A stretch of DNA of 64,000 nucleotides, taken from contig OZ243938.1 of assembly GCA_965214095.1 (NCBI GenBank), forward strand, positions 1,632,001 to 1,696,000, read 5' to 3'. Positions 1-64,000 of this stretch are shown here, one piece after another. The position numbers and the translations under genes are program-made. The notes below the pieces were generated by a model. It saw only the letters and a program-made list of their open reading frames with translations, did no database searches and was not told where the DNA came from. The DNA comes from Candidatus Poribacteria bacterium. GTDB lineage: Bacteria; Poribacteria; WGA-4E; WGA-3G. Each line of letters begins with the position of its first letter. The stretch's first letter is position 1.

Positions 1-1
1 T

Positions 2-241
2 TTTATGGATACGATTGTTATCTTAAGTCTTGGTTCAGCTTGTGTTATGGATTTGACAAACGTCAAGGATAAGACGAGAAAGGTTCCGATTTGGCTTGCA
101 CCGGGAAGTTTGACTGTATTGCGTGATGATGCAAAGGTGAAATGGATGCACGGAATCCCTTCACGAAAAACAGATGTGTGGGATGGACGGAAGTATGAAC
201 GTCAGCGGCGGGTTTCGCTTAGTTTTAGGAGATTGGTGTAG
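2..241 (+). CDS. AlkB-family 2OG-Fe(II) dioxygenase, C-terminal part (5' truncated by window edge)
   Basis: IVILSLGSAC...GSLTVL...WMHGI...RRVSLSFR matches the AlkB C-terminal motifs (second His; RxSxxFR). Confidence 0.8.
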   Translation, partial: FMDTIVILSLGSACVMDLTNVKDKTRKVPIWLAPGSLTVLRDDAKVKWMHGIPSRKTDVWDGRKYERQRRVSLSFRRLV

Positions 242-269
242 GTGTGCCTAATACTGATTGCAACAACAG

Positions 270-301
270 AACCGTCACATTTATAGAAATATGTGACGGT
301 T
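270..301. terminator. Probable bidirectional terminator hairpin
   Basis: AACCGTCACAT-N10-ATGTGACGGTT inverted repeat between convergent genes. Confidence 0.65.
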
Positions 302-326
302 TATATTTCTGGTAAAACTCTCTAAA

Positions 327-995
327 TTAGAAACGTTCCGCTTTAACAGATGCCCATTGTGTCGTCAATTTCTCTTTTGCATCAACCGAAAACGGTTCAT
401 CAAGCGTGAGATCGTCTTTCGGTTCACCTTCAAAATAACGGAAGTTATCCAGCCAGAAATCAACATCAGATTGTGCAATAGCTAAACCTACCCACATATC
501 TCTGTCAATATCAACACCAGCCAGAAAAGTAAATGAATATTCTGCCCACTCTTCAGTTAGATTAAAGTTCTTGCCATTTCCATGAAATGCTGTCCAAGGG
601 TCCTGTTGTAACTGGATATTTATGCTGACTACTCGTGGTTCTTCAGCACGTGCCCAGAAAATAATTGTATATTCTTTCCCACCCTTCATAGAGACATCCA
701 TCTGTTTTACCTTTGCATGCCATGCTGTTCCAGTAGCTATGACACCGATAACTTTGAGGCTCTTGTCACCATGTTGTGCTTCTCTATTGTCAATTTCCCA
801 CCGATATTCACCACCGCGGTCACAACATGTCCCATCCTCTAATGTCCAAGAGGCTAAATCTTCTTCAAAACTGTAGTTTTCAAGGAGTAGTTCCCCTTTT
901 TCCCATTTTCCTAAGTTCTGCACGGTTCCTGAATAAGCACTAAATCCAATGAATATAGTCATTAGGATAACAATTATAAATATACCTTTGTGCAC
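327..995 (-). CDS. Secreted carbohydrate-binding (CBM4/9-like) protein with Poribacteria-type C-terminal tail
   Basis: Signal peptide; NYSFEEDLASW, GKEYTIIFWARAE, LTEEWAEYSFTF, FWLDNF (galactose-binding-like fold); tail SVDAKEKLTTQWASVK. Confidence 0.75.
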   Translation of the reverse strand: MHKGIFIIVILMTIFIGFSAYSGTVQNLGKWEKGELLLENYSFEEDLASWTLEDGTCCDRGGEYRWEIDNREAQHGDKSLKVIGVIATGTAWHAKVKQMDVSMKGGKEYTIIFWARAEEPRVVSINIQLQQDPWTAFHGNGKNFNLTEEWAEYSFTFLAGVDIDRDMWVGLAIAQSDVDFWLDNFRYFEGEPKDDLTLDEPFSVDAKEKLTTQWASVKAERF

Positions 996-1037
996 GTAAA
1001 ATTCTCCTTTACACCATATTTGGGTGCGTTTATTTGA

Positions 1038-1406
1038 TTAACTATTTCCACGCATGAGAGATTCCACTTCAGGTAAAATTTCCGACACAGCTTGTTGATC
1101 AACCTTGTCAGCGATACTTGTGTAACCTGCTGTGTGTATCATCTCTGCGAGATTTTTGCCAAGTTTTTCGATTGTCCATGCAACCGAATCCGGCACTTCA
1201 GTTTTATCAAGATTTCGATGGTCGTTCTTTCCCGATGGATCATAATGATAGTGCGGATTTTTATGAAAGCAGTCAAATCGTAGTAATTGCACATTTTTTC
1301 CGTCTGCTTCACCGAAAACACGCACAGAGGGACCACCATCATCTCCAAAATTGCGATTGTCCACGTGTAATTCAACGCCACCCGCGTGGAATACTTTTTC
1401 GTCCAT
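1038..1406 (-). CDS. Conserved hypothetical protein
   Basis: 122-aa ORF with GGAG RBS; LLRFDCF..PHYHYDP motif. Confidence 0.7.
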   Translation of the reverse strand: MDEKVFHAGGVELHVDNRNFGDDGGPSVRVFGEADGKNVQLLRFDCFHKNPHYHYDPSGKNDHRNLDKTEVPDSVAWTIEKLGKNLAEMIHTAGYTSIADKVDQQAVSEILPEVESLMRGNS

Positions 1407-1547
1407 GATATTACTCCATCTTTATTGAAATATGAGTGAATTATACTCTGGATCTCTGTTTAAGTCAACTGAAAATGACTACGGATATACATTACAACCG
1501 ACATAATCACCCTTAATCTTTTTTATAGTATTTACTTTAAAAAACAC

Positions 1548-1576
1548 TTGCAAACCGAATAAGAACATGCTATACT
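1548..1576 (+). promoter_or_regulatory. Sigma70-type promoter for the moaA/suf run
   Basis: TTGCAA-N17-TATACT with an extended -10 TG. Confidence 0.65.
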
Positions 1577-1590
1577 ATTAAAAAATAATA

Positions 1591-2601
1591 TTGGTCTACT
1601 CAATGATGAAAGAACAACTGATTGACAAGTTTGGACGTGTCCATACGAACCTAAGAATCTCCGTCACAGATGTATGTAATTTTCGGTGTATCTATTGTAT
1701 GCCTGAAGATATGGTATTTATGCCAGATGCAGCACTGATGACATACAGCGAGATTCTGCATTTCACACGGATCTTTGTCCGCTTAGGTGTTAACAAACTT
1801 CGGATTACAGGTGGTGAACCGCTTGTACGTCCCGGTGTGCCGCAACTCATAGAACAACTCGGACAGATAGATGCGTTGAAAGATATTAGTTTGACGACCA
1901 ATGGAATCGGACTTATAACCCAAGCAAAACCACTATACGATGCTGGACTTAGGCGAATCAATGTCAGTTTGGATACGTTGAATGAAGAGAAGTTTGAACA
2001 GATGACGCGACGTAAAGTCCTTTCGCGAGTGATTGCAGGACTAAAAGCAGCACACGACTGCGGATTTAATCCAATTAAAGTCAACGCAGTTGCAATGCGT
2101 GGATTTACCGATGATGAAATCGTGGATTTGGTCACTTTCGCTCGTGAAAACAGTTATCACATGCGTTTCATAGAGTTTATGCCGCTGGATGCCGATGATA
2201 TATGGGGACGTAACATGTTCATCCCCAGCAAAGAGATTATTGATAAGATTAGCAATGTTTATCCACTGGAACAAATGTCGCTAAACGGTGATTCAAAGAG
2301 CGATACGGCACAACGTTTCCGCTTTGCTGATAATGGTGCTGAAGTCGGTGTGATACCCTCTGTGAGTGAACCTTTCTGTGAAAACTGCAATCGTATCCGT
2401 CTTACGGCTGATGGCAAGTTCCGAACATGTTTATTTTCGCTAACAGAGACTGACCTACTAACACCTTTACGTGATGGTGCGGATGATGAAACGATTGAAG
2501 CGTTAATAATTGACGCAGTTGCACAGAAGGAAGCTGGACATAAAATTAATGCTGCAGACTTTATCAAACCTGAGCGGAATATGTCAATGATTGGTGGGTA
2601 A
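1591..2601 (+). CDS. moaA: GTP 3',8-cyclase MoaA (radical SAM); start may be ATG at 1603
   Basis: LRISVTDVCNFRCIYCMP, TGGEPL, FCENCNRIRLTADG, C-terminal MSMIGG. Confidence 0.97.
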   Translation: MVYSMMKEQLIDKFGRVHTNLRISVTDVCNFRCIYCMPEDMVFMPDAALMTYSEILHFTRIFVRLGVNKLRITGGEPLVRPGVPQLIEQLGQIDALKDISLTTNGIGLITQAKPLYDAGLRRINVSLDTLNEEKFEQMTRRKVLSRVIAGLKAAHDCGFNPIKVNAVAMRGFTDDEIVDLVTFARENSYHMRFIEFMPLDADDIWGRNMFIPSKEIIDKISNVYPLEQMSLNGDSKSDTAQRFRFADNGAEVGVIPSVSEPFCENCNRIRLTADGKFRTCLFSLTETDLLTPLRDGADDETIEALIIDAVAQKEAGHKINAADFIKPERNMSMIGG

Positions 2602-2615
2602 CAACGCAGATCATA

Positions 2616-2954
2616 ATGCGAGAGATACAACCAAGACAAATACAAGTATATCAAACACCTAACGGAAGAGAACCTTTCAACGAATGGTTAGTTTCAATTC
2701 GAGATATAGAACTACAAGGTCGGATACGAGCACGTCTTGAACGTCTTGAAGAAGGTAATTTAGGAGATTGTCAAACTGTTGGTGATGGGGTATTTGAGTT
2801 GCGGATCCATTTTGGAGCAGGCTATCGAATATATTTTGGACAGATAGGTAACACAATCCTTCTTTTGCTTTGTGGCGGTGATAAGTCATCACAAAGACGA
2901 GATATAGAACGGGCAAAAACATATTGGCTGGAATATAAGAGAGAACACCTATGA
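2616..2954 (+). CDS. Type II toxin, RelE/ParE superfamily (addiction module killer, HI1419-like)
   Basis: RLEEGNLGD..VGDGVFELRIHFGAGYRIYF..LLLCGGDKSSQRRDI. Confidence 0.9.
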   Translation: MREIQPRQIQVYQTPNGREPFNEWLVSIRDIELQGRIRARLERLEEGNLGDCQTVGDGVFELRIHFGAGYRIYFGQIGNTILLLLCGGDKSSQRRDIERAKTYWLEYKREHL

Positions 2955-3340
2955 GAAAAATGAGAACATGGCGCGAATGTCTTGTTGAGCAAATTAGTGA
3001 CAGGCAAAGTGCAATTGCTTATCTGCAAGCAATCCTTGAAGACTACCATATCTACAAAAATCCTGTAGTAGTTCTAAGATCCCTTCGAACCGTCGTTGAA
3101 GCGCAAGGTGGAGTTTCTAAACTCGCAAAGCAGATAGATATTGACCCTCAGTTACTATCAAAAATGATCTCCAATGAGGATATCCCTTTAATTGACGCAC
3201 TCGGAATTGTTCTTAAGTCACTTGGATATCAACTCTCAATACAACCGATAAAACCAGCAAACCTCGGCTCTGATATGTATACTGATACGTTTGAGGAACA
3301 AAGCGCATCAACACACGTAGCGGAAAATCAAATCAACTAA
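2951..3340 (+). CDS. Cognate HTH antitoxin (addiction module antidote, HI1420-like)
   Basis: ATGA overlap with the toxin; AYLQAILE..LRTVVEAQGGVSKLAK..LKSLG. Confidence 0.82.
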   Translation: MRKMRTWRECLVEQISDRQSAIAYLQAILEDYHIYKNPVVVLRSLRTVVEAQGGVSKLAKQIDIDPQLLSKMISNEDIPLIDALGIVLKSLGYQLSIQPIKPANLGSDMYTDTFEEQSASTHVAENQIN

Positions 3341-3438
3341 AATAACGATGCAACAAAGAAATCAGATAGATCATAAAACAAGACTAAAGCATTAAATGTT
3401 TCTAATTTTACAAAAAGTAAGGAGTCCTGAGAGAAAAA

Positions 3439-4236
3439 ATGAGCAATGACTTAGTAATAAAAGATTTACACATCAGTGTGCAAGGAAATAAGATCATCAA
3501 TGGATTAAATTTAACTGTTAAACAGGGTGAGGTGCACGCTCTTATGGGACCGAATGGGTCCGGTAAAAGCACACTCGCGAACGGTTTGATGGGTCATCCG
3601 TTATATGATGTTGATTCAGGTGAGGTGATATTCAACGGTGTTGATATTTTGGAATTGGAACCGAATGAGCGCGCAAAATTAGGTCTTTTCCTGGCTTTCC
3701 AATATCCAACAGTTATCCCAGGAGTCAGTATGGCGAATTTTCTCCGGAGTGCTGTCAGTGCTGTCCGTTCTGCGGAAACGAACGGTTCTGAAAATCCTGA
3801 ACTGATTCCGATGCGTGAATTCCGCAAAGAACTACGCGAAAAAATGGATCAACTTGATATCGATGATTCCTTCGCAAGACGTTATCTCAACGATGGATTT
3901 TCTGGTGGTGAGAAAAAACGCGCTGAAATCTTGCAACTCGCGATGCTTGAACCGAAAATCGCTGTGCTTGACGAAACTGACTCCGGACTTGATATTGATG
4001 CTGTGCGAATTGTTGGTGAAAGCGTGAATAGTTTGGTTGGGCCTGAACTCGGTGTCCTGATTATCACACACTATCCAAGGCTGTTGGACTATATCCGTCC
4101 AGAGTTTGTGCATATACTGCTTGATGGCAGGATTGTGGAATCGGGTGGTTTTGAACTCACACAAATATTAGAGGCAGAAGGTTACGATCCTATTCGTGAA
4201 AAACACGGTATTGCTGAAGTTGTTCAGCAAAAATAA
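3439..4236 (+). CDS. sufC: Fe-S cluster assembly ATPase SufC
   Basis: [45 protein letters not shown]. Confidence 0.97.
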
Positions 4237-4256
4237 AGTACAACGGAGGAACTCAA

Positions 4257-5675
4257 ATGGCAACCCCAGAAACGCAACAACTTGACGAAATGGGAATCAG
4301 TAAAGACTACAAATACGGATTCCACGACGATATTAAGCCCACGTTCAAATCCAGAAAAGGATTGGACGAGGAAATCATCAATCAGATGTGCGATATCAAA
4401 GAAGAACCTGATTGGATGCGTGAATATAGACTCAAGGCTTACGAAATCTTTAAACAGAAACCGATGACAAAATGGGGTGGAGACCTTTCCACGCTCGATT
4501 TTGACGATATCTATTATTATGTCAAAGCCTCTGACCGTAGCGAGCGGAGTTGGGACGATGTGCCAGAAGATATCAAGAATACCTTCGACCGCCTCGGTAT
4601 ACCAGAAGCAGAACGGAAATTCCTGGCTGGTGTCGGTGCACAATACGATTCCGAGGTCGTCTATCACAATCTCGTTGAAGAATTGGATAAAATCGGTGTC
4701 ATTTTTGTAGACACAGATACTGCTGTCAAAGAATATCCTGACCTTGTGAAGAAATACTTCGGTACTATTATTCCATCTGCGGACAACCAATTTGCCGCAC
4801 TGAATAGTGCTGTCTGGAGTGGTGGTAGTTTTATTTATGTGCCTCCCGGTGTAAAGGTCGACTATCCATTGCAGGCATATTTCCGCATCAACACCGAAAA
4901 CATGGGACAGTTTGAACGTACGCTTATCATCGCTGACGAAGGTTCACAAGTGCATTACGTTGAAGGGTGCACAGCACCAACGTTCAGCAGCGAATCCTTG
5001 CATAGTGCTGTCGTTGAAATCGTCTGCATGAAAGGTTCACGGGTGCGTTACACAACTATCCAGAACTGGGCAAGTAATGTCTACAACCTTGTCACCAAAC
5101 GTGCCCTTGCCTACGAAGACGCACAGATGGAATGGGTTGATGGCAACCTCGGTAGTAAGTTGACGATGAAGTATCCGAGTGTCTATATGATGGAACCCGG
5201 TGCTCGAGGAGAAATCCTCTCTATTGCGTTCGCAAGCAAAGGACAGCATCAAGATGCAGGTGCCAAAGTCTATCATTGTGCACCGCACACTACCTCACAG
5301 ATTACATCAAAATCCATCAGCAAAGATGGTGGACGTTCCAGTTATCGTGGTTGGGTTGATGTTGCGAAAGGCGCGAAGGGATGCAAATCTCACGTTGTTT
5401 GTGATGCACTTCTACTTGACAAAGAATCGCGTTCAGATACCTATCCGGTCATTGAAATCAATGAAAACGATACGAACATTGAGCACGAAGCACGCGTTAG
5501 CAAAATCGGTGAAGAGCAACTCTTCTACTTGATGAGTCGTGGATTATCCGAAGAAGAAGCTTCTACCATGATTGTCAACGGGTTTATTGAGCCACTTGTC
5601 AAGGAACTTCCGATGGAATATGCTGTTGAGATGAACCGACTCATCCAACTTCAGATGGAAGGTTCAATCGGATAA
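4257..5675 (+). CDS. sufB: Fe-S cluster assembly protein SufB
   Basis: [42 protein letters not shown]. Confidence 0.98.
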
Positions 5676-5687
5676 TAACATGGTGTT

Positions 5688-5714
5688 GTAGGGCAAGGTC
5701 TCTGTGCCTTGGCC
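5688..5714 (+). repeat. GTAG-type REP-like palindrome between sufB and sufD
   Basis: GTAG-GGCAAGG-tctctgtg-CCTTGGCC. Confidence 0.45.
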
Positions 5715-5738
5715 TTACTTCACACGAGGAACAAAATA

Positions 5739-7088
5739 TTGCAAACAGGTGAATTTTCAAAAGACTATGTTGAACAAATAGCGCGTGATGAACCGCAGTG
5801 GATGCGTGACAGACGGTTGGAAGCATATTCGCTTTACGAATCGTTACCAATGCCGCATACAACTGAAGATGATACATGGCGGCGCACTGTAGATATGCGG
5901 ACACAGGATTACTGGCGACGCACTCGTCGAAACCTACGTGGATTCGCTATTGACAACTATCGTCCAGCTTCTAAAACAAATGGTAGTGCACCGGTTACAG
6001 GAGAAGTTGGTGCGGGGATTTTCGTCCAAGTTGATGGATCCACCAAACACATTCATCTGTCTCCTGAATTAGAGAAAAAGGACATTTACTTCGCTGATCT
6101 TCATACGGCTGTAAAAGAACGCGGAGACTTAATTCGTGACTACTTCATGACAAAAGCGGTCACGATAGAAACATCCCTAAAAAGTGGGAATTTTGCGAGT
6201 CATAACGCATTTGATGCGCTTCACGGTGCATTTTGGAATGGTGGATACGTAATTCACATCCCAAAAGGTGTCAGGGTAGAAGACCCAATACGGGTATTTC
6301 TTGAACACTCTGAAAACCAGCATGCGGATCTATCACATGTTCTCCTCATCGCTGAAGAGGATAGTCAAGTGGTTATTATAGAAGATAATGCATCTGAAAA
6401 GTTGGATACAGAAGGTTTACACTGTGGTGCGGTTGAGTTATTTGCCGGACAGAATGCCAATGTGACTTACGTTCAGGTGCAACACTGGAACCGTCAGGTC
6501 TGGAACTTCGCGTCACAACGCGCTGTTGTTAGCAAAGATGCGCAACTCACATGGGTCACTGCTACCTTTGGAAGTAGATTAAGCAAGCTAAACCAAGCAG
6601 TAGTGTTAGACGGTACTGGCAGTAATGCACAACTATTAGGGTTGGCTTTCACCGATGCACGTCAACATTTAGATGTTAGCACTGCACAGGAACATTTGTC
6701 ACCTTATACTTCAAGCGACCTTCTTTATAGGACTGTCTTGAAGGATAGATCACAAACCGCTTGGGGTGGAAATATCTATGTGTATCCTGGGGCAAATTAT
6801 ACCGATGCGTATCAGAAAAATGACAATCTGCTATTGAGTGAACGCGCACATGCGGATACGCTGCCCGGATTAGAGATTGAGGCACATGAAGTCCGATGCA
6901 CACACGGTGCAACTGCTGGACAGATTGATGCTGAACAAGTCTTCTACTTGATGAGTCGTGGTATACCTTACGATTTAGCAGAAAAATTGATAGTTGATGG
7001 ATTTTTTGAACCTGTCATGGAACGTATACCTATGCAGGCAGTCCGAGAAGAAATGCAAGAATTTGTCTCACATAAATTAGGAACATAA
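5739..7088 (+). CDS. sufD: Fe-S cluster assembly protein SufD
   Basis: DTLPGLEIEAHEVRCTHGATAGQIDAEQVFYLMSRG; TTG start at 5739 follows a GAGGA RBS (ORF track starts at 5709). Confidence 0.93.
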   Translation: MQTGEFSKDYVEQIARDEPQWMRDRRLEAYSLYESLPMPHTTEDDTWRRTVDMRTQDYWRRTRRNLRGFAIDNYRPASKTNGSAPVTGEVGAGIFVQVDGSTKHIHLSPELEKKDIYFADLHTAVKERGDLIRDYFMTKAVTIETSLKSGNFASHNAFDALHGAFWNGGYVIHIPKGVRVEDPIRVFLEHSENQHADLSHVLLIAEEDSQVVIIEDNASEKLDTEGLHCGAVELFAGQNANVTYVQVQHWNRQVWNFASQRAVVSKDAQLTWVTATFGSRLSKLNQAVVLDGTGSNAQLLGLAFTDARQHLDVSTAQEHLSPYTSSDLLYRTVLKDRSQTAWGGNIYVYPGANYTDAYQKNDNLLLSERAHADTLPGLEIEAHEVRCTHGATAGQIDAEQVFYLMSRGIPYDLAEKLIVDGFFEPVMERIPMQAVREEMQEFVSHKLGT

Positions 7089-7139
7089 CAATTGTAAGCA
7101 CGTCATAAGACGTTGCCAAAATAGAAAGGAGTTATTACA

Positions 7140-7481
7140 ATGAATCAACCGAAAATAATCGCCTATATGAAACCTGTCTGTGGCTGGAGCAATGGTGTCC
7201 GTGCCATTTTCGCCAAATATAAATTGGATTATGAAGACAGAGATATTATTAACGACGAGAACAACTATCGTGAAATGGTGCAGAAGACACGGCAGCCTTA
7301 CCAACCATGCGTCCAAATTGATGAAGTTATGCTTGCAGATGTCAGTGGAGACGAAGTGGAAGCATATCTGCTTGAGGAAGGGATTGTCGCACAAAACGCA
7401 GCTGAAACCGATGTGCCGACTGATCAGGCATGCGAAAGTCACGATACAGCTCCTGTCAATATCGGCTTCCCAAGCAGGTAA
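7140..7481 (+). CDS. Monothiol glutaredoxin-like protein
   Basis: YMKPVCGWS (CxxS) and QPCVQID thioredoxin-fold motifs. Confidence 0.8.
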   Translation: MNQPKIIAYMKPVCGWSNGVRAIFAKYKLDYEDRDIINDENNYREMVQKTRQPYQPCVQIDEVMLADVSGDEVEAYLLEEGIVAQNAAETDVPTDQACESHDTAPVNIGFPSR

Positions 7482-7502
7482 ACCTATTTCATAAACACAC
7501 TG

Positions 7503-7526
7503 GTAGGCGCGCTTTCTAAGCGCGCT
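7503..7526 (+). repeat. GTAG REP-like element (second copy at 28902-28925)
   Basis: GTAGGCGCGCTTTCTAAGCGCGCT, 22/24 identical to the reverse complement of 28902-28925. Confidence 0.65.
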
Positions 7527-7599
7527 ATTTCCTGTTGTATAGCATTATACAAGTTTTAAGGAGGGTATTGGGATAGATTAGGAAGTATATAATATTAGA

Positions 7600-8291
7600 A
7601 TGACACTTAAGGAACATATTGATGACATTAGTGATCTGCTAAAAGAAGGGGTATTTGCGAAAGAAAAAGAACGTACAGTATCTGATCATATTGTGAATAG
7701 GCTGCTTCAGGCATTAGAACGGCCGATATTTGCACCACAGATTGTCATTGACGAGTACCTAATTGAAGGACGAAGAGTGGATTTTGCCCTGTGTCACCCA
7801 GAATCAACACCACGAGTTTTTGTTGAGGCGAAAAGGGTCGGGAACATTGATAAAGGAAGAGAAAAGTCGGACATGAACCTACAGAAGAACAGGTAGTATC
7901 TTTTCTGAAAAACTTATCTGTTCCAACTGTAAAGCCAAGATCTGTTCCTAAGGACGTTTCCATCAAGAAAAATTCGCAACGTAAGAGTAAACTACCAAAA
8001 CGACTGAGAGTTACGATGGATGGCGGAGAAGTGATTGAGCATGAAGATGGGATAGATACCTTTGTTGATGTTATTGAGAAGATAGGAATAGAACGTGTCA
8101 GAGAACTTAATATAGTCAGGAATTCTATTCCTTTTATATCTACTTCTAAAGATCCTGAACGCGATCAACACAAATGTGGTCAATATTATATAGTATCGGG
8201 ACTATCTTCAAAGAATAAGGAGAGGACTCTTAATCGGATAGCTAAGGAATTAGAAATCGAACTAGATGTAAAACTTGTTGATAAAGTTTGA
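7600..8291 (+). pseudogene. HsdR_N-like PD-(D/E)XK restriction-nuclease gene collapsed by internal deletion and frameshift
   Basis: 7600-7860 encodes EY....RVDFAL...VFVEAKR. A different frame is open from about 7863 (KVGHEPTEEQVVSFL...) through the 8016-8291 ORF. Confidence 0.65.
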
Positions 8292-8358
8292 AAAGTTGTG
8301 ATTGAAACAGCATTCCATGTAAAGGTTCCTGCAAGGTGATTAAATAGGAAGCATTACC

Positions 8359-8862
8359 ATGCTACATATAGCGGAAGATCTCCAAATCGCAGAGACTATT
8401 AATCAAATTCTAAAAGATTATGATTTTCTGGAATATGATGAAAAGCAGTCTAGGGACGATATACTATGCATAAAGGTAACCCACCCCGAAATTGAACGTG
8501 ATTTTGAGTACTGCGAGAATATCCGCAAAAAATTGGAGAAATCTACTAATCTAAGTTTTTTTATACCTGACAAAGCCTATTTTGAAAGGAATGATTGTCG
8601 AAAAGCAGCGAATTATTTCACTTTGAAATTGAGAATAACTTCTAATCCAGGCCAGTGTGGCGGCAGACCTTGCATCCGAGGGATGCGGATTCGGGTGACA
8701 GATGTTTTAGACTTACTTGCCAGCGGACTCTCTTTTAAAGAGATTCTTGAGGAAATGCCGGACCTTAATTCCGAAGATATTGTGGCATGCCTCAAATTCG
8801 CTGTGCATAAAATTGATCCTCCGGTGATTCGTAAAACTGATCATCCAGTGATTACTGTATGA
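8359..8862 (+). CDS. DUF433 antitoxin with N-terminal extension
   Basis: C-terminal ITSNPGQCGGRPCIRGMRIRVTDVLDLLASG..DIVACLKFA. Confidence 0.85.
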   Translation: MLHIAEDLQIAETINQILKDYDFLEYDEKQSRDDILCIKVTHPEIERDFEYCENIRKKLEKSTNLSFFIPDKAYFERNDCRKAANYFTLKLRITSNPGQCGGRPCIRGMRIRVTDVLDLLASGLSFKEILEEMPDLNSEDIVACLKFAVHKIDPPVIRKTDHPVITV

Positions 8863-9200
8863 AGGTTTGGATAGATGCTCAACTTTCTTCAGCACTTGCA
8901 CCATGGATCAAGAATACTTTTGCTGTTGATGCGTTTTCAGCCAAGTGGCTTAAATTTCAAGAAGCGAGTGATAGAGATATATTTTTAGCGGCGCGAGAGA
9001 CAGAATGTGTTGTGATGACAAAAGACTACGATTTTGTTGAATTATTGGATCAGTTTGGTCCACCACCGCAAATAATTTGGATTAGATGTGGTAATACATC
9101 AAATGCTCAAATGCGTAAGATTTTGCTGCATAGTTTCCCAAAAGTCCTTTCGCTTTTACAAGAAGGAGAACCTTTAGTAGAAATCACGGATTTCTCGTAG
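8859..9200 (+). CDS. DUF5615 / VapC45-type PIN toxin
   Basis: MKVWIDAQLS..ASDRDI..MTKDYDF..PPQIIWIRCGNTS; ATGA overlap with the DUF433 gene. Confidence 0.88.
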   Translation: MKVWIDAQLSSALAPWIKNTFAVDAFSAKWLKFQEASDRDIFLAARETECVVMTKDYDFVELLDQFGPPPQIIWIRCGNTSNAQMRKILLHSFPKVLSLLQEGEPLVEITDFS

Positions 9201-9254
9201 ATAAGACTATGTAACTGTTCAATCAAGCCTCAACAAACATCTGGTATAATCAAT

Positions 9255-10511
9255 ATGACACAAAAAACAAAACACACCTCAGACTTTCGTCCACTTGATG
9301 TCCGAGCCATACGCGGAGATTTCCCCATTTTCTCCGACACACCACCGTTGGCATTTCTTGACAGTGCCGCGTCAACGCAAACACCGCGTCCTGTCGTTGA
9401 AGCAATGGACGCTTATTATGACACCTATCGTTCTAATATACATCGTGGCATATATCGGATTTCAGAGGAAGCAACAGAACAGCATGAAAATGCACGTAAA
9501 AAAATAGCACACCTAATTAACGCACCACGCACATCACAAATTGTCTTCACACGGAATACAACAGAATCTATCAATCTCGTCGCATATAGTTGGGGGAGTA
9601 TGAACATTAGTCAAGGTGATGAGATCGTTCTTACCGACCTTGAGCATCATAGCAACCTTGTCCCGTGGCAAATGCTCGCACAGCGCACTGGTGCTACACT
9701 CAGATATCTTGAGATAACCGATCAAGGTTTACTCGACTTCACACAACTACAGGATATACTATCAGAGAATACAAAGATAGTAGCTATAACCCATGTTTCA
9801 AACGTATTAGGGACAATCAATCCGATTCAGTCTGTTATAGATGCTGCGCACGCTGCTGGTGCGAAAGTACTAATAGATGCCGCGCAATCCGTTCCACATT
9901 TTCATGTGGATGTTCAGCAACTGGATTGTGATTTTCTCGCATTTTCTGGACATAAGATGTGCGGTCCCACAGGTATTGGTGTGTTATACGGAAAATTGGA
10001 TCTACTTGAGGAGATGCCGCCGTTTCTCGGTGGCGGTTCAATGATACGTTCTGTTGAACGGGACATCTCAACGTATGCAGATGTGCCTGCAAAGTTTGAA
10101 GCAGGTACACCGAGTATTGCAGAAGCAATCGGTCTCGGTGCTGCCGCAGATTATATTACACAAGCAGGCTTAGCATCAATTCATGTCCATGAACAAGAAC
10201 TTGTTAAATATGCTCATGATCGTCTACAGGATATTGAAGGCATTACAATATATGGTCCAGCACCACATCAGAAGGCAGGTGTTATCTCCTTTAATATAGA
10301 TGGCATCCATCCGCATGATGTTGCTGGAATTTTAGATACACATAACATCGCTATTCGCGCAGGACATCACTGCGCACAACCGTTAATGAAAAAATTAGAT
10401 GTTATCGCAACTGCTCGTGCCAGTTTCTACTTATACAACACACTTGAAGATGTAGATCGCTTATATGAAGCACTCCAGAAGGCACAAGCACTTATGATAC
10501 GGAGAAAATAA
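9255..10511 (+). CDS. sufS: Cysteine desulfurase SufS
   Basis: LDSAAS, EHHSNLVPWQ, FSGHKMCGPTGIG (PLP Lys), IRAGHHCAQPL. Confidence 0.97.
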   Translation: MTQKTKHTSDFRPLDVRAIRGDFPIFSDTPPLAFLDSAASTQTPRPVVEAMDAYYDTYRSNIHRGIYRISEEATEQHENARKKIAHLINAPRTSQIVFTRNTTESINLVAYSWGSMNISQGDEIVLTDLEHHSNLVPWQMLAQRTGATLRYLEITDQGLLDFTQLQDILSENTKIVAITHVSNVLGTINPIQSVIDAAHAAGAKVLIDAAQSVPHFHVDVQQLDCDFLAFSGHKMCGPTGIGVLYGKLDLLEEMPPFLGGGSMIRSVERDISTYADVPAKFEAGTPSIAEAIGLGAAADYITQAGLASIHVHEQELVKYAHDRLQDIEGITIYGPAPHQKAGVISFNIDGIHPHDVAGILDTHNIAIRAGHHCAQPLMKKLDVIATARASFYLYNTLEDVDRLYEALQKAQALMIRRK

Positions 10512-10900
10512 TGAACATTTATCAGGAAGAACTACTTGACCACTACGAAAATCCCTGCAATTATGGTACATTACCGAACCCCGATATTTCACACGAGGAA
10601 GATAATCCATTATGCGGGGACAAGATTCGGATGGACCTACTTGTTGAGGATGATACAATCAAAGAAGTGCGGTTTTGTGGACATGGGTGTACAATCAGTC
10701 TAGCCGCTGCATCTATGCTGACGGAAAAGATTGAAGGTAAGACACTCACAGAAATTAAAAATCTCTCACGAGACGACATAATGGATATGATCGGCATTCC
10801 GTTGGGACCTGTCCGTGTGAAATGTGCATTATTAGCACTCAAAGTTCTTAAAGCTGGGGCTTATGGTATTAAAGGTTGGCCCGGTGAAGAAGATGAATAA
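10511..10900 (+). CDS. sufU: SufU/NifU-type scaffold and sulfur-transfer protein
   Basis: YQEELLDHYENP, NPLCGD, GCTISLAAASM, RVKCALL. Confidence 0.9.
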   Translation: MNIYQEELLDHYENPCNYGTLPNPDISHEEDNPLCGDKIRMDLLVEDDTIKEVRFCGHGCTISLAAASMLTEKIEGKTLTEIKNLSRDDIMDMIGIPLGPVRVKCALLALKVLKAGAYGIKGWPGEEDE

Positions 10901-10908
10901 GGAACATA

Positions 10909-11220
10909 ATGGCAGAATATTATAAAGTTGCGAATGTAAGTGAAGTGCCTGAAGGCACAAAAAAATTAGTTGAAGTAGACTTCGTTCCCGTGCTACTCTT
11001 TAACATTGAAGGTGAGTACTTTGCAATGGAGGATGTTTGCACACATGATGGTGGACCTCTCGGTGAAGGCTTTTTGGATGGTGAAGAGATAGAATGTCCA
11101 CGTCATGGAGCACGATTTTGTGTTAAAACCGGAAAAGCGCTTTGTATGCCTGCAGTTGAAGACATTGAATGTTTTCCTGTCAAAATTGAAGACGACGAAA
11201 TTTTAGTTAGTATTGACTAA
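10909..11220 (+). CDS. Rieske [2Fe-2S] ferredoxin
   Basis: CTH and CPRHG Rieske motifs. Confidence 0.93.
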   Translation: MAEYYKVANVSEVPEGTKKLVEVDFVPVLLFNIEGEYFAMEDVCTHDGGPLGEGFLDGEEIECPRHGARFCVKTGKALCMPAVEDIECFPVKIEDDEILVSID

Positions 11221-11268
11221 CACTATATTGAAACAGAATTTAATTTACTGCATTTGGAGGAAAGGATA

Positions 11269-11568
11269 ATGGTATCAGAAGAATCTGTATACGAAGCTAT
11301 CAAGGAAATTATTGACCCTGAAATCGGTATTAACATTGTTGACATGGGACTTATCTACGATGTTGACATCAACGAGACTACTGTGGATATTACGATGACC
11401 TTAACAAGTCCTGGATGTCCTGCTGGTGGCCAGCTTGTCAACGGCACGCAGCACGTCACACAGCAGTTGGATGGTGTTGAAGAAGTGAATGTCAGTGTTG
11501 TTTGGACTCCGAGATGGACTCCCGAACTGATGAGTGAAGACGCGAAAGACGAACTCGGAATATTCTGA
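11269..11568 (+). CDS. sufT: DUF59 / SufT metal-sulfur cluster maturation protein
   Basis: DPEIGINIVDMGLIY, MTLTSPGCP, WTPELMSEDAK. Confidence 0.88.
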   Translation: MVSEESVYEAIKEIIDPEIGINIVDMGLIYDVDINETTVDITMTLTSPGCPAGGQLVNGTQHVTQQLDGVEEVNVSVVWTPRWTPELMSEDAKDELGIF

Positions 11569-11586
11569 CAAATTTATGAGGACCTA

Positions 11587-11832
11587 ATGGAATACAAAAT
11601 TCCTCTTGTTCTGACACCGCAACCTGAAGGTGGTTATACAGTAACTTCTCCACTGTTGCCAGAATTGGTTACCGAGGGTGATTCGTTAGACGAGTCTTTA
11701 GAAAACGTCAAAGATGCTTTTCAAGCAGTCATTGAACTCTATCAAGAATTAGGACGTTCATTACCAGAAAATATTCAGATTTCTGATAAGAACAGTCTCA
11801 TGTGGTTCGAAACTGTAGTGTCTGCATCGTGA
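11587..11832 (+). CDS. hicB: HicB-family antitoxin (short form)
   Basis: EGGYTVTSPLLPELVTEGDSLDESLENVKDA. Confidence 0.85.
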   Translation: MEYKIPLVLTPQPEGGYTVTSPLLPELVTEGDSLDESLENVKDAFQAVIELYQELGRSLPENIQISDKNSLMWFETVVSAS

Positions 11833-12041
11833 AATATAGAGAAGTTTCTCAAAAATTAACAACCCTTGGTTGTCAAGAACGGAAGAGAAAAACTGGTGGA
11901 TCACATAGGAAATGGTATAATCCTAATACCCAACAAGGTACTGTTGTTCCTGATTGGGGAAGACGAGATCTGAAATTAGGAACGATTCGTTCTGTTGTCC
12001 GTCAATTGGGAATCAATTGGCAAGATTTCCGAGACGCATAA
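11829..12041 (+). CDS. hicA: HicA-family mRNA interferase toxin
   Basis: GGSHRKW..TVVPD..DLKLGTIRSVVRQLGI; the GTG start overlaps the hicB TGA. Confidence 0.85.
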   Translation: MKYREVSQKLTTLGCQERKRKTGGSHRKWYNPNTQQGTVVPDWGRRDLKLGTIRSVVRQLGINWQDFRDA

Positions 12042-12072
12042 AGAACATAGTTATTTGATAGTCATTTGTGTA

Positions 12073-12459
12073 ATGAATACAGACTGTAATAATCCCAAAC
12101 TACTCAAAAAACATGACAATGTTTTCCAAATAGAATGGAAAGATGGACATGCCAGTTGGTATCCATACCACTATCTCAGGCAAATGTGTCCGTGTGCTGA
12201 ATGTGCCATCATCCGTCATGAAGGAAAGGATGTTCACTCACTCTTTTCACCACAGGGTGACGGAGATATAACACTGATTGAAGTATCAGAGGATATTCAA
12301 CCGATAGATATACAGTTAGTTGGTCGTTACGCACTCCAGTTCAGTTGGGATGACGGACATAATACTGGGATTTATCCGTTTGAAGTCCTGCGTGAGACAT
12401 GTCCGTGCACAGAGTGTGCACCATTACCACCTGAACATATTGAGGAAATACCCAAATAA
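12073..12459 (+). CDS. DUF971 (gamma-butyrobetaine hydroxylase-like N-terminal) protein
   Basis: WKDGH..YLRQMCPCAEC..VGRYALQFSWDDGHNTGIY. Confidence 0.88.
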   Translation: MNTDCNNPKLLKKHDNVFQIEWKDGHASWYPYHYLRQMCPCAECAIIRHEGKDVHSLFSPQGDGDITLIEVSEDIQPIDIQLVGRYALQFSWDDGHNTGIYPFEVLRETCPCTECAPLPPEHIEEIPK

Positions 12460-12794
12460 TGCAGACGAGAACATCACTGCCTGAAATAACGCCACAGGAA
12501 CTAAAACAGAAACTTGATGAAAACGACTCGGTGTTTTTGCTGGATGTGCGTGAACAGAGCGAATACGATATCGTGCACCTTGAAAATGCACAGTTAATCC
12601 CGCTCAATACATTGCCTCAATATATAGACAGGCTCCCACCCGACCAAGAGATTGTTGTCTACTGTCATCATGGACAACGGAGTCTCTACGCAACCGCTTA
12701 TTTGCACCAAAATGGATATACTGAAGCGATGAACCTGATTGGTGGAATTGACCAATGGACAACTGAAATTGATACAACGTTAAGGAGATACTAA
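12459..12794 (+). CDS. Rhodanese-like sulfurtransferase
   Basis: LLDVREQSEY, VYCHHGQRS, LIGGIDQW. Confidence 0.92.
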   Translation: MQTRTSLPEITPQELKQKLDENDSVFLLDVREQSEYDIVHLENAQLIPLNTLPQYIDRLPPDQEIVVYCHHGQRSLYATAYLHQNGYTEAMNLIGGIDQWTTEIDTTLRRY

Positions 12795-12798
12795 TAAT

Positions 12799-12990
12799 AT
12801 GCTCGTAGAATTTGAGAACCGTTCTGGTGAAATGGAACAAGCCGAAATGGAAATCGATGAACCTTGTCCAACATGTTGTGGCATGCTTTTTCCCGCTGTG
12901 GAATCTAAGCCGGAAAGTGGATACCGATGCAGTAGCTGCGGACTCGTCTTCAAAGCTGTAGAGGAAAATACAGAAGAAGTCTCAAAATAA
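12799..12990 (+). CDS. Small zinc-ribbon protein
   Basis: CPTC...CSSC; AGGAG RBS; last gene of the run. Confidence 0.65.
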   Translation: MLVEFENRSGEMEQAEMEIDEPCPTCCGMLFPAVESKPESGYRCSSCGLVFKAVEENTEEVSK

Positions 12991-13011
12991 ACCGAACTTA
13001 CACAGATTTAT

Positions 13012-14100
13012 CTATTCTATCTCTCGGAAATTTGGAACTTCCATTGGCACTCCCCCGCTTGCTATAGATTGTTCCGATACCAGTCCCGGCACAGTGTAAT
13101 CCATGGCAGTATAAACATCAATCGGTGGTTGAGTATCATTCAAGATACAATCAATAAAATCGCGCACTTTGAAATACTCACCGAGGTCACCTACTTCTTG
13201 TGCTTCTGTAGGAGGGTTTATCCAACGTTCAGGTAAGAGATCGTCAAATTGGGATAATGGTCTCCACTGTTCACTTATTCCGAACTCACTTAGCCATATT
13301 TTTGGCGCAGCACCCAACCCACGTGAACTCTCATAACAGCCTTTTGTGCCTTGTAGACTGAAATAGGAATTTGCCGGACGATTGGAAAGCATGTCAATCC
13401 GAATCTTGATTAATCCACCGCTTTCCGTTTTGCACAACATCATCACAGTATCTTCCATCGCATGTTCAGGATCGGTATTGACACCCGTACCGAGGCAGCA
13501 GACACTCACAGCCCGTTCACCAAACCACTGCAGCACAGGACCGAGACTGTGTGTTGCATAGTTGCACCGATTTATCCCTACCTGCCAGTAGTAACGCCAT
13601 GTTGGATTACCACTTTCATCGTGATGAAGAGTTTTGATGTTATGCAAATACTCTCCCTCACCAAAATATAAATCTCCGAACAGTCCTTTTTCCACCATAT
13701 TGCGTATGAGTACATTGTGTTTGGAATAACATGTATTTTCTGCCATCGTATACTTTGCCGAGGACTTACGAACCGCACGAACAAGGTCATAGCACTCGTC
13801 CAACTTGACAGCGGCTGTAACCTCACTGATGACATGTTTCCCCGCATCTAATGCTTCAATTGACTGCGGGACATGCAGATTTTCAGGTGTGGCAAGTACG
13901 ACAAGGTCAACTGCATCTAACATTTCTGTATAATCTGTGAATTGATGTGGAACATTAAATCTTTCTGCAAGGTTTTGAAGTGAAGTCTCATTAACATCGC
14001 AAACAGCAACGACATCTGTTTCGGCTATTGTATCAAATTGGCGAAAATATGAACTTCCTCTGTTTGCACCTACAATTCCCACTTTAAGTTTATTTGACAT
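13012..14100 (-). CDS. Gfo/Idh/MocA-family oxidoreductase
   Basis: KVGIVG, ATPENLH, GKHVISEV; ATG at 14100 follows GGAGG. Confidence 0.9.
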   Translation of the reverse strand: MSNKLKVGIVGANRGSSYFRQFDTIAETDVVAVCDVNETSLQNLAERFNVPHQFTDYTEMLDAVDLVVLATPENLHVPQSIEALDAGKHVISEVTAAVKLDECYDLVRAVRKSSAKYTMAENTCYSKHNVLIRNMVEKGLFGDLYFGEGEYLHNIKTLHHDESGNPTWRYYWQVGINRCNYATHSLGPVLQWFGERAVSVCCLGTGVNTDPEHAMEDTVMMLCKTESGGLIKIRIDMLSNRPANSYFSLQGTKGCYESSRGLGAAPKIWLSEFGISEQWRPLSQFDDLLPERWINPPTEAQEVGDLGEYFKVRDFIDCILNDTQPPIDVYTAMDYTVPGLVSEQSIASGGVPMEVPNFREIE

Positions 14101-14200
14101 GTATGTTCCTCCTAATAGGCAATAGCATAGCACATCGTCAAGAAAATATCAGCAATGTTCCTTGCATAAGTTTGGTGAGATGATATTACCTACACTCTTG

Positions 14201-14229
14201 TTGAAATCTGAAGTCAGACGGTGTATAAT
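14201..14229 (+). promoter_or_regulatory. Sigma70-type promoter
   Basis: TTGAAA-N17-TATAAT upstream of the sugar transferase. Confidence 0.6.
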
Positions 14230-14279
14230 AATAAAGCGTTCAACGACAATCAAATAGTTATGATTTCCGGTTTTCATCT

Positions 14280-15692
14280 ATGAGTAAAAAGACACTTGAC
14301 CATCTATTAATCACTCTCACAATCTTATGCGATCTCTGTTTCATTGCAACTGCAATTGTCATCGCCTATTGGGTACGATTTGAATCAAGTTGGCTTGACG
14401 CGTTGGCATTACATAAAGGTGGCATCCCTCCTTTTAATGACTATCTCCGCCTAATCCCAGTGACAGCGATAATCTGGTTATTGATATTGAAGGGGTTTAA
14501 GTTATACCGTCCAGATGAATATGCTAAGTCATCAGTTTTTTGGAATCTATGTAAAACATCTGTTATTGCCTTAATCGGCACGTTAGCTGCACTCTTTTTT
14601 GTATATCACAATGTTGCATATTCCCGTTGGGTAATGCTGCTTGCCACATGTTTTAACCTTGTTTTCTTATTGACTTGTCGTCTTGTATTTCACCGATTTC
14701 GTCAGGCAATCCAAGCACAAGGTGTCGGTATTAGTCGTGTTGCACTTGTTGGTTGTGATGAACGTAGTATACAATTTATCAATGTTCTAAATTCCAAATC
14801 AAACAGTGGACACAAATTAGTTGGGTTGATTGATGGTGAAGAAGACACAGATATATCTCATACCGAAAGTTCAGATGTAGAGTTACTTGGTAATTGCGAT
14901 GAGATACTTGAGATAGTGATAAAGTGCAAACTTGATATTCTATTTATTACATCTCCAGTAGTTGAAAATCATACAATCTTGCATATCCTTCATGTATGTG
15001 AAGGAATTCCTATTCAGATATATGTTCTACCTGAACTTTCGGAATTCATCAAGGGTGGATCAGCGGTAACAGACTTTGAAGGATTACCTGTACTTGAACT
15101 GCGTGACACACCGATGCAAGGGGTAAGTGGGATCATAAAACGTCTGATAGATATTGTGTTTAGTCTGTTTGCTTTGATAGCATTAAGTCCTCTGATGCTA
15201 ATAATCGCTGTAGCAATACGGCTGGATTCTCCCGGTAAAGCATTTTTTACACAAGAACGTGTCAGTAGAGCGGGTAAACGGTTTGACATCTATAAATTCC
15301 GATCTATGCGTGCAGATGCGGAATATGAGATCGGACATGTGTGGGCAAAAACTGATGATCCACGTCAGACAGATCTTGGCAGGTTTCTAAGACGTTGGAG
15401 TTTGGACGAATTACCTCAATTTCTAAATGTTCTCAAGGGTGATATGAGTCTTGTAGGACCACGTCCTGAGATGTCTGGCTTAATTGATACGTTCCAAGAA
15501 ACAATACCGCACTACCTTGCGCGACAGCGTGTCAAATCCGGTATGACAGGTTGGGCACAAGTTAATGGATTGCGCGGAAATACGCCGCTTGAAGATAGGG
15601 TAAACTACGATCGGTACTATATTGAAAACTGGTCGATCACATTAGACATAAAGATCATTTTGAGAACGGTTTTCGCAATCATAAGAGGATAG
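14280..15692 (+). CDS. Undecaprenyl-phosphate sugar phosphotransferase (WcaJ-like)
   Basis: N-terminal TM helices; KRLIDI, YKFRSM, SLDELPQFLNVLKGDMSLVGPRPE, GMTGWAQVNG. Confidence 0.92.
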   Translation: MSKKTLDHLLITLTILCDLCFIATAIVIAYWVRFESSWLDALALHKGGIPPFNDYLRLIPVTAIIWLLILKGFKLYRPDEYAKSSVFWNLCKTSVIALIGTLAALFFVYHNVAYSRWVMLLATCFNLVFLLTCRLVFHRFRQAIQAQGVGISRVALVGCDERSIQFINVLNSKSNSGHKLVGLIDGEEDTDISHTESSDVELLGNCDEILEIVIKCKLDILFITSPVVENHTILHILHVCEGIPIQIYVLPELSEFIKGGSAVTDFEGLPVLELRDTPMQGVSGIIKRLIDIVFSLFALIALSPLMLIIAVAIRLDSPGKAFFTQERVSRAGKRFDIYKFRSMRADAEYEIGHVWAKTDDPRQTDLGRFLRRWSLDELPQFLNVLKGDMSLVGPRPEMSGLIDTFQETIPHYLARQRVKSGMTGWAQVNGLRGNTPLEDRVNYDRYYIENWSITLDIKIILRTVFAIIRG

Positions 15693-15703
15693 TGTTTATA
15701 CGG

Positions 15704-16756
15704 TTATTCTGAGAAAAAGCGACGAACAAAGTTCCATGCCGCTGCCTTGTAATACCTATGTCCACCATCACCAATGTATAACTCACATTGATCTTCAACA
15801 CCTGCGACGGTGTATATTTCTTTCAGTTTTTCATAAGCAAAATTGACATGATCAATTGGAAAAATGGGATCATCTCGTCCGGCAATTGCACAGAACGGAC
15901 GCGGAGTGATTAACCCTGCAACATCATACATCTCACCCAATCGCATGACACCGGGAACATAGTTACAATCACAATGCCGAATAGTACCGATGCTTCCTTC
16001 AAAAGTGCAATAGTAGCAACTGGGAACTGCGACTGCAATTCGTGTCTCACAAGCAGCTGCAAATAGTGATACAGTGCCTCCGCCAGAATTGCCAGTTATA
16101 GCTATTCTTTCAGCATCTATGGGTAGATTGTCGACTGCCCAATCAATGAGTCGTGACATATCCCACACCCTCTCACCGATGGGAGTCCTTCCAACAAGTA
16201 TGCTATGTACCAATTGATGACGGCAAGAATGTGTAGCATTATTATTTTTGTCCGCATCTGTTCGTGTTTCACCGAATGCACGTGTTGTTGGTGCAATTGC
16301 GATGTAACCTTCCTCAGCAGCAGCTTGCCGTGCAATGTCACGTTCACCTTCAATCATCTCCTTTTCCTCTTTTTCAGAGTGAGCGATTCCTGCGTAGATG
16401 TGAGGGTGGTTATGTCCGTGAGGTGTAAGAATTAGCGGAATATCCCCTTCAATTGTTTTGGGTTTCAATAGGTAAAATGGTAACGGGACTGTCGGTTCCA
16501 CCCACAGATACCAACTTTCTCGAATGTGACTATCCATATCTAAAACTTCCAGTTGTTCTGCTTTAGGGACATAACCGACAAGGTCAGATTCCATGTTGTC
16601 TAATCCGAGGATATTACGGAGTTCAGGACGAAAGTTTGCCTGCCATGCGGTTAATCCTTCGGATGTAGTTTCATTGAATTCATACTTTCTTGGGACAGTA
16701 TCATATAGGGTTTTAAAATGTTTGTCAGCGTTGTACATTACAGTTTCCTCTTCCAC
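15704..16756 (-). CDS. Alpha/beta hydrolase (acetylxylan esterase / dienelactone hydrolase-like)
   Basis: PHGH, GNSGGG nucleophile elbow, D-P-I-F-P, GGHRY. Confidence 0.85.
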   Translation of the reverse strand: MEEETVMYNADKHFKTLYDTVPRKYEFNETTSEGLTAWQANFRPELRNILGLDNMESDLVGYVPKAEQLEVLDMDSHIRESWYLWVEPTVPLPFYLLKPKTIEGDIPLILTPHGHNHPHIYAGIAHSEKEEKEMIEGERDIARQAAAEEGYIAIAPTTRAFGETRTDADKNNNATHSCRHQLVHSILVGRTPIGERVWDMSRLIDWAVDNLPIDAERIAITGNSGGGTVSLFAAACETRIAVAVPSCYYCTFEGSIGTIRHCDCNYVPGVMRLGEMYDVAGLITPRPFCAIAGRDDPIFPIDHVNFAYEKLKEIYTVAGVEDQCELYIGDGGHRYYKAAAWNFVRRFFSE

Positions 16757-16921
16757 GGATAAATAAATAAAATATATAAGATTGATTGTGTGTGATGTTT
16801 TAGATTATATCTTAATTTCCATTTCCTGTGGTGGTTTTTCTGTTTACAGATAGGCATTTCATTGGACATATAACACTATCTCATGTTATTATGTAAAAAA
16901 CTAATTAAGGAGATTACCAAA

Positions 16922-17782
16922 ATGACAAATTCAGTAACTTTTCGTTGCTTGTTCATTCTTATGCTCATAACAGTAGTTGCAATCATTCCTGCATATTCGG
17001 TTGACGTAACTGTTGGCTTGTTGGCAGGCAGTAATAACCTTGGTGAAGTAGAGGAAGCAGCCTACAATTGGGCGGATGACAATTATCCAGCGACAATCCT
17101 TGTAGCAGGTAATGGTGGTACATTCGAAAGCATCGGAGGCGGTGCGAACAAATTAGATCAATATGCTGTGTTATGGTTGTTCTACACAGAAACGAATCAG
17201 TTGCCGGGTCCGTTTGAGGCAGATGCAACTAAGAAGGCAATACTTGATTATGTAGAGTCTGGTGGTGGTTTATTTCTCTCTGCCCTTGGTCTTCGTTATG
17301 TTGTAGACATGGGTGTGGACGATGGTGGAAATGCCCGTGTATTTCAACCCCTGGGTAAAGGACCGCCTGAGATTGGTGTTATGGCAACAGAGGAAGCCAA
17401 GAATCATCCTGTCTATAAAGGATTTGATACTGCCGAACCGATTTTTCTCACGAGCATGGATCAAGCGGGTTTCACAGCAGATTTCATTGATTTCAAAGCA
17501 AAACCACCTGCAGGCAAGATACTCGGTACTAAAACGCGTGGCGGTGGTGCTGGTGCCGGTGAACGTCCATTTGTTGAATATGAGGTTGAGGATGGTAAAA
17601 TCATCACACTTGGACATCATAATGGCGTATATACTGATACGAAGTCCCCAGAAAGCGATAATTTGAGGATGTTGACAACAAATGTCCTCAATTACCTTGG
17701 AGAAAATTCCGCATTCTTTGCTGTTGATCCTAACGGGAAACTGGCAACGACTTGGGGAACAATAAAGTCAGCATTGAAATAA
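16922..17782 (+). CDS. Secreted protein with a class I glutamine amidotransferase-like (DUF4960-like) domain and Poribacteria-type C-terminal tail
   Basis: Signal peptide; AILDYVESGGGLFLS, HPVYKG; tail AVDPNGKLATTWGTIK; AGGAG RBS. Confidence 0.65.
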   Translation: MTNSVTFRCLFILMLITVVAIIPAYSVDVTVGLLAGSNNLGEVEEAAYNWADDNYPATILVAGNGGTFESIGGGANKLDQYAVLWLFYTETNQLPGPFEADATKKAILDYVESGGGLFLSALGLRYVVDMGVDDGGNARVFQPLGKGPPEIGVMATEEAKNHPVYKGFDTAEPIFLTSMDQAGFTADFIDFKAKPPAGKILGTKTRGGGAGAGERPFVEYEVEDGKIITLGHHNGVYTDTKSPESDNLRMLTTNVLNYLGENSAFFAVDPNGKLATTWGTIKSALK

Positions 17783-17808
17783 GTTATTACTAAGATTTAT
17801 GAGTTTGA

Positions 17809-17841
17809 GAACCCATAACATAATACTGTTATGGGTTTTCT
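17809..17841. terminator. Probable bidirectional terminator
   Basis: AACCCATAACA-loop-TGTTATGGGTT hairpin between convergent genes. Confidence 0.65.
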
Positions 17842-17873
17842 ATTCTATAGAAAACGATATTCACAGAACTATC

Positions 17874-18164
17874 TTACAGAATAGGTTCATTGTCAATCTT
17901 TTTTGTAACTGAAGTGTTAAAAGGATTCAGCGTAGAATGGTGCAAAACCCAATATGCTACTGCAACCAACACGCCACCAATTAGTGTTGCGAATAACCAC
18001 ATCGCAGGATTCACCAGGATCGTTGGTCTTACGGTTCTTCGCAATCGCAAAGAATCACTATAGACTGCAAATGCAAAAACCACGCGTACCAGGACAATGA
18101 GTAAAGTAATAACAAATGTCCAGAATGTAATTATATAGTCTGGGATAAAAGCAAGATTGATCAT
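17874..18164 (-). CDS. Small two-TM membrane protein
   Basis: Two hydrophobic segments; GAGG RBS. Confidence 0.65.
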   Translation of the reverse strand: MINLAFIPDYIITFWTFVITLLIVLVRVVFAFAVYSDSLRLRRTVRPTILVNPAMWLFATLIGGVLVAVAYWVLHHSTLNPFNTSVTKKIDNEPIL

Positions 18165-18380
18165 TTTAATTCCTCTAAATTATGATTATTGTTTGTTTAA
18201 TGACACTATTTGAGAATTATTGAATGTTGTGTATATTCTCACATTATAGTAGATTATTGTTCTTTGGACAATGTTTATCTGTAATTAGAATTCAATAACA
18301 TTTGACACTATCATACTCATTTGATAATATACATGTATCAGATTTGAACACGATTTTTTTCTTCAACGGAATGACATATT

Positions 18381-19562
18381 ATGCAAATTTCTGAAATCCA
18401 AAATCTATTATCAACATTAGATATTGAAGCTTGGCTCCTGTACGACTTTCGAGGTATCAATCCTATTTCGCAAAATGTAGCAGGATTTGCCGGGAAAAAC
18501 ATCACCCGTCGTTGGTTCTGTCTGGTACCTAAACAAGGTGAGCCGCGATGGTTAATCCATCGAATAGAAACATCTAACTTTACGGATGTGTCTGGACAGG
18601 TATCTCTATATGCCGGTTGGCAAGAACTAAACGAAGAGATGCCCAAACTTCTCGCTGATATTCAATCGGTCGCGATGGAGTATTCACCCAACGCATCAAT
18701 TCCCTACATTTCTCGTGTAGATGCTGGGACTTTGGAATGGGTTCGTAGTTTTGGCATTGAGATCGTATCATCAGCGGAACTTGCCCAATATATGGAAGCA
18801 CGACTTACCGATGTCCAATATGAAGGACACGTGAAATCTGCCCGACAGATTCTTCAGGTAAAAGATTATGCGTTCACATGGATCGGTAACCAACTAAAGT
18901 CTAACAGCACCATCACTGAATATGATGTTCAACAACAGATTCTCAATCAGTTTGATGAGATGGACTTGGATGCTGATCACCCACCGATTGTTGCTGTCAA
19001 TGCTAACAGTGGCGATCCACATTACGCACCATCTGTAGATAAATCACAACAGATACGTAAGGGTGATTTTATCCTAATTGATTTATGGGCAAAACAGAAG
19101 GAACTGGATGCAGTATTTGCAGATACGACGTGGGTTGCTTATGCGGGTTCTTCCGTGCCAGACAAATATGTGCAGATATTTGAGATTGTTAGAGAAGCAC
19201 GAGACAGAGCAGTTGCGTTCATACGCGAAAGATGGATAGCCAACGAACCGATTCCGGGTTATGCAGTTGATGATTGTGTTCGCGGGCATATCACAGAAAA
19301 AGGATACGGTGAGTATTTTATCCACCGCACGGGACATAACATCGGAACCGTGATCCATGGTAATGGTGTCAATTTAGATAATTTGGAGACACAAGATGCT
19401 CGTGTACTGATTCCGGGTATCTGTTTTTCAATTGAACCTGGTATCTATCTTAGCGATTTCGGCGTGAGGACTGAAATTGACGTCTTTCTAACTGGACCAG
19501 GGAAAGACGGCGTAGTATTGACAACCGCGCCCGTTCAAAATCAGGTATTGCCTCTGCTGTGA
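18381..19562 (+). CDS. M24-family Xaa-Pro aminopeptidase
   Basis: DPHY, LIDLW, ADTT, HRTGHNIG, FSIEPGIY, GVRTE. Confidence 0.92.
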   Translation: MQISEIQNLLSTLDIEAWLLYDFRGINPISQNVAGFAGKNITRRWFCLVPKQGEPRWLIHRIETSNFTDVSGQVSLYAGWQELNEEMPKLLADIQSVAMEYSPNASIPYISRVDAGTLEWVRSFGIEIVSSAELAQYMEARLTDVQYEGHVKSARQILQVKDYAFTWIGNQLKSNSTITEYDVQQQILNQFDEMDLDADHPPIVAVNANSGDPHYAPSVDKSQQIRKGDFILIDLWAKQKELDAVFADTTWVAYAGSSVPDKYVQIFEIVREARDRAVAFIRERWIANEPIPGYAVDDCVRGHITEKGYGEYFIHRTGHNIGTVIHGNGVNLDNLETQDARVLIPGICFSIEPGIYLSDFGVRTEIDVFLTGPGKDGVVLTTAPVQNQVLPLL

Positions 19563-20310
19563 CTTTGTAATTCCGTTCCTTTAGATCCTTTAATATGTGT
19601 GAAAAATATATCCGTGTATTAAGTATCCACTGTTCAGAATAAGCAGTTGCAAGCATTGGCAGTGATATTGATAAACGTGGTGCGTTTAGTAGCCACTGTT
19701 CTGCATATTCTGCGAAGTCAGTTTCAACCAATCCTCTACATCCGAGTGTATAGATAACAAACCGTTTATCTTCACGTTGGTCTTCCCGAACATCTAGTTC
19801 CGTGTTGAGAGACATTCGTCTTTCGCTGTCAATCTCAAATACCCAGAAAAAATAATCTTCGTTGTGTCCAAGATATCCGATTTCAACTTCAAGACGATGG
19901 TGTTGTTCAGTATGGATTGGGTTTGCTGCCATATCACGTTTAATCAATATTGGGTAAAGTGCAGTGAAAAAAATCTGCTCATATCCCATGGGATGTTCAA
20001 CATTGTTGAGAATTTCCAATAGTTTTTGTTGGTCATGCTGTAATCGCAGTTCAAGACAGCATTTTGAAAAAACTTCTTCACGTAGTGCTTGCATTTCTGG
20101 TGGAGCGTCCTCAACAAGGGGTTTGAGTTCCTGTATTAATCTGATGATCCGTCGGCGTTTAGGTGTAATACGCCAGAAACACCAACGGATGATTGCGACA
20201 TAAGTTTCTTTTTCTCGGACTAATGCAAACAGACCTTGCGCGAAGTTTGAAATGCGTTGAAATATGCTTTCAGATGCCAGTCCTCTTTGTTGTCTTGCCA
20301 TAATATGCAA
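19450..20310 (-). CDS. Hypothetical protein
   Basis: 286-aa ORF with no recognised motif; its 3' end overlaps the peptidase 3' end by about 113 bp. Confidence 0.55.
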   Translation of the reverse strand: MHIMARQQRGLASESIFQRISNFAQGLFALVREKETYVAIIRWCFWRITPKRRRIIRLIQELKPLVEDAPPEMQALREEVFSKCCLELRLQHDQQKLLEILNNVEHPMGYEQIFFTALYPILIKRDMAANPIHTEQHHRLEVEIGYLGHNEDYFFWVFEIDSERRMSLNTELDVREDQREDKRFVIYTLGCRGLVETDFAEYAEQWLLNAPRLSISLPMLATAYSEQWILNTRIYFSHILKDLKERNYKVTAEAIPDFERARLSILRRLSLVQLERRQFQSSRRNR

Positions 20311-20559
20311 TACCTTGGAATTACTGAGATAGTTTTTCTATACGATAATGTGCTTTATTTGGTTTTTGTTTCTTGTGTTTCGGGTATAGGTAGTGGTTAG
20401 CGTTATGGATATCCCAACAAACACATGAAACCATCTACGTGGAATTCTTACTAACGACACATAGTCATTATTATCTTGATTGTGAACCATAATAAATAAT
20501 TATACAAGGGGGATTGATGTTTTTTCAAGTTAAACTGTGCGTCATATTGGCTATTTTTT

Positions 20560-20588
20560 TTGACATTTCTCCCCAAATGTGTTATATT
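20560..20588 (+). promoter_or_regulatory. Sigma70 promoter of tRNA-Leu
   Basis: TTGACA-N17-TATATT. Confidence 0.7.
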
Positions 20589-20646
20589 ATTCAAGTATCA
20601 TGGTTTCACAATGATAACTTTATTAGAAGGTTTCAATCCTTCTTGT

Positions 20647-20731
20647 GCCGGAGTGGTGAAATCGGTAGACGCACTGGATTCAAAATCCAGCGGACCCTAG
20701 GTCCATGTCGGTTCGAGTCCGACCTCCGGCA
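20647..20731 (+). tRNA. tRNA-Leu (CAA), no encoded CCA
   Basis: Acceptor stem GCCGGAG/CTCCGGC; D-loop GGTAGAC; anticodon arm CTGGA-TTCAAAA-TCCAG; long variable arm; GGTTCGAGTCC. Confidence 0.96.
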
Positions 20732-20735
20732 TACT

Positions 20736-20764
20736 GCGATGGTTTCTTAAACCATCGCTTTTTT
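20736..20764 (+). terminator. Rho-independent terminator after the tRNA
   Basis: GCGATGGTTT/AAACCATCGC stem followed by a T-tract. Confidence 0.8.
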
Positions 20765-20770
20765 GTTGTC

Positions 20771-21562
20771 CTACATTGCGATGATTTTCCGCATCCGTTT
20801 TGCGAGATCAATTTGCGCGTCTCTATCTCCTCCGACTTCGTGAACAACATATCCATCATATCCGACAGCACGGAATGCTTCCATAACTGCTTCCCAATCA
20901 GTATCGCCATCTAATAGATTGACAAACCGATGGGATCCTCGTGAGAAATCCTTAAAGTGTACGCGTTTGATACGGTGCCCCAGTTCACGTATCCAATGTT
21001 CAGGATAACCGTAAGCCATCATGTTTGCAGTATCAAGATAAGTCCCAACCCAGTCGCTACCGATTTCGTCAACAATTTCTCGCATCTCCTTTGGACTGAG
21101 TAGGAATTTGTTCCATACATTTTCCAATCCGATGGCAACTTTGTGCTTTTCCGCAGAAGGTGCGAGGTCTTTTAGAATGTCCACAAGGTTATCCCAGACT
21201 TTTTGATATGTGCCATCAACGCTGAGTTGTCCCGGGTGGAGGAGTATCCCACCTACACCGAGTGCTCCTGCTACTTCTAAGCCACGCGCAAGTGATTTCA
21301 CACCGTTGTTACGTTGTTCTGCATCAGGACTGAGTAGATTTCCTCTATTCGAGTAACCTGCAGTAATACTTGCGATTTCAACTCCGGCGGATTCACATTT
21401 TGCTGCTATACCTTTTAGTTCAGTATCACTCATATTTATGTCTGTGTCCTTGCCTTCTCCAAATGTGAGTTCAACTGCATCGTAGCCTGCATCTTGGCAG
21501 AGCGAGAGTGTGTCATCCAGTGACATATTGCCGAGTATTATTTGGGTGACGCCTATCTTCAT
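20771..21562 (-). CDS. Sugar phosphate isomerase/epimerase (xylose isomerase-like TIM barrel)
   Basis: LENVWNKFLLSP, YLDTAN, VHFKDF. Confidence 0.9.
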   Translation of the reverse strand: MKIGVTQIILGNMSLDDTLSLCQDAGYDAVELTFGEGKDTDINMSDTELKGIAAKCESAGVEIASITAGYSNRGNLLSPDAEQRNNGVKSLARGLEVAGALGVGGILLHPGQLSVDGTYQKVWDNLVDILKDLAPSAEKHKVAIGLENVWNKFLLSPKEMREIVDEIGSDWVGTYLDTANMMAYGYPEHWIRELGHRIKRVHFKDFSRGSHRFVNLLDGDTDWEAVMEAFRAVGYDGYVVHEVGGDRDAQIDLAKRMRKIIAM

Positions 21563-21566
21563 CTTA

Positions 21567-21812
21567 TTATTCTTTCTCCTTTTCTGTGTGGAACTGTAAT
21601 GGTGTCAACGATTGTATGCATAGGTAACGTGTTTCAAGGCATTGTGGACACCTTAATTCAACATAATATGTATCGTTGAACACGGAATCAATCCAGTCTG
21701 TTTGTCTATCTTTTGAAGTTCCTAAGAATTGTTCAAGCACCTCGTAATCCTTACTACAATCAGGACAGATTTGTAAGTCATGTCCAATATCAAGATTGTC
21801 TAACCATCCCAT
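21567..21812 (-). CDS. Small Cys-motif (putative Zn-binding) protein
   Basis: CPDC...CPQC; lies between hflX and the epimerase in the same orientation. Confidence 0.6.
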   Translation of the reverse strand: MGWLDNLDIGHDLQICPDCSKDYEVLEQFLGTSKDRQTDWIDSVFNDTYYVELRCPQCLETRYLCIQSLTPLQFHTEKEKE

Positions 21813-21855
21813 TATTTTGTTGTTCCTTCAAATATATCGGACTTTTCCATCTTAT

Positions 21856-23163
21856 CTATAGTGTTGGATTCAGGTCTGTGACAGCAAATTTTGATACCGA
21901 TTTGAGATGGCGGCTGGGTATGCTTGCCTTCACATGAACTGCTTCATCCGCATATTTTGTATCAAGAACTGTTCCGTGTTTATACAGCAGGTCTAAAACT
22001 TTACCATCCTTATAAGGTATATGTAAATTGATCATAGCACCGTGTGAAGCGAACCGTTCTGCTAACATATCCATTAGTTCTGAGATACCGTCGCCGCGTT
22101 GTGCTGATATAGGCATAGCCTCTGGATAGCGTGACTGTAATAAAAGCATTTGGTCTTCAGATTCAAGTTGGTCAATTTTATTGAAAATCATAATTGTAGG
22201 CATGTCATCTGCCTCTAACTCAGTGAGAACTTTATCAACGGCATTGATTTGTGCCTCAGCTTCTGAATGGCTTATGTCGACGACGTGTAGCAACAGATCT
22301 GCCTCAGTCACCTCTTCCAAAGTTGCTTTAAAGGCTGCGACTAATTGGTGTGGTAACTTCTTGATAAAACCGACAGTATCGCTTAACAGAATGGTTTGAT
22401 TTTGAGGTAGAGTGACTCGTCTTGTGGTTGAATCCAAAGTAGCAAAGAGTTTGTCTTCAGCAAGAACATTTTCACCGGTTAAGGTATTAAACAGTGTAGA
22501 TTTTCCTGCGTTTGTATATCCTACCAGAGATACTTTTATTTTCTCAGAGCGATTTTGCCGTTGAACCTTACGACGTTTCTCAACCTTCAATAATTCCTTT
22601 TTGACATGAGAGATATGTTTACGAATCCAGCGTCTGTCCATTTCGAGCTGCGTCTCACCTGGACCACGTAGAGCACCACTTCCACTTCCTGCACCGGTTG
22701 CCATTCGTGAAAGGTGTGTCCACATCCGTGTGAGTCGTGGTAAAGCGTATTCTAATTGTGCCAAAGTAACTTGCAAGCGCGCTTCGCTTGTCAACGCTCG
22801 TTGTGCGAAAACCTGTAGGATAAGTCCTGTTCTGTCAACGGTGGCGGTATCAAGTGTGTTTTCTATATTACGTGTTTGTGCAGGTGAAAGTTCTTCGTCA
22901 AAGACAATCACATCCGCTTCAAGCTCTTCAACGATTGCTTTTAATTCTTCAACTTTACCTTCACCAATAAAGTAAGTTGGATTAGGGACATTGCGTGCTT
23001 GAATTGTCTCACATACCACTTCAATTCCTGCGGTCTCTGTTAGCTGGCGTAGTTCCTGTAGTGATTCCTCTGTCTCATGGAGCATGGAGTCACGTAGAGT
23101 CACACCAACAAGAATCGCTCTTGATGGTGGGTTAGGTGCTTGTGTATCGTAAAGTTGTTGCAT
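21856..23163 (-). CDS. hflX: GTPase HflX
   Basis: GPGETQLE, GYTNAGKST, LFATLD, DTVGFI, FNKID. Confidence 0.97.
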   Translation of the reverse strand: MQQLYDTQAPNPPSRAILVGVTLRDSMLHETEESLQELRQLTETAGIEVVCETIQARNVPNPTYFIGEGKVEELKAIVEELEADVIVFDEELSPAQTRNIENTLDTATVDRTGLILQVFAQRALTSEARLQVTLAQLEYALPRLTRMWTHLSRMATGAGSGSGALRGPGETQLEMDRRWIRKHISHVKKELLKVEKRRKVQRQNRSEKIKVSLVGYTNAGKSTLFNTLTGENVLAEDKLFATLDSTTRRVTLPQNQTILLSDTVGFIKKLPHQLVAAFKATLEEVTEADLLLHVVDISHSEAEAQINAVDKVLTELEADDMPTIMIFNKIDQLESEDQMLLLQSRYPEAMPISAQRGDGISELMDMLAERFASHGAMINLHIPYKDGKVLDLLYKHGTVLDTKYADEAVHVKASIPSRHLKSVSKFAVTDLNPTL

Positions 23164-23366
23164 ATTACCTCTTATTGGTTAGGAGATTTGTAAAATCCTA
23201 TCTATAAGTTTATCAGATTCATTCGTAGATTTCAACCCTATCTTTGGGTGTGCGGATTATTTATGGTGAAACCTAAAAATAGCCCTGAGACACCCGTTAT
23301 ATTTGCCTTTCAATTCTCCTTGTGTTATAATGATTTTACATTCACCTTACTGTCAAGGAAAACGGC

Positions 23367-24431
23367 ATGCTAAGTCGGAACTCAACAGATGGAGAGATAC
23401 TCCCAAACATTGACAAAATCCTTATCATTCGTACAGATGGTATAGGCGACTTGCTGAATTCAACCCCAGCGATAGCCTTACTACGACAGAACTATCCATC
23501 TGCAGAAATCACGGTGTTAGCACGACCACTGAATGCTCCTGCGCTTATCGGTAATCCCGATGTTGATAGAGTGCTTGTGTTAGACCGACAAGGGGAACAT
23601 CGCCAAGTAACTGCGCAGTTGAAATTCTATCAATCTTTGCGTAATGAACGGTTTCATCTTGTTGTTGCGATGCAAACTGCGACTTTATCACATCTCATTG
23701 CTTTTCTCTCTGGTGCGTCCTATCGGTTAGGTCGCTATCAGAAAAGGTTCAGATCAACGTTGACACATGCCTGGAAGGGAAAATACCGGAAAGGTGAAAC
23801 TCACGAGGTGGATAGGAACTTAGCATTAGTCAAGTTGGTTTGTAAGGGTGAAGGCACACAAAAACTGGTTTTGAATCTGTTACCCGATGAAACTACGCAA
23901 GCAGAAGCACAGCTTGTGTCTTGGGATGTTGGCAGTGATGCTTTTCTTATCGGGATTCATCCGGGTGGAAGTTCTTTTGATAAACAGTGGCCAGAAAAAC
24001 AGTATGCTGAACTTGCTGACAAACTTGTTCAGGACTATAATGCAACGATACTGCTTTTGCATGGACCGAATGAAGAAGAATTGGCACAGAATATACAGCA
24101 AACAATGCAGACTAAACCTAACATTTATGCACCAGAATCCATCAGGGAATTGGCTGCGCTTTTATCTCGTTGTAATATGGTTGTATGCAATGACTCGGGT
24201 CCTATGCATCTCGCTGCGGCATTGGACGTACCAACGGTAGCGATTTTCGGTCCGACGGATCATGTTGCGTGGAGACCGATGAGTGAGAATGCATCTGTCG
24301 TACGGAGGGATATGCCGTGCTGGCCTTGCAGTGCACACAAATGCAAAATCGGATGGGAATGCACTAAGAAACTACCAGTTGAAATGGTTTTGAATACTGC
24401 AATGACAACTTTAGAAATGAGGAGAAAATGA
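23367..24431 (+). CDS. Glycosyltransferase family 9 (heptosyltransferase-like)
   Basis: IGDLLNSTP, IHPGG, NDSGPMHLAAA, IFGPT. Confidence 0.9.
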   Translation: MLSRNSTDGEILPNIDKILIIRTDGIGDLLNSTPAIALLRQNYPSAEITVLARPLNAPALIGNPDVDRVLVLDRQGEHRQVTAQLKFYQSLRNERFHLVVAMQTATLSHLIAFLSGASYRLGRYQKRFRSTLTHAWKGKYRKGETHEVDRNLALVKLVCKGEGTQKLVLNLLPDETTQAEAQLVSWDVGSDAFLIGIHPGGSSFDKQWPEKQYAELADKLVQDYNATILLLHGPNEEELAQNIQQTMQTKPNIYAPESIRELAALLSRCNMVVCNDSGPMHLAAALDVPTVAIFGPTDHVAWRPMSENASVVRRDMPCWPCSAHKCKIGWECTKKLPVEMVLNTAMTTLEMRRK

Positions 24432-25675
24432 AAATAGCGATAGCTGCTTGGGGAACAACAGGGGATGTCTACCCTCTCTTAGCACTCTCTGAACGATTGC
24501 TAAACAATGGACATCAGGTGCGTGTGTGTGCCCCAACTATCTATAAAGACAAGATTCATGAGATTGGTGCGGAATTCTACGAAGTTGGCGGCAGTTTTGA
24601 TTTTGCTGAATTCCATCAGACGATGGACACTATGATTGCTATGCGTGACCCGATGGCTCCGTTGTTGCTAATTGCCAAGGAAGGTGTTCTAAAACGTGGA
24701 GAAAAGTGGTATAACGATTGTCTTACAGCGATGAAAGGGTATGATTTAGTTATATGTCACTCCATTGACATACCCGCTCAGGAAGCCGCCATTCGAAACG
24801 ATTTACCGTGGATAACAGTAGCGTACTGTCCTGGTTTCATAAAAACATCTGACCAAGCCCCATATCCATTTCCAAATTGGGGTCCGACGTTCAACGCATT
24901 CGTATGGAAGTTAGTAAGGTTGCGACTGAAACAATCTGTTGATCCGCTTTTCAATGAGTTTATCGCGTCTATCGGTGGGAAACCGAGGGCTTTTATGTCT
25001 TCTGACGAGATGTATTCACCGTATCTGAATTTGTTAGCAGCCTCCCCATCTATTTGTTCAGCAATAAGATTTAAACCGAACCACAAATGGACAGGTGTTT
25101 GGCATCTTGGACAACCGGATTACGAACCACCATCGGATCTCACAGATTTTCTGTCTGAAGGATCGCCCCCCATCGTGATTTCGTTTGGATCCATGGGAGG
25201 CAGTGATGGGAAAGAGACAACGGAGATATTAGTTGAAGCAATCACAATGACAAACCAACGTGCTATTATCCAATCGGGTTGGGGTTTGTTAGGCACACAG
25301 GATGCTAATCCGAATATCTACTGTGCTGAATATGTTCCACATCAATGGTTGTTTCCACAAGCGAGTTGTGTCGTGCATCACGGTGGTGCGGGGACAACTG
25401 CTTCAGTCTGTCGTGCCAAAGTGCCATCAGTCGTTGTGCCACACATCGCTGATCAGTTCTATTGGGGAAAGTTGCTTTATGACATAGGGGTTGCACCGAG
25501 AAGTTTACCTCGGCGTAAACTCACTGCGAAACGGCTTGCACAACGGATTGAACAGGTTTTAGAGACACCAAAGATGACTGAACGTGCAGAGTCCTTAGGT
25601 ACACAGATGGAATCTGAAGATGGTTTGACTACTGCAGTTGACCTGATTGAATCTTTTCCTATGTCTGAGAAATGA
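24428..25675 (+). CDS. Glycosyltransferase family 1 (sterol glucosyl/rhamnosyltransferase-like)
   Basis: GTTGDVYP, VPHQWLF, HHGGAGTT, PHIADQFYW. Confidence 0.88.
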   Translation: MKIAIAAWGTTGDVYPLLALSERLLNNGHQVRVCAPTIYKDKIHEIGAEFYEVGGSFDFAEFHQTMDTMIAMRDPMAPLLLIAKEGVLKRGEKWYNDCLTAMKGYDLVICHSIDIPAQEAAIRNDLPWITVAYCPGFIKTSDQAPYPFPNWGPTFNAFVWKLVRLRLKQSVDPLFNEFIASIGGKPRAFMSSDEMYSPYLNLLAASPSICSAIRFKPNHKWTGVWHLGQPDYEPPSDLTDFLSEGSPPIVISFGSMGGSDGKETTEILVEAITMTNQRAIIQSGWGLLGTQDANPNIYCAEYVPHQWLFPQASCVVHHGGAGTTASVCRAKVPSVVVPHIADQFYWGKLLYDIGVAPRSLPRRKLTAKRLAQRIEQVLETPKMTERAESLGTQMESEDGLTTAVDLIESFPMSEK

Positions 25676-26664
25676 AAAAAATCCTCGTATTCAGTTTCAG
25701 TTTTATCGGTGATGCAGTGCTATCTACTACTGTTATCCAACCACTTCAATCTCATTTCCCTGATGCTCATCTTACCTTTCTTGTCGGGTCAAGTGCGTAC
25801 AATCTTCTTGCTAATGACCCACAAATTGATGCCACTCTTGTTTATGATAATCGGGGTGAACATAGAGGATTGAGAGGACGGTTAAAACTGATCAATTCAC
25901 TTCGTGGTGAAAGGTATGACCTTGTTGTGAATTTACGAGATAGTTTTGTTGCTCGTTGTATTGGTGCGGAACATTGGGGTTTGGTGCGCGGAGATAGGGA
26001 ACGGCATGCTGTTGTCCGTTATCTGGAAGTGCTGTGTAAGCGAGGTGTGGATATAACGGATGCTAATCCTCGCTTACAATTGACTGAAAAAGAGCAATCG
26101 GCTGCATCTCATTTTCTTACGGATTCAGGAGTTAGTTCTGAAAAGACAATAATAGGTATTCATCCGGGTGGAAACTGGATTTACAAGTTGTGGAATGCTG
26201 AGAAATTTGCACTACTCGCGAATACTTTGGTAAATGAAAAAAACGCTACGATTTTGCTATTTAGCGGTCCTAATGAACGGGAACGCCAAACTCAGGTTGC
26301 AGGTATGATGGATACAGTGCCAATCCTTGTCAAAACAACAAACTTACGAGAAGTCTCTGCATTGATTGCGGCATGTGATGTTTACATCGGCAACGATACG
26401 GGTCCGATGCACATTGCTGCTGCTGTTGATACTCCTGTGGTTGCACTTTTCGGTTCAACGAATCACATTCGGAGTGGTCCCTATGGTGAGCAGCACACTG
26501 TTGTGCAGAGTAGAGTGGATTTGGGGTGTAATCCGTGTCATCCGGGGAGGAATCCTGGTGGGTGCGGTGCTGGTAGTTGTGCTGTAATTGATGGGATTAC
26601 GGTGGAGCAGGTGTTGGCGGCTGTGGATCCTCATCTGAATAAGTCTTCTTTGAAATTACATTAA
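25672..26664 (+). CDS. Glycosyltransferase family 9
   Basis: IGDAVLST, IHPGG, GNDTGPMHIAAA, LFGST. Confidence 0.9.
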   Translation: MKKILVFSFSFIGDAVLSTTVIQPLQSHFPDAHLTFLVGSSAYNLLANDPQIDATLVYDNRGEHRGLRGRLKLINSLRGERYDLVVNLRDSFVARCIGAEHWGLVRGDRERHAVVRYLEVLCKRGVDITDANPRLQLTEKEQSAASHFLTDSGVSSEKTIIGIHPGGNWIYKLWNAEKFALLANTLVNEKNATILLFSGPNERERQTQVAGMMDTVPILVKTTNLREVSALIAACDVYIGNDTGPMHIAAAVDTPVVALFGSTNHIRSGPYGEQHTVVQSRVDLGCNPCHPGRNPGGCGAGSCAVIDGITVEQVLAAVDPHLNKSSLKLH

Positions 26665-26667
26665 TTT

Positions 26668-28893
26668 TCAAAACTTCCTCCATTGCAAACGTAGACTATT
26701 CAGCACAACAGACACACTACTAAACGCCATCGCAAATGCAGCTAACATCGGATGCAACTCACGCAACATTAATGGTAAAAACGTAAGCGGAAACAGCACA
26801 CCTGCAGCAACAGGAATTAACAACACATTATAGAAAAATGCCCAAAACAAATTCTGTTTGATAGCTCGTAGTGTTGTCCGACTTAACCGAATAGCATCGG
26901 GAATAGATCGCAGATCTCCATGCATCAATGTCAAATCGGCTGTTTCCATTGCAATATCTGTTCCAGTGCCGAGTGCCATACCGACATCCGCTTGTGCTAA
27001 CGCAGGGGCATCGTTGATTCCATCTCCTACCATAGCGACATAACCATCCGTTGTTTCCTGTGTTTCTTTGACGGCAAAGGCTTTGTCTTCAGGAAGTAGT
27101 TCCGCCATCACATCTGTAATGCCAACACTTTTTGCTATGGCAGCGGCAGTTCCACGGTTGTCTCCTGTCATCATCGTCACTTCGCATCCAAGTTGTCGGA
27201 GTTCAGCGACAGCAGCCTTTGCATCTGGTTTCACCGTATCTGCAACTGCAAGAAGGCCACTTACTCTGTCATCAATTGCAACCCACAGTACTGTTTTCGC
27301 TTCTGCTTGCAACCTCTCCGCATCCGCTTCTAAAGTTTGAGTCGGAATGTTGTGTTGTTGCATTAAAGACAGATTGCCAATGATTACTTTATTCTTATCC
27401 AGTTGGGTGATGATACCGTTGCCTGCAACAGCAGTAAAGTCTGTTGGCACCGTGGTCTCAATTGCTTTTTCAGATGCTGCGCGAACGATTGACTTTCCGA
27501 TGGGGTGTTCACTTCCCCGTTCTGCAGATGCAGCGATTTGAAGCAAACGGTTTTCATCACCATCACTTGCGATTATGTCAGTGAGTGAAAGTTGACCTTG
27601 TGTTAAGGTACCGGTTTTATCAAGCACAATTCGTGATATTGCACCAGCATGTTCTAATGCTTCACTATTCCGAAACAGGATACCGCGATGTGCTCCGATT
27701 CCTGTGCTGACCATAATTGCAGTGGGTGTGGCTAATCCCAATGCACATGGACATGCAATCACTAAAACCGCTACCAATCGGAGCATGGCATCTGTGAACT
27801 CTTGTCCAGGAATGAACCACCACACGAGGAACGTCGCAGCTGCAATACATAAGACAACAGGCACAAATACACTTGCGACTGCATCCGCTGTGCGTTGTAT
27901 CGGTGCTTTACTCTGTTGTGTTTGTTGTACTAACTGGACAAGTCGTGCAAGTGAAGTCTCTGACCCCACTCGTGTTGCTGCTATTGTTAGCATACCACTC
28001 TGATTAATTGTTGCACTTGCCACCGTATCCCCTATAGTCTTATCTACAGGCATGCTTTCACCAGTGAATATGCTCTCGTCAACGGCACTTGAACCTTCGC
28101 GGACGATGCCATCAACAGGTATACTCTCACCGGGGCGGACAATAAGATGATCGTCAACCGCGACTTGTTCTATCGGTATCTGCTGTTCTTCCTCATCTTT
28201 TAGGAGACAGACAGTTTTCGGTGAGAGTCGCATTAGTTTTTTGAGGGCTGCGCTTGTCTGACCTTTTGCACGTGCCTCCAGAAGTTTGCCGAGTTTAATC
28301 AGTGTGATGATAACAGCCGCAGTTTCAAAATAGACGTGGTCACCGAGTCCATGTATATTTAATATGGGAGCAACAATTACAACAACACTATAGAGAAATG
28401 CAACAGATGAACCCATCGCGACGAGCACATCCATATTGGCAGAACGGTTACGCAGTGACTTAACACTACCAACATAATAGTCCCAACCAACATAGACTTG
28501 CACTGGAAGTGCCAAAGCAAACATCACCCAACCGACCCAAGTGGCATTTTCCCATCCACCTAACCATCCCATATCTATTCCCATGCTGAGTATGAATAAC
28601 GGGAGTGTGAAAAGTAGACCTACACAGAATTGTAACTTCTGTTTCTTGAGTTCTGCAGCACGTGCTTCTGCCTCAGAATCCGAATCAACGACATCAAATC
28701 CGAGGGAACGAATTTTGTCAACGATCTTATTTTCGTCAAGAGCAGACGGGTTATAGGTGACTGCCGCCTGCTCTGTTGCGATGCTAACATTTGCTGCAAG
28801 GATACCCGCCATCTCAGTGAGACCTTGGGTGATTGTAGCAGCACAGCCTTCACAATGCATGCCAGTGATGGGAAGGGTAATCTGTTGTTGCAT
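26668..28893 (-). CDS. copA: Copper-translocating P1B-type ATPase
   Basis: [43 protein letters not shown]...MAFSS. Confidence 0.93.
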
Positions 28894-28901
28894 TTGTTCT
28901 C

Positions 28902-28925
28902 AGCGCGCTTACAAAGTGCGCCTAC
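28902..28925 (-). repeat. GTAG REP-like element (copy of 7503-7526)
   Basis: Reverse complement GTAGGCGCACTTTGTAAGCGCGCT. Confidence 0.65.
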
Positions 28926-28945
28926 CGTTTGTGTGTAAGTCCAAG

Positions 28946-29914
28946 TTATGTCAGGTGGATGGGTTCACCAGTTTCCAAAGATTGATTCGCTGCAATAGAC
29001 AAAATTGCGGTTTTCGCTGCATCGGGATATGGAGACCGAATGGCACTGCCATCTCCTGTGCGAACTGCTTCAATAAATGTGCTGTCCATATCTATTGTAC
29101 AGTTGTTATCGGGATTCCAGGTTTCTTTACCATCTGCAGTGGAAAGTACAAGTGCGCGTCGAAGGTGATATTCCAACGAGCCATCTTCACAGAAGATGTC
29201 TAAACCGGAACGACGTAATCCATTTGTTGTGAAGCAAGCGGAGAACATAATACCAAACACACCGCTTTCAAATTGCAATGAAACTGCTGATGCTTCTTCA
29301 ATATCGTAGTCGGTATTTGGAATCAGATCGTATCTTGCAACGGCATAGACAGTTTTGACTTCACCAAAGAGATAACGTGCCATATCAAATTCGTGTGTTG
29401 TTTGTTCCATGAGTTGTCCGCCGGATTTTGCCTTCTCACGCCACCATCCACCTGGCATGCCACCCATCCAGTAACCCATAAAGAAACCGACTCTTCGTGA
29501 AGCGAGCAGTTCTTGTGCCTTGTCTATAATATCAAGATAACGTTCCTGATATCCACAAGCGGTTATGATGCCTTTTTCTTCAACTTCAGCGGCAATTTCC
29601 TTTGCTTCATCGGTATCCATATGGACAGGTTTTTCAACGAACATTGGCAATCCAGCTGCGATAACTGCCTTCTCTGGTGCCCCATGAGCAAAAGGTGGAA
29701 TGGAAATGTAAATCGCATCCAGTTCCTCTTTTGCCAACATCTCGTTGTAATCTGCGTAAGCTTTACCACCGTATTGTTCAACGGCGCGTTCCGCTTTTTC
29801 TATGACAATATCGCAGAAAGCAACAAACTTGTTACCACCAATTTGGGTTAATTCCCGTAGGTGACGATTCATGTTCCCACCTGTGCCGATGAAACCTAAT
29901 CTTACGTCTGACAT
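28946..29914 (-). CDS. Gfo/Idh/MocA-family oxidoreductase
   Basis: GFIGTGG, PPFAH, FVEKP, SGGQLMEQTTHEFD. Confidence 0.92.
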   Translation of the reverse strand: MSDVRLGFIGTGGNMNRHLRELTQIGGNKFVAFCDIVIEKAERAVEQYGGKAYADYNEMLAKEELDAIYISIPPFAHGAPEKAVIAAGLPMFVEKPVHMDTDEAKEIAAEVEEKGIITACGYQERYLDIIDKAQELLASRRVGFFMGYWMGGMPGGWWREKAKSGGQLMEQTTHEFDMARYLFGEVKTVYAVARYDLIPNTDYDIEEASAVSLQFESGVFGIMFSACFTTNGLRRSGLDIFCEDGSLEYHLRRALVLSTADGKETWNPDNNCTIDMDSTFIEAVRTGDGSAIRSPYPDAAKTAILSIAANQSLETGEPIHLT

Positions 29915-30041
29915 AAATTCTCCTATATGAAAATGTTAGGGTTAAAAATGAAAATAATGATATCTACAGAAATGTTTGCTTTGTTAATCATGCATTCTTA
30001 CACTTAAGCACAGTGATTATCTCAAATATCTTTACTTATTC

Positions 30042-30989
30042 TTACCATTCAAAAACAGTACCGAGTAACCGCATCGGTTCGTCACGGAGCCAATCATATA
30101 TCTGTGATGCATCATTGACATGGACACGATGTCGAATCAGGGGAGCAATTTTAATTGAATCTTGACGCAGTAATCTGCAGAGATTATCCAGATCATCACG
30201 GGTGAAATGGCTACAGTGCAAAATACTGATCTCCTTGAACTGTGCCGTATTGAAGGTATAGTTAACATCAAATCTTCCTGCGACTAACAGTAACCTTCCA
30301 CGCGTTTTGCATGCTTGAATCATCGGTGTAACCATGTCTGGTGCACCCGCAAAATCCATCACGACATCGTAACTCCCCTGAGCGATTTGTGCGTTCCACC
30401 CATCACCGCTGGTGTTGAAAACCTGTTCTGCTATACCGAGTTTTCGCGCTTCTTCTAATCGTGAGTCATCAATATCACATACGGATACGCGTGCTCCCAT
30501 GGCATAAGCGATCTGTGCTGCAAACATGCCGATACATCCTTGTCCTACAACAAGTACTCTCTCACCGATACGCGGCTCAACACGTCGGCAACAGTGCATC
30601 GCAACACCCGATATGCCAAATAAGGCTGCTTCAGCAGGATCAACATCATCAGGTAATTTATAGAGTAACCCGTTTTCTGGAATAATGAACCGTTCTACAT
30701 GATCTACACTGGCATAAATGAGATCTCCTACTTGAAGTTGGGACACGTCAGGACCTGTCTCAATGACACGTCCGACATTCTGATAACCTCCGCCACTGGG
30801 AAGATTTTCATCAGATGGTGCATAGTTCCCACCGATAAGTTGGTTACGCTCAGTGCCGTTGGTTAAACCAGTAAAAACTGCTTCACACAAGACCTCATTG
30901 CCTTTAGGCACTGATGGTTCTTTCCAATCGGTGACGAGTGTTTTTTCGCGTCGTTTGTCGGGTAACAATTTGATAACAAGTGCTCTCAC
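30042..30989 (-). CDS. Zinc-binding dehydrogenase (MDR superfamily)
   Basis: GTE, GYQNVGRV, VVGQGCIG. Confidence 0.88.
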   Translation of the reverse strand: MRALVIKLLPDKRREKTLVTDWKEPSVPKGNEVLCEAVFTGLTNGTERNQLIGGNYAPSDENLPSGGGYQNVGRVIETGPDVSQLQVGDLIYASVDHVERFIIPENGLLYKLPDDVDPAEAALFGISGVAMHCCRRVEPRIGERVLVVGQGCIGMFAAQIAYAMGARVSVCDIDDSRLEEARKLGIAEQVFNTSGDGWNAQIAQGSYDVVMDFAGAPDMVTPMIQACKTRGRLLLVAGRFDVNYTFNTAQFKEISILHCSHFTRDDLDNLCRLLRQDSIKIAPLIRHRVHVNDASQIYDWLRDEPMRLLGTVFEW

Positions 30990-31231
30990 TATTAGATGAC
31001 TCCTGTTGATTTGTGTATGTAGAGATATTGATAGTTCTTATTTATTAACTTAACCTATTCTATCTAAATTGTCAAGTAGATTGAAATGTTATTGTTGTGT
31101 TACATTTTGCACTATATCCTCAAAAATCTATTGACAGATTGGCAACCTTTGCTATAAGATAAAGTCCATAAAGCAACTAAAGATATATATCCTTCTATAC
31201 AAATATTTACAGACATTTAAGGAGCAGGACA

Positions 31232-32110
31232 ATGCCCAAACGGGTTAATAAAGCGATTGAATTGTTAGAACAGGATCAACCAGTTTTCTATACAGGAAGC
31301 CATACAACATCAGACTTGAACTATGATGCAGGTCGTGCAGCGGCAAAAACATGGGCGGACTATATCAACATTGGTATGGAACACGGATGTTTTGATCTAT
31401 CGGGTTTAGATAGTTACATGCGTGGATTGGCAGATGGAGGTCCTACAAATAGTGGTCACAAAACGCCTGCTGTGATTGTTGAGTTACCGGTTGATGGCAT
31501 CAGCGCGGATGTGATTCGTGCAAACGGATGGCAGATGCGACAACTATTGGCACGTGGGGTGCACGGACTTCTGCTCTGTCATGCCGAGTCCCCCGAAGCC
31601 GTTAAAGCATTTGTGGAAGCATGTCGTTACCCGTTCCAGACAATCGGCGTAGGATCGCAATTGGATGTCGGTAGGCGCGGTTCTGCCGGACAAGGACCTG
31701 CCTCACAAATCTGGGGTGTTTCCGTTGACCAATATCTTGATACTGCTGACCCTTGGCCTCTGAATCCAGAAGGTGAATTACTACTGGGACTGAAGTTTGA
31801 AAATAAACGGGCATTAGCGAATGTTGAAATGACTGCGCGAGTACCGGGAATTGCCTTTGCAGAATGGGGACCGGGTGATATGAGCATGTCATTCGGATAT
31901 AAACATCAACCAAATCCGCGTCCACAGGAGTTACAAGATGCAAGAGATAGAATATTCTCTGCTTGTCAATCCGCTGGACTTAAGTTTCTGGAAAGTGCAT
32001 CAGCAGGGACGATTGAACAAAGCATTGATGCTGGCGTGAGAATATGCGGTTCCGGTGAAGAAACTGCACGCATTGGACGTGCATACTCTGGTAGGACAAT
32101 GCCTGTCTAA
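31232..32110 (+). CDS. HpcH/HpaI aldolase / citrate lyase family protein
   Basis: GMEHG, LARGVHGLLLCH, GLKFEN, EWGPGDMS. Confidence 0.85.
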   Translation: MPKRVNKAIELLEQDQPVFYTGSHTTSDLNYDAGRAAAKTWADYINIGMEHGCFDLSGLDSYMRGLADGGPTNSGHKTPAVIVELPVDGISADVIRANGWQMRQLLARGVHGLLLCHAESPEAVKAFVEACRYPFQTIGVGSQLDVGRRGSAGQGPASQIWGVSVDQYLDTADPWPLNPEGELLLGLKFENKRALANVEMTARVPGIAFAEWGPGDMSMSFGYKHQPNPRPQELQDARDRIFSACQSAGLKFLESASAGTIEQSIDAGVRICGSGEETARIGRAYSGRTMPV

Positions 32111-32151
32111 TAATTGAACAGGAAAGACACTATAATAATTGAGGTAAATTT

Positions 32152-32886
32152 ATGGCATTAACAGAACAAGAAATGTTAGCAGAATTACGGAACTATGATA
32201 CACCTTCAATAACAAATGTGGTAGCAACTTATCCGGGGAACTCGCTTTGTCTTGGGTTATACAATCCGTGGACAGAGAATTGGTACACAGACACAACTAT
32301 CCGATGCATGTATCCAGAGTTAGGGGCAGTTGTAGGGTATGCTGTAACATGTGTCTAAGGTTTGCTAGACCCTGGATTTTCCGAACTTTCCTTTATGGAT
32401 GTTATTGATGCAATGGATGCCTCTAAAAAACCGACTATATTTGCCTTTCAACAGAAATTTCCACCTGAGTTAGCGAACAAAGTAGGATTAGCAGGGGGAA
32501 ACATGACAGCTGCTATGAAATCTGTGGGTTGCTTAGGGGCAATTTCAAACGGACCTTCACGTGACATTGATGAAATTCGTCCGATGGAATTTCAGTATCT
32601 GTTGAGCGGTATAAGTCCTGGACATGGCGGAATGGCGGTTCAAGCAGTTAATGTACCCGTTTCTATCGCAGGTATGGATGTTGCACCGGGTGAGATAATA
32701 CACATGGATGAAAATGGTGCATGCAAGTTCCCTGGTGACCAACTGGAAGCGGTGTTGACAAATGTTAAGGCATTGATAGCAGAGGAAGGGGATCGAATTG
32801 GACAATTGTTGTCAGGACCTAAATCAGCGAAACAGGTTCGAGCAATCTTCAGTGGACATACTTATTCCGAAGATGAGGATGAATAA
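32152..32886 (+). pseudogene. RraA/HMG-aldolase family gene with an in-frame TAA at 32356-32358
   Basis: DTPSITN..VGYAVTCV*GLLDP..GGNM..NGPSRDIDEI..PGEIIHMDENGA, one frame broken by a single stop. Confidence 0.8.
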
Positions 32887-33370
32887 TTGATGAGTTTGAC
32901 GGTATACCAACAAACGTTGTCAGTGAATTCCTACACACTCTCCGTTATGTTTATTTATCGGATGAACCAAGGGCAATTTATAGTGTTTGTATCGTTGGTG
33001 TAAAAAGCATCACACAACTTAACTATGATCGTTCAATCTCTATGCACATTTAGATCAATTCATCAGAACTATAAATGCTGGTATGTTCCTTGAAGTTCAA
33101 ACTGGACGAGGCAGGATAGACCTTATTATACTCTACAAATCTCGTAAATACATCGTAGAGACGAAAATATGGGAGGGTGATAGGTATTATCAAGCAGGTA
33201 AGAAGCAGCTGGCAGCGTATCTCAAATCGGAAAAAGTTGATGAGGGATACTATATCGTGTTTGATCACCGTACGCATCCAGAAGAGCGTGTTGAAACAGA
33301 GGAATTAGATGGTGTGTTAATACGAACAGATATCATTCCTGTCTTACAAGAAAAACCTTCATCTTTATAG
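32883..33370 (+). pseudogene. Remnant of an AAA-ATPase / PD-(D/E)XK nuclease gene
   Basis: 32883-33041 reads IIDEFDGIP..SVCIVGVKSITQLNYDRSIS (Walker B) without a start; it is joined to GRGRIDL..IVETK..GKKQLAAYL. Confidence 0.7.
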
Positions 33371-33390
33371 TGTGATTGAAGAATACCGAT

Positions 33391-34698
33391 TTATTTTGAA
33401 GTAAACCTGCTAACTCGGACTTGCCACAACCACCACAAAATGGCAGGAATAAGAGGAAGTGCGGTCATTCCCAATAAAACAAGACGAACCCCAAAGATAT
33501 CAATTAATGCCCCGACAGTTGCTGTAGCGATGCCACCCATCAGAGTAAACAGAGCAAACTCAGTGCCAAAGATTCGTCCTCTTATTTCGTTAGGAGCCTT
33601 CTGAAGAAGAAGCTGCGTTGAAAACACCCATGCAATACCGCCACCAACGCTCCGCACAAATCCACCAAATATAAAAACAGGAAAACTCAATAATGGGGCA
33701 GCGATCCCAAGTCCAATCGCACCTATCAGATATCCAAGACTGATACTCCTCCGAAGTGGTTTGTCTCGGTCACCAGTCCAAATCCTGGCAACAATGGGTC
33801 CTATACCGCTCCCAACTCCACCCATACAATACATCAGTCCAAGACTGATCGCACCATCAATTCCTATGATAAAGTGACTCTTTGCAATTTCAACCTGTGC
33901 AACCATAAATCCAGATGACAATAAGAGTGCTATAGCAGCCTTATGTAGTGTTATAAATAGAATATCTGGGTGTCTGGACATATAACCGAGTGCAGAAAAC
34001 CTTGAACGTTCCTGTAATGAAGTCTTGGATGTAAATTGTAATGGTAATTTAATCTGTGTGAGGAGACCAGCAGAAACGAAAAAGGTAAGTCCATCAATTA
34101 CAAATGCCGTATAAACACCAAAGAAACCTGCTGTGAACCCGCCGATTGCCGCGCCAAAAGCGAGCATGACAGACCACGTTGTCGCACTCAATGCATTGGC
34201 TGTACCAAGTTCATGATGAGCCGTAATATCCGGTAATATTGCACTACGAGCAGGACTGAAAAATCCGCTTACCCCAAATAGAAGTGTCGTGAGGACATAA
34301 AGCAGCCAAATATCATTTTTATCTCTGACAAAGAGATATCCGATAAGCAGTAATCCTCGGATGATGTCAGTGTAAATTAGAATATGTTTACGGTTATAGC
34401 GATCAGCACATATTCCCGCTAAAGGTGCGACAAAGAAAGGGGCAAGCATTCGAATTGTGAATAACACGCCTACTGCCAATCCAGAACCCGTAATTTTATG
34501 GATCAGTATTGCGGATGCGATGATATTGAACCAGTCCCCTAAGAGACTGACTAACTGTCCTGCCCACAGCCAACGAAAGTTAGAATTCGTTCGAAGTAGT
34601 TCAAAGTAACCTACAGTCTTATCTACTTTTACTGTCGTCCCTTTATTGTCAACGGACTTATCAGATGTCTCATCAGATGCATGGACTTTATCGGACAA
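33391..34698 (-). CDS. MFS transporter
   Basis: About 12 TM segments; LWAGQLVSLLGDW, ADRYNRK, RGRIFG. Confidence 0.92.
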   Translation of the reverse strand: MSDKVHASDETSDKSVDNKGTTVKVDKTVGYFELLRTNSNFRWLWAGQLVSLLGDWFNIIASAILIHKITGSGLAVGVLFTIRMLAPFFVAPLAGICADRYNRKHILIYTDIIRGLLLIGYLFVRDKNDIWLLYVLTTLLFGVSGFFSPARSAILPDITAHHELGTANALSATTWSVMLAFGAAIGGFTAGFFGVYTAFVIDGLTFFVSAGLLTQIKLPLQFTSKTSLQERSRFSALGYMSRHPDILFITLHKAAIALLLSSGFMVAQVEIAKSHFIIGIDGAISLGLMYCMGGVGSGIGPIVARIWTGDRDKPLRRSISLGYLIGAIGLGIAAPLLSFPVFIFGGFVRSVGGGIAWVFSTQLLLQKAPNEIRGRIFGTEFALFTLMGGIATATVGALIDIFGVRLVLLGMTALPLIPAILWWLWQVRVSRFTSK

Positions 34699-34957
34699 CT
34701 ATAACCCCCACCGTTCATTTATCTACGCCATCTAAATCAACTGTTGAGAGCATAGTGTCAGTATCGTCAAACACTTGTGGTTTTTTACCTGTTACCTCTT
34801 TGACGCGGTTGGCGAAGTTGTCTGCTTTATCTTTGATTGCCTCGCACATCGCAACGAGTTCTACTGTGTCGGGGACTGTGTTATGAATGGTAAGGTATGC
34901 GTTGAGATGACCGTTTGCCATGCCACCGCAACCAATAATCGCAATCCAAATTGGCAT
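34699..34957 (-). pseudogene. Internally deleted Gfo/Idh/MocA oxidoreductase
   Basis: N-terminal Rossmann IAIIGCGGMA..DGVD stops abruptly; a shifted frame reads INERWGL* ending right before the MFS start. Confidence 0.7.
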
Positions 34958-35074
34958 AAGTTTTCCTTTGGCTATTATGTGTATTATTCTGTGAGACATT
35001 ATGATATGAAACGGAATTAAGAATACCACAGATACGATTTTTATTTATCAAGGTATTTGATTAGTAAGTGTGTA

Positions 35075-35292
35075 ATACCAATTCTAAAAATGATTTTCGC
35101 TTTTTTATTTACGGTAAATTATTGAATTCGTTTTACACATTGCTGAGGCGAGGTTAGGAAACCTCGTCTACCGTTGATAGAAAGTGTAAATATAATTTTA
35201 TATGCTTCACCATAAATGTAAGAGGCGCAATGAATTGCACGACTACAAACCAGCTACTTCTTTAATGGTATGTTTTTAATTAGAAATGGTGT
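35075..35292. mobile_element. MITE/REPIN-like composite repeat with 13-bp terminal inverted repeats
   Basis: Ends ATACCAATTCTAA / TTAGAAATGGTGT; internal GTAG-type palindromes shared with 36188-36323, 38998-39043 and 58891-58960. Confidence 0.65.
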
Positions 35293-35438
35293 AACACTCC
35301 TGTCTTCGCAACTAACATTAGGTAATTCATGTTACAGCAAAACTGTTATTAAAACACTAAAAAGAATCGTAAGAATATCCTGTAAATTGAAGATTCTATG
35401 GAAGGAAGTAGTCTGATTGGAAAGATTTTGTTGAAATG

Positions 35439-35469
35439 GTGAGAGGTAAATATTTCAATTACCTCTCAC
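35439..35469 (-). terminator. Hairpin downstream of the sigma-region-4 gene
   Basis: GTGAGAGGTAA-loop-TTACCTCTCAC. Confidence 0.55.
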
Positions 35470-35499
35470 GATGATTAACTAATAACTTAATTTTTGTAG

Positions 35500-35874
35500 C
35501 TACGGATAGTGTATTCCCATTTTGCGGCACAGTTTACGTATTTTGTTAATAGCACCGCCGATTCTCCGGCCATCCCGGGTAACACCAAACAGATGTTGAC
35601 TGACAACTCTACGTGATATACCGAGTATATCCCCAATCTCATCCTGCGTTTTACCTTCATAGAAGTATAGTTGGACACAATCATTCTGACGCGCAGTGAG
35701 TTCTTTAGCAATAATCTGACGTATCTGTGATAAGACTTTTTGTCGTTTAACTTGACGGATCTTAGTGTATTCGTCAGTCGGGGGTTGATACCAGAGGTGG
35801 TCTTCCGTAGTTAATTGGTCAAAATATTCGGGTGCTACCGGAATTTCCCAGAAGTCGGGATTAAACTTGGACAT
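35500..35874 (-). CDS. Stand-alone sigma-70 region 4-like HTH DNA-binding protein
   Basis: ELTARQNDCVQLYFYEGKTQDEIGDILGISRRVVSQH; no region 2; GAGGAG RBS. Confidence 0.8.
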   Translation of the reverse strand: MSKFNPDFWEIPVAPEYFDQLTTEDHLWYQPPTDEYTKIRQVKRQKVLSQIRQIIAKELTARQNDCVQLYFYEGKTQDEIGDILGISRRVVSQHLFGVTRDGRRIGGAINKIRKLCRKMGIHYP

Positions 35875-35927
35875 AGATATCGACTCCTCTGTGTGAGGCG
35901 AGGTACCTATGCCATATCACATCAATA

Positions 35928-36005
35928 TTATGATAATGGACAGAGGCACCATCGCCTTAGACACAATAAGTTAGGATTAAGGGTGGTGTTGTTGTAAGAC
36001 ATCAT
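35928..36005 (-). CDS. Putative 25-aa leader or micro-peptide MMSYNNTTLNPNLLCLRRWCLCPLS
   Basis: AAGGAGG RBS shortly before the ATG; lies downstream of a consensus promoter and upstream of the HTH gene. Confidence 0.5.
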   Translation of the reverse strand: MMSYNNTTLNPNLLCLRRWCLCPLS

Positions 36006-36102
36006 AATGGTCCCTCCTTGTTTATTTAGTTAAATGTAAAAGTTATAAAGTAAATGGATGCCTACAGACATCCATGACATTTCATGTATGGACTATTCAT
36101 TA

Positions 36103-36131
36103 AGTATACAATATAGGTATAAAAATTGCAA
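36103..36131 (-). promoter_or_regulatory. Sigma70 promoter for the micro-peptide/HTH unit
   Basis: Minus strand TTGCAA-N17-TATACT. Confidence 0.65.
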
Positions 36132-36142
36132 ACTTTCTACTA

Positions 36143-36168
36143 ATACACAATTTTGGATGCACTTTTAA
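36143..36168. promoter_or_regulatory. Repeated 26-bp motif, copy 1
   Basis: ATACACAATTTTGGATGCACTTTTAA, identical to 36546-36571. Confidence 0.6.
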
Positions 36169-36187
36169 ATTCTACACCAAAAATATA

Positions 36188-36323
36188 ATACCATTTCTAA
36201 ATGATAATTTACCATTATAGAGACACGCGTTCGTAGTCGCGCAATTCCGCAATTCATTGCGCCTCGGACATTCACAAAACCTCGTAACTCTTCTAATGCG
36301 ACTTTATTTCTTAGAATTGGTAT
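36188..36323. mobile_element. MITE/REPIN-like element, second family member
   Basis: TIRs ATACCATTTCTAA / TTAGAATTGGTAT; internal GTAGTCGCGCAATT...CATTGCGCC. Confidence 0.65.
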
Positions 36324-36368
36324 AATAATATTCTATTGAAAGCGATTTGCAGAAATTGCAATGAAATG

Positions 36369-36453
36369 GGGACAGAGGATAAATCCTCTGTCCCGCCAGA
36401 AAGTGTGCGACACTTAGTGTCACACCATAGGGCGTAACACTAAGTGTCACACC
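36369..36453. repeat. Cluster of three palindromes
   Basis: Perfect GGGACAGAGGAT-AA-ATCCTCTGTCCC, plus two tandem ACACT-W-AGTGT palindromes. Confidence 0.6.
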
Positions 36454-36545
36454 TCCTCTGATTTGATAACATAACAAATACCTCCTTTTCCGCAATTCAG
36501 CGGCATTAGGATACCATTACCATTAAAAATGATAATGATTCACCT

Positions 36546-36571
36546 ATACACAATTTTGGATGCACTTTTAA
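36546..36571. promoter_or_regulatory. Repeated 26-bp motif, copy 2
   Basis: ATACACAATTTTGGATGCACTTTTAA. Confidence 0.6.
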
Positions 36572-36605
36572 CTGTATTACAGAAATATTTGGCATAAAGA
36601 GGTAT

Positions 36606-36887
36606 TTATGATCCTGGATTCCGCCAGACAATTCGTCCGCGAGTTAGATCGTAAGGAGAAAGTTCAACAGTAACTTGGTCACCTGGCAGCACCCAGATTT
36701 TGTGCTGCATCATCTTACCCGCAAGATATGCCACAACTTTGTGGTCATTTTCTGTCAACTCCACACTAAATAAGTTACCGGGCAGAGATTCCAAGACTAT
36801 TCCGGGGACACGAATTGCAGCATCTTTTGTTGTTTCAAGACCTTCTTCCAAATTTTCTTCATTCGCTTTTGTGTTTTTATCCCTCAT
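36606..36887 (-). CDS. infA: Translation initiation factor IF-1 (divergent, N-terminally extended)
   Basis: [18 protein letters not shown]...[24 protein letters not shown]; AAGGAG RBS. Confidence 0.9.
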
Positions 36888-37069
36888 TTTTCTACTCCTT
36901 CAATTTTCTATTGTGAACATTTCAATGACTTATTCTTGTATTATTGACGCTACTGGCACAATGGTAAGTAACCTGAGAACCTCACGAATATCAAATTTTC
37001 AATATTAATTATTTGGTTTTAGTATAAGTGCGTAGTATGAAAGTTATTAATTCTAATAATTTTGATTTA

Positions 37070-37090
37070 ACACTATATTGGATGCACTTT
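37070..37090. promoter_or_regulatory. Repeated motif, copy 3 (degenerate)
   Basis: ACACTATATTGGATGCACTTT. Confidence 0.5.
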
Positions 37091-37134
37091 ATTAATGTCC
37101 TGTTCAGTAATTAACGTAATGTTTGATATTAAAG

Positions 37135-37163
37135 TTGACATGCCGTGTAAAAGTTGATAAGAT
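37135..37163 (+). promoter_or_regulatory. Sigma70 promoter for the PhyH gene
   Basis: TTGACA-N17-TAAGAT. Confidence 0.6.
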
Positions 37164-37225
37164 ATATTGAAGTTGTTCCATACACCATAAGGGTTGAGTA
37201 ACAGTAACATGAAGGAGAAGACAAG

Positions 37226-38029
37226 ATGAGCCAAGGGTTACCGTTAATTGCATATCCTGATCTTGAAGACCAAGTCAAAGCGATGGAAGAAGATGGGTAT
37301 GCGTATTTGCCACAAGTTATCAATTCTGAAAAACTTGCAGAACTCCGTGAGGCGATGGATAAATTAACTGCAATTCCTGAGAGTTTTGATAAACATAGTG
37401 TTCCAGAAAATGGGAGCGGATTTCTCAATAAACATATCAATAACGCATTTAATCGCGATCCAGTATTCCTGAGTTACCTTGACAAACCCCCTGTCATTGA
37501 GTTAGCGGAAGCAGTGCATGGTGGTGATTGTCATGTGATTGGAATGACAGCTTGGATAACAGGACCTGGCCGTCCTGACCAAGGACTCCATATAGATTGG
37601 TTACCAATCCCACTTCCAGCAGATGTATTGGAAGACCCTCGAGTTAAAGTCCCGATATTCATCACAACTGCTCACTACTATCTTGATGACCTATATGAGG
37701 ATCTAGGTCCAACGAAGTTTGTGCCGGGTAGCCATCTTTCTGGACGTAGACCAGATGGCGACACGGAATGGAAAGGAGCAACAGAGAAGAGTATTCTCTG
37801 CAATGGTGGCGACGTTGTGATTTTTAGGAGTGAAGTCTGGCATAGAGGAACAGCAAACCGTAGCGACCAGACCCGTTATCTGTTGCAGGTCCATTACGCA
37901 AACCGTATGATAACACAGAAGTATCCACCCTATTTGAATCGGTTTCAATTTGACGCATCAATTTTAGAAGTGGCGACAGAACGTCAACAGCGACTGATGG
38001 GTAATCATCGTCCAGGTGCTTATGATTAG
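37226..38029 (+). CDS. Phytanoyl-CoA dioxygenase (PhyH) family protein
   Basis: LHID (HxD), GPTKFVPGSH, WHRGTAN..R. Confidence 0.92.
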   Translation: MSQGLPLIAYPDLEDQVKAMEEDGYAYLPQVINSEKLAELREAMDKLTAIPESFDKHSVPENGSGFLNKHINNAFNRDPVFLSYLDKPPVIELAEAVHGGDCHVIGMTAWITGPGRPDQGLHIDWLPIPLPADVLEDPRVKVPIFITTAHYYLDDLYEDLGPTKFVPGSHLSGRRPDGDTEWKGATEKSILCNGGDVVIFRSEVWHRGTANRSDQTRYLLQVHYANRMITQKYPPYLNRFQFDASILEVATERQQRLMGNHRPGAYD

Positions 38030-38070
38030 TATTACGGGGAAAACGCGATCGATGAGGACATCAGTACCAT

Positions 38071-38991
38071 TTGAATAGAAAAGAACCCATTGGGACATCA
38101 GTAAACCGACAGGTTATCAGCGAGGATCCTCACGGCAAGATAATCGCTCTCACTTTACTCCTTGCCTTTCTTTGGGGTGGAAATTCACTATCAATAAAAA
38201 TTGGTTTGGAAGACATGCCACCGATGGCATTGGCGTTTGTGCGCTTTGTTATCGGTTTGATTGTTGTTGGTGTGTGGTCGTTGTATCGCCGCGTTCCACT
38301 CGGATTAAAACGAGGGGACTTGTCCCAACTACTCCTCCTCACTGCGATTTTCATATCGCAAATCATCACACTTAACGTTGGCACCGTCTACACGACCGCT
38401 TCTCGTTCAACTATTTTTATTAATACCTACCCTTTTTTTACAGCCATATTTGCACATCTCTGGATACCAGGTGAGAAACTGTCGGTTACAAAGACCTTCG
38501 GGGTTATTGTTGCCTTTAGTGGGGTCTTTGTCACCGTCGCGCAGGATCTTGGCAGTGGTGAAATATCTCTCCTTGGTGATATATTGGTTCTTGTGAGTGG
38601 AGCATTTTTAGGTCTACGTGTTGTCGTGACGAAATTGTTAGTCCAATCCATTCACCCGTATCGTCTGTTGGTCTGGTACTTAGCCTTGAGTCTCCCTGTT
38701 TATGGTCTATTGAATGTACTATTTGAACGCGGAGCGACCTACGATTTAACACTTGATTGCAGTTTAGTACTTCTCTATCAAGGCGGTGTCATTGCTGGTT
38801 TCTGTTTCTTGGCTTGGACAGCAGTCCTTGAGAGATATAGTGCAAGTAAACTTGTTGTGTTCTTCTTTGCTACGCCGTTATCTGGTGTTCTGTTTAGTCA
38901 TCTGCTGTTAGGGGATAAGTTAACTTTTGAGCTATTAGTTGGTTCTGTTCTGGTGGCAGCTGGAATCTATCTGGTAAATCTGCAGCGTTGA
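38071..38991 (+). CDS. DMT/EamA-family transporter
   Basis: LWGGN, PPMALAFVRF, two EamA repeats with about 10 TM segments. Confidence 0.9.
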   Translation: MNRKEPIGTSVNRQVISEDPHGKIIALTLLLAFLWGGNSLSIKIGLEDMPPMALAFVRFVIGLIVVGVWSLYRRVPLGLKRGDLSQLLLLTAIFISQIITLNVGTVYTTASRSTIFINTYPFFTAIFAHLWIPGEKLSVTKTFGVIVAFSGVFVTVAQDLGSGEISLLGDILVLVSGAFLGLRVVVTKLLVQSIHPYRLLVWYLALSLPVYGLLNVLFERGATYDLTLDCSLVLLYQGGVIAGFCFLAWTAVLERYSASKLVVFFFATPLSGVLFSHLLLGDKLTFELLVGSVLVAAGIYLVNLQR

Positions 38992-39637
38992 ATTGGAATG
39001 TAAGAGGCGCGTGAATTACAAGCCTACTTCGTAAAATGGTATTGGATGACCATTTAGAACGGCAAACGGATTTGATTTGTATACTGTTTTATTCGTTCAT
39101 GTGCCAGTTTGATGTATTCTTCTGCAATATCGTATCCGACGTAGTGTCTATCGGATTTTGCGGCACTCAAACAGGTTGTCCCACTGCCACAAAATGGATC
39201 TAAAACGACATCGCTTTTGAAGGTGTATAACTGAATTAAACGGTGCGGAAGTTCTTCAGGAAACGGTGCGGGATGCCCTATACGTTTGGCAGATACAGAT
39301 GGAAATGTCCACACGCTTTTTGTCCACTCTAAGAAATCCTCTTTAGTAATGGAATTTTCCTTGTCGTTACGTTGTCGTGAAAAGGAGTCTTTTGAGAATA
39401 CGAGAATATATTCATGGACATCTCTGAGGACAGGATTTGCGGCAGATAGCCAACTCCCCCATGCCGTTGAACTACCCGCAGATGCAGCTTTGTCCCAGAT
39501 GATTTCTCCACGCATATAGTAACCTATTTCCAACATATCTTCTATGATGTGACTATGCAGCGGGATATACGGTTTACGTCCTAAATTCGCGATATTAATG
39601 CATGCCCTTCCACCTGTCACCAACTTCTTGTAGGTTT

Positions 39638-40637
39638 GAACTCATAGCGAGTAACATCTAAGCATCGTTGAAAGTTGCTCGAAAATTTATCATTGAATAT
39701 GCTAAATTACGAAAACCTAAACGTGTTTCTTTGAGTTTATCATAACTTAGAACGAGTCTTCGGTAAGTATCTTGCCACCCGAAAGTTCGCTCTACTTTAT
39801 ACCGGTCTTTGTATATATCTTTTCTAAACCACCGGAACTTGCGAGCGATAGCGATAGGTTCTTTAGTGTTTCGTTTGTTAGGGTAGATCACTGGGATCAG
39901 TCCTTGTTCTTTAATAATCTTATGATTCACCTTGGAATCAAAACCAGAATCCAGCGTTAGCGCGGAACCATCAAGTGCCATGCCAATCCGATTGCTGAAG
40001 GAGATGAGTTCGGTCAATGCCTCGGGCAAAATCGTTGTATCATGTTGGTTCACTGGTTTGAGGGTTATTGGACCAATGATAAAACCTTTATTGTCGGTGA
40101 TAGCCACCTCTTTTTCACCTTTTTGATGTTTATGACCTGAATACCCTATGGTGTCACCCCTTTTTTTACAACAGTGTTTGAACCATCACCATGTAAACAA
40201 GAGGTGTCAAGTTGATCACTATCATGAAGATGTATGACAGATGCTTCAAAAAGTTTCTCATAAGAACCATCTTTTGACCAACGATTATGCCATTTATAGA
40301 CGTTAGACCAATGGAGTTCATTACGCCGTGTGCGGAGTTGATCCCATTGAATACCGGTATGTAAAACATAGAGGATATAGTTGAATATCTTATAGAAAGA
40401 CAGTTTCGGTTTGGGACCTTTTATGCGTTTCTTTAGATGAGGTTTGATATAACGATTAAAATCCTTACGTGAAACCTGCTTCGGAATACCATTGTATCTG
40501 AGGGGCTCTTGAACCTTGTCTGCCATAACAACACCTTTCAATAAGTTATAGATATATGAAGTGAAAGAATAGGACATAAATAAACTCTTGTGTTTCCCTA
40601 TTATATAGCATTATTATGTTTTACTCAATATGAGTTC
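39638..40637 (-). mobile_element. IS5-family insertion sequence, 1000 bp
   Basis: 17-bp imperfect TIRs (GAACTCATAGCGAGTAA / GAACTCATATTGAGTAA); 3-bp TTT target duplication; two-ORF transposase. Confidence 0.92.
39658..40526 (-). CDS. IS5-family DDE transposase, probably expressed by -1 frameshift
   Basis: OrfA ILYVLHTGIQW..HGDGS; slippery A7G4 at 40157-40167; OrfB LDSGFDS..RYKVERTFGW..RRL. Confidence 0.85.
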
Positions 40638-40974
40638 TTTCAGCAAATACGTTACGTAAGAGTTCTCTATACTCGTCTAATGACAGGTCATCGTCGTATT
40701 CCTTTTTGGCGTTATATGGAGGCGATGTCACCATAAGATGAATGCTGCCATCAGGAATCTCTGACATTTTCTCGCTTGAAGCACAATAGAGTTGGTCAAG
40801 GTTTTCAGGTGGTATAGGGTTTTCTATCCACGTTTCGGGTTCAGGTGGTGCTTGGTTTGCGTAGAGTTTTCCCTTGTAGAATTCAGTGGAGTCGTGGTTG
40901 ATCCTTCCGGTAGTTCCGAAAGTACTTGTTTTTGTGCCTTGTTCCTGTGATTCTATATTTGGTTTATGCATAAT

Positions 40975-42195
40975 TCAATACCGATCTGGATACCAAAAGA
41001 GAACGTCACGTTTCGGAAACAACACACTTAGAAAGGCAGAGACTTCATCAGAAACTGACACATCTGCTTTTATCTCCTCCCATCCGATTTCACCGAACAG
41101 CAGTTGCCAAAAATCTTCCGCACGCATTTCTAATTGATCAACATCATGTGCATCGTTCAAAATTTGAATAGTGGTGTTACCATCGTATCGTAATACTGGC
41201 TGTTGATTGTTCACAACTGGAAATTTCACAGCGAGTGATGGAAACGATTGTTCCGCTTCAGCAATTGCTGCTTCCCAGCCAACAACAAGACGACGTAGCA
41301 GAGTAGGTAAGCAGACAGCATAGAGCATCATCGTAGTATCTGTGAACTTTGTAACTTCATCTTGGCACCTTGAGATAAGCTGCGCCACAAGCGGATGTTT
41401 CGGTGAGAAAATGCCATGCATCTCTTCAATCTGTTCTGTTTCACAGACTTGCATAAGATAGGATAGCAATGTATCCAAAACTTCAGGTGTGTCGGGTTTG
41501 TAACCAACTTCAAGCACTTCAACAGATTCCTCATGACTATTGTAGTTTAGATATCCGCATAAGTTTCCATTTCGGTGTGCGATCACAGTGGGGAGGATTC
41601 CACGAATTCGGGAGGGTTCCATATCCCAATATGCTCGGGTACGCGAAAGCGTTCCGCTCTGTTGTGCATTAGATAGGTCGTGTATTGATGCGATGGTATC
41701 TATATCGGTTTCTAAATTGAAAGCACGCACCTGAAAGTGAGATTGACTTTCTGCTAAAGTGGCAGATTTGCATTTTATCTGAAACCCGTGGAGAGGCAAG
41801 GATGTCCATCCAAGTCTGCGGTAAAATTCCTCTGGTATGATAGTGAAAAGCACGCCGATGTCACAACCTGCTTTCTTGAGATAGTCTATTGTTTGCCGCA
41901 TGAGTGCGGAAGCATAGCCGACACCCCGATATTTTTCGTGTGTGCAGACACCGCCGATTCCACCCATCGTTACAAGTGACGCACCGATTCTAATTCTCCG
42001 TTCCCAGACGCGCAACGTTGAAACGACCATATCATTCACAACAACGACTCGGGTTTGTGCGAGCCTGTAGCTGCTATCGCCGCGGAGATACTGCCAGTAA
42101 CGTTCATGTTGGTTCGGGTTGAACGCTTGGCAGTTGAGTTCTACGACCTGTTCTAATTCTGATTCGCGTGCTGCTCTGATTTCCATATTTCTCAA
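40975..42195 (-). CDS. GNAT acetyltransferase (Eis-like)
   Basis: GIGGVCTHEKYRGVGYASALM, FYRRLGW; Eis-like length. Confidence 0.85.
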   Translation of the reverse strand: MRNMEIRAARESELEQVVELNCQAFNPNQHERYWQYLRGDSSYRLAQTRVVVVNDMVVSTLRVWERRIRIGASLVTMGGIGGVCTHEKYRGVGYASALMRQTIDYLKKAGCDIGVLFTIIPEEFYRRLGWTSLPLHGFQIKCKSATLAESQSHFQVRAFNLETDIDTIASIHDLSNAQQSGTLSRTRAYWDMEPSRIRGILPTVIAHRNGNLCGYLNYNSHEESVEVLEVGYKPDTPEVLDTLLSYLMQVCETEQIEEMHGIFSPKHPLVAQLISRCQDEVTKFTDTTMMLYAVCLPTLLRRLVVGWEAAIAEAEQSFPSLAVKFPVVNNQQPVLRYDGNTTIQILNDAHDVDQLEMRAEDFWQLLFGEIGWEEIKADVSVSDEVSAFLSVLFPKRDVLFWYPDRY

Positions 42196-42203
42196 ACACC
42201 GAT

Positions 42204-43253
42204 TTACTTCATTGTAAAGATAACACCTAATGCTTCCTCTGGGGTTTCTATCAATTTATCGCATGCATCGGATGCTTGGTCAATTGGCACTATGTCTGTG
42301 ATAATATGTTCTAAGTTGACTTTGCCTTCCGATATTAATCTGAGTGATAGTTCTAAGTTGCGTTGTGTTGGCCACGGGACTAACACGGGTGGATAATCTG
42401 CACCGTGTTCATAATCTTCATCGTGGTAGCCTGGACCGGTACGTGCTGCACTGATAACATCCACGTTTCCAAGTCCTGCCGCGAAACCGTGTGTAATGCT
42501 TGCCCCACCCACAATAACAATCCGTCCCATTCTGTGTGTATCTGGAGCAAGTTTTAACATTGAGCGAATTTGCTGGAACGCACTCGTGGCATCTCCACCG
42601 AAGGCGATAATACCACAGTCCATCCCGTATCCGTTGGTGAAATCCTGTGAGATCGGAATCGGGTCAGTTTCTGAAACATTTATTGCGCGACCTATACCAG
42701 ATTTTTCAGCAATTTTTAACCTTAACGGAAGTTTGTCCAACCCGATTACATAAGCACCGGCAGTTTTTGCAACCTGACTTGCCAATTGTCCAAGCATCCC
42801 TAATCCAGCAATGACAACGTTTTCACCGATGCGAATCCGTCCACGCTGTACTGCGTGGAGTGCTGTAGCAGTGAGGTGAACAGATGCCGCCGCCTCATAT
42901 TTGACGTCTTTTGGTATTTTGGCACAGAGGTTGTGCGGCACACATGCATACGTTGCATGGAGTGCGTATCCACCACCCATTCCTGCTACTCTGTCACCGA
43001 TTTCAAATTCATCACAGTCTCCCTCTTTGCCGATGACAATACCCGCGTTGGTATATCCGAATGGACGTTTTTGTGTTGGGTCTCCTGGGTTTTCGCGTCT
43101 CCGTTTCATACCACCGAGTTCTGTGCCTGGACTAACCATAGATGCGTGGACTTCAATTAGTAGTTGACCGGGTTTCGGTGCAGGTGTTTCCTGTTCTTCT
43201 GTTGAGACACGTCCTGCGTCACTTCTCATCACAACTTTTCTTGTTTTGCTCAT
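42204..43253 (-). CDS. Zinc-binding dehydrogenase (MDR superfamily)
   Basis: SPGTE, GYTNAG, IAGLGMLGQ; ATG at 43253. Confidence 0.88.
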   Translation of the reverse strand: MSKTRKVVMRSDAGRVSTEEQETPAPKPGQLLIEVHASMVSPGTELGGMKRRRENPGDPTQKRPFGYTNAGIVIGKEGDCDEFEIGDRVAGMGGGYALHATYACVPHNLCAKIPKDVKYEAAASVHLTATALHAVQRGRIRIGENVVIAGLGMLGQLASQVAKTAGAYVIGLDKLPLRLKIAEKSGIGRAINVSETDPIPISQDFTNGYGMDCGIIAFGGDATSAFQQIRSMLKLAPDTHRMGRIVIVGGASITHGFAAGLGNVDVISAARTGPGYHDEDYEHGADYPPVLVPWPTQRNLELSLRLISEGKVNLEHIITDIVPIDQASDACDKLIETPEEALGVIFTMK

Positions 43254-43680
43254 ATAGGCTTCCTTTGATGATTTATTTGATGTTGTTCGTATTTTAATCA
43301 AAATCAGTTTTGTTGTCAATCTATAGTCTATTCATAATCCATTGCAGTCAGTGCCAAAACATTACACACCCTCAATTAGTTTTTATTTGCATAAAATCAG
43401 CAATTTGTAGTATAATAATTGATAATTATCAAAATAATTACTGAAATTGTTCTATTTGAAATCTAATTTGACTTGACAACGTTTTTACATTAGTATAAAC
43501 TAAATTGTTAAGTATACAACCACGTTTGAGCGATTCGCCTTAATACATATAGCGACAACAAATATTTGTTAATGTGTCCATAGATTTCCGGTGAACCCTC
43601 TCCTCAAACAAGAAATTTGATTAATACCGAAAGGTAGAGAAAACGTCACAAAAAGTAAATGAATTAGTAAGGAGTGTTTT

Positions 43681-46029
43681 ATGAATAATCAGCTTTTGAA
43701 CAGGAAATTGTTATTTTCCTTGATGGCTGTAATAATGTGTTTGGGATTCACAGCACTGAGTTACGGTGCAGCCACCGTATCTGTTGATCCCGCTACTGTT
43801 GAGTCTCCCGCTGTCGGTGAACAACTCACTATAAATATTAATATTGCTGGTGGTGCTGGTGTGGGCGGTTTCCAAGCAACCGTCAATTATGACAATACTG
43901 CGCTTAGTTATGTTTCCGCTGCAAAAGGAGCTTATATTCCTGGAGATATACTTGCAGGAACATTTTTCCCAGTTATACGACCAGGTGATTCTCTTGTCGT
44001 CATTGGTGGAACGTCTGTTGGTGCAGGAACTGCAGATGGTGATGGAACGCTTGCTACGGTAACCTTTGAGGTGCTTGAGGTAAAAGCGTCATCTATCACT
44101 CTGTCAGACGTTATCGTTTCTGATGCTGCTGGAGCGAACTTAGAAGCCACAACTGCAGACGGCGCGGTTACTGTACCTACTCCAGAAGAGGAAACCACTG
44201 AAGAAACTACAGAGGAAACCACTGAAGAGACTACAGAAGAAACCACTGAAGAAACTACAGAAGAAACCACTGAAGAAACTACAGAGGAAACCACTGAAGA
44301 AACTACTACAGAGGAAACCACTGAAGAGACTACAGAGGAAACCACTGAAGAGACTACAGAGGAAACCACTGAAGAAACTACAGAGGAAACCACTGAAGAA
44401 ACTACAGAGGAAACCGTTGTAGCAGAACCTGTTATCCCCGATCCACAAGTGTTCGCTATTACCCTCACCAACCTAACAGAAGGTGAACCGGGAATGGGTG
44501 GACAGATCTTCTCACCTCCAATCTTTGCAGCACATCCTGCTGCTAAACTCTTTGAAGTTGGTATGCCCGCGTCCCCAGCACTTGTCCTGCTCGCTGAAGG
44601 TGGAGACACCTCAGGCCTTGCCGCACTCGCAGCAGCTGTTGGAGCAACTCCTGTCATGGGAGAAGGTATGGTTCTACCCGGTGCATCCGTTACCGTTATG
44701 GTTTCAGCAGATGCGATGAACTCTGCACTTTCACTCGCAACAATGTTGGTCTCAACAAATGATGCATTTATTGGAACTACTGACTTAGCCTTGTATGATG
44801 AAATGGGAATGCCTATTAACACAACATTATATCTAAGGTCTTACGATGCTGGTAGTGAACAGAATACGGAACGTGGTACAGATATTCCTGGTCCAGTTGG
44901 TCTGCCTGCAGATGAAGACCCGATGGGGTCTAATGCACGTGTTCCCACTGAAGGTGGCGTAATCACACCGCACCCTGGAATCCAAGGTGTAGGTGATGTC
45001 TTACCATCATTTGCATGGGAAGAACCCACAGCGATGGTTACAATTGCACCTTATGTGCCAGAACCACCACCAGAACCACCACCCGTATTGCCTACTTATG
45101 ATGTCAAACTCGCAGCGGGACTAAACATGATCTCTGTTCCGTTGATGCCGACAGAACCCTACACAGCAAAATCTCTTGCAGAAATGTTAGGTTCAACGGT
45201 TGTCATCAGGTTAGATGCCTATTCACAGACTTTTGATGGTTATGTCGTTGTTGATGATGATGATGGCTTCGCAATAGAAGGTGGCAAAGGTTATATCGTC
45301 AATACACCGGCAGGTGGAACGGTAACATTTAGTGGTAATGCATGGTCTAATGAACCGGCAGATATGCCGATGCATGAAGGCACAATGGATGAAGCCGCTG
45401 CTGCACCTAAGATTACTACTTCAAGTGCTTGGGCATTTATCGTTACAAGTAACTTGCAGGAGAAAGTAAGTGGTGCTACCTACACAATGGTTGGCAAAAA
45501 CCTCCGCACTGGTGTAGTTTCAACCAAAACAGTTACCAGTGAAGATGGATATGTTTCGGCTGTTTGGGCAGATCTGAGCGAGAAGAGCGTCGTGCAAGCT
45601 GGAGATAAAATTGAGATCTCTGTTCTTGACGAAGATGGCACTGTTGTGTCCGGTCCGTTTGAACGCACAGTCCAAAGCACAGATATTCACAACGCATATA
45701 TGGATGTGGAAATGCGTGTTGGCGATGTACGTCCAAAAGATAGTATTCTTGGACAGAACTTCCCCAATCCGTTCAATCCTGAAACTTGGATTCCATATCA
45801 GTTGAGCAGTGATTCCAATGTTATGATTACGATCTATGATGTTTCTGGTCATACAGTTCGTGAATTAAACTTGGGTCATAAGTCAACGGGTTCGTATATG
45901 ACGAATTCATCAGCGGCCTATTGGGATGGTAAGAATGAAACGGGTGAACATGTTTCGAGCGGTATCTATTTCTATTCGCTCCAAACAGCGACTTTCTCCG
46001 CGACCCGTCGCATGGTCATACTCAAGTAG
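43681..46029 (+). CDS. Secreted cohesin + EETT linker + Spondin_N + FlgD-Ig/T9SS-like C-terminal domain protein
   Basis: Signal peptide; cohesin (GFQATVNYDNTAL..GDGTLATVTFEV); spondin (QIFSPPIFAAH..LAEGGD..TNDAF..YDAGSE); NFPNPFNPETWIPY..WDG..SGIYFY. Confidence 0.85.
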   Translation: MNNQLLNRKLLFSLMAVIMCLGFTALSYGAATVSVDPATVESPAVGEQLTININIAGGAGVGGFQATVNYDNTALSYVSAAKGAYIPGDILAGTFFPVIRPGDSLVVIGGTSVGAGTADGDGTLATVTFEVLEVKASSITLSDVIVSDAAGANLEATTADGAVTVPTPEEETTEETTEETTEETTEETTEETTEETTEETTEETTEETTTEETTEETTEETTEETTEETTEETTEETTEETTEETVVAEPVIPDPQVFAITLTNLTEGEPGMGGQIFSPPIFAAHPAAKLFEVGMPASPALVLLAEGGDTSGLAALAAAVGATPVMGEGMVLPGASVTVMVSADAMNSALSLATMLVSTNDAFIGTTDLALYDEMGMPINTTLYLRSYDAGSEQNTERGTDIPGPVGLPADEDPMGSNARVPTEGGVITPHPGIQGVGDVLPSFAWEEPTAMVTIAPYVPEPPPEPPPVLPTYDVKLAAGLNMISVPLMPTEPYTAKSLAEMLGSTVVIRLDAYSQTFDGYVVVDDDDGFAIEGGKGYIVNTPAGGTVTFSGNAWSNEPADMPMHEGTMDEAAAAPKITTSSAWAFIVTSNLQEKVSGATYTMVGKNLRTGVVSTKTVTSEDGYVSAVWADLSEKSVVQAGDKIEISVLDEDGTVVSGPFERTVQSTDIHNAYMDVEMRVGDVRPKDSILGQNFPNPFNPETWIPYQLSSDSNVMITIYDVSGHTVRELNLGHKSTGSYMTNSSAAYWDGKNETGEHVSSGIYFYSLQTATFSATRRMVILK
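44185..44415 (+). repeat. Coding tandem repeat, (EETT)n acidic/Thr linker
   Basis: About 18 EETT units made of alternating GARGAAACCACT / GAAGARACTACA 12-mers. Confidence 0.95.
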
Positions 46030-46053
46030 ATTTCATAACTAAAACTGAATAAC

Positions 46054-46126
46054 AAAAAACGCCCCGACTGCCGGTTTTCCGACCGCGAATCAATTTGATT
46101 AGCGTCGGCGGCGGGGGCGTTTTTTC
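46054..46126. terminator. Long GC-rich intergenic hairpin with A- and T-tracts
   Basis: AAAAAACGCCCC...GGGGCGTTTTTT with nested internal stems. Confidence 0.7.
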
Positions 46127-46149
46127 ATGTTATTATGAGGGAGGTACTT

Positions 46150-49100
46150 TTGAATAAACGAAACAAGACATTTTTTCTTTGTAGCATGCTTGTACTCTTG
46201 TGTGTAGCAAGCAGTAGTAGTGTATTTGCCTTTTCTTCTAATCCACCAGATGAACTGACTGGTGCTCCAAATGAAGGGAACTGTACGCAATGTCATACAG
46301 GTAATGACTTGAATGTTGTGGGTGGGTCATTGATGTTAACAGTGCCTGGTGTCTATACTCCCGGCATGGAATACGATATTGTTGTTGAATTAGCACGTGC
46401 AGGACAGAGTCGGTGGGGATTTCAGATTACCGCGCAGGATAGCAAAAATGTGCGCGCAGGTACCTTCGCCACTTCGGATACAAATACTCGATTAGAAAAA
46501 GCGAACAGTAAACAATATATTGAACATACATCCGTAGGAACTGCTGCAGGTACAAGAAACTCAAACAGTTGGACATTTAAATGGACTGCTCCATCCAATG
46601 ATGTTGGACCGATTACGTTTTATGCAGCTGGGAATGCAGCGAATAATGCTAATGGTGCTTTGGGTGATTATATCTATACACAGAGAGCAACATCAGATTC
46701 CATTGCTTATGGCGTTTCATTAGCTGGCGTTGGTTCATTGAATAAAACTGTAAATACGGGGATAGAGACAAGATATACTCTCACAGTAAAGAACACTGGT
46801 AATTCAAGAGATACAATAAGTTTGTCTACTTCTGGAATTGCTTCAGCAAGTTTAAACCAGTCATCTGTTACACTTGACGCGGAAACTTCTGCCAACGTGA
46901 CTTTGACAATTCCCGGTTCAGCCTTAACGAGTGCAGGAGAATATAAGGCTACGGTCACTGCCTCGTCACAAGGGGATAGTTCAAAATCTGCTGAAGTTAT
47001 AACTACTACAACTATTCTTCCTGCATACAGTGTTAGTTTAGCAGGCGAAGGTAGCTTAACAAGGCAGACAACAGATGCAAGTAATGGTGTGCGTTATACG
47101 GTCAAAGTCACCAACGATGGCAATACAACTGACACGATACGTTTATCTACTTCAGGTGATGCTTCAGCAACAATAAGTCCGAGTCCTGTCACACTTAGTG
47201 CAGGTGCTTCAAGAAACCTATCATTGACAGTTTCTGACAGTAAACTCGTACAAGCGGGTGAATACAAAGTAAAAGTTACAGCTACATCGCAAAATGACAG
47301 TTCAAAAACTGCTGAAATTACTACCACTACAACTATTTTGCCTGTCTACGATATTGCGATTGAAGGTGTCGATGAACTGACGACTGAAACTGCAGATGCA
47401 AGTGACGGTGTAAGTTATGCACTCAAAATAACTAACAACGGAAATACGGATGATGTAATTGATTTAGCAACATCCGGCACTGCAGCCACGTTAAGTCAAG
47501 AGTCTGTTTCGCTTACATCAGGTGCTTCAGCAGAAGTAATGTTGACGATTTCAGGTGATGTGCTTGCTTTAGCAGATACATATCAAGTCAAGGTTACTGC
47601 TACTTCGCAAGGGGATGATACCCAAACCGTTGAAATCACAACGACTACGACTATCCTGCCTGTCTACGACATATCATTAGAAGGTGTCGGTGAACTGACA
47701 ACTGAAACTGCAGATGCAAGTGATGGTGTAAGTTATACGTTGAAAGTTACAAACAACGGAAATACGGAGGATACGATTGATTTGACAATATCCGGCACTG
47801 CAGCAATGTTAAGTCAAGAGTCTGTTTCGCTTGCATCGGGTGCTTCAGCAGATGTGATGTTGACGATTTCTGGTGATGTGCTTGCTTTGGCAGATAGTTA
47901 TGAAGTCAAGGTCACTGCTACTTCACAAGGTGATGCTACAAATACTGCTGAAATCACAACGACGACGACTATTTTGCCTGTCTTTGACATATCATTAGAA
48001 GGTGTCGGTGACTTGACAACTGAAACTACAGACGCAAGTGACGGTGTGAGTTATACGCTGAAAGTCACAAACAATGGAAATACGAATGATACGATTGACT
48101 TAGCAACATCAGGCACTGCAGCAACATTGAGTCAAGCGTCTGTTTCGCTTGCGTCAGGTGCTTCCACAGAAGTAATGTTGACGATTTCGGGTGATGTGCT
48201 TGCCTTAGCAGATACATATCAAGTCAAGGTTACTGCTACTTCGCAAGGTGATGATACCCAAACCGTTGAAATCATAACGACAACGACTGTTCTCCCCGTA
48301 TACGGCGTGACTTTAACAAGTGATACACTCACTGGTGCAACAACGGAAGCGAATATAGGTGTAACTTATACACTCACAGTAACAAATACCGGTAATACTA
48401 ATGATACGATAGTTCTCGGTTCCTCCGCTGAAGTAGGAATCACCGGTGCTGTTCTGGGTTCGTTCAACCTGCCTAACTCTGAAGAACCTGACATGGCTCA
48501 ACTGGAAATAATGCTTGCTGCAGGGGAATCCGCAGAGGTAGCGTTTATTGCTTCTGGTGATTTGTTGACACAGCCCGGTGAATATGAAATTGTGGTTACA
48601 GCGACTTCACAAGGAGATACTACGAAGTCTGCTCAACTTACCACAACAACCACGATAACTGCTGTTCCACCGGAATACGGTGTCATGTTGCAGGGTAAAG
48701 ACGAACTCACAGGTGAGACAATGGACATCTTAACAGGTGTCACTTATACACTTATCGTTACAAATACGGGTAACACCGATGACACAATTGTTCTCAGTTC
48801 TTCAGTAGAGGTCGGAATTGAAGGTAACGTTCTCGGTTCGTTCAGCCAATCTGACGATCAAGAAATGTCCACAGCTCAGTTGCAACTTACACTTGCTGCT
48901 GGCGAAACTGTAGAAGTAGAATTCACTGCTTCTGGTGATTTCTTCACGAAGCCGGGTGAATATGAGATAATGGTTACCGCAACTTCACAAGGCGATACTA
49001 CGAAAATTGCTGAAGTTACGACCACAACTACGATTGAACCTGTGCCGTGGGATCTGAATGCTGATGGCACGGTGAATATCTTGGATCTGGTCGCGGTTGC

Positions 49101-49239
49101 TAACCAATTCGGTGAAACAGGTGAAGGACTTTCTGGTGATGTGAATATGGATGGCACGGTGAATATCTTGGATTTAGTTGCGGTTGCTAACCAATTCGGA
49201 AAATCACAAGCAGAGATTGTCCAAGCAGCTAACCAATAG
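46150..49239 (+). CDS. Secreted Reeler (choice-of-anchor V-like, CxxCH) + about 7 Ig-like repeats + C-terminal dockerin protein
   Basis: Signal peptide; TGAPNEGNCTQCH, WGFQITA, WTFKWTAP..ITFYAAGNAAN; about 106-aa repeats (Y.L.V.N.GN..D..Y.V.VTATSQGD); duplicated DxNxDGxVNILDLV. TTG start follows GGAGG (ORF track starts at 46135). Confidence 0.85.
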   Translation: MNKRNKTFFLCSMLVLLCVASSSSVFAFSSNPPDELTGAPNEGNCTQCHTGNDLNVVGGSLMLTVPGVYTPGMEYDIVVELARAGQSRWGFQITAQDSKNVRAGTFATSDTNTRLEKANSKQYIEHTSVGTAAGTRNSNSWTFKWTAPSNDVGPITFYAAGNAANNANGALGDYIYTQRATSDSIAYGVSLAGVGSLNKTVNTGIETRYTLTVKNTGNSRDTISLSTSGIASASLNQSSVTLDAETSANVTLTIPGSALTSAGEYKATVTASSQGDSSKSAEVITTTTILPAYSVSLAGEGSLTRQTTDASNGVRYTVKVTNDGNTTDTIRLSTSGDASATISPSPVTLSAGASRNLSLTVSDSKLVQAGEYKVKVTATSQNDSSKTAEITTTTTILPVYDIAIEGVDELTTETADASDGVSYALKITNNGNTDDVIDLATSGTAATLSQESVSLTSGASAEVMLTISGDVLALADTYQVKVTATSQGDDTQTVEITTTTTILPVYDISLEGVGELTTETADASDGVSYTLKVTNNGNTEDTIDLTISGTAAMLSQESVSLASGASADVMLTISGDVLALADSYEVKVTATSQGDATNTAEITTTTTILPVFDISLEGVGDLTTETTDASDGVSYTLKVTNNGNTNDTIDLATSGTAATLSQASVSLASGASTEVMLTISGDVLALADTYQVKVTATSQGDDTQTVEIITTTTVLPVYGVTLTSDTLTGATTEANIGVTYTLTVTNTGNTNDTIVLGSSAEVGITGAVLGSFNLPNSEEPDMAQLEIMLAAGESAEVAFIASGDLLTQPGEYEIVVTATSQGDTTKSAQLTTTTTITAVPPEYGVMLQGKDELTGETMDILTGVTYTLIVTNTGNTDDTIVLSSSVEVGIEGNVLGSFSQSDDQEMSTAQLQLTLAAGETVEVEFTASGDFFTKPGEYEIMVTATSQGDTTKIAEVTTTTTIEPVPWDLNADGTVNILDLVAVANQFGETGEGLSGDVNMDGTVNILDLVAVANQFGKSQAEIVQAANQ
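47338..48291 (+). repeat. Three highly similar 318-bp coding repeats (Ig-like modules)
   Basis: LPV[YF]DI.[IL]EGV..LTTET.DASDGVSY.LK begins at 47338, 47656 and 47974. Confidence 0.85.
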
Positions 49240-49305
49240 TTGTAATTTAGTAATTATCCGATGGGCGCGCATTCTTTTGCGTGCCCATACCTTATGGAGA
49301 TGAAT

Positions 49306-50373
49306 ATGGCATCAAAATATCGGGTCGGTATTATCGGATGTGGTGGAATTGCCAACGCACATGCCCGAGGATATGAAGGCGTTGAGCAAACTGAAATCGT
49401 CGCCCTTGCAGACCCTATTCAGGCTGCACTTGATAGGTTTTCAGACACCTACGGCGTTTCAAAGGAACACTGTTATTTAGACCCACGAGATATGCTGGAT
49501 AACGAAAATCTTGATATTGTCAGTATTGCGACTTGGCACAAACTTCACGCACCGATGACAATCGCAGCGTGTGCACGAGCACCAAAGGCTGTCCTCTGTG
49601 AAAAACCGATGGGTGTTAATCTGGGTGAGTGCGATGAAATGTTGATTGCTGCAAACCGAAACAGTGTCAAACTTGTTATAGGCCACCAACGTCGGTTTAA
49701 TTCCGCATGGACAGATGCACGCAATCTCATCGCTGAAGGGGCAATCGGTGAACCCCGACAGATCGTCTGCCACGGCGGACAAGGATTGTTAAATGATTGC
49801 TCACATCTCTTTGACATGATGCGATATGTCCTCGGTGATCCTGCTCCTCAATGGGTCATCGGTAACGTTGAACGCAAAACGGAACGATATGAACGGGATA
49901 TTCAGATTGAAGATCGAAGTGCGGGTATCGTCGGATTTGCGAACGGATGTATCGGTATGCTAACGCAGGAAATTGGTAGACCAAATTATCAAGGTGGGAT
50001 TGTCTACGGAACTGACGGAATAGCAGATGTGACAGAGGGACGCGTGCGTCTACTCAACAATAAGGCTACAGATTGGGAAGAACGTCCTTCTGATGGAACA
50101 AACCAGCACATTGCACAAGCACAAGAATTAGTTGAATGGATTGAAGATGGAGCGGAACACCGTGGCGAAGCAAAACATGGACGTGCTGCTGTTGAGATTA
50201 TAATGGCGATATACGAATCAGCACGTATGCACGAAGTGGTACAACTGCCGTTACGCACCCATGCAAACCCGCTTGATTTAATGATTGAAAGCGGTGATTT
50301 ACCCATTGAACGTCCGGGTAGATATGACATACGAGCGTTTTTGCTACGCGGCGAATCCATGAAACCTGAATAA
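49306..50373 (+). CDS. Gfo/Idh/MocA-family oxidoreductase
   Basis: VGIIGCGGIA, LCEKPM, GHQRRF; ATG at 49306 follows GGAG. Confidence 0.92.
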   Translation: MASKYRVGIIGCGGIANAHARGYEGVEQTEIVALADPIQAALDRFSDTYGVSKEHCYLDPRDMLDNENLDIVSIATWHKLHAPMTIAACARAPKAVLCEKPMGVNLGECDEMLIAANRNSVKLVIGHQRRFNSAWTDARNLIAEGAIGEPRQIVCHGGQGLLNDCSHLFDMMRYVLGDPAPQWVIGNVERKTERYERDIQIEDRSAGIVGFANGCIGMLTQEIGRPNYQGGIVYGTDGIADVTEGRVRLLNNKATDWEERPSDGTNQHIAQAQELVEWIEDGAEHRGEAKHGRAAVEIIMAIYESARMHEVVQLPLRTHANPLDLMIESGDLPIERPGRYDIRAFLLRGESMKPE

Positions 50374-50402
50374 TTTCCGCCTATAAATGCAAATTTAATA
50401 CC

Positions 50403-51644
50403 ATGCAGATAACACAAGGCGTTAGTGTCGGATTAGCAGCACTCAGTCGTAACAAATTACGTTCTGTCCTCACAACGTTGGGAATAATCATCGGTATTGC
50501 AGCAGTCGTTGCAGTCGTTTCTGTGGGTGGTGGCGCAGAACACCTTGTCCTCATAGAAATGGAACGGATAGGTGGAGCGGGGATGATCGTCTGCTTCCGA
50601 AAAGACCATATTCGCAGAGATGATGGTTCGTATATTCAAAACAAACATCCAGAATATATTGAATACAACGACCTTGCTTTCATACTTGAAACGTGTCCAT
50701 CCATAAAAACTGCAACAGCACAATCCGGGATGCATCTCCGTGTATCACACAGATACAACAATCGCTCACTACAGGTTCACGGTGTTACCCCTTCCTTTCA
50801 AGAAGTCAACAACTGGTACGCTGAAAGAGGTAGGTTCTTTACTGAAAACGACATGGAACTGCGAGACACTATCTGTGTGATTGGATCTGAAGTCCAAAAA
50901 GAACTATTTGATATGTCGGATCCGATAGGACAAGAATTAAGAGTTGGATCAGGACGATTCACCGTTATTGGTGTCATGGAGGAAAAAGGCAATAATATGG
51001 CAACTGAGGGATGGGATAATCGTGTGATTATACCCCTCACGACTATGAAAACCCGTTTTGTTGGTGATAGAAAAGGATGGCTTATATTATTTGCACAGGC
51101 GATTAGTTATGAAAAAGTTGAACAAGCAATCGCTGAAATCAAAATCGCCTTCAGACAACAACACGGTGATGAGAAATACTTCGATTTTTTCTCTGCAAAG
51201 CAAGTAATAGAACAAGTAGGGAATGTTAGTCGTATAATTCAGGTTCTTCTCGGTGCAGTTGCCAGTATCGCTCTATTTGTCGGTGGGATCGGCATTATGA
51301 ATATTATGCTGGTGTCGGTTACGGAGAGAACACGTGAAATCGGTTTACGGAAAGCCATCGGTGCAAGACGCACAGATATTCTTATTCAATTCTTGATTGA
51401 GGCGGTCGTCCTAAGCATCTGTGGTGGGTTGATAGGTATTTTTATTGGGAGTGGACTTGCAACAGGTTCAGGGTGGGTCATCTCTAAATTTGTGATTAAA
51501 GATGCGGCTTGGCCTGCAGTCGTGTCTATTCAGGCAGCGTTGATTGCGTTTGGTGTTTCAGCTTTCATCGGTGTGTTTTTTGGTATCTATCCAGCAAACA
51601 AAGCCGCAGGTCTCATGCCAACTGAAGCATTGCGTCATGATTAA
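50403..51644 (+). CDS. MacB/FtsX-type ABC transporter permease
   Basis: NKLRSVLTTLGIIIG, GGIGIMNIMLVSVTERTREIGLRKAIGA, YPANKAA. Confidence 0.93.
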   Translation: MQITQGVSVGLAALSRNKLRSVLTTLGIIIGIAAVVAVVSVGGGAEHLVLIEMERIGGAGMIVCFRKDHIRRDDGSYIQNKHPEYIEYNDLAFILETCPSIKTATAQSGMHLRVSHRYNNRSLQVHGVTPSFQEVNNWYAERGRFFTENDMELRDTICVIGSEVQKELFDMSDPIGQELRVGSGRFTVIGVMEEKGNNMATEGWDNRVIIPLTTMKTRFVGDRKGWLILFAQAISYEKVEQAIAEIKIAFRQQHGDEKYFDFFSAKQVIEQVGNVSRIIQVLLGAVASIALFVGGIGIMNIMLVSVTERTREIGLRKAIGARRTDILIQFLIEAVVLSICGGLIGIFIGSGLATGSGWVISKFVIKDAAWPAVVSIQAALIAFGVSAFIGVFFGIYPANKAAGLMPTEALRHD

Positions 51645-51665
51645 AGAAGGAACCAGAGTAGACAA

Positions 51666-52901
51666 CTACAGATACGGCACAAGCACGTCATCCACAGAAC
51701 GCGTATTTGGAAACCAACCGACAATCTTCCGCAACACTTCATCAAGTAAAATATCCGGACAAGATGCACCAGCAGTCAAAACGATGTCAACCGATTTGCC
51801 ATCAGGACGGTCAGTCGGCAGCCAATCCTCAGTAACATTCACCTCTTTTGTTTCAAGTGATAAATGTCTGATTTTACTCGGACTGAGCAACTCATCTGCA
51901 TCTCTGACAAAAAAGGTTGGTAACTTATGTTCACAGAGTTCTACCAGATGACTTGTATTTGAAGAATTATATCCACCCACAACGACTGCTACATCACCAC
52001 CTTCAGCAATAAGTGCGAGTGTCGCGTCCTGATTTTCTTTTGTGGCATAGCAGAGGGTATCTTTCGTATCAGCAAAATGTTCAGAAAGATTCTCCGCTCC
52101 GTATCTTGTACCAACTGCTTCCCGCAATAAATCAGCAATAGTTTGTGTCTCTGTAGCTAACATCGTGGTCTGGTTGACAACACCGATGCGTTTGAGATGG
52201 ACATCTGGATGGAAACCATCTGAATAACGATCAGCGAATTTTTCAAAGAAAAAGTCAGCATCTGCTTCACCGCGAATCACTTTTGCAAGATCTTCTGCTT
52301 CCGCGAGGTCACGGACAACAACGACAGGTGCTTCTGCTTGTGCATGCGAAAATGTAGCACGAGTCTCCTCATGATACCGCTTGCCATGCACAACAACGGT
52401 GTAATCTTGCTTTCCAATCTCTTGGCTCCGCTTCCATACCTTTTCAACAAACGGACACGTTGTATTATAGGATGAAAGTGTCACACCCCGATCATTAAGT
52501 TCCTGCTCAACTTCCAACGTCGTGCCGAAGGCAGGAACAATAACAACATCATTAGGCACTAACACATCAAACGGTAGCAACGGTTTACCTTCAGTATCTG
52601 AAAGAAACTGCACGCCGTGATGTCTTAAATTGTCGTTGACGCGGGGATTGTGGATTATCTCTGATAGTAGGAAAATTCGCTTGTTTGGATTCTCCTCAAG
52701 TGCACGATATGCTATTTCAACAGCATTTTCAACACCATAACAGAATCCGAAGTGGCGTGCGATCTTAAATCGGACAGGTCCAAAATCTAATACGGAGGGA
52801 GATAAGTCTCGTTTACGTGTATCCATATTCCGCCGCGATGCCTTAACGGTGGAAATAACAGGACTTTCATAAAAGCGGGGTATATTAAATGTACGTGGCA
52901 T
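51666..52901 (-). CDS. ispH: 4-hydroxy-3-methylbut-2-enyl diphosphate reductase
   Basis: FGFCYGV, IIHNP, TTCPFV, NQTT, DTLCYAT, VGGYNSSNT, TAGASCP. Confidence 0.95.
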   Translation of the reverse strand: MPRTFNIPRFYESPVISTVKASRRNMDTRKRDLSPSVLDFGPVRFKIARHFGFCYGVENAVEIAYRALEENPNKRIFLLSEIIHNPRVNDNLRHHGVQFLSDTEGKPLLPFDVLVPNDVVIVPAFGTTLEVEQELNDRGVTLSSYNTTCPFVEKVWKRSQEIGKQDYTVVVHGKRYHEETRATFSHAQAEAPVVVVRDLAEAEDLAKVIRGEADADFFFEKFADRYSDGFHPDVHLKRIGVVNQTTMLATETQTIADLLREAVGTRYGAENLSEHFADTKDTLCYATKENQDATLALIAEGGDVAVVVGGYNSSNTSHLVELCEHKLPTFFVRDADELLSPSKIRHLSLETKEVNVTEDWLPTDRPDGKSVDIVLTAGASCPDILLDEVLRKIVGWFPNTRSVDDVLVPYL

Positions 52902-52925
52902 CTTTCAAAATGTATGTTGTCTTCG

Positions 52926-53060
52926 TTATGCACTGAGAACTTTTCTACCCTTTGCCCTACGACGTGCAAGTATCTTTCTTCCATCACGGGTAGACATACG
53001 TTTCCGAAATCCGAGTTTGTTTTTTCTTTTCCGCCTATGTGGCTGATACGTACGTTTCAT
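52926..53060 (-). CDS. rpmH: 50S ribosomal protein L34 (absent from the ORF track)
   Basis: Manual translation: [44 protein letters not shown]. Confidence 0.97.
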
Positions 53061-53322
53061 AACAATTCCTTTCTATTTCTTACCATAAAATACGTGCAGT
53101 TTTCGCTTTTCTACAATAAAAAGGATACACGATTTTTGCCAAATTGTCAAATCTTTCTGTTGATTAGCAAGCTAATCTCTCTTGATGTCAAGATATAGTT
53201 CAGATTGATAAGAAATCAGAACATATACAAACGGAAATAGTGTTAACTTAATTCAGTGGTATATCGTTAAATAATTGTGAAATTATCATATTGAAATTCA
53301 ATATTTATGACAGGAGAAAAAC

Positions 53323-53779
53323 ATGGATCAAGCAAAAAGAGACGTACTCATTGAAGAATTGACAAAAGTATATTGGATGGAATTGGAAGCGACAATTAAT
53401 TATCTTGCGATATCTGTTGATTTAGATGGCATACGTGCTGAAGAGATTAAGAAGTCTTTGGCAGCAGATATTCAAACAGAAATAACACATGCACAAGATT
53501 TGGCATCCCGTATTAAGGAAATCGGTGGAAATGTTCCCGGTTCGTTTGCGTTTAAAGCAGTTCAGACTTCGTTACAACCACCTGAAAATACGACTGATGT
53601 CCGTTGCTGCTATTAAAGGCGTTATTGAAGCAGAGAACGATGCAATTGATCAGTATAATAAGATCATTCGCTTGTGTGATGGTGATGATTATGTGACACA
53701 AGATCTTTGCATCAGACTTCTTGCAGATGAAGAGACGCACCGCAGAGAATTCAGAGGGTTTCTCAAGGAATACGAATAG
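53323..53779 (+). pseudogene. Ferritin-like (Dps/rubrerythrin-type) gene with a single-base frameshift near 53600
   Basis: Frame 1 ELEATINY..EITHA..QPPENTTDV; frame 2 VAAIKGVIEAENDAI..LADEETH. An extra C sits in GATGTCCGTT. Confidence 0.8.
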
Positions 53780-53804
53780 ACTATAATCTTTCAATGATAG
53801 ATAC

Positions 53805-53844
53805 AAGAACGAACAACTGACTACATGTCAATTGTTCGTTCTTT
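53805..53844. terminator. Probable bidirectional terminator
   Basis: AAGAACGAACAA..TTGTTCGTTCTTT between convergent genes. Confidence 0.65.
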
Positions 53845-53867
53845 GTTGTATGGTATGACGAAAACAA

Positions 53868-54506
53868 TTACTGCTTTTTAAGAACCATTATGTTTTCATC
53901 TGAACCTGTAGCTTCAAGTGTAAGGGTTTCACCCTCAATTGTGATTCGGGTTTTGGCAAAGGGTTTGAACACATGTGTGTTGAATTTCTCAAGTATCTCA
54001 TTTTTTGCCACTACCACATTTACCTCAAAGAAAGTCTCAAAGAAATCTTCAGGAATAGATTTAATACCCACATCTGTTTCTGCCTTGACTAATGATAGGA
54101 CATCATCATCAAAACTATATGTTCCTGTCCAAACACCCGCTAATTCAATCTTTCCTGCTTTCTCAGGATCATTTCTATTTGGATCTTCAGGAAATTCTAC
54201 CATTTCAAATTTCAGATTTAGAGTCCACTTATTATCTTCAGCAAACTCAAAATAATAGGTCTCGGTATTTATTTTCGGTCTGTCCTCTTCATCAGGTTCA
54301 TCTGCATTGACAAACGCTAAGGGATCTTCGTCATTGATTGAAATGACCTCCCAAGAAGCAATAAACCCTTCAGGTGGTAACGTTGGTTCAGTCGTAGTTG
54401 GTTTAGTTGTTGGTTCCACAGGTTTTTCCTCATCACTACCGCAGCCGAACATACCGAATAATATCAAGCAAACAAGTAGTGTTGAGATAGAAAAAAGTTT
54501 CTTCAT
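53868..54506 (-). CDS. Lipoprotein, hypothetical (lipocalin-like beta barrel possible)
   Basis: Lipobox MFGC; Pro/Thr linker; WTGTY motif. Confidence 0.65.
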   Translation of the reverse strand: MKKLFSISTLLVCLILFGMFGCGSDEEKPVEPTTKPTTTEPTLPPEGFIASWEVISINDEDPLAFVNADEPDEEDRPKINTETYYFEFAEDNKWTLNLKFEMVEFPEDPNRNDPEKAGKIELAGVWTGTYSFDDDVLSLVKAETDVGIKSIPEDFFETFFEVNVVVAKNEILEKFNTHVFKPFAKTRITIEGETLTLEATGSDENIMVLKKQ

Positions 54507-54719
54507 TATTTTCCTTTATGTTGAGTAGATTAGTTTTGTACTTATGTATTTATAAACGTGAATATGTTTTGTGTGTTTACTTAAATTGCCACGCCGGTTC
54601 TACTTATATCGTAATTGGATTGTGAAAAGAAATTGCGTATCAGACTTGATATATAGTATAATTGCAATAAGTATATTTACCATATATATTACACATCATG
54701 TAAGTAGAGAAGGATAAAT

Positions 54720-55982
54720 ATGAACGATAACATTCAGCACATGATCCAGTCAAAAGCACGAAAAGCAAAAGCAGCGATGCGTATTCTATCTCGGAGTTCA
54801 GCAGATATCCGAAACAACGCACTCTTAGCAATGTCGGAAAACATACTAAAAGCGAAAGATGATATTCAGGAAGTTAACCGATATGATCTTGAAAACGGTG
54901 AGAAAACAGGATTAGAGAAACCATTAATGCAGCGTCTCCTTCTTGACGACGGAAAAATTGCACGTATGGCAGACAACTTACGGCAAGTTGCTGCACTACC
55001 TGACCCAATCGGTGAAGTAATTAGCATGGGGGAACGTCCTAATGGACTTAAAATCGGTAGAGTACGTGTTCCGATAGGTGTCGTTGGTGTTGTGTACGAA
55101 TCTCGTCCAGACGTGACCGTTGAGGTATCAGCACTCTGTATCAAATCTGGCAACGGTGTTATTTTACGGGGTGGTTCAGAGGCAATTCATTCCAATAATA
55201 TACTTGCAAGTATCCTCAGCGATACGGCTGCCAAAGAAGGTGTGCCTGATGCTATCCAATTCGTTGACACCATTGATAGACAAGCCGTCTATGAACTTAT
55301 ACGTCTACCTGAATATATCGATCTGGTAATTCCACGCGGCAGTAACGAATTCGTCCAGAAGTTGATGCGGGAATCTGATATTCCTGTGCTTGGACATGCA
55401 GATGGTATTTGTCATATCTATGTTGACGAAGCAGCGGACCTTGAGATGGCATCTAAGATTTGCATAAACGCAAAAGTCGGGTATAAAGTCGCTGTTTGTA
55501 ATGCTTTAGAGACATTACTTGTTCATACTGATGTTGCGGACACGTTTCTCCCTGCTTTCTGTGAGTCATTGCAAGAGCAAAATGTAGAAGTTCGTGGATG
55601 CAAGAAGACGCAACAGATTGTCTCCACTGCTAAACCTGCAACTGAAGAAGATTGGAAAACAGAATATCTTGATTATATCCTCTCTATTCGCGTGGTAGAT
55701 GATATTGACACTGCGATTGACCATATTGAAACTTACGGTTCACATCATTCCGATGCGATTATCACAGAAAGTTATAGTGCATCGCAACGTTTTCTCAAAG
55801 AGGTAGATTCGGCTGCGGTTTATGTCAATGCAAGTACCGTCTTTACGGATGGTTATGAATTTGGGTTGGGTGCTGAGGTAGGAATTAGCACACAAAAACT
55901 TCATTCTCGTGGTCCGATGGGTCTTGAAGGTTTGACGAGTTATAAGTATATAATCTATGGGGATGGTCAGGTACGTGAGTAG
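54720..55982 (+). CDS. proA: Gamma-glutamyl phosphate reductase
   Basis: VPIGVVGVVYESRP, LRGGSEA, CNALETLL, GAEVGISTQKLHSRGPMGL. Confidence 0.97.
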   Translation: MNDNIQHMIQSKARKAKAAMRILSRSSADIRNNALLAMSENILKAKDDIQEVNRYDLENGEKTGLEKPLMQRLLLDDGKIARMADNLRQVAALPDPIGEVISMGERPNGLKIGRVRVPIGVVGVVYESRPDVTVEVSALCIKSGNGVILRGGSEAIHSNNILASILSDTAAKEGVPDAIQFVDTIDRQAVYELIRLPEYIDLVIPRGSNEFVQKLMRESDIPVLGHADGICHIYVDEAADLEMASKICINAKVGYKVAVCNALETLLVHTDVADTFLPAFCESLQEQNVEVRGCKKTQQIVSTAKPATEEDWKTEYLDYILSIRVVDDIDTAIDHIETYGSHHSDAIITESYSASQRFLKEVDSAAVYVNASTVFTDGYEFGLGAEVGISTQKLHSRGPMGLEGLTSYKYIIYGDGQVRE

Positions 55983-56015
55983 ATAGAGTCAAATTAAGAC
56001 ATATTTTGCGCCCTA

Positions 56016-56285
56016 TTGTTAATAGGACTACACAACTGTAGTAAGATAATCTTGGAACTAATGCAAGAATCTAAGTTTTACCAACGCCAAAGCGAGAAAA
56101 TCATCAGGGAAACTACCATTAAACACATTTTGGCAGTGCTCAACACAAAATATTCTGCTGATATTGTGAGTGCTATAACGCCTATGATTCAAAACATCAA
56201 CGATTTGCAACGACTTGACGATTTACATACGGCCGCAGCAAAGGCACAGAACATTGAGACATTTACGCAAATGTTGAATAAATAG
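56016..56285 (+). pseudogene. C-terminal fragment of an Rpn/DUF4351-like protein
   Basis: LMQESKFYQ...IQNINDLQRLDDLHTAA resembles Rpn-family C-termini; no good start or RBS. Confidence 0.45.
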
Positions 56286-56340
56286 AAACACAGGAGAGTG
56301 AGCATAAGATAAATTGTGAGGACTAATGCTTTTAAACATA

Positions 56341-57189
56341 CTACCGTCGTCGCTTCCGTCTCTTTGAACGCGGTGTTTCTTTCTCTGGTTCAGGTATTTG
56401 CATTTCAGATTCCGCCGCGACCCTTGGACGGTTATGCATCCACACAGTAAAGAAAATCCCAAAACAGATGAGGAGAATACTCACAACTTGCGGGGATGTC
56501 AACCAATGTAAAGAGGATGTCTCTGGAAATACGCGCGGTGTCAATCGCCAAAATTCTACGAAAAACCTTTCCACGCCAATCAAAATAAGACTCACACCAA
56601 AAACGAACCCTGGGATTGATACGTATTTTTTTCGTTGCGACCAGATGACTGCAAAGAAGGTGACTGATAGTAACGTTTCATAAATAGGTGTTGGGTGAAC
56701 TGGGACATTCGTTGGTACAGTGCCGTTTGGAAATGCCATTGCCCACGGTAAGTCGGTAGGCGGTCCGTAGTCTCCATCTCCTGCAAGCAGACATCCAATT
56801 CTACCGATGCCATATCCAAGCAGTAGTAGGGGACCGAGCACATCAACAGTCGGGAGGAAAGGGTTAGGCGAACGATGTATAATCCAACTGACAGCAGCAC
56901 TGCCACCAATCAAACCACCATACCAAACCAACCCACTCGGCGAAAAGATTTCGTCCACCTCTATCTTACCATCAAGGAAAATAAAGTAGATTTTCGCGCC
57001 GACAATCCCGCCAATAGCACCTGCGACAATAATCGTTGTGGCTACATCTCCTTCATAGCCTCTCCTGTTTAATTCATGCTTTAATATGATGCTACACGTA
57101 ATGAATGCAGTGGCTAACATAACACCATAACTATGAATACCGAGGGGGAAAGAAAATATCGTGCCAAAATCAATTAGCGTCGGATACAT
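56341..57189 (-). CDS. lgt: Prolipoprotein diacylglyceryl transferase
   Basis: SYGVM, GLVWYGGLIGG, GRIGC, HPTPIYE, RFFVEFWR. Confidence 0.92.
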   Translation of the reverse strand: MYPTLIDFGTIFSFPLGIHSYGVMLATAFITCSIILKHELNRRGYEGDVATTIIVAGAIGGIVGAKIYFIFLDGKIEVDEIFSPSGLVWYGGLIGGSAAVSWIIHRSPNPFLPTVDVLGPLLLLGYGIGRIGCLLAGDGDYGPPTDLPWAMAFPNGTVPTNVPVHPTPIYETLLSVTFFAVIWSQRKKYVSIPGFVFGVSLILIGVERFFVEFWRLTPRVFPETSSLHWLTSPQVVSILLICFGIFFTVWMHNRPRVAAESEMQIPEPEKETPRSKRRKRRR

Positions 57190-57195
57190 ATTTTT

Positions 57196-57900
57196 TCATT
57201 CTCCAAGGTATGCTTGTCGGACACGTTCGTCAGCCAAAAGATCGGTAGATGCACCTTCAATAGTAATTTCACCTGTCTCCATCACATAACCTCTATCTGT
57301 CAGATTTAACGCAAGTTGTGCGTTCTGTTCAACTAACAGAATCGTTGTTCCCTCTTCATTGATTTGTTGAAGTATTTCAAATATCTGTTTGATAATCAAT
57401 GGCGCAAGTCCTAATGAAGGTTCATCAAGGAGCAGCAGTCTCGGGTTTGACATCAGGGATCTACCGATGGCTAACATCTGCTGTTCACCACCACTCAGAC
57501 TACCGCCACGTTGTTTTCGTCGTTCTGCAAGCACAGGAAAATAACCAAAAATCTTGTCTAAATCGTTTCTTATTCCCCCAGAATCGTGCCTAATGTATGC
57601 ACCGAGTTCAAGGTTTTCAAGGACAGTCATTTCAGGGAAAATCAATCGTCCTTCAGGCACTTGCGAAATTCCATAAGTTACACGTTGTTCAGCGGAAGAT
57701 TTCGTAATATCCGATTCTTCAAATAGAATCTCCCCTTCAACAGGTGTGTAAACACCGGAAATTGTCATCAGGGTAGTAGATTTACCGGCACCGTTCGCGC
57801 CGATCATACATACCTTTTCGCCTTCGTTTACCTTAAGGGAAATACCGCGCACCGCACGGATATTTCCATAGTAAGTATGAATGTCATGCAGTTCAAGCAT
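57196..57900 (-). CDS. livF: Branched-chain amino acid ABC ATPase
   Basis: GANGAGKST, VPEGR, LSGGEQQMLAIGR, DEPSLGLAP, LVEQN. Confidence 0.92.
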   Translation of the reverse strand: MLELHDIHTYYGNIRAVRGISLKVNEGEKVCMIGANGAGKSTTLMTISGVYTPVEGEILFEESDITKSSAEQRVTYGISQVPEGRLIFPEMTVLENLELGAYIRHDSGGIRNDLDKIFGYFPVLAERRKQRGGSLSGGEQQMLAIGRSLMSNPRLLLLDEPSLGLAPLIIKQIFEILQQINEEGTTILLVEQNAQLALNLTDRGYVMETGEITIEGASTDLLADERVRQAYLGE

Positions 57901-58681
57901 CGTCAGATGTTCCTAAGTATGCGGCGATAACACGTTCATCATTCTGAACGACTGAAGGTTCACCATCGCTGATCTTTTCGCCATGATCCAGCACAGTGAC
58001 CCAATCTGATATTTGCATCACCAATTTCATATCGTGTTCAATTAGCAGCACAGAGATACCTTGTTCACGAATAGTATAGATTAAAGAAATAAGTTCTTGG
58101 GTTTCAAGCGGATTCATGCCTGCGGCAGGTTCATCAAGCAGAATTAGTAAAGGTTTGGTTGCTAATGCTCTTGCGATTTCAACACGACGTTGGTCACCAT
58201 AAGATAGATTTCCCGCTGTTTGGTCGCTAACATCCAATAATCCAACAAAGTTGAGCATCTCCTGAGCGTATTCAGTAATCTCTGACTCTTCTTTTTGTTG
58301 TCTCTTGGTGTGAAACACAGCCCCCATAAAATTGCTAACTGTCCGACAGTGTCGTCCGATTTTAACGTTGTCAAGCACCGTTAACTCTGTAAAAAGTCGT
58401 ATATTCTGAAATGTCCTTGCTATACCGAGTTCTGTGACTTCATCCGCACGTAATCCTGTGATCGGTTTCCCCAGAAAATTTGCGCGTCCCAACGTTGGTG
58501 TATCTAAACCGGTAACGCAATTGAAGAGCGTTGTTTTACCCGCACCATTAGGACCAATCAAACTGGAAATTTGACCAGGGTGAATTTCCATCGAAACTTC
58601 AGATAAGGCGATTACGCCACCATAGTGTCGACTCAACTCTTGTGTCTCAAGGATATTAATAGGTTTATCTGCCATCAACAT
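57893..58681 (-). CDS. livG: Branched-chain amino acid ABC ATPase
   Basis: GPNGAGKTT, ARTFQNIRLF, LSYGDQRRVEIARA, DEPAAG, IEHDM. Confidence 0.92.
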   Translation of the reverse strand: MLMADKPINILETQELSRHYGGVIALSEVSMEIHPGQISSLIGPNGAGKTTLFNCVTGLDTPTLGRANFLGKPITGLRADEVTELGIARTFQNIRLFTELTVLDNVKIGRHCRTVSNFMGAVFHTKRQQKEESEITEYAQEMLNFVGLLDVSDQTAGNLSYGDQRRVEIARALATKPLLILLDEPAAGMNPLETQELISLIYTIREQGISVLLIEHDMKLVMQISDWVTVLDHGEKISDGEPSVVQNDERVIAAYLGTSDDA

Positions 58682-58890
58682 CTCCTATTCTAAATCTTCT
58701 CCTCTATAGGATACCTTAAATAGTGATACGGTGTCAATTGTTTTCTATTGTAATATTCATCAATATGTGTTACAATTAATATGGTAATTATGATAATTGA
58801 AAGTTAATTGCACATATAGGATTTGTAGAAGGGAACTTCGATTCCTGACTGTCACTGAGTTAAATCGCAAAATTTGCCCTATTCCATCTC

Positions 58891-58960
58891 TATTTATAGT
58901 GAAGCATAGAATTATATCTACACTTTCTATCAACGGTAGGCGAGGTTTCCTAACCTCGCC
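58891..58960. repeat. Dispersed 70-bp repeat containing a GTAG REP
   Basis: Near-identical inverted copy of 35147-35218; GTAGGCGAGGTTTCCTAACCTCGCC. Confidence 0.75.
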
Positions 58961-59014
58961 GGTGCAGAGTGTTCAAGTAATTTCAAAATCTACTATAATG
59001 AGAGTTGCTTCAAT

Positions 59015-60010
59015 ATGCCGCATACCACCAAATCAGATGAAGAGAGAAATCGTGAATATTTGTTTGCACTTGCATCTGTTGATGGAATTGGTCCCGTTCG
59101 TATCAAATGTTTAATAGAACGATTTGGTAATGTAGAACAAATTTTTGAGGCAGAAATTGTTGAGATTGCACAATTACCTCAATTTAATCATACTTTAGCA
59201 TTACGGATACTTGCAATACCTAACAGACTCGGAGCATTACGTCAAAAATTAGACGAAATTGCAGATCAAGGCATATCCGTTCTCATTCCTGATGACACCG
59301 AATATCCTACACTCCTGAAGTCTGTACGAGACGCACCGACAGTGCTATGCAGAGTCGGCGAATTATCTGATATAGGTGAAAAGTGTGTAGCAATTGTGGG
59401 TACAAAACACCCAACGGCCGCGAGTATTGATGTAACACTTGGACTTACGATCCGTCTGGTTGAAGCAGGCTTTACCGTTGTAAGCGGGTTAGCAAATGGT
59501 ATAGATACGGCCGCACATAGTGGAACATTGGAAGCAGATGGAACGACTATCAGTGTGTTATCTACAGATTTGTCAACTATCTATCCACCTGAAAACTACA
59601 CTCTCGCGCGAGAAATATTTGAGACAGGATGCCTTTTCTCGGAACATCCTTTCCCCACGCAACCAACCCCGGCGAACCTTGTCCTACGTAACAGAATTAT
59701 CAGCGGTCTTTCTATGGCGACAGTAGTTGTAGAGACACCAAAGGATGGTGGAGCGATGCATACTGCACGCTACGCAGAATTACAAGATCGACCCGTTTTT
59801 GCTTGCAATTGGAGGACAGAAAATCAAAAGAGTGATGGAACACGCCATCTTATTAATAAGGGGGCATTCTCTTTCCTACCAGATCAACTTGATAAAGTCG
59901 TAGACATGTTAGGACACCCGGAAAATCTTCAAAATCATACACAGGAAACTACAGCAGAACAGATTGAACTCTTTAAGAACAAAGAAATTGAATCTCAGTC
60001 AAACTTATAA
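59015..60010 (+). CDS. dprA: DNA-processing protein DprA
   Basis: GIGPV, VAIVGT, VSGLANGIDTAAH, RNRIISGLS. Confidence 0.93.
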   Translation: MPHTTKSDEERNREYLFALASVDGIGPVRIKCLIERFGNVEQIFEAEIVEIAQLPQFNHTLALRILAIPNRLGALRQKLDEIADQGISVLIPDDTEYPTLLKSVRDAPTVLCRVGELSDIGEKCVAIVGTKHPTAASIDVTLGLTIRLVEAGFTVVSGLANGIDTAAHSGTLEADGTTISVLSTDLSTIYPPENYTLAREIFETGCLFSEHPFPTQPTPANLVLRNRIISGLSMATVVVETPKDGGAMHTARYAELQDRPVFACNWRTENQKSDGTRHLINKGAFSFLPDQLDKVVDMLGHPENLQNHTQETTAEQIELFKNKEIESQSNL

Positions 60011-60490
60011 AAAAATCAAAAAAATGTATCATTTTTTCTTGATACGTGTTATAATATATGCTAATCTTTAGCATATTTCAAATATTTAAAATTTCCACTT
60101 TACAAAAAAATACTCTTTTTGTATAATTGTTAGTGGAAAATCGATTTTTTTTTAACCTTTACAGATTTTGCAATTTTTGCTAAACTTAAAGGTAATCAGT
60201 TTGAGCGTTGACTTTCGGAACTGAAAATTGTCTATCCAATGGTAAAAATAGCAACAGTTCCGTAGAAGTTTTATTCTCAAAGCATCGTCTATCCTCTTAT
60301 ATAATTGAGGAGGACAACGAAATAGTCTGAAATTACTTGACTAAATATAGATATGATAGTTGGTTTCCAATACTTTCGTCAAAATAAACGAATAATAAAC
60401 TCGGAAACCTTGTTAATATGAAGTTTTTAACCCGTATCCATTTAGGATACATTATATTCTGATAAACCTTAATTAAGGAGTTACCTACTC

Positions 60491-61135
60491 ATGAAACTTT
60501 TTTTTAGAACCTTGGCAATAGTCATGGCGGCGTTGCTTGCCGTTTCATTGGTTGGCTGTGGTGGAGACGATGAACCTAAAACTCCAGATGCAGCATTTGT
60601 TAGTGCCTCACCCGCAGATGGAGATCTGGCAGCAAATGGCAGTATTAGCGTCACATTTGACAACAACCCTGGTGATGTAACAGTTACTGGTGGCGGTACA
60701 GCTACCACTTCCGGCAAAACTCGGACTATCGCACCACCAGCAGACGGCTACCCAACTGGTGCACTTACCATTACAGTTACGTGGACCAACGGCGATGGAT
60801 CCCAGGATCTTACTTATAACGTAATCGCCGCTGATGAAACCGCACCGTCAGTTACAGATAGCAGTCCTGAAGACGGTGAAGAAGGGGTTAGTCCTGATTT
60901 AGAAGAGGTATCAGTTACCTTCGACGAACCTGTAACTGGGAGCCTTATGCTACTTGATGGCGATGATGATCAAAATTGGGAGCAATCTACTGATGGCAAC
61001 ACAATAACCCTCACTATTATTGCTGGGGCAGAACTTGGCAACGAAACCGAGTACAAAATTGCTGGTACAGTCAGTGATGGTGCTGGCAACGACACCGATG
61101 TTGAAATCACATTTGTCACTGAAGCTAAAGAGTAA
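60491..61135 (+). CDS. Lipoprotein with Ig-like (Big_5 / SbsA-type) domains
   Basis: Lipobox LVGC; DETAPSVTDSSPEDG..VTFDEPV..VSDGAGN. Confidence 0.8.
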   Translation: MKLFFRTLAIVMAALLAVSLVGCGGDDEPKTPDAAFVSASPADGDLAANGSISVTFDNNPGDVTVTGGGTATTSGKTRTIAPPADGYPTGALTITVTWTNGDGSQDLTYNVIAADETAPSVTDSSPEDGEEGVSPDLEEVSVTFDEPVTGSLMLLDGDDDQNWEQSTDGNTITLTIIAGAELGNETEYKIAGTVSDGAGNDTDVEITFVTEAKE

Positions 61136-61151
61136 ATTTTCGACTATTTCA

Positions 61152-61191
61152 CAAAAAAAGACAACGTATCATTGATACGTTGTCTTTTTTT
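61152..61191 (+). terminator. Rho-independent terminator
   Basis: AAAAAAAGACAACGTATCA/TGATACGTTGTCTTTTTTT. Confidence 0.85.
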
Positions 61192-61362
61192 GTTTATTGC
61201 AATTTTAAACAGTCTATAAATGGAATTTACAGAGGCATTTTGAGTACTTCAGTTGAATGAACATGTAATGTTGATCCAGTATTGATCTGTGATATTGTCC
61301 AATTACATGATTAAAAATACCTTCAGGTTTTCGTTGAAGTTTTTTTAATTATCTACTACCCG

Positions 61363-61542
61363 CACAATCTGGCAGAATGTGCTACAAAGAACCACAATCT
61401 GGCAGAATGTCTATTATTGGCGTTTCACATATACTTTTTTCTTTACAATATATGAATATATGCTATAATGTGCGGAGGATATTTGAACAGTTTTTAATGT
61501 TCGGAGAATATTTGAACAGTTTTTAAAATGGTATTGTCTAAA
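61363..61542 (+). promoter_or_regulatory. ECF sigma control region with direct repeats and sigma70-like and sigmaE-like promoters
   Basis: 18-bp direct repeat x2; TTTACA-N16-TATAAT; 25-bp direct repeat x2; TGAAC..GTCTAA. Confidence 0.55.
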
Positions 61543-61568
61543 TATACAGAAGCCGAAGGAGAATTTTC

Positions 61569-62159
61569 GTGGAAAGAACTGAAGCATTACTCATTGATGA
61601 TCTCCGTGAAGGAGACGAAACAGCGTTAGCACCGTTGGTTGAAAAATATAAACGGATGGTACATCGCCTTGCGATGCAAATTACCAAAAACCACGAAGAC
61701 GCTAACGATGTAATGCAAGAAACCTTTATTAAGGTATATCAGTCCATACACACCTTTCGGCAGGAGGCAGCATTTGAAACATGGATATATCGTATAACTG
61801 TCAATGAAGCACTGAACTTCGTCAAACGACGCGAACGCCGACGTGAATCTCCGCTTTCCACTACTGAAGAGACCGAATACGATCCAATCGTCAGACAGAA
61901 AGCAGAGATGACGAATGATCCACAAATTAACGCAGAGAAAACTGAACTACGGCAATGGGTAACAAAGGCTGTCAATAGTCTCTCATTAAAGCATCGAGTT
62001 GTTGTGATCCTTCATGAACTGGAAGGTTTGACACACGCAGAGATCGCATCTATCTTGAATTGTTCAGAAGGAACAGTTCGTTCAAGATTACACTATGCAC
62101 GAAAACAGTTGAGATCATTGCTAAAGCCTTATGTTGATGCAACCTCCAATTTTGAGTGA
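61569..62159 (+). CDS. ECF RNA polymerase sigma factor (RpoE/SigW-like)
   Basis: DANDVMQETFIK, FETWIYRITVN, EIASILNCSEGTVRSRLHYAR. Confidence 0.93.
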   Translation: MERTEALLIDDLREGDETALAPLVEKYKRMVHRLAMQITKNHEDANDVMQETFIKVYQSIHTFRQEAAFETWIYRITVNEALNFVKRRERRRESPLSTTEETEYDPIVRQKAEMTNDPQINAEKTELRQWVTKAVNSLSLKHRVVVILHELEGLTHAEIASILNCSEGTVRSRLHYARKQLRSLLKPYVDATSNFE

Positions 62160-62190
62160 GTTGCATGTTTTCATAATTCAAAGTATTTAG

Positions 62191-63168
62191 ATGATCCTAC
62201 AGGGAGCGGTTTCAAAGCACAGTGAGAACATTGAAACCGACAGACTTATGAAACTGAAGTGTAATACCATACAACGTCTTATCTCAGATTACATAGATAA
62301 CACACTATCAACGAACGACACAGCAAAGGTCAAGGAACATTTAAAGTTCTGTCAATCCTGTCAAAAAGAAGTCGCTGCGCTCAAAAAGACCCGAGACCTT
62401 GTTGTAGGTTTCTATGTCGCACCTGAAGTGTCTGACACATATTACCATCAATTTGAAGTGGAATTACATCGTTTCATTGAGAAGAAAGGTCCAACACCTA
62501 TAAGTCTACGCATAAAATCATTGGTAAGTCAGTTCACATGGTCATTACTCACACAAGTGCGGCAAAGTTTTGGACGATATAACTTCTTCCATAGACATCT
62601 GTTACCAATAGGCACACTCTTGTTGATGATAGCAGCAGGGTATGTTACGCACTTGTTAAATCAGCATGATTCTCTATCATTAGAAGAATACTCTAGACAG
62701 ATAGGAAAACCGATGATTGCACAAGAACGCACGACCGTTGACGAAAATTCAGGATTGATACAAGACATGCACAATGATTATATAATGAATCGAAAAGCTC
62801 CAGACCAAGTAACTTCATCTGCCGATACAGCAAATGGTGAAAAAGTTGGTTACTGGAAATTAGCAGACCCCATATCTACTGAAACAGAAGGACATATCAT
62901 CGTGATGCATGTCAGTGAGGATCGTTCTGTGCCGAGTGAGGCTACTGAGTCCGAGTTGATTGTTTATGCACAACCAGACATATTAAGCAAAAAATCACCC
63001 TTACAAGATAATGGGTATGCAACGTTTCCATCGGGCATGCCAGTGGAACTTTTCTTGGCAAAATACCAACGGAAACATCGGCAATCACCAAGGTTTGTCA
63101 ACAAATTGATGTATGAACATTCTAAAATACCTTATATACCGGAGTTATACGACTTAAGTAATTTGTAA
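62191..63168 (+). CDS. Zinc-finger (zf-HC2) transmembrane anti-sigma factor; start possibly 62248
   Basis: C..LISDYID..HLKFCQSC followed by one TM segment. Confidence 0.8.
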   Translation: MILQGAVSKHSENIETDRLMKLKCNTIQRLISDYIDNTLSTNDTAKVKEHLKFCQSCQKEVAALKKTRDLVVGFYVAPEVSDTYYHQFEVELHRFIEKKGPTPISLRIKSLVSQFTWSLLTQVRQSFGRYNFFHRHLLPIGTLLLMIAAGYVTHLLNQHDSLSLEEYSRQIGKPMIAQERTTVDENSGLIQDMHNDYIMNRKAPDQVTSSADTANGEKVGYWKLADPISTETEGHIIVMHVSEDRSVPSEATESELIVYAQPDILSKKSPLQDNGYATFPSGMPVELFLAKYQRKHRQSPRFVNKLMYEHSKIPYIPELYDLSNL

Positions 63169-63343
63169 CCATATTTTTTCTACGATGCAGTCTTAATGTG
63201 TCGTAGCATGACCTTGATGAAACATTAAGGTGAAACTTTACAGACAGGGTGGATGTTATGTTCCCACCCGTCTCTGATAATTAACGGGGTCGAAAATATT
63301 CCCATTACCCCGTACGTATTTTATTCATTTAAAGGAGAATATA

Positions 63344-64000
63344 ATGAATCCAAGAATTTTAGGTATAATTGGCGGACTTGCCTTGATAGTCGCGCTTATT
63401 TCACCTTTCATGATGGGTAGTTCCAAAAAGGTGGAGGAACTCTATTATGCCGCTAAAGAGTTATCTGATCAAGCGGATTATGAAGGGTCAATCGCCAAAT
63501 ATACTGAAGCACTTGAAGAGTCCCAGAAACGTGGTGTAAAAACTGAAGTTATTGACAAAGATTTCACCACACTTGCACATTTTCAAATTGCAGTCAACTA
63601 TTCACGATGGGCAGAAACAAGTGGTGATGTCAATCACTATGAAACCGCTCTTAATCACATTGAGCAAGTTACCCCTAATGCTACCATACCCAAACACCAA
63701 GAAGGGTTAATATACCTTTGGGGACATATTCTGTACAGAACAGAACAATATGAAGTGGCTGAAGCAAAGTTTAATCAGTTGATTGAAAACTTCCCAAATA
63801 GCCTACAAGTAGAAAATGCGTATTACGCTATTGGGCAGCTGAACTATAAGTTAGGCAACTTTGAGCCATCACGAACTGCCTTCAGTAATATTCTGGCAAA
63901 CTTTCCAAACTCAGAATTTAAAGACGATGCACAGCTGCTTATCGCGCAATCTTTCCTTGATGAAAATTTATATGAACAGGCATATCCCGAATTTGATAAG
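63344..64000 (+). CDS. Membrane-anchored TPR protein (BamD/CpoB-like), 3' truncated
   Basis: AAGGAG RBS; MNPRILGIIGGLALIVALISP..; FNQLIENFPNS..AYYAIG..ILANFPNS; open to the window edge. Confidence 0.8.
   Translation, partial: MNPRILGIIGGLALIVALISPFMMGSSKKVEELYYAAKELSDQADYEGSIAKYTEALEESQKRGVKTEVIDKDFTTLAHFQIAVNYSRWAETSGDVNHYETALNHIEQVTPNATIPKHQEGLIYLWGHILYRTEQYEVAEAKFNQLIENFPNSLQVENAYYAIGQLNYKLGNFEPSRTAFSNILANFPNSEFKDDAQLLIAQSFLDENLYEQAYPEFDK

Follow-up and report, generated by a model that had tools for sequence, protein, structure and literature searches.

What do two neighbouring genes of a sponge-associated poribacterium make together, when one encodes a cohesin with a spondin domain and the other a Reeler-like domain with a dockerin? 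A sequence-only reading had proposed a split F-spondin, in which the cohesin of the first protein (A) captures the dockerin of the second (B) and joins in trans two domains that are fused in the animal matrix protein. We analysed the pair within the window, the whole 64,000-nt stretch of DNA that holds it, and in other genomes. Our best explanation, tentative and with a probability of roughly 0.45, is a Poribacteria-specific secreted pair in which B docks on A and displays a haem module beside the spondin domain. The observations beneath it are domain content, predicted folds, motif conservation, synteny and a genome census; from these we infer that B docks on A, that haem is attached, that the pair lies at the surface and that it serves redox chemistry or ligand binding there.

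The two genes lie close together on the same strand, with two further genes of a conserved synteny block behind them.

43473..43501, + strand: promoter-like site TTGACA-17-TAAACT, a consensus match only (10/12), about 180 nt upstream of A
43681..46029, + strand: gene A, an ORF of 782 aa that encodes, after a signal peptide, a cohesin, an (EETT)n linker, a spondin domain, a conserved middle and, at the C-terminus, a T9SS sorting domain
46135..49239, + strand: gene B, an ORF of 1034 aa that encodes, after a signal peptide, a choice-of-anchor V domain (Reeler-like / cytochrome f-like), an Ig-like stalk and, at the C-terminus, a dockerin
49261..51644, + strand: Gfo/Idh/MocA oxidoreductase and MacB/FtsX-type permease, downstream of B and within the conserved synteny block

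The adjacent, co-oriented and secreted proteins that had been described from the letters alone hold up: both ORFs are exact, they lie 105 nt apart on the + strand, and Sec-type signal peptides are predicted for both from their N-terminal sequences. Terminator-like sites were found neither between A and B nor just after B. The Gfo/Idh/MocA oxidoreductase has no signal peptide, and we do not consider it or the MacB/FtsX-type gene part of the A-B complex.

Protein A joins a free cohesin to a spondin domain and a sorting tail.

43783..44175, + strand: cohesin, residues 35-165 (PF00963, E 1.3e-13, 51.8 bits against a cut-off of 24.1)
44187..44415, + strand: (EETT)n linker, acidic and Thr-rich, a 12/24-nt tandem repeat
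44449..45045, + strand: spondin (FS-like) domain, residues 257-455 (NF038123, E 2.7e-37, 128.9 bits against a cut-off of 40)
45058..45750, + strand: middle region, about residues 460-690, beta-rich in the predicted model
45760..46020, + strand: T9SS type A sorting domain, residues 694-780 (TIGR04183, 34.2 bits against a cut-off of 23)

Profile matches and predicted folds agree with the domains first assigned to A (cohesin, (EETT)n, spondin, FlgD-Ig/T9SS-like tail), and FlgD_ig also matches its C-terminal part. A is a clear member of the NCBIfam spondin family; its Pfam Spond_N score, 22.3 bits, falls slightly short of the cut-off of 24. The predicted fold of residues 252-782 has two FS domains as its top PDB matches, that of mindin (3d34; E 3.4e-8, TMt 0.69) and that of F-spondin (3q13). 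The middle region matches no Pfam or NCBIfam family and is kept in all A orthologues, four from other families included. Linker length differs between orthologues, and A proteins range from 724 to 1191 aa.

Protein B carries its N-terminal domain on a repetitive stalk that ends in a dockerin.

46231..46686, + strand: choice-of-anchor V (ChV) domain, from F33, the predicted start of the mature protein, to residue 184
46282..46296, + strand: C50-T-Q-C53-H54 motif, where haem c may be covalently attached
46702..49029, + strand: Ig-like stalk, about seven repeats of FixG_C / choice-of-anchor T type
49051..49194, + strand: type I dockerin, residues 973-1020 at the extreme C-terminus (PF00404 (Dockerin_1), E 5.3e-8, 33.4 bits against a cut-off of 22.9)

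Here too HMM matches and predicted folds bear out the domains that had been named (Reeler-like, about seven Ig-like repeats, dockerin). NF041895 covers residues 23-184 of B (E 5.3e-31) and is aligned over model positions 2-148 of 150; with 107.7 bits, where the cut-off is 42, B is a clear member of the NCBIfam choice-of-anchor V family. Pfam Reeler matches residues 72-164 with 26.4 bits, its cut-off being 21. In the ESM Atlas, the closest clusters are Reeler-annotated proteins of bacteria. Three central Ig-like copies are 318-nt tandem repeats at 47306-48288, and repeat number differs widely across orthologues. The dockerin consists of two near-identical Ca-binding repeats with canonical D-x-N-x-D-G loops; the two D-x-N-x-D-G..D loops are invariant in 37 aligned sequences, and among genus orthologues the dockerin is 74-94% identical as against 58-77% for the ChV domain. 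Searches of Pfam and NCBIfam at E <= 1 returned no GH or CBM family in either protein, in line with the non-cellulolytic context that had been proposed.

The ChV domain of B is probably a c-type haem module, with haem binding predicted from motif and fold. We read it so because the predicted mature N-terminus is aromatic and an invariant C-x2/4-C-H motif follows it at a distance of 17 residues, an arrangement like that of cytochrome f, where an aromatic residue comes first after the signal peptide. Both Cys and the His are invariant in 26/26 and 57/57 poribacterial sequences, with a Cys spacing of 2 in 30 and of 4 in 27 of the latter. The family consensus (A, then F/Y-S-x-G-P-P..T-G-A-P.E..C) likewise starts the predicted mature protein with an aromatic, and the first Cys comes 17 residues later. 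The motif and the cytochrome f likeness are new here; the sequence-only reading had overlooked them.

The predicted model of the domain (pLDDT 88.6) resembles animal Reeler and cytochrome f to a similar degree. Foldseek, run with the model of residues 31-200, places the F-spondin reeler entries 2zot, 2zou and 3coo on top (E 2e-7), and a Foldseek-independent structure search places cytochrome f first (Z 11.6). Structural alignment fills its top 16 rows with F-spondin reeler and 13 cytochrome f entries only, and the row that follows falls to Z 9.8. The reeler rows reach Z 12.3, 12.0 and 11.7 over 121-127 aligned residues (2zot, 2zou and 3coo taken together); the cytochrome f entries reach Z 10.7-12.1 over 141-151 residues at an rmsd of 3.0-3.8, so that the two are effectively tied against this predicted model (12.3 vs 12.1). 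The cytochrome f alignment runs from model residue 2 to 160-170 onto chain residues 1 to 246-261, with model residue 2 on cytochrome f residue 1. By structural alignment, the cytochrome f large domain (1ctm, 1q90, 2jxm, 4ogq) has the same beta-sandwich topology as the B domain, and a CxxCH about 17-20 residues from the mature N-terminus is common to both. The B domain lacks the small domain, the membrane anchor and the b6f context of cytochrome f, and is used as the tip of a secreted stalk protein. Sequence similarity is not detectable: apocytochrome f families are absent from the Pfam matches of B at E <= 1, as are cytochrome f chains from the PDB sequence-profile matches at E <= 1. The genome holds cytochrome c assembly genes (3 PF01578 matches).

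A disulfide or metal site could explain the C-x2/4-C-H motif equally well, and B may then dock without haem, its ChV domain being a plain Reeler-like binding module, with C-x-x-C-H as a disulfide and/or metal site, that serves as an adhesin for host matrix or cells. We consider this unlikely. The Pfam Reeler score above cut-off suits it, as do the first place of the F-spondin reeler in Foldseek and its top Z in structural alignment, the variable Cys spacing of 2-4 residues, and the makeup of the ChV family, most of whose members are surface proteins with sorting tails, FG-GAP, cadherin-like or Ig domains. A neighbouring fold match, YcnI (Z 9.2-9.4, copper-bound and apo forms), presumably ligates metal at its N-terminus. 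Yet the His right after the second Cys gives the c-type haem signature, which is found in 136 of 141 diverse ChV-family representatives (C-x2-4-C-H, with spacing 2 in 107, 3 in 7 and 4 in 22; motif absent in 5), and the cytochrome f alignment takes in an N-terminal segment missing from the reeler alignment (model 2-160 vs 8/15-160). The aromatic at the predicted mature N-terminus is conserved, and ChV-family members include fusions to PQQ-type GSDH dehydrogenases (4/64 longer members).

Docking itself has to be weighed against the size of the surface proteome to which both proteins belong, a large set of non-cellulosomal cohesin-dockerin and T9SS-tail proteins in this lineage. Genome-wide there are 23 cohesin and 51 dockerin matches. 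They fall into 53 frames: 11 with cohesin, dockerin and tail, 5 with cohesin and dockerin, 19 with dockerin and tail, 14 with a dockerin only (B included), 3 cohesin-only pieces beside cohesin-dockerin frames, and A. In such a network A and B might be independent neighbours, with B docking on any cohesin-dockerin protein, the cohesin of A taking any of the 14 tail-less dockerin proteins, and adjacency reflecting inherited gene order; we hold this promiscuous arrangement somewhat improbable. Neither module is an outlier or an obvious private type, which is what promiscuity would look like: the cohesin of A shares 26-50% identity with the 20 paralogues that align over at least 110 residues, and the dockerin of B up to 61-67% with its own. 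But A is the genome's single protein with cohesin and T9SS tail and without a dockerin, and the two proteins are complementary, A bringing a tail and a free cohesin and B a dockerin without a tail. In another family of the order (G033, G039) the ChV protein bears dockerin and sorting tail in one chain, which is consistent with B borrowing its tail in trans and argues against mere neighbourhood. Docking of the B dockerin on the A cohesin is a plausible prediction.

Gene order bears on the same choice. At genus level, 22/24 other genomes have the spondin family and 22/24 the ChV family, and in the fetched loci A (cohesin-spondin-middle-tail) stands directly upstream of co-oriented B in 23/23; B ends in a dockerin in 20 of these, the remaining 3 being interrupted by contig ends. 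At phylum level, among 80 poribacterial loci that overlap the genus set and are kin, not independent, A lies upstream of B in 63 of the 68 that are evaluable (at least 3 kb of upstream sequence), with a gap below 400 nt in 59 of those 63. Conserved adjacency alone does not imply function, because the block includes a cytoplasmic Gfo/Idh/MocA enzyme and a MacB-type permease, kept downstream of B in 68 and 69 of the 80 loci; the presence of these functionally unrelated genes favours independent neighbours. So do cases in which one partner occurs without the other and keeps its module: in four genomes, which belong to two other families and have no ChV gene, A-like genes retain the cohesin, and at five poribacterial loci B has its dockerin and no A upstream (a spondin match being absent from 4 of these 5 genomes, as assemblies that may be incomplete). 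Inherited order fits less well with the genes upstream of A, which, unlike A-B, are kept in only 2/80 loci. Moreover, the spondin family and the ChV family have a single match each in the 5.2-Mb genome, side by side, so that chance adjacency of A and B is unlikely.

The linkage that had been expected of the pair thus holds within Poribacteria (63/68) and fails elsewhere, with A-B-type linkage in 0/58 ChV loci and 0/80 spondin loci outside the phylum. Any spondin gene occurs in 4/39 ChV genomes outside Poribacteria, adjacent in none, and ChV-spondin fusions are absent among 264 ChV-family proteins; in the other phyla searched, neither adjacency nor fusion of the two families was seen. Among the genomes searched, the ChV form with dockerin and Ig stalk beside a cohesin-spondin gene is found in Poribacteria only. 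This restriction, the poribacterial source, and the fact that the best PDB matches of A and B are the domain types fused in F-spondin would suit a pair that rebuilds F-spondin in trans for host mimicry and binds sponge matrix or immune receptors as F-spondin and mindin do. We think such mimicry very improbable. Animal F-spondin (SPON1) and mindin share the Reeler-like and FS folds with B and A, but unlike SPON1 the pair consists of two polypeptides with the spondin before the Reeler-like domain, in reversed order, and TSR repeats are absent (TSP_1 matches neither A nor B). Animal Reeler domains are not known to have the CxxCH motif, and the B domain differs from them in this motif and in its cytochrome f-like N-terminal segment. 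"Split F-spondin" is an analogy rather than a demonstrated split or host mimic, because both domains come from large bacterial families: ChV counts 7500 cluster representatives at E <= 1e-3, and spondin is present in many phyla and in haloarchaea. The bacterial models score well above the Pfam models named after animal domains, and at E <= 10 the sequence of the A spondin domain finds none of the animal spondin chains. A fixed Reeler-spondin geometry is hard to reconcile with a stalk between ChV domain and dockerin that varies widely in length (B frames of 367-2991 aa). Of the original interpretation, then, domains, adjacency and complementary modules stand and the F-spondin split finds no support. 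Recent transfer from animals is not supported either, on the same score comparison and sequence search.

In the docked pair that we favour, A would be exported by a divergent T9SS through its C-terminal sorting domain and then held at the cell surface, presenting the spondin (C2-like) domain and, on the long acidic Thr-rich linker, a free N-terminal cohesin. B, with a predicted signal peptide and no sorting tail, would reach or stay at the surface by Ca-dependent plugging of its dockerin into a cohesin, for which that of A is the best candidate receptor. Docking would make the N-terminal domain of B the tip of an Ig-repeat stalk whose length varies. This tip, a predicted beta-sandwich related to the animal Reeler domain and the cytochrome f large domain, would most likely carry covalent haem c on its C-x2/4-C-H motif, and signal peptidase would make a new N-terminus close to the haem, as in cytochrome f. 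With the tip haem domain of B docked on spondin-bearing A, a redox or haem module would be shown next to the spondin domain, in a complex that would not be a copy of F-spondin.

The closest known systems include non-cellulosomal cohesin-dockerin pairs (Archaeoglobus fulgidus cohesin 2xdh; Clostridium perfringens glycoside-hydrolase cohesins 2jh2, 2vo8 and 2w1n) and the anchoring scaffoldins of cellulosomes. As in these, the cohesin of A sits on a protein predicted to be surface-anchored and a type I dockerin ends B. Unlike the cellulosomal and non-cellulosomal systems, A-B includes no carbohydrate-active enzyme, and unlike scaffoldins A would be anchored by a T9SS sorting tail, not an SLH domain or sortase signal. 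Most cohesins in this genome, unlike that of A, have a dockerin right behind them in their own chain. With T9SS type A cargo proteins A has the Por_Secre_tail / FlgD-Ig-like sorting domain in common; unlike typical T9SS carriers, Poribacteria lie outside Bacteroidota. The genome holds 64 sorting-tail (TIGR04183) matches, A included, and its T9SS core genes all score under curated cut-offs: PorU-like genes at 284, 261 and 252 bits (cut-off 420), a PorV-like gene at 97.5 bits (cut-off 250), and an SprA-like gene in five colinear pieces, the best at 67.9 bits (cut-off 200).

The pair may also be transcribed. Though DNA carry-over is possible, contigs from RNA libraries of two studies, which match A at 44401-45735 with about 97% identity along with small pieces of B, hint at expression of both genes.

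Genes A and B are a real, conserved, Poribacteria-specific pair built of known module types. The two co-oriented open reading frames lie 105 nt apart in a 5.2-Mb assembly, of which the window is G000:C1:1632001-1696000, and both encode signal peptides predicted by eye. Pfam and NCBIfam profiles bore out every domain observation of the sequence-only reading for the two proteins.

43681-46029, + strand: gene A, open reading frame of 782 aa
A residues 35-165: cohesin (PF00963, E 1.3e-13)
44187-44415: (EETT)n linker of A, a 12/24-nt tandem repeat in the DNA
A residues 257-455: spondin domain (NF038123, E 2.7e-37)
A sorting tail: T9SS type A (TIGR04183, 34.2 bits against a cut-off of 23)
46135-49239, + strand: gene B, open reading frame of 1034 aa
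B residues 23-184: choice-of-anchor V (ChV) domain (NF041895, E 5.3e-31)
B C-terminus: type I dockerin (E 5.3e-8; both Ca loops intact)

Pfam Reeler scores 26.4 bits on B against a cut-off of 21, and Pfam Spond_N falls just under its cut-off on A (22.3 versus 24 bits). The middle region of A is beta-rich and conserved, without a family match, and the stalk of B comprises seven Ig-like repeats of FixG_C / choice-of-anchor T type, three of them 318-nt tandem copies. Gain and loss of Ig repeats gives B orthologues (loci L035-L143) stop-to-stop open frames of anything between 367 and 2991 aa; many species have a short version, about 370-520 aa long, with a single Ig domain. Some species also have Ig repeats between the cohesin and spondin domains of their A orthologues (loci L039:3753-6542, L048:8375-10789 and L049:3871-6324; also L070, L081, L087 and L125). 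These are 57-66% identical to the repeats of the B stalk, which suggests that the two genes may exchange modules.

A and B stay together across Poribacteria. The window's genome holds exactly one spondin and one ChV match, adjacent to each other, and each family is present in 22 of the 24 other genomes of the genus. In 23 of 23 genus loci, a co-oriented B-type frame directly follows an A-type frame (cohesin, spondin, middle region and tail); the B-type dockerin is found in 20, the remaining three being cut by contig ends. Among the best 80 loci (78 Poribacteria-titled, partly from the same genomes as the genus set), 68 were evaluable and 12 fell short of upstream sequence. A precedes B in 63 of the 68, 59 times with a gap below 400 nt, and is missing in five. 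Four of the five poribacterial genomes having B without an upstream A, all of uncertain completeness, gave no spondin match anywhere. A-like genes with a cohesin but no ChV match occur in four genomes from two other families, and another family without spondin encodes a single-chain ChV-dockerin-tail protein (genomes G033 and G039). Nine genus genomes have a further spondin-domain gene at another site, where no ChV gene adjoins it (G002:C31:250228-250830, G003:C1:5374178-5374780 and seven more).

Downstream of B, a Gfo/Idh/MocA oxidoreductase gene (lacking a signal peptide) is kept in 68 of the 80 loci and a MacB/FtsX permease gene in 69, the latter at 65-96% identity; genes upstream of A are kept in just two. 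Because these two downstream genes share the conserved block, the neighbourhood alone does not show function. The oxidoreductase gene (49261-50373, 22 nt 3' of B) is 86-97% identical across loci versus about 50-77% for the ChV domain, and is far more constrained within the same block.

Outside Poribacteria the linkage was not seen in the genomes and loci searched. Any spondin match was found in four of 39 ChV-bearing genomes, in none of them near the ChV gene; no spondin domain lies within about 5-6 kb at 58 ChV loci, and no ChV domain within 8 kb at 80 spondin loci. The proposed synteny of the pair stands within the phylum, and no case of it was found beyond. Fusions are likewise absent from the proteins searched. 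Spondin HMMs built for this analysis found no spondin domain inside 264 ChV-family proteins. Spond_N occurs in none of the 120 longer ChV proteins listed by the profile search, all B-like ChV-Ig(-dockerin) in Pfam content, a set in which the few with a source name are all poribacterial and which does not reach other phyla. Nor is it among the top 25 of 47 Pfam families tallied in 64 long ChV members, rarer families falling outside that tally. Ten matches of a broad ChV HMM in spondin loci proved to be the sorting-tail part of the profile (200-288) and not the ChV part (30-195).

Both families are widespread in bacteria. Of the 7500 cluster representatives that the ChV profile retrieved from 1.84 billion proteins at E <= 1e-3, 799 pass E <= 1e-30. 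ChV loci lie in Ignavibacteria, Gemmatimonadota, Eisenbacteria, Zixibacteria, Acidobacteriota, Planctomycetota, Calditrichota and others, and the closest clusters in the ESM Atlas are 'Reeler domain-containing' proteins of bacteria. Spondin-domain loci (L228-L307) occur in Chloroflexota, Bacteroidota, Gemmatimonadota, Latescibacteria, Myxococcota and haloarchaea, the last including Haloarcula and a Halobacteriaceae archaeon (L276, L304 and L306), and several spondin-domain genes have two tandem spondin domains. Such a spread marks both as ordinary bacterial domain families and not recent imports from animals. The sequence-only reading had seen in A and B a candidate 'split F-spondin', possibly host mimicry by a sponge symbiont. 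With no linkage at the non-poribacterial loci searched, no fusion among the ChV-family proteins searched and two ordinary bacterial families, a split or mimicry is not supported and is very improbable. The co-occurrence of Reeler and spondin remains a striking coincidence of domain types, and the idea of a bacterial F-spondin is to be toned down: two bacterial domain families lie side by side in one lineage. Searched with phmmer against PDB sequences, A and two non-poribacterial spondin domains matched no animal spondin chain at E <= 10. Residues 75-154 of the A spondin domain (44449-45045) weakly matched 'archaeal bundling protein X' (9sj2 and 9rhp, E 0.17-0.22), probably by chance.

Predicted folds place the ChV domain between two known structures. 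An AlphaFold2 model of B residues 31-200, made from 57 sequences (pLDDT 88.6), had the F-spondin reeler entries 2zot, 2zou and 3coo as its best PDB matches in Foldseek (E 2e-7). A search of 48,161 representative chains that did not rely on Foldseek put cytochrome f on top (2jxm_B, Z 11.6, 145 residues aligned; 4ogq_C, Z 11.5), followed by the reeler domain (3coo_A, Z 10.2, 109 aligned). When 997 Foldseek candidates were examined again, the three F-spondin reeler entries (Z 12.3, 12.0 and 11.7) and 13 cytochrome f entries (10.7-12.1) filled the first 16 rows, the next row scoring 9.8. Cytochrome f alignments begin at model residue 2 and chain residue 1 and so include the N-terminal segment; reeler alignments begin at model residue 8-15. 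In this predicted model the ChV fold joins the bacterial 'Reeler' family to both cytochrome f and the reeler domain of F-spondin. At sequence level, Pfam and PDB sequences yielded no cytochrome f match for the domain. A model of A residues 252-782, of middling confidence (pLDDT 72), best matched the spondin fold (FS) domains of mindin (3d34, E 3.4e-8, TMt 0.69) and F-spondin (3q13).

The ChV domain is probably a c-type haem module. Neither B nor any of 25 relatives departs from C50, C53 and H54, and the two cysteines and the histidine are invariant in 57 of 57 poribacterial ChV sequences, spaced as C-x2-CH in 30 and C-x4-CH in 27. The motif recurs in 136 of 141 diverse ChV representatives (spacing 2 in 107, 3 in 7 and 4 in 22). 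The family consensus, 17 residues ahead of the first Cys, is ...A followed by F/Y-S-x-G-P-P, apparently a signal-peptidase-type site and then an aromatic residue. In cytochrome f the haem is attached at a CxxCH some 20 residues into the mature chain, whose first residue is aromatic and provides the sixth ligand through its alpha-amino group. The PDB title of 1ctm ('novel cytochrome fold and unexpected heme ligation') agrees with this arrangement. The genome has cytochrome c assembly genes (three PF01578 matches), four of 64 longer family members are fused to PQQ-type GSDH dehydrogenases, and the 58 non-poribacterial loci include DUF1501 genes near ChV in 11 and a weak planctomycete-cytochrome-like frame in five. 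A disulfide or metal site is the alternative reading of the motif. ChV frames are often multiple per locus, with 110 at those 58 loci (L144-L219). In the openly searchable literature nothing turned up on spondin in Poribacteria, and nothing relevant on haem in bacterial Reeler domains, reeler-cytochrome f kinship, choice-of-anchor domains, bacterial spondin with PEP-CTERM, or dockerin and cohesin in Poribacteria. The bridge from ChV through Reeler to cytochrome f, with its near-universal haem-attachment motif, is the most interesting by-product of this analysis, and no prior description of it was found in that literature.

Cohesin-dockerin assembly, textbook for cellulosomes, offers a route by which B could be held at the surface. 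Cohesin matches number 23 and dockerin matches 51 in the genome; they lie in 53 open frames, which we sorted with the sorting-tail profile.

Cohesin, dockerin and sorting-tail content of the 53 open frames
Cohesin, dockerin and tail: 11 frames
Cohesin and dockerin, without tail: 5 frames
Dockerin and tail: 19 frames
Dockerin only, B included: 14 frames
Cohesin only, resembling pieces of neighbouring cohesin-dockerin genes: 3 frames
Cohesin and tail, without dockerin: 1 frame (A)

By this census A is the genome's only candidate pure anchor and B one of 14 clients without a tail of their own. Together with the adjacency of the two genes and the tail-bearing ChV form in another family, it argues for capture of B's dockerin by A's cohesin, as had been proposed. 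Docking of B on A, haem reading included, is a reasonable reading to which we give a probability of about 0.45. The main rival, somewhat unlikely, has A and B as two independent members of a promiscuous cohesin-dockerin network; comparison of paralogous cohesins and dockerins singled out neither module, and the census and adjacency favour docking. A complex prediction of the A cohesin with the B dockerin and two Ca (score 0.18, mark 0.32, without control runs) counts neither way. In the 16 mixed frames, which take in most of the genome's cohesins, the dockerin follows the cohesin by about 120-150 residues, and 11 of them also bear a T9SS tail; such tandem cassettes could form chains or self-assemble.

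These results bear on surface building and on the origin of a domain. An uncultivated sponge symbiont appears to use cohesin-dockerin assembly to organise its T9SS-type surface proteome, and a single free anchoring cohesin beside its likeliest client is a concrete, testable entry into it. Thousands of bacterial proteins have a domain annotated 'Reeler' that bears a haem-attachment signature and, at its N-terminus, a cytochrome f-like segment. Should haem binding be confirmed, a large family moves from 'adhesin-like, unknown' to 'secreted cytochrome', and an origin for the animal Reeler domain, also found in the ferric reductase FRRS1, is suggested. A bolder joint reading, improbable as a whole, would make the ChV family an undescribed and very large class of c-type cytochromes secreted by bacteria, with a fold and an N-terminal haem segment that connect animal Reeler to the large domain of cytochrome f. 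The poribacterial haem module would stand on an Ig stalk, docked by cohesin and dockerin onto a T9SS-anchored spondin protein, and Reeler beside spondin in a sponge symbiont and fused to it in F-spondin would reflect a real, old functional partnership in redox or metal handling at the cell surface, not coincidence.

Besides 64 sorting-tail matches, the genome has genes resembling PorU (three), SprA (one) and PorV (several), which all score under curated cut-offs; a divergent T9SS is plausible. The SprA-like gene (G000:C1:2570263-2574252, +) adjoins giant frames (2561873-2569311, -) that encode two or three cohesins plus a dockerin, and a second, similar group of three multi-cohesin frames occupies 4309745-4322341. 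RNA-library contigs from two studies match A over 44401-45735 at about 97% identity, and B in short pieces; the libraries are available as contigs only, which makes the uncovered parts of B uninformative. This cover fits transcription of a close relative's genes, with DNA carry-over as the alternative. Promoter and terminator counts did not exceed those of shuffles (16 versus 12.2 ± 3.6 and 3 versus 4.4 ± 2.5).

Elsewhere in the window, an N6_N4_Mtase DNA methyltransferase gene (39054-40971, - strand) is apparently split by an IS4/IS5-family element.

40621-40971, - strand: N6_N4_Mtase piece, profile positions 1-38
39658-40577: two transposase frames (DUF4096 and DDE_Tnp_1) between the pieces
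39054-39623, - strand: N6_N4_Mtase piece, profile positions 46-220
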